1,349 nucleotides of DNA from a phage. Of the stretch, positions 1 through 1,349 are shown piece by piece (positions within the stretch are counted from its first letter, which is position 1; every line of letters starts with the position of its first letter). Location of the stretch: the sequence record AF017622.1. One strand, 5' to 3'. Below the pieces are notes generated by a model. It ran no database searches. It had not been told where the DNA came from and worked only from the letters and a program-made list of their open reading frames with translations. The position numbers and the translations under genes are program-made.

Positions 1-165
1 ATGTTACGCCACATGGGTTGGACCGAAGCCGCAGACCTGATTGTTAAAGGTATGGAAGGCGCAATCAATGCCAAGACCGTAACCTATGACTTCGAACGTC
101 TGATGGAAGGCGCTAAACTGCTGAAATGTTCAGAGTTTGGTGATGCGATCATCAAGAATATGTAA
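1..165 (+). CDS. icd: 3' end of isocitrate dehydrogenase (NADP-dependent), partial at 5' end; last 54 codons plus TAA stop at 163-165
   Basis: Frame 1 translates without stops to [54 protein letters not shown], which matches the C-terminus of enterobacterial Icd as I recall it. The ATG at 1-3 is an internal Met codon, not a start. This ORF is absent from the supplied track because it is short. Confidence 0.9.
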
Positions 166-188
166 TCACTACATGTGTTAAATATTTA

Positions 189-216
189 AACGGGCGTATA
201 ACACGCCCGTTGTTTT
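189..216 (+). terminator. Rho-independent terminator downstream of icd
   Basis: Perfect 9-bp stem, 189-197 AACGGGCGT pairing with 203-211 ACGCCCGTT, around a 5-nt loop (ATAAC), followed by GTTTT at 212-216. It lies 24 nt after the icd stop codon. Confidence 0.65.
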
Positions 217-232
217 ATGATGATGTAAAATC

Positions 233-268
233 TTCCCCAAAACTTTCCCCAAAACCCTTCCCCAAAAC
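233..268. repeat. Three direct repeats of TTCCCCAAAAC (233-243, 245-255, 258-268); candidate arm-type integrase binding sites of the attachment region
   Basis: Three exact 11-bp copies spaced 12 and 13 bp apart, read directly from the sequence. They sit between the icd terminator and the integrase stop codon, where arm-type sites of lambda-family att sites usually lie. The binding role is inferred. Confidence 0.45.
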
Positions 269-278
269 TGGCTATTTT

Positions 279-1349
279 CTATGCTGTTTTGATATCTACG
301 ATAATCCAGTCTTTACCACGATCATCATTGTATCGGTCGGTCATTTTTCTGGATTTATGGCCTAACAACTTTTGCGTATCCAGACCCTGTTCCCGATATA
401 ACCGTTCTGAGAGAGATCGCTGCTCATGAAATGTGGGCGCAGTTCCTTGCTCCCATTTTATGCCACATTTTTCCCTGGCCTTTTTAAAAGCCGTTGTCAG
501 AGTATTTGCAGAAACCTGGTCTCCTCTGTTTGCTTGAGAGGTAGTGTGACGGTAATGGACCAGATATTTACTAACAACAGCATCCCTGCACTGAGATATA
601 ACTTCACGAAGGGTAATATTCAGAGCATCGCATTTCAGGTTAAGCGGAATAGCAAGTTTTGAACCGGTTTTTTCCTGAGTAATGTGCAACATGTCGTCCC
701 AGATATCAGAGAATTTGAAATTGCAGATATCACCTAAACGTTGTCCAGTAACAAGAGCAAGTAGCATGCCGCATTTTAAATAGGGCTGCCGTCTGCTTAC
801 GCTTTCAAATATTGCCTGCCATTCGGGCAGTGACAATCTTTGGCGGTTTACTCGATTTCGCGGTTGTTTTGTTGCCTGCGCTGGGTTAAATCCTGGCGGA
901 ACATGTCCTGCGTGTTGTGCTTCTTTGAAGACGTCGATCAACACCATTCTCACGACTTGCGCCATCCTGTTATGACCTTCAGCCTTTACAGCATCAATTA
1001 TTTCGGCAATATCAAGTGCGGTAATATCCTTGAGGTGTTGCATTCCACAATGCTCACGGAAAAGACGAATGGGTTTGCCTTTTTGCCGATAGGAGTTGGG
1101 TCTTAGTTCATTATGTTGCAGCCTGTCCTCCTGGATAGAAATATATTTATCAAGCCATTCTGTCACCGTAATGTCTGAGCGCCTGCCTTTCATTCTTTCC
1201 AGACGCTCATTGACGCTTAATATTTGTCGGGTACGTTGTTCAGCAATAATGGTATTTGCTTCAGTAGCAACTTGTTTTGCTTCATTCTCATCAGTTCCTA
1301 AGCTATGAAAACGACCGGATAGTGGATGTTTGTATTGCCAATATACCTT
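279..1349 (-). CDS. int: Phage-type tyrosine recombinase / site-specific integrase (lambda Int family), 5' end beyond the window
   Basis: The minus-strand frame is open from the window edge at 1349 to the TAG stop at 279-281 (356 codons in window). The supplied ORF (279..1193) starts at an internal Met; the 52 codons upstream in frame read KVYWQYKHPLSGRFHSLGTDENEAKQVATEANTIIAEQRTRQILSVNERLER with no stop, resembling an N-terminal arm-binding domain. Catalytic motifs are present: TGQRLGD (Arg codon 738-740), HEQR (His 426-428, Arg 417-419), LLGHK (His 357-359) and DRYNDD (Tyr codon 330-332). From memory it resembles e14 IntE-type integrases but is not identical. Confidence 0.9.
   Translation of the reverse strand, partial: KVYWQYKHPLSGRFHSLGTDENEAKQVATEANTIIAEQRTRQILSVNERLERMKGRRSDITVTEWLDKYISIQEDRLQHNELRPNSYRQKGKPIRLFREHCGMQHLKDITALDIAEIIDAVKAEGHNRMAQVVRMVLIDVFKEAQHAGHVPPGFNPAQATKQPRNRVNRQRLSLPEWQAIFESVSRRQPYLKCGMLLALVTGQRLGDICNFKFSDIWDDMLHITQEKTGSKLAIPLNLKCDALNITLREVISQCRDAVVSKYLVHYRHTTSQANRGDQVSANTLTTAFKKAREKCGIKWEQGTAPTFHEQRSLSERLYREQGLDTQKLLGHKSRKMTDRYNDDRGKDWIIVDIKTA

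What the first reader, a model, noticed from the sequence alone, without database searches (positions are those of the whole stretch)
1..165. Element-supplied replacement 3' end of icd with a C-terminus different from the K-12 form
Elements that integrate in icd carry their own copy of the final ~165 bp, so the resident Icd C-terminus is written by the element. Here the tail reads ...[23 protein letters not shown]. My recollection of K-12 Icd (which carries the e14-supplied end) is ...[23 protein letters not shown], so this would differ at two residues (D to E, E to K). That suggests a different icd-targeting element, not e14 itself. The window begins exactly 165 bp before the stop, so the crossover core is probably at or just upstream of position 1.
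Basis: partly seen in the sequence, partly recalled or inferred. Interest (0 to 1): 0.5.

Follow-up and report, generated by a model that had tools for sequence, protein, structure and literature searches.

The report
Phage 21-type prophage end inside icd
The window is the left junction of a phage 21-type prophage inserted in the E. coli icd gene: the phage supplies the last 54 codons and the terminator of icd, a textbook arrangement that in this host leaves the Icd protein unchanged.

Summary
Window 1-165 encodes ...[24 protein letters not shown]-12 Icd ends ...[23 protein letters not shown], so the two differences (D398E, E414K) are real.

This is attL of an icd-integrating element that is not e14.
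- The adjacent integrase is 99.2% identical to phage 21 Int and 60% identical to e14 IntE.
- The window is 98.1% identical to the phage 21 attP-int region.
- Free phages (21, 1H12, 4A7 and others) carry the same icd fragment, terminator and three YYTTCCCCAAAA arm sites beside int.
- In E. coli A35 (100% match to the window) the displaced native icd 3' end lies 35.7 kb downstream, next to iraM.

Joining A35's icd left side to that remnant gives a sequence 100% identical to many unoccupied icd-iraM sites, for example SE11. No unoccupied site carries the window's copy. The crossover maps to window 2-11.

One correction: the E...K tail does not identify the element. The native allele of this lineage encodes the same tail, and lysogens and non-lysogens share one Icd protein (WP_000444487.1). 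The K-12 copies are the divergent ones.

About 30% of complete E. coli genomes carry this junction. It is already known and ordinary.

The parts
1..165 (+). Last 54 codons (residues 363-416) and the stop codon of icd. From about position 12 onward the sequence comes from the prophage.
   Evidence: Translation. Annotated as icd in NZ_CP028740.1. The same fragment lies next to int in the free phages 21, 1H12 and 4A7.
2..11 (+). Inferred crossover (core) interval, TGTTACGCCA. It is identical in attL, attR and the 1H12-type attP.
   Evidence: The homology between attP and icd starts at position 2. attL first departs from the native allele at position 12. A reconstruction with exchange left of 12 is 100% identical to unoccupied sites. 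A reconstruction with exchange right of 24 has no exact match. e14 excision at this site in K-12 also restores CAT at codon 366, which is position 12 (PMC13626634).
2..218 (+). Phage-borne segment homologous to the icd 3' end and its terminator. It lies within attP, between the core and the P' arm sites.
   Evidence: An alignment of the window, the A35 remnant, K-12 icd, K-12 icdC and the phage copies shows similarity ending after TTTTAT at 218.
189..218 (+). Intrinsic terminator of icd supplied by the phage: a 9-bp stem with 6 GC pairs at 189-211, followed by a T run.
   Evidence: Terminator scan. RNA fold -18.1 kcal/mol, z = -2.58. Annotated as a terminator in the phage 21 record.
231..267 (+). 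Three direct arm-type integrase-binding sites (P' arm): TCTTCCCCAAAA, CTTTCCCCAAAA and CCTTCCCCAAAA.
   Evidence: Pattern YYTTCCCCAAAA gives 3 matches against 0.06 expected; 0 of 200 shuffles reach 3. OL657228.1 annotates the same sites as 'attP ... 3 subsites P1P2P3; consensus YYTTCCCCAAAA'. A fourth copy lies about 130 bp left of the core in the P arm.
279..1349 (-). Phage 21-type tyrosine integrase, residues 25-380 plus the stop codon. The N-terminal 24 residues lie beyond the window.
   Evidence: ORF. Full 380-aa gene in L001:20279-21421. Pfam Arm-DNA-bind_1 and Phage_integrase. 99.2% identical to phage 21 Int, 60% to IntE, 35% to lambda Int. R228, K251, H332, R335, H355 and Y364 align with lambda R212, K235, H308, R311, H333 and Y342.

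Best explanation
The window is attL, the left prophage-host junction, of a lambdoid prophage that carries the phage 21 integration module and is inserted in the icd gene of E. coli.

The phage attP contains about 217 bp that copy the last 54 codons and the terminator of icd. Arm-type Int-binding sites (YYTTCCCCAAAA) flank this copy, and int and xis follow it. Int, a lambda-family tyrosine recombinase, exchanges strands at the left edge of this homology (window 2-11).

After integration, the chromosomal icd reading frame runs straight into the phage's copy and terminator, so Icd stays intact. The native 3' end is left as a promoterless fragment at attR, beside iraM.

In this host the phage copy differs from the native one only at synonymous sites, so the Icd protein is unchanged.

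Shown here: the junction anatomy, the displaced remnant, the phage origin of the copy and the identity of the integrase. Inferred: the exact exchange interval, and that integration was catalysed by Int.
For: - The window is 100% identical to three E. coli chromosomes at icd plus 'site-specific integrase'. 1624 of 5426 complete genomes hold at least 80% of the window in one place.
- In strain A35 the integrase is followed by xis, exo/bet/gam, a repressor, O/P-like replication genes, Q, lysis genes, terminase and portal.
- An icd 3' pseudogene lies 35.7 kb downstream, next to iraM.
- The sequence to the left of that remnant is the phage P arm, matching free phages 4A7, 1H12 and 21.
- Free phages carry the fragment next to int. 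These include phage 21 itself: Int is 99.2% identical, and the window has 26 mismatches in 1349 with no gaps.
- A synthetic empty site built from A35 is 100% identical over 1205 bp, in one piece, to at least 40 genomes with contiguous icd-iraM. The same construct carrying the window's copy reaches only 98.9%.
- Crossover test.
- The Icd accession WP_000444487.1 is shared by unoccupied SE11 and by the lysogens A35, CE10, W284, LH09-a and AR_0013.
- Among 10 copies, 21 variable codons are purely synonymous. The only 3 codons with amino-acid changes involve the K-12 copies alone.
- Arm sites. Terminator. Catalytic residues.
[quoted passage not shown] The e14 precedent is described in PMC6379469 and PMC13626634.
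Against: - The source genome of the window is not given. The attR remnant was checked only in A35, although all three 100% matches have two places per record.
- None of the four free-phage copies I read has the window's C12/T18/C24 combination. The integrating phage's own copy is therefore inferred and not observed. C12/T18 does recur in attL of lysogens with different icd backgrounds.
- The A35 prophage is visibly degraded: tail genes are missing and several genes are pseudogenes. It may no longer excise.
Confidence: 0.95

Rival explanations
1. The 165 bp is simply the native icd 3' end, and a prophage happens to sit downstream of icd without replacing anything.
For: The encoded tail is identical to the native tail of unoccupied strains such as SE11. 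At the protein level nothing distinguishes the two copies.
Against: - At the DNA level the window differs from the native allele at 7 synonymous sites in 12-159 and at 3 more sites in 166-218.
- No unoccupied site carries the window's version.
- A second icd end with phage DNA on its left lies at the other prophage end.
- Free phage genomes carry the fragment.
Confidence: 0.02
2. The element is e14 or a close e14 variant.
For: It uses the same insertion point in icd. The integrase is a clear homologue of IntE, at 60% identity. Window sites 12, 18 and 24 match the e14 copy. The right end of the A35 element has a pin-like pseudogene and an McrC system next to attR, which recalls pinE-mcrA-icdC.
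Against: - The integrase is 99.2% identical to phage 21 Int but only 60% to IntE.
- In e14, int lies 3.3 kb from icd, behind ymfD, ymfE and lit. Here it lies 113 bp from the icd stop codon.
- The sequence downstream of the stop codon diverges strongly from e14: 17 differences in 166-220.
- The e14-specific D398 is absent.
Confidence: 0.02
3. The exchange that made this junction happened deeper inside the 217-bp homology, for example at positions 25-71. It would have occurred by homologous recombination or at a differently placed core, so window 1-24 would be host DNA.
For: attL and attR are identical between positions 25 and 71. Remnant positions 2-33 are identical to the phage 1H12 copy. No sequenced free phage shows C12/T18/C24.
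Against: - The native allele this predicts (C12/T18/C24 followed by remnant-type sequence) has no exact match among 5426 genomes. The best match is 99.8%, in one genome, and the common allele scores 99.6%. The reconstruction with crossover at 2-11 matches at 100% in at least 40 genomes.
- C12/T18 is found in attL of lysogens with other icd backgrounds.
- e14 excision at this attB restores T at position 12 (PMC13626634).
Confidence: 0.05

Closest known systems
Phage 21 integration module (attP-int-xis; OL657228.1), which inserts in icd
   Same: - Int is 99.2% identical.
- The whole window is 98.1% identical with no gaps.
- The layout matches: icd-like fragment, terminator, three YYTTCCCCAAAA arm sites, int, xis.
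- The encoded tail ...[20 protein letters not shown] is the same.
- The insertion point in icd is the same.
   Different: There are 16 nucleotide differences within positions 2-218, all silent in the coding part. The window's C12/T18/C24 is not seen in phage 21. The rest of the A35 prophage is a different, partly deleted lambdoid mosaic. That is expected for lambdoid phages, which exchange modules.
Free lambdoid phages 4A7 (Bievrevirus), 1H12 (Jouyvirus), ev207, 3W and Perceval
   Same: They are 98.6-98.8% identical to window 2/7-1349. They have the same attP architecture. The A35 attR P arm is of the 4A7 type.
   Different: Their icd fragments differ at a handful of synonymous sites. They are virion genomes (attP), whereas the window is an integrated junction (attL).
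e14 cryptic prophage of E. coli K-12 (Hill, Gray and Brody 1989; Brody and Hill 1988)
   Same: It uses the same trick at the same site. The element carries a substitute for the last 165 bp of icd, and the native end is displaced as icdC (PMC6379469 and PMC13626634). Its integrase is homologous.
   Different: IntE is only 60% identical. The e14 copy changes the protein: D398, and D410 where icdC has E410. The gene order next to icd differs. The element is 15.2 kb, against about 35.7 kb here.

Membership tests
Phage 21-type icd-integrating lambdoid prophage (attL junction) | The integrase is an orthologue of phage 21 Int | tested here: met
   99.2% identity over all 380 aa to OL657228.1 Int.
Phage 21-type icd-integrating lambdoid prophage (attL junction) | attP carries a copy of the icd 3' end and terminator next to int | tested here: met
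   The fragment is present in the free phages 21, 1H12 and 4A7 at the same distance from int. Homology spans window 2-218.
Phage 21-type icd-integrating lambdoid prophage (attL junction) | Arm-type Int-binding repeats YYTTCCCCAAAA flank the core | tested here: met
   Three sites at window 231-267 and one in the P arm at L003:14567, about 130 bp left of the core. The phage 21 record annotates the three as P1P2P3. Binding itself was not tested.
Phage 21-type icd-integrating lambdoid prophage (attL junction) | A displaced native icd 3' end at the opposite prophage end (attR), such that attL-left plus attR-right rebuilds an empty attB | tested here: met
   The remnant is at NZ_CP028740.1 2032693-2032860, next to iraM. 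The reconstruction is 100% identical to at least 40 unoccupied sites.
Phage 21-type icd-integrating lambdoid prophage (attL junction) | An excisionase gene directly upstream of int | tested here: met
   A 78-aa ORF overlaps the int start in A35 and matches Pfam Exc. It lies outside the window.
Lambda-family tyrosine recombinases | An N-terminal arm-binding domain plus a catalytic domain with the R-K-H-R-H-Y residues | tested here: met
   Pfam PF09003 (1.7e-28) and PF00589 (9.5e-23). R228, K251, H332, R335, H355 and Y364 align with lambda Int R212, K235, H308, R311, H333 and Y342. The lambda residue numbers come from established knowledge.
Lambda-family tyrosine recombinases | Catalytic activity, and Int-dependent integration and excision at this site | not testable with these tools
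   This needs an in vivo or in vitro recombination assay.
e14 element | IntE-type integrase, with e14 gene content (ymfD, ymfE, lit) between icd and int | tested here: not met
   60% identity to IntE. Here int lies 113 bp from the icd stop codon with no gene in between.
e14 element | The e14-type substitute icd end (D398, E414, divergent 3' UTR) | tested here: not met
   The window has E398 and K414. It shows 15 differences from the e14 copy in 1-165 and 17 in 166-220.

The most novel reading that the evidence does not exclude
The attL copy in the window may itself be a recombinant. Sites 12, 18 and 24 (C, T, C) match the e14-type icd end, while the rest matches 4A7/phage 21-type copies. None of the four free-phage copies I read has this combination. 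This could record exchange of the short icd segment between two different icd-targeting elements, or between those elements and chromosomal alleles. That would make the 3' end of icd a small recombination hub driven by prophage traffic. As I recall, without checking it here, earlier population studies of icd already proposed something like this.
Probability: 0.3. Interest if true: 0.2.

Novelty: already known. Interest (0 to 1): 0.08.

Why it matters
This adds little new biology. It is a clean, common example of a phage that integrates inside an essential-pathway gene and carries a silent spare end for that gene. About 30% of complete E. coli genomes carry this junction.

The finding has three practical uses:
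- Annotation: the last 165 bp of icd and its terminator are prophage DNA in these strains.
- Typing schemes that use icd.
- A caution: K-12's Icd C-terminus is the e14-written variant, and it is not the species norm among the copies compared here.

Tried and rejected
- **Classical papers:** I tried to read Wang et al. 1997 (PMC179457), Hill et al. 1989 (PMC210168) and Mehta et al. 2004 (PMC331406). None is held. The experimentally mapped overlap region and minimal attP size could therefore not be cited. My memory of a roughly 209-bp icd homology and a 366-418 bp minimal attP remains unverified.
- **RNA families:** An Rfam scan of the window gave one sub-threshold match (tpke11, 19.7 bits against a gathering score of 43, E = 0.29). 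It sits on the terminator hairpin, and I treated it as chance.
- **Prophage sRNA:** I checked whether svsR of the icd-integrated prophage NC-SV, or e14's C0293, could lie in the window. svsR is at the 3' end of cI, outside the window. C0293 has no counterpart in the 113-bp icd-int spacer.
- **Promoters:** The promoter scan found nothing above the shuffled expectation.
- **Rejected reading:** I considered whether the E398/K414 tail marks the element. It does not, because the native allele encodes the same tail.

Full report
**What is in the window.** A strong hairpin with a T run follows at 189-218. Three tandem copies of YYTTCCCCAAAA lie at 231-267; 0.06 are expected by chance and 0 of 200 shuffles reach three. 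On the minus strand, from 279 to the end of the window, is most of an integrase gene.

**Identity of the locus.** The whole window is 100% identical to three E. coli chromosomes (A35, A3024, OkiPb01694), where it is annotated as the end of icd followed by a 'site-specific integrase'. In total, 1624 of 5426 complete genomes hold at least 80% of the window in one place. In strain A35 the integrase is followed by a typical lambdoid prophage: xis, exo/bet/gam, a repressor, replication genes, Q, lysis genes, terminase and portal.

**The comparison with K-12.** The window differs from it at residues 398 (E for D) and 414 (K for E). K-12's displaced native fragment icdC reads ...[20 protein letters not shown].

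**Is the 3' end supplied by the element?** Yes, on four independent lines of evidence.
- Free phage genomes carry the same fragment directly beside int. There are 29 such records, including 1H12, 4A7, ev207, 3W and Perceval, at 98.6-98.8% identity over window 2/7-1349.
- Phage 21 itself (OL657228.1) has an integrase 99.2% identical to this one. Its attP-int region differs from the window at only 26 of 1349 positions, with no gaps. The depositors annotate an 'ICDH-like' fragment, a terminator and 'attP ... 3 subsites P1P2P3; consensus YYTTCCCCAAAA' at the positions that correspond to window 1-165, 189-218 and 231-267.
- In A35 a second icd 3' end lies 35.7 kb downstream, at record positions 2032693-2032860, next to iraM. 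The DNA to its left is the phage P arm, nearly identical to the sequence left of the icd fragment in phage 4A7.
- Joining A35's icd left part to this remnant and the iraM side gives a 1205-bp sequence that is 100% identical, in one piece, to at least 40 genomes with an uninterrupted icd-iraM junction, such as SE11 and A31. In all, 3026 of 5426 genomes have such an unoccupied-type site. The same construct carrying the window's copy instead finds no exact match; the best is 98.9%.

**Extent of the supplied piece.** The similarity among the window, the remnant, icdC and the phage copies runs from position 2 through the stop codon and terminator to position 218. After that, the window and the phages continue into the P' arm while the remnants continue towards iraM. 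The element therefore supplies about 217 bp, including the transcription terminator, and not only 165 bp.

**Where the exchange occurred.** The homology between attP and icd begins at position 2, because the phages have C at position 1 and unrelated sequence upstream. attL and attR are identical from 2 to 11 and first differ at 12, then at 18, 24, 72, 96, 135 and 159.

A reconstruction with exchange left of position 12 equals the common native allele exactly. A reconstruction with exchange right of position 24 has no exact match: one genome reaches 99.8%, and the common allele scores 99.6%, which corresponds to three mismatches in 819 bases.

C12/T18 also occurs in attL of lysogens with different upstream icd polymorphisms (CE10, AR_0013, W284), so it travels with the prophage. 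Published e14-excision data at this site in K-12 show that codon 366 reverts from CAC to CAT, which is position 12. That places the e14 exchange left of 12 as well (PMC13626634).

The crossover is therefore inferred to lie within window 2-11 (TGTTACGCCA). It is just inside position 1 and not upstream of it.

**Which element.** The integrase has the lambda Int arm-binding domain and a tyrosine-recombinase catalytic domain. All six catalytic residues align with those of lambda Int. It is 60% identical to e14 IntE and 99.2% identical to phage 21 Int. In e14, int lies 3.3 kb from icd, behind ymfD, ymfE and lit. Here it lies 113 bp from the icd stop codon. The element is thus a phage 21-type integration module, a relative of e14 that uses the same site. 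The title of Wang et al. [quoted passage not shown]

The E398/K414 tail does not identify the element. The displaced native fragment in A35, and therefore the intact icd of unoccupied strains such as SE11, encodes exactly the same tail. RefSeq gives the same full-length Icd accession, WP_000444487.1, to unoccupied SE11 and to the lysogens A35, CE10, W284, LH09-a and AR_0013. In this host the phage-written end is therefore silent at the protein level.

Across ten copies (four attL, three free phages, e14 and two native alleles), 21 variable codons are purely synonymous. Only three carry amino-acid changes, all confined to the two K-12 copies: D398 in e14, E410 in icdC, and E414 in both. Phage-borne copies that differ at up to 13 codons from one another without a single amino-acid change are what purifying selection would produce on a fragment that becomes part of a working enzyme in every lysogen.

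**Novelty.** The mechanism, the site, the phage family and even the arm sites are already described and annotated. The junction is present in about 30% of complete E. coli genomes. The only loose end is the mosaic pattern at sites 12, 18 and 24. These are e14-like in the window and are not seen in the four free-phage copies I read. This hints at exchange of short segments among the different icd copies.

**Limits.**
- The window's source genome is not given, and attR was inspected only in A35.
- The classical papers could not be read.
- Int activity and binding to the arm sites are inferred from homology and annotation and were not tested.

Noticed in passing
window 231-267; L003:14567-14578: Three tandem YYTTCCCCAAAA repeats lie between the icd terminator and the end of int. 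A fourth copy lies about 130 bp left of the core in the P arm at attR and in free phages. They are the arm-type Int sites annotated in the phage 21 record. The outermost sites span roughly 400 bp, which is an unusually long attP because it has to contain the icd copy.
   Followed up: yes
window 12, 18, 24: The attL copy has C, T, C at these synonymous sites, like the e14 copy in K-12. Phages 21, 1H12 and 4A7 and both native alleles have T at 12 and 24. Other lysogens show further combinations; LH09-a, for example, has T12, T18, C24, G30 and T33. The pattern is mosaic and suggests segment exchange among icd copies.
   Followed up: partly
L001:21400-41349 and L003:1-14700 (E. coli A35 prophage): The prophage is about 35.7 kb and looks defective. 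The head decoration gene is followed directly by a lom-like gene and a frameshifted tail-fibre gene, so the major capsid and tail genes are missing. Q, ybcN and ybcO are pseudogenes.
   Followed up: no
L001:25660-27261, 30892-32525, 35798-36601, 38088-38381; L003:10924-13997: The A35 prophage carries several accessory or defence-like genes. These are a SIR2-family protein next to the repressor, a pair annotated as phosphoribosyltransferase-like and NADAR anti-phage proteins, a DUF3800 protein, iss, and an AAA ATPase plus McrC pair.
   Followed up: no
L003:10124-14861 compared with L004:15186-17078: The right end of the A35 element runs pin-like recombinase pseudogene, methyl-directed restriction genes (AAA ATPase and McrC), then the icd remnant. 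This mirrors the e14 right end in K-12 (pinE, mcrA, icdC). It may mean that this end derives from an e14-like element, for example through tandem insertion followed by deletion.
   Followed up: no
L002:1-1082; L005:1-579: The free phages 1H12 and 4A7 carry sitA and ABC-transporter (manganese/iron uptake) genes in the b-region, just left of attP.
   Followed up: no
L006:2757-2921 (phage 21 record OL657228.1): The depositors label the phage's icd fragment a pseudogene with 'no expression'. That holds for the virion genome, but in a lysogen this fragment is the expressed 3' end of icd. The total absence of amino-acid changes among phage copies fits that.
   Followed up: partly
window 171-234: A sub-threshold Rfam match to the sRNA family tpke11 (19.7 bits against a gathering score of 43, E = 0.29) overlaps the terminator hairpin. 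It is probably chance.
   Followed up: yes

Follow-up and report, generated by a model that had tools for sequence, protein, structure and literature searches.

What role is played by three exact copies of an 11-bp sequence that lie in tandem in the interval between icd and an integrase gene in AF017622.1? A sequence-only reading of the 1,349-nt stretch analyzed here, called the window below, took them for probable arm-type integrase (Int) binding sites. Our comparisons with related phages and prophages point the same way: the window shows an attL, and the repeats in it are very probably the arm-type sites P'1–P'3 used by a heterobivalent tyrosine integrase of the phage 21 type. The integrase's Arm domain, a copy of the motif at the opposite junction of the element, and covariation between motif and Arm domain all support this assignment.

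The repeats and their setting at icd

The window comes from E. coli icd, where it forms the left junction (attL) of a phage-21-type prophage. Three E. coli strains, among them A35, have chromosomal loci that match it with 100% identity, and at least 80% of it is present in 1,624 of 5,426 complete E. coli genomes, which puts a phage-21-type att/int module at icd in ~30% of them. Identity to phage 21 (OL657228.1, M61865.1) is 98.3% over 1,343 nt, covering icd'-att-int, and some 28 further sequenced lambdoid phages are 97–99% identical. Compared with phage 21, the window is the integrated form (attL), comes from a different mosaic lambdoid prophage (that of A35), and carries 1.7% substitutions. 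The A35 prophage is lambdoid and roughly 36 kb long; the window is its left junction, with icd upstream, and its far end abuts a displaced 165-bp icd remnant.

Positions 1–165 of the window (+ strand) form an open reading frame comprising the last 54 codons of icd and the stop codon, i.e., a phage-borne replacement for the icd 3' end. NZ_CP028740.1 labels this segment icd, the phage 21 record labels its counterpart an icd pseudogene fragment, and the e14 prophage feature of K-12 also begins here, 165 nt ahead of the icd stop. With this phage-borne 3' end the lysogen retains an intact icd, and the segment comes to lie between the core and the P' arm sites. When A35 attL, A35 attR, phage 21 attP, e14 attL, and e14 attR were aligned, five-way similarity started at window position 2, indicating that the window starts at the core/crossover boundary and that the repeats are ~230 bp away from it. 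This left edge of attL/attR/attP homology makes TGYTRCGCCA, at positions 2–11, the probable crossover (core) region.

The icd gene is followed by its intrinsic terminator at 189–216 (+ strand), detected as an inverted repeat and in a terminator scan. The hairpin, with a 9-bp stem and a 5-nt loop, spans 189–211, the T run comes after it, and both are carried on the phage copy. OL657228.1 also annotates a terminator, and almost all relatives have a comparable hairpin after the icd end. An Rfam match to tpke11 at 171–234 (19.7 bits, gathering score 43, E = 0.29) covers this hairpin and was rejected; it is most likely a generic terminator resemblance.

On the other side of the repeats, the phage-21-type tyrosine integrase gene, recognized from its open reading frame and domains, occupies 279–1349 on the minus strand. 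This portion encodes residues 25–380 plus the stop codon, which is at 279–281; the first 24 codons, specifying part of the Arm domain, are beyond the window's right edge. The complete int gene in the A35 locus (L003 1619–2761) encodes 380 amino acids. At the DNA level, the window int is 98.3% identical to phage 21 int.

The repeat array is non-coding, with the icd terminator hairpin on one side of it and the int stop codon on the other. Its three exact copies of TTCCCCAAAAC, all on the + strand and all matching subsites annotated in OL657228.1, are at 233–243 (putative P'1, core-proximal), 245–255 (putative P'2), and 258–268 (putative P'3, int-proximal), the last ending 10 bp short of the int stop codon. 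Tandem Repeats Finder delimited the array as 232–269 with a period of 12–13, and a repeat search lengthened the unit to ~18 nt (AAAAYCTTCCCCAAAACY). An 11-mer present in at least three copies within 45 nt was found in 0 of 5,000 dinucleotide-preserving shuffles of the window, and 8-mers gave such a triple in 2 of 5,000. Exact matching, Tandem Repeats Finder, and the shuffles thus bear out the original description of three exact 11-bp copies in a non-coding icd-int interval. The spacing, described at the time as near-helical, is so only approximately: the copies are 12 and 13 bp apart, start to start, as against 10/11 bp for the lambda P' sites.

The sole open reading frame across the array is a mechanically called 51-aa frame at 210–365 on the + strand. 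It was rejected as a coding region because it has a TTG start and is antisense to the int 3' end, and because the 12/13 spacing of the repeats is not a multiple of three. The minus strand of 233–268, which is the int-sense strand, reads GGGGAAGGGTTTTGGGGAAAGTTTTGGGG; this is T4G4-like and has four G runs.

A further copy in the opposite arm and the known systems

Additional copies of the motif at the other end of the element had been proposed as a check on the arm-site assignment, and one was found: TTCCCCAAAAT, in A35 and in the P arm of phage 21. A scan of 49.9 kb covering the whole A35 prophage, allowing ≤1 mismatch, returned four matches, three of which are the window repeats. The remaining match (TTCCCCAAAAT, L003 36969–36979) is co-oriented with these and is found at the junction on the opposite side of the prophage, ~125 bp ahead of the displaced remnant of icd. 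In phage 21, the identical triple repeat is in the same place as in the window, between the icd terminator and the int stop, and the P-arm copy is placed as in A35: attP has a fourth copy (TTCCCCAAAAT, L001 2367–2377) 123–124 bp left of the icd homology, in the same orientation as the triple and with a 5' flank (AAAATCTT) that also matches. The outermost P and P' copies of phage 21 span 396 bp (L001 2367 to 2762).

An IHF-like site is present at about −97 in nearly all the P arms compared, and the P arm of phage 21 has the IHF-like sites AATCAAACGGTTG and TATCAGCGAGTTG. A search of the P' arm (window 1–232) for an IHF-like site with up to 1 mismatch found none. OL657228.1 further annotates CII-type sites (TTGYN6TTGY) immediately to the left of the P arm (L001 2248–2296), which fit Campbell's remark on cII sites downstream of int (PMC3530522).

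The integrase itself has the features expected from the sequence-only reading, which had attributed an N-terminal arm-binding domain to it. PF09003, the lambda integrase Arm DNA-binding domain, matches at Int residues 1–71 (E = 1.7e-28); Int also matches PF22022 (weakly) and PF00589 (E = 9.5e-23), and residues 5 to 378 align to full-length lambda Int (PDB 1Z1B, E = 2e-55). A lambda-type Xis gene (PF07825) overlaps the int start. HMMER indicated a 5-residue insertion in the Arm domain relative to lambda, aligned at lambda NLYIRN-NGYYCY. In structures of the lambda N-domain with DNA, a basic tail and the first β-hairpin contact arm DNA in the stretch where this insertion falls.

For comparison with lambda, we mapped the lambda sites with the arm consensus in NC_001416. 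In locus coordinates, with the core at 325–339, P1 is at 190 (+), P2 at 221 (−), P'1 at 386 (+), P'2 at 396 (+), and P'3 at 407 (+), the last overlapping the int stop codon at 413. The likeness is extensive: three co-oriented tandem P' sites at the int stop, one or more sites of the same consensus in the distal arm, P1 co-oriented with the P' sites, an IHF-type site in the P arm, a three-domain Int with a PF09003 Arm domain, and Xis adjacent. The differences are in the consensus, which is TTCCCCAAAAY in the window and C/AAGTCACTAT in lambda, so that the motif is indeed unlike the lambda arm-site consensus, as had been remarked from the sequence; in the spacing (12–13 bp in the window, 10–11 bp in lambda); in the number of conserved P-arm sites (one found for the window system, two in lambda); in the P' arm, where no IHF-like site was detected for the window system; and in the core-to-P' distance (+233 to +268 in the window, about +54 to +75 in lambda). 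The greater core-to-P' distance is accounted for by the interposed 165-bp icd fragment and terminator.

The P'1–P'3 feature is already known from the phage 21 system through a GenBank annotation of 2022. In OL657228.1, a misc_feature at 27563–27599 (L001 2725–2761, 37 bp) is labeled attP with three subsites, P1P2P3, and the consensus YYTTCCCCAAAA. The specificity of this integrase had been called undefined; with the phage 21 system established and its consensus already in OL657228.1, that description does not hold. The P1P2P3 sites would be better named P'1–P'3, since the crossover is about 230 bp away, and the 37 bp are accordingly best annotated as P'1–P'3 arm-type Int sites, not as attP itself. 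Prophage boundary callers, for their part, should allow for one matching copy ~125 bp inward of the element's other end.

Experimental work on phage 21 is said to go back further. Schneider's 1992 thesis reportedly proposed the repeated dodecamers of phage 21 as arm sites, and Wang et al. (J Bacteriol, 1997) are said to have tested the arm sites by deletion and substitution of attP, to have obtained a minimal attP of 366–418 bp whose outer limits include the outermost repeated dodecamers, and to have shown that phage 21 depends on an arm consensus of its own. The 396-bp span of the phage 21 copies fits the size of this minimal attP. According to a memoir by Campbell, Schneider was his student and worked on the phage 21 attachment site (PMC3530522). 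A full-text literature search for the motif string gave unrelated matches only; attP is not taken up in the phage 21 genome announcement, and a review treats arm-type sites only in general terms.

Motif classes across the integrase family

The e14 element of E. coli K-12 (intE/xisE) uses the same attB in icd as phage 21 and has the same 3+1 layout with the same offsets: the P' triple comes directly after the icd terminator, 70 bp after the icd stop, and the P copy is at −127 from icdC and is followed by an IHF-like site. The motif, however, is TTATCAAAA in e14 and TCCCCAAAA in the 21-type; the Arm signature is PNLYPLYSRKVNK-YWRYKH in e14 and PNLYCKLDKRTGK-YWQYKH in the 21-type, and the two Int proteins are about 58–60% identical. 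Campbell's memoir records that 21 and e14 have the icd site in common but differ in specificity, that the determinants in the phage DNA were identified, and that there is no cross-excision between the two (PMC3530522). The difference between e14 and phage 21 in motif and Arm signature matches this lack of cross-excision, which Wang et al. (1997) also reportedly described, and it would be the arm motif, not the common attB, that makes phage 21 and e14 mutually specific. In e14, ymfD, ymfE, and lit come between the repeats and intE, a distance of 3.2 kb, which shows that the repeats are part of the att site and not a 3' element of the int gene. About 240 bp beyond the P' repeats, e14 has the sRNA C0293 (L222 1712–1783), at the place that int occupies in the 21-type element.

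A scan of one genome per bacterial species found 80 relatives across Enterobacterales, with Int identities of 50–99%. In nearly every relative that adjoins the icd 3' end, three direct repeats follow the int stop, and the icd terminator follows the repeats; the repeat spacing in most relatives is 13 and then 11–12 bp. The copy number is two in L014 and four in L018 (Proteus hauseri and Proteus penneri, respectively) and three elsewhere. The motif follows the Int clade. Relatives with at least about 66% Int identity (the phage 21 class) have TTTTGGGGA, and three clades with about 50–62% Int identity have TTTTGATAA, TTTTGCAG, and TTTTACTG; the TTTTGATAA class includes e14, whose IntE carries the signature of that class, and Klebsiella phage Kp4865-4. 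This split is visible just downstream of the int stops (L004–L083) and at L221 67–99 plus 45786 and L222 1444–1476 plus 16287. Within the 21-class, all 47 repeats at 16 distinct loci (in Kosakonia, Mangrovibacter, Trabulsiella, Buttiauxella, Proteus, Morganella, Providencia, Pantoea, and others) contain TTTTGGGG without change, in contrast to their freely varying flanks and spacers. A variant in Pantoea conspicua (L070) has repeats that read TTTTGGTGA/TTTTAGTGG/TTTTGGCGA.

The switch of motif involves both arms together, to judge from the sequences of Kp4865-4 and e14. In Kp4865-4, whose record was deposited in prophage coordinates, TTATCAAAA occurs exactly 4 times in 45.9 kb; three copies adjoin int, and the fourth is co-oriented and 128 bp from the other end. 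Elements of the TTTTGCAG class have one extra co-oriented copy at −252/−253 from the triple (six distinct loci), and their triples are mostly not beside icd (L158–L219, e.g., L170, L178, L184, L201, L217). The presence of the extra copy in elements that are mostly not at icd indicates that the motif follows the integrase and not the icd context, and the arrangement implies that the TTTTGCAG class has a more compact, lambda-sized attP at other target sites. In phage vB_EcoM-689R6, a candidate for a TTTTGATAA-class attP, cargo directly follows int and no repeats were found within the flank examined.

The four motif classes match four Arm-domain signatures around residues 13–32. With class-diagnostic residues called at an 80% within-class threshold, the Int positions that are fixed within classes and have at least three states between them are 8, 16, 18, 21, 24, and 291; a 90% threshold returned none. 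Five of these six positions (8, 16, 18, 21, 24) are in the Arm domain, which makes up 20% of the protein (binomial estimate, P ~0.002). Since the four classes are also clades, the covariation amounts to only about three independent switches. Moreover, the Xis sequences group into the same clades as Int, so that covariation by itself does not distinguish Int from Xis as the reader of the repeats. What goes beyond the feature known from phage 21 is the set of motif classes across the family, with the Arm-domain residues that correlate with them.

Alternative readings, a proposed mechanism, and exceptions

The clade structure of Xis bears on an alternative in which the repeats are bound by Xis, or by some other accessory protein that bends DNA, and directionality is controlled through the bent arm. 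The Xis gene overlaps the int start, the Xis clades are the same as the repeat classes, and lambda Xis, too, binds tandem direct repeats. Lambda Xis sites are, however, confined to one arm, the int-distal P arm, beside the core-proximal Int arm site, and the repeats do not have this layout, being in the int-proximal arm with a further copy in the other arm. The occurrence of the motif in both arms, 3+1, instead mirrors the computationally mapped Int arm sites of lambda, and the class-diagnostic residues of Int concentrate in its Arm domain. In addition, Wang et al. (1997) reportedly found that the outermost repeats are required in Int-only in vitro integration. Taking these points together, we consider Xis or a similar bending protein very unlikely as the reader of the repeats.

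Two further readings were considered. The array might act as RNA or single-stranded DNA, either as a G-quadruplex or as a 3'-untranslated element that retro-regulates int mRNA in the manner of lambda sib: the repeats are within the int 3' untranslated region, the int-sense strand reads GTTTTGGGGAA three times, with T4G4-like G runs, four of them on the minus strand, and Campbell's memoir speaks of a sib-like element downstream of phage 21 int (PMC3530522). Against a role of this kind, the TTTTGATAA, TTTTGCAG, and TTTTACTG clades keep the layout without the G runs, the three genes between the e14 repeats and intE leave 3.2 kb between them, a fourth copy is found across the core in the other arm, and no Rfam family reached threshold in a scan of the window; we regard it as extremely improbable. 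Nor is there much to be said for the array being a functionless tandem duplication generated by replication slippage in an AT-rich intergenic spacer. Slippage does occur, as the two copies in L014 and the four in L018 attest, but it would have to be reconciled with the constancy of TTTTGGGG in all 47 repeats across genera while the flanks diverged, with a layout kept among relatives of 50–99% Int identity although the motifs are class-specific, with a matching copy conserved at a fixed offset in the other arm, and with the failure of all 5,000 shuffles to reproduce the triple. The chance that the array is such a relic seems negligible.

The reading of the repeats as arm-type Int sites leads to the following scheme, built by homology with lambda. 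Each Int protomer would bind a TTCCCCAAAAY site through its N-terminal Arm domain, while its core-binding and catalytic domains would engage the core at the left boundary of the icd homology, so bridging arm and core DNA. The P-arm partner would be the single co-oriented site at about −124 from the core, followed by the IHF-like site at about −97. Int, with both arms and Xis, would assemble into an integrative or excisive intasome. Because the phage has to bring along its own icd 3' end and terminator, about 210 bp in all, the P' sites lie about 230 bp from the crossover, compared with about 55–75 bp in lambda. That Int is the reader is indicated by the concentration of diagnostic residues in its Arm domain, by the two-arm 3+1 layout, and by the published work; for Int occupancy, and for site use in integration versus excision, we infer the pattern by analogy. 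Points against the scheme are the distance of about 230 bp between the core and the P' sites, with no IHF-like site found in that interval at up to 1 mismatch, and the single well-conserved P-arm site, where lambda has two. The statement in the original reading that such repeats set directionality in lambda-family systems needs amendment: arm sites alone do not do so, Xis and differential site use being needed as well.

There are two departures from class-matched arms or integrases. Among IMG/VR loci that have a TTATCAAAA triple with an icd fragment opposite, most have TTCCCCAAAA at −124 and a few have TTCTGCAAAAC; the mixed-arm loci are within L084–L157 (e.g., L112, L091, L097, L099, L100, L123, L126). 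The best reading of their sequences is that they are junctions of tandem icd elements, in which the P arm comes from the left element and the P' arm from the right one. Most of the mixed-arm loci derive from isolate genomes, and the tandem reading is supported for L112, whose P arm is nearly identical to that of phage 21 itself, and by the single-element genomes examined (phage 21, Kp4865-4, e14), in which the arms are class-matched. Because isolate-derived UViGs cannot hold an intact attP, the mixed arms were not counted against the arm-site model.

The other departure is L030 (Providencia alcalifaciens BIGb0506, 3001–4260), the sole mismatch between Arm class and repeat class, in which a 21-class Arm domain is beside TTTTGATAA repeats. 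An in-frame stop at about residue 241 makes its int a pseudogene. Up to about residue 295, the protein is 90–96% identical to 21-class neighbors; the part between about residue 300 and residue 377 is 90–96% identical to TTTTGATAA-class elements, as is the DNA downstream, which places a recombination breakpoint at about residue 295–300. This chimera probably arose by recombination between tandem elements. Another locus of the set, L031, is on the same contig, 13 kb away.

The correspondence between motif and Arm signature raises the idea that the 21/e14 integrase family carries a discrete, swappable arm-recognition code, a proposal to which we give about even chances. The sites, in at least four natural classes, may share a TTTT(G/A) stem and differ in the next 3–4 bases (GGGG, ATAA, CAG, CTG), and these bases may be read by residues 8, 16, 18, 21, and 24, in the N-terminal tail and first hairpin. 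If the proposal is true, elements with one common attB would be mutually orthogonal, which would explain the frequent tandems at icd, and the family would provide a natural parts list for engineering orthogonal heterobivalent integrases. The family comparison, with its classes, tandems, and dead chimera, could likewise help to predict cross-excision of co-resident elements and to design orthogonal integrases.

Some further observations concern the A35 prophage. The displaced icd remnant at its right end (L003 37094–37300) is phage-21-like (...GCCGCAGACCTG...), unlike the corresponding icd remnant of K-12 (L222 16414–16578), which reads ...GCGGCTGACCTG...; this suggests that an earlier integration/excision cycle had already replaced the A35 icd 3' end. 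The prophage cargo (L003 7000–8601, 12232–13865, 19428–19721, 33324–36397) comprises several defense or virulence genes, including those for a SIR2-family protein, a phosphoribosyltransferase-like and NADAR anti-phage pair, Iss, and, next to the P arm, an AAA ATPase and McrC pair.

Follow-up and report, generated by a model that had tools for sequence, protein, structure and literature searches.

The 1,349-nt stretch analyzed here (sequence record AF017622.1; "the window" below) is almost certainly the attL (B-O-P′) junction of a phage-21-type lambdoid prophage lying in the 3′ end of the Escherichia coli icd gene, and its minus-strand open reading frame is that of the phage 21 integrase. No evidence contradicts the phage-21-type identification. 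The whole window is 100% identical to sections of three E. coli chromosomes (A35, A3024, and OkiPb01694) by megablast, and the same type of search recovered 80% or more of its length from 1624 of 5426 complete E. coli genomes, where the annotation reads icd plus a site-specific integrase. Phage 21 DNA aligns with window positions 7–1349 without gaps and at 98.3% identity in both of its records (M61865 and OL657228). The integrase, the att site, the arm dodecamers, and the replacement of the icd tail have all been described previously and are annotated in public records. The features of the window, and those of the prophage loci to which it was compared, are collected in Table 1.

Table 1. Features of the window and of related prophage loci: feature, position (window coordinates unless a locus is named), strand, and basis or remark
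icd 3′ end, last 54 codons and TAA	1–165	+	ORF; NADP-isocitrate dehydrogenase model NF005425
Homology shared by attL, attR, and attP (icd tail and terminator)	2–218	.	five-way alignment
Intrinsic terminator of icd	189–218	+	9-bp G+C-rich stem (189–211), then T-rich tail
Three tandem P′-arm sites, predicted Int-binding, YYTTCCCCAAAA	231–242, 243–254, 256–267	+	repeat scan and OL657228 annotation
Arm-repeat loci	231–267; L002 (K-12) 1944–1976 and 16787; L005 14569–14578; L004 4540–4549		
int, phage 21-type tyrosine integrase	279–1349	-	codons 25–380 and stop TAG (279–281)
Int catalytic domain with R228, K251, H332, R335, H355, Y364	321–824	-	Pfam PF00589
Catalytic codons R228, K251, H332	738–740, 669–671, 426–428	-	λ R212, K235, H308
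Catalytic codons R335, H355, Y364	417–419, 357–359, 330–332	-	λ R311, H333, Y342
Int arm-type DNA-binding domain, C-terminal two-thirds	1209–1349	-	Pfam PF09003 Arm-DNA-bind_1
Early-left genes inward of xis			DUF4222, TraR/DksA, orf61/63/60a-type small ORFs, exo, bet, gam, kil
SIR2-family gene	L001 25660–27261		between kil and the repressor gene
PRTase-like/NADAR pair	L001 30892–32525		after the replication genes; RefSeq of A35 names anti-phage proteins
DUF3800 gene	L001 35798–36601		before the lysis genes; matches PDC-M04A
AAA-ATPase/McrC (McrBC-like) pair	L005 10924–13997		adjoins attR; position of pinE and mcrA in e14
Displaced native icd tail at A35 attR	L005 14694–14861		

Read on the minus strand, the frame comprises 356 sense codons and then a single stop, and the other two frames are stop-rich. 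It is still open at position 1349, where the window ends, so that its first 24 codons are missing from the window; in the three identical genomes the full-length int is 1143 nt long and encodes a 380-aa protein (WP_032217940.1) with no pseudogene mark, of which the in-window protein is residues 25–380. The preliminary description had pointed to the missing N-terminal portion as a place where a frameshift or stop might lie, and these 24 codons are intact in all three genomes. Its gene coordinates, its count of 356 amino acids, and its statement that the catalytic residues are present are all correct as judged by the translation and by alignment to λ Int. The N-terminal part of the in-window protein (residues 1–47) matches positions 26–72 of the 74 in Pfam profile PF09003 with a score of 61.2 bits (cut-off 22), and in-window residues 176–343 match the Phage_integrase profile PF00589 at 81.3 bits (cut-off 27.1); the central domain gave a Pfam match that is below threshold. 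The full-length protein aligns end to end with the λ Int structure 1z1b (E 2e-55), and the catalytic hexad R-K-H-R-H-Y is complete in an alignment with λ Int, e14 IntE, and phage 21 Int. With an unbroken frame, the Pfam arm and catalytic domains, and the hexad in place, the earlier view of the gene as an apparently intact tyrosine integrase of the λ family stands. By every property that can be judged from sequence, the protein belongs with the λ Int family and with phage 21 Int, and not with e14 IntE.

The protein differs from phage 21 Int at three of 380 positions, having P199, F235, and R316 where phage 21 has L, L, and K, respectively. Both P199 and R316 are also found in the integrases of phages 4A7 and Perceval, which are represented by complete phage genome records. 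F235 is absent from the three phage integrases that were compared residue by residue (phage 21, 4A7, and Perceval, all L); since this residue is L in those three and M in e14 IntE and λ Int, position 235 is a variable hydrophobic one. In strain EC2341 (NZ_CP072976.1, bp 63580–65705) the same int is split by IS1B and is annotated as two integrase fragments flanking a transposase. The plus-strand open reading frames within int (up to 88 aa) were taken as chance antisense frames, and no support was found for any of them.

The association with icd made in the preliminary description is also borne out. The first 165 nt of the window are the last 54 codons of that gene; they match positions 363–416 of the 416-position model NF005425 (E 5e-25) and are annotated as icd in all matching genomes. 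In the lysogen this segment is the phage-supplied replacement tail of isocitrate dehydrogenase. Phage 21 bears the 165 nt beside its attP as an icd-like pseudogene, and A35 attR holds a second icd tail, which is the displaced native copy. The icd gene houses “the phage 21 attachment site” (PMC12803456), and in the statement for which PMC4129442 cites Campbell et al. (1992), phage 21 replaces 165 bp of the icd 3′ end. The window is a textbook case of a prophage inside a housekeeping gene, bringing with it a replacement 3′ end, and the housekeeping gene stays functional because the prophage carries that end. The prophage-supplied Icd tail encodes E398 and K414, and K-12 Icd, whose tail is supplied by e14, has D398 and E414. 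At 398 and 414 the tail displaced to A35 attR agrees with the window, and its sole amino acid difference is at codon 1 of the segment (Leu for Met).

There are 26 nucleotide differences between phage 21 and the window, of which nine are in int (1071 nt) and 17 in window positions 1–188. These 17, in the icd tail and terminator, include a 4-nt cluster at 129–132. The uneven divergence of window 1–188 and int suggests that exchange may have taken place between phage-borne and host icd tails.

The terminator scan found AACGGGCGTATAACACGCCCGTT followed by GTTTTATGAT, inside the att homology. The RNA fold of positions 160–225 has an energy of −18.1 kcal/mol (z = −2.6), and in the phage 21 genome record OL657228 a terminator is annotated at the equivalent position. 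Between icd and int, an Rfam search for small RNAs gave tpke11 only (171–234, plus strand), with 19.7 bits and E 0.29, below the gathering score of 43; the match overlaps the terminator hairpin and is most likely due to chance. The svsR small RNA described for NC-SV, a prophage at the phage 21 site, maps to cI, which is outside the window. A promoter scan returned one promoter-like site, where shuffled sequences led us to expect 2.6, and this result is therefore uninformative.

The extent of the att homology was defined by a five-way alignment of A35 attL, phage 21 attP, A35 attR, and the two K-12 e14 junctions. Phage 21 attP and A35 attR show no relationship to attL upstream of window position 1; the sequences are alignable from 2 to 218, and beyond 218 attR diverges again. 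Over window 2–218, A35 attR is 95.4% identical to the window by BLAST. Since the phage DNA is homologous to icd from position 2 through 218, the start of the window coincides with the prophage boundary, and in the K-12 record the left end of e14 falls at the point that corresponds to window position 1. At about window 1–11 the homology has its left edge, which is the prophage boundary and the probable crossover region; the point of crossover would lie there. At window positions 12, 18, and 24, attL has C, T, and C, whereas phage 21 attP and A35 attR have T, C, and T. This pattern fits either a polymorphic phage-borne icd tail or a later exchange between the two tails, and it makes the position of the crossover ambiguous. 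Relative to phage 21 attP, attL and attR look as if they were swapped at these three positions.

The core TTCCCCAAAA of the P′-arm sites is present in exactly three copies in the window (at 233, 245, and 258) against 0.14 expected, and none of 200 shuffles reached three. The repeats are spaced at 12–13 nt, and the int stop codon lies 11 nt past the last arm dodecamer. The OL657228 annotation of the same three sites reads “attP ... 3 subsites P1P2P3; consensus YYTTCCCCAAAA”. A fourth exact copy of TTCCCCAAAA is located some 125 bp away to the other side of the homology block, in phage 21 attP and in A35 attR. The P-arm and P′-arm sites together form a λ-like arrangement. In e14, TTATCAAAA is found at the same four positions. 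The phage 21-type and e14 attP sites have a common layout, with P′ repeats at about 233, 245, and 258 from the left end and a P-arm repeat at about −127. Such a shared architecture with different arm-site sequences fits the divergent N-terminal domains of phage 21 Int and e14 IntE, and the difference between the two repeats is a plausible basis for separate specificities of two integrases that share an attB. The Int/Xis pairs of 21 and e14 reportedly excise each other's element poorly, and the arm-site difference is in keeping with this; the minimal attP, with dodecamer arm sites, is reported to measure 366–418 bp.

The domains and catalytic residues of Int, the att homology block, the arm repeats on both arms, the adjacent xis gene, and the duplication of the icd tail at attR are observed features of these loci, and from the λ paradigm and the phage 21 literature we infer the following steps. 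By analogy, the N-terminal domain of Int would bind the TTCCCCAAAA arm sites, three of which are in P′ (231–267, downstream of int) and one in P. The core, at which its core-binding and catalytic domains would work, would lie on the left edge of the homology with icd, so that Int would bridge arm and core. Strand exchange would employ Y364 as the nucleophile, helped by R228, K251, H332, R335, and H355. Integration would exchange the host's last 165 nt of icd and its terminator for the phage-borne copy, with the native tail passing to attR; because the phage-borne tail and terminator complete icd, the lysogen should keep Icd. Excision would need Int together with the adjacent Xis, which would give the reaction its direction.

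In A35, A3024, and OkiPb01694 the same 35.9-kb prophage lies between icd and the displaced icd tail beside iraM. The excisionase gene xis overlaps the start of int in all three, and xis and the standard lambdoid early-left genes fill the 3.7 kb that come next inward of int, up to and including kil. The preliminary description had expected cargo to lie outside the window, and accessory genes are indeed found beyond position 1349 in the identical genomes; it had also stated that such elements often carry defence or accessory genes immediately inward of int and xis, and in the three identical genomes this is not where the defence-like genes are. The first of these encodes the SIR2-family protein (533 aa) and starts 4.3 kb beyond the window; the protein has a near-full-length match to PADLOC PDC-S25 (E ~1e-234) and a weaker ThsA-like match in residues 145–257. 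The PRTase-like/NADAR pair, the DUF3800 gene, and the AAA-ATPase/McrC pair have the positions given in Table 1, and iss, lom, and an acyltransferase gene lie to the right of the DUF3800/lysis region and before the AAA-ATPase/McrC pair. Judged by these profile and sequence matches, the cargo appears to consist of known or candidate defence families that are already catalogued, and none of it is directly inward of xis.

The head-gene series of this prophage ends at the decoration protein gene, and lom is directly next to it in each of the three genomes (L005 3546–4626; L009 3428–4508; L010 3686–4766). No major capsid gene and no tail-shaft gene of any kind is annotated in the prophage of the three identical genomes. 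All three have a frameshifted tail fibre gene, and frameshifts in Q, ybcN, and ybcO are present in A35 only, not in A3024 or OkiPb01694. A prophage without major capsid and tail-shaft genes is defective for virion formation and could at most excise on its own. The earlier suggestion that the element may still be mobile can be kept to that extent: int, xis, attL, and attR are all present, as would be needed for excision, but the missing major capsid and tail-shaft genes speak against anything further.

The preliminary description found the protein similar to e14 IntE and yet different from it at many positions, which is accurate (61% identity over 348 aa), and it considered two explanations of the locus that depend on this comparison. 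One is that the element is simply e14 and the open reading frame that of IntE; e14 does occupy the same icd site, the two proteins are homologous throughout (61%, E 3e-159), and the overall attP architecture is the same. However, 61% is far from the near-identity that this explanation entails, and in DNA the similarity of int to K-12 e14 is confined to one aligned piece of 138 nt, at 73%. In addition, ymfD, ymfE, and lit separate intE from icd in K-12, with intE 3.3 kb inward of the stop codon of icd, and the arm repeats there are TTATCAAAA, not TTCCCCAAAA as here. The protein identity, the near-absence of DNA similarity in int, and the different arm repeats refute the e14 identity, which we regard as hardly credible. 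The other explanation takes the divergence from IntE as the mark of an undescribed lineage of icd-targeting integrases. The protein is clearly distinct from IntE, but its identity to phage 21 Int, deposited in GenBank under the early accession M61865, is 99.2%, and its identity to the integrases in 27 further records of the phage collection (the set at 99% or above) is 99.2–99.5%; the flanking att features, too, are identical to those annotated for phage 21. The 99.2% identity rules out a new lineage, which would be an exceedingly improbable reading, and the gene belongs instead to the other classical icd-targeting integrase, that of phage 21 (99.2% identical in protein and 98.3% in DNA). The significance of the locus beyond its correct annotation is small, and it need not be chased as a new integrase lineage; this int adjoins icd in about 30% of complete E. 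coli genomes.

Two further readings accept the phage 21 identity of int and concern the state of the prophage. The gene could look intact and yet be dead in function, a relic in a grounded prophage whose Int no longer catalyses excision, so that the element is fixed in the chromosome. The three identical genomes, with no major capsid or tail-shaft genes and with a frameshifted tail fibre gene, are in line with such a history, as is F235, a residue that none of the three compared phage integrases has. Against it stand an intact 380-codon frame, an intact xis, the full sets of catalytic residues and arm sites, and two intact att junctions, and F235 occupies a variable hydrophobic position. Moreover, a long period of neutral decay is hard to reconcile with int DNA that departs from that of phage 21 at only nine positions in 1071, and we consider a dead relic unlikely. 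It is also conceivable, if quite improbable, that the tail-less prophage is not a recent relic but a defence island that might be kept for its cargo (SIR2, PRTase/NADAR, DUF3800, the McrBC-like pair, Iss, and Lom), with Int and Xis preserved by selection for regulated excision or for helper-dependent transfer. The defence-island reading bears on DNA outside the window, and under none of the readings is the integrase itself novel.

Comparison with known systems places the phage-21-type attL junction as follows. Phage 21 (M61865; OL657228, genus Jouyvirus) has an Int that is 99.2% identical to that of the window over 380 aa, the same order of icd-like 165-nt tail, terminator, three YYTTCCCCAAAA dodecamers, int, and xis, and the same target in the 3′ end of icd. 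It differs by the three amino acid substitutions, and the window shows attL, as formed by integration; outside this region the two also part, the prophage of the window being a different, defective lambdoid mosaic. In a tblastn search of phage records, 28 carried an integrase of at least 99% identity, both phage 21 records among them, and those of 4A7, Perceval, 1W, 3W, and D2 were 99.5% identical to the window Int. Bievrevirus and other lambdoid phages (these five, Lambda_4C10, PhiR47_2, and others) share this 99.5% protein identity and have P199 and R316 as in the window, and their DNA is 98.8% identical over window 7–1349, icd-like tail and arm sites included; they differ from it by E206D and F235L, and theirs are complete phage records of about 47–50 kb. 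The e14 IntE protein (K-12 b1140) acts at the same attB in icd and is homologous over its full length (61% over 348 aa, E 3e-159), but 39% of the residues differ, the arm repeats are TTATCAAAA in e14 and TTCCCCAAAA in the window, and in K-12 the e14 int does not adjoin attL. λ Int (1z1b, 1z1g, and 5j0n) has the same architecture of arm-binding, core-binding, and catalytic domains and an identical catalytic hexad; it is, however, only 37% identical, its attB lies between gal and bio and not in icd, and its arm-type consensus is different. Unlike that of λ, an attP of the phage 21 type has to hold about 217 bp of icd homology, which separates the crossover region at its left edge from the P′ sites.
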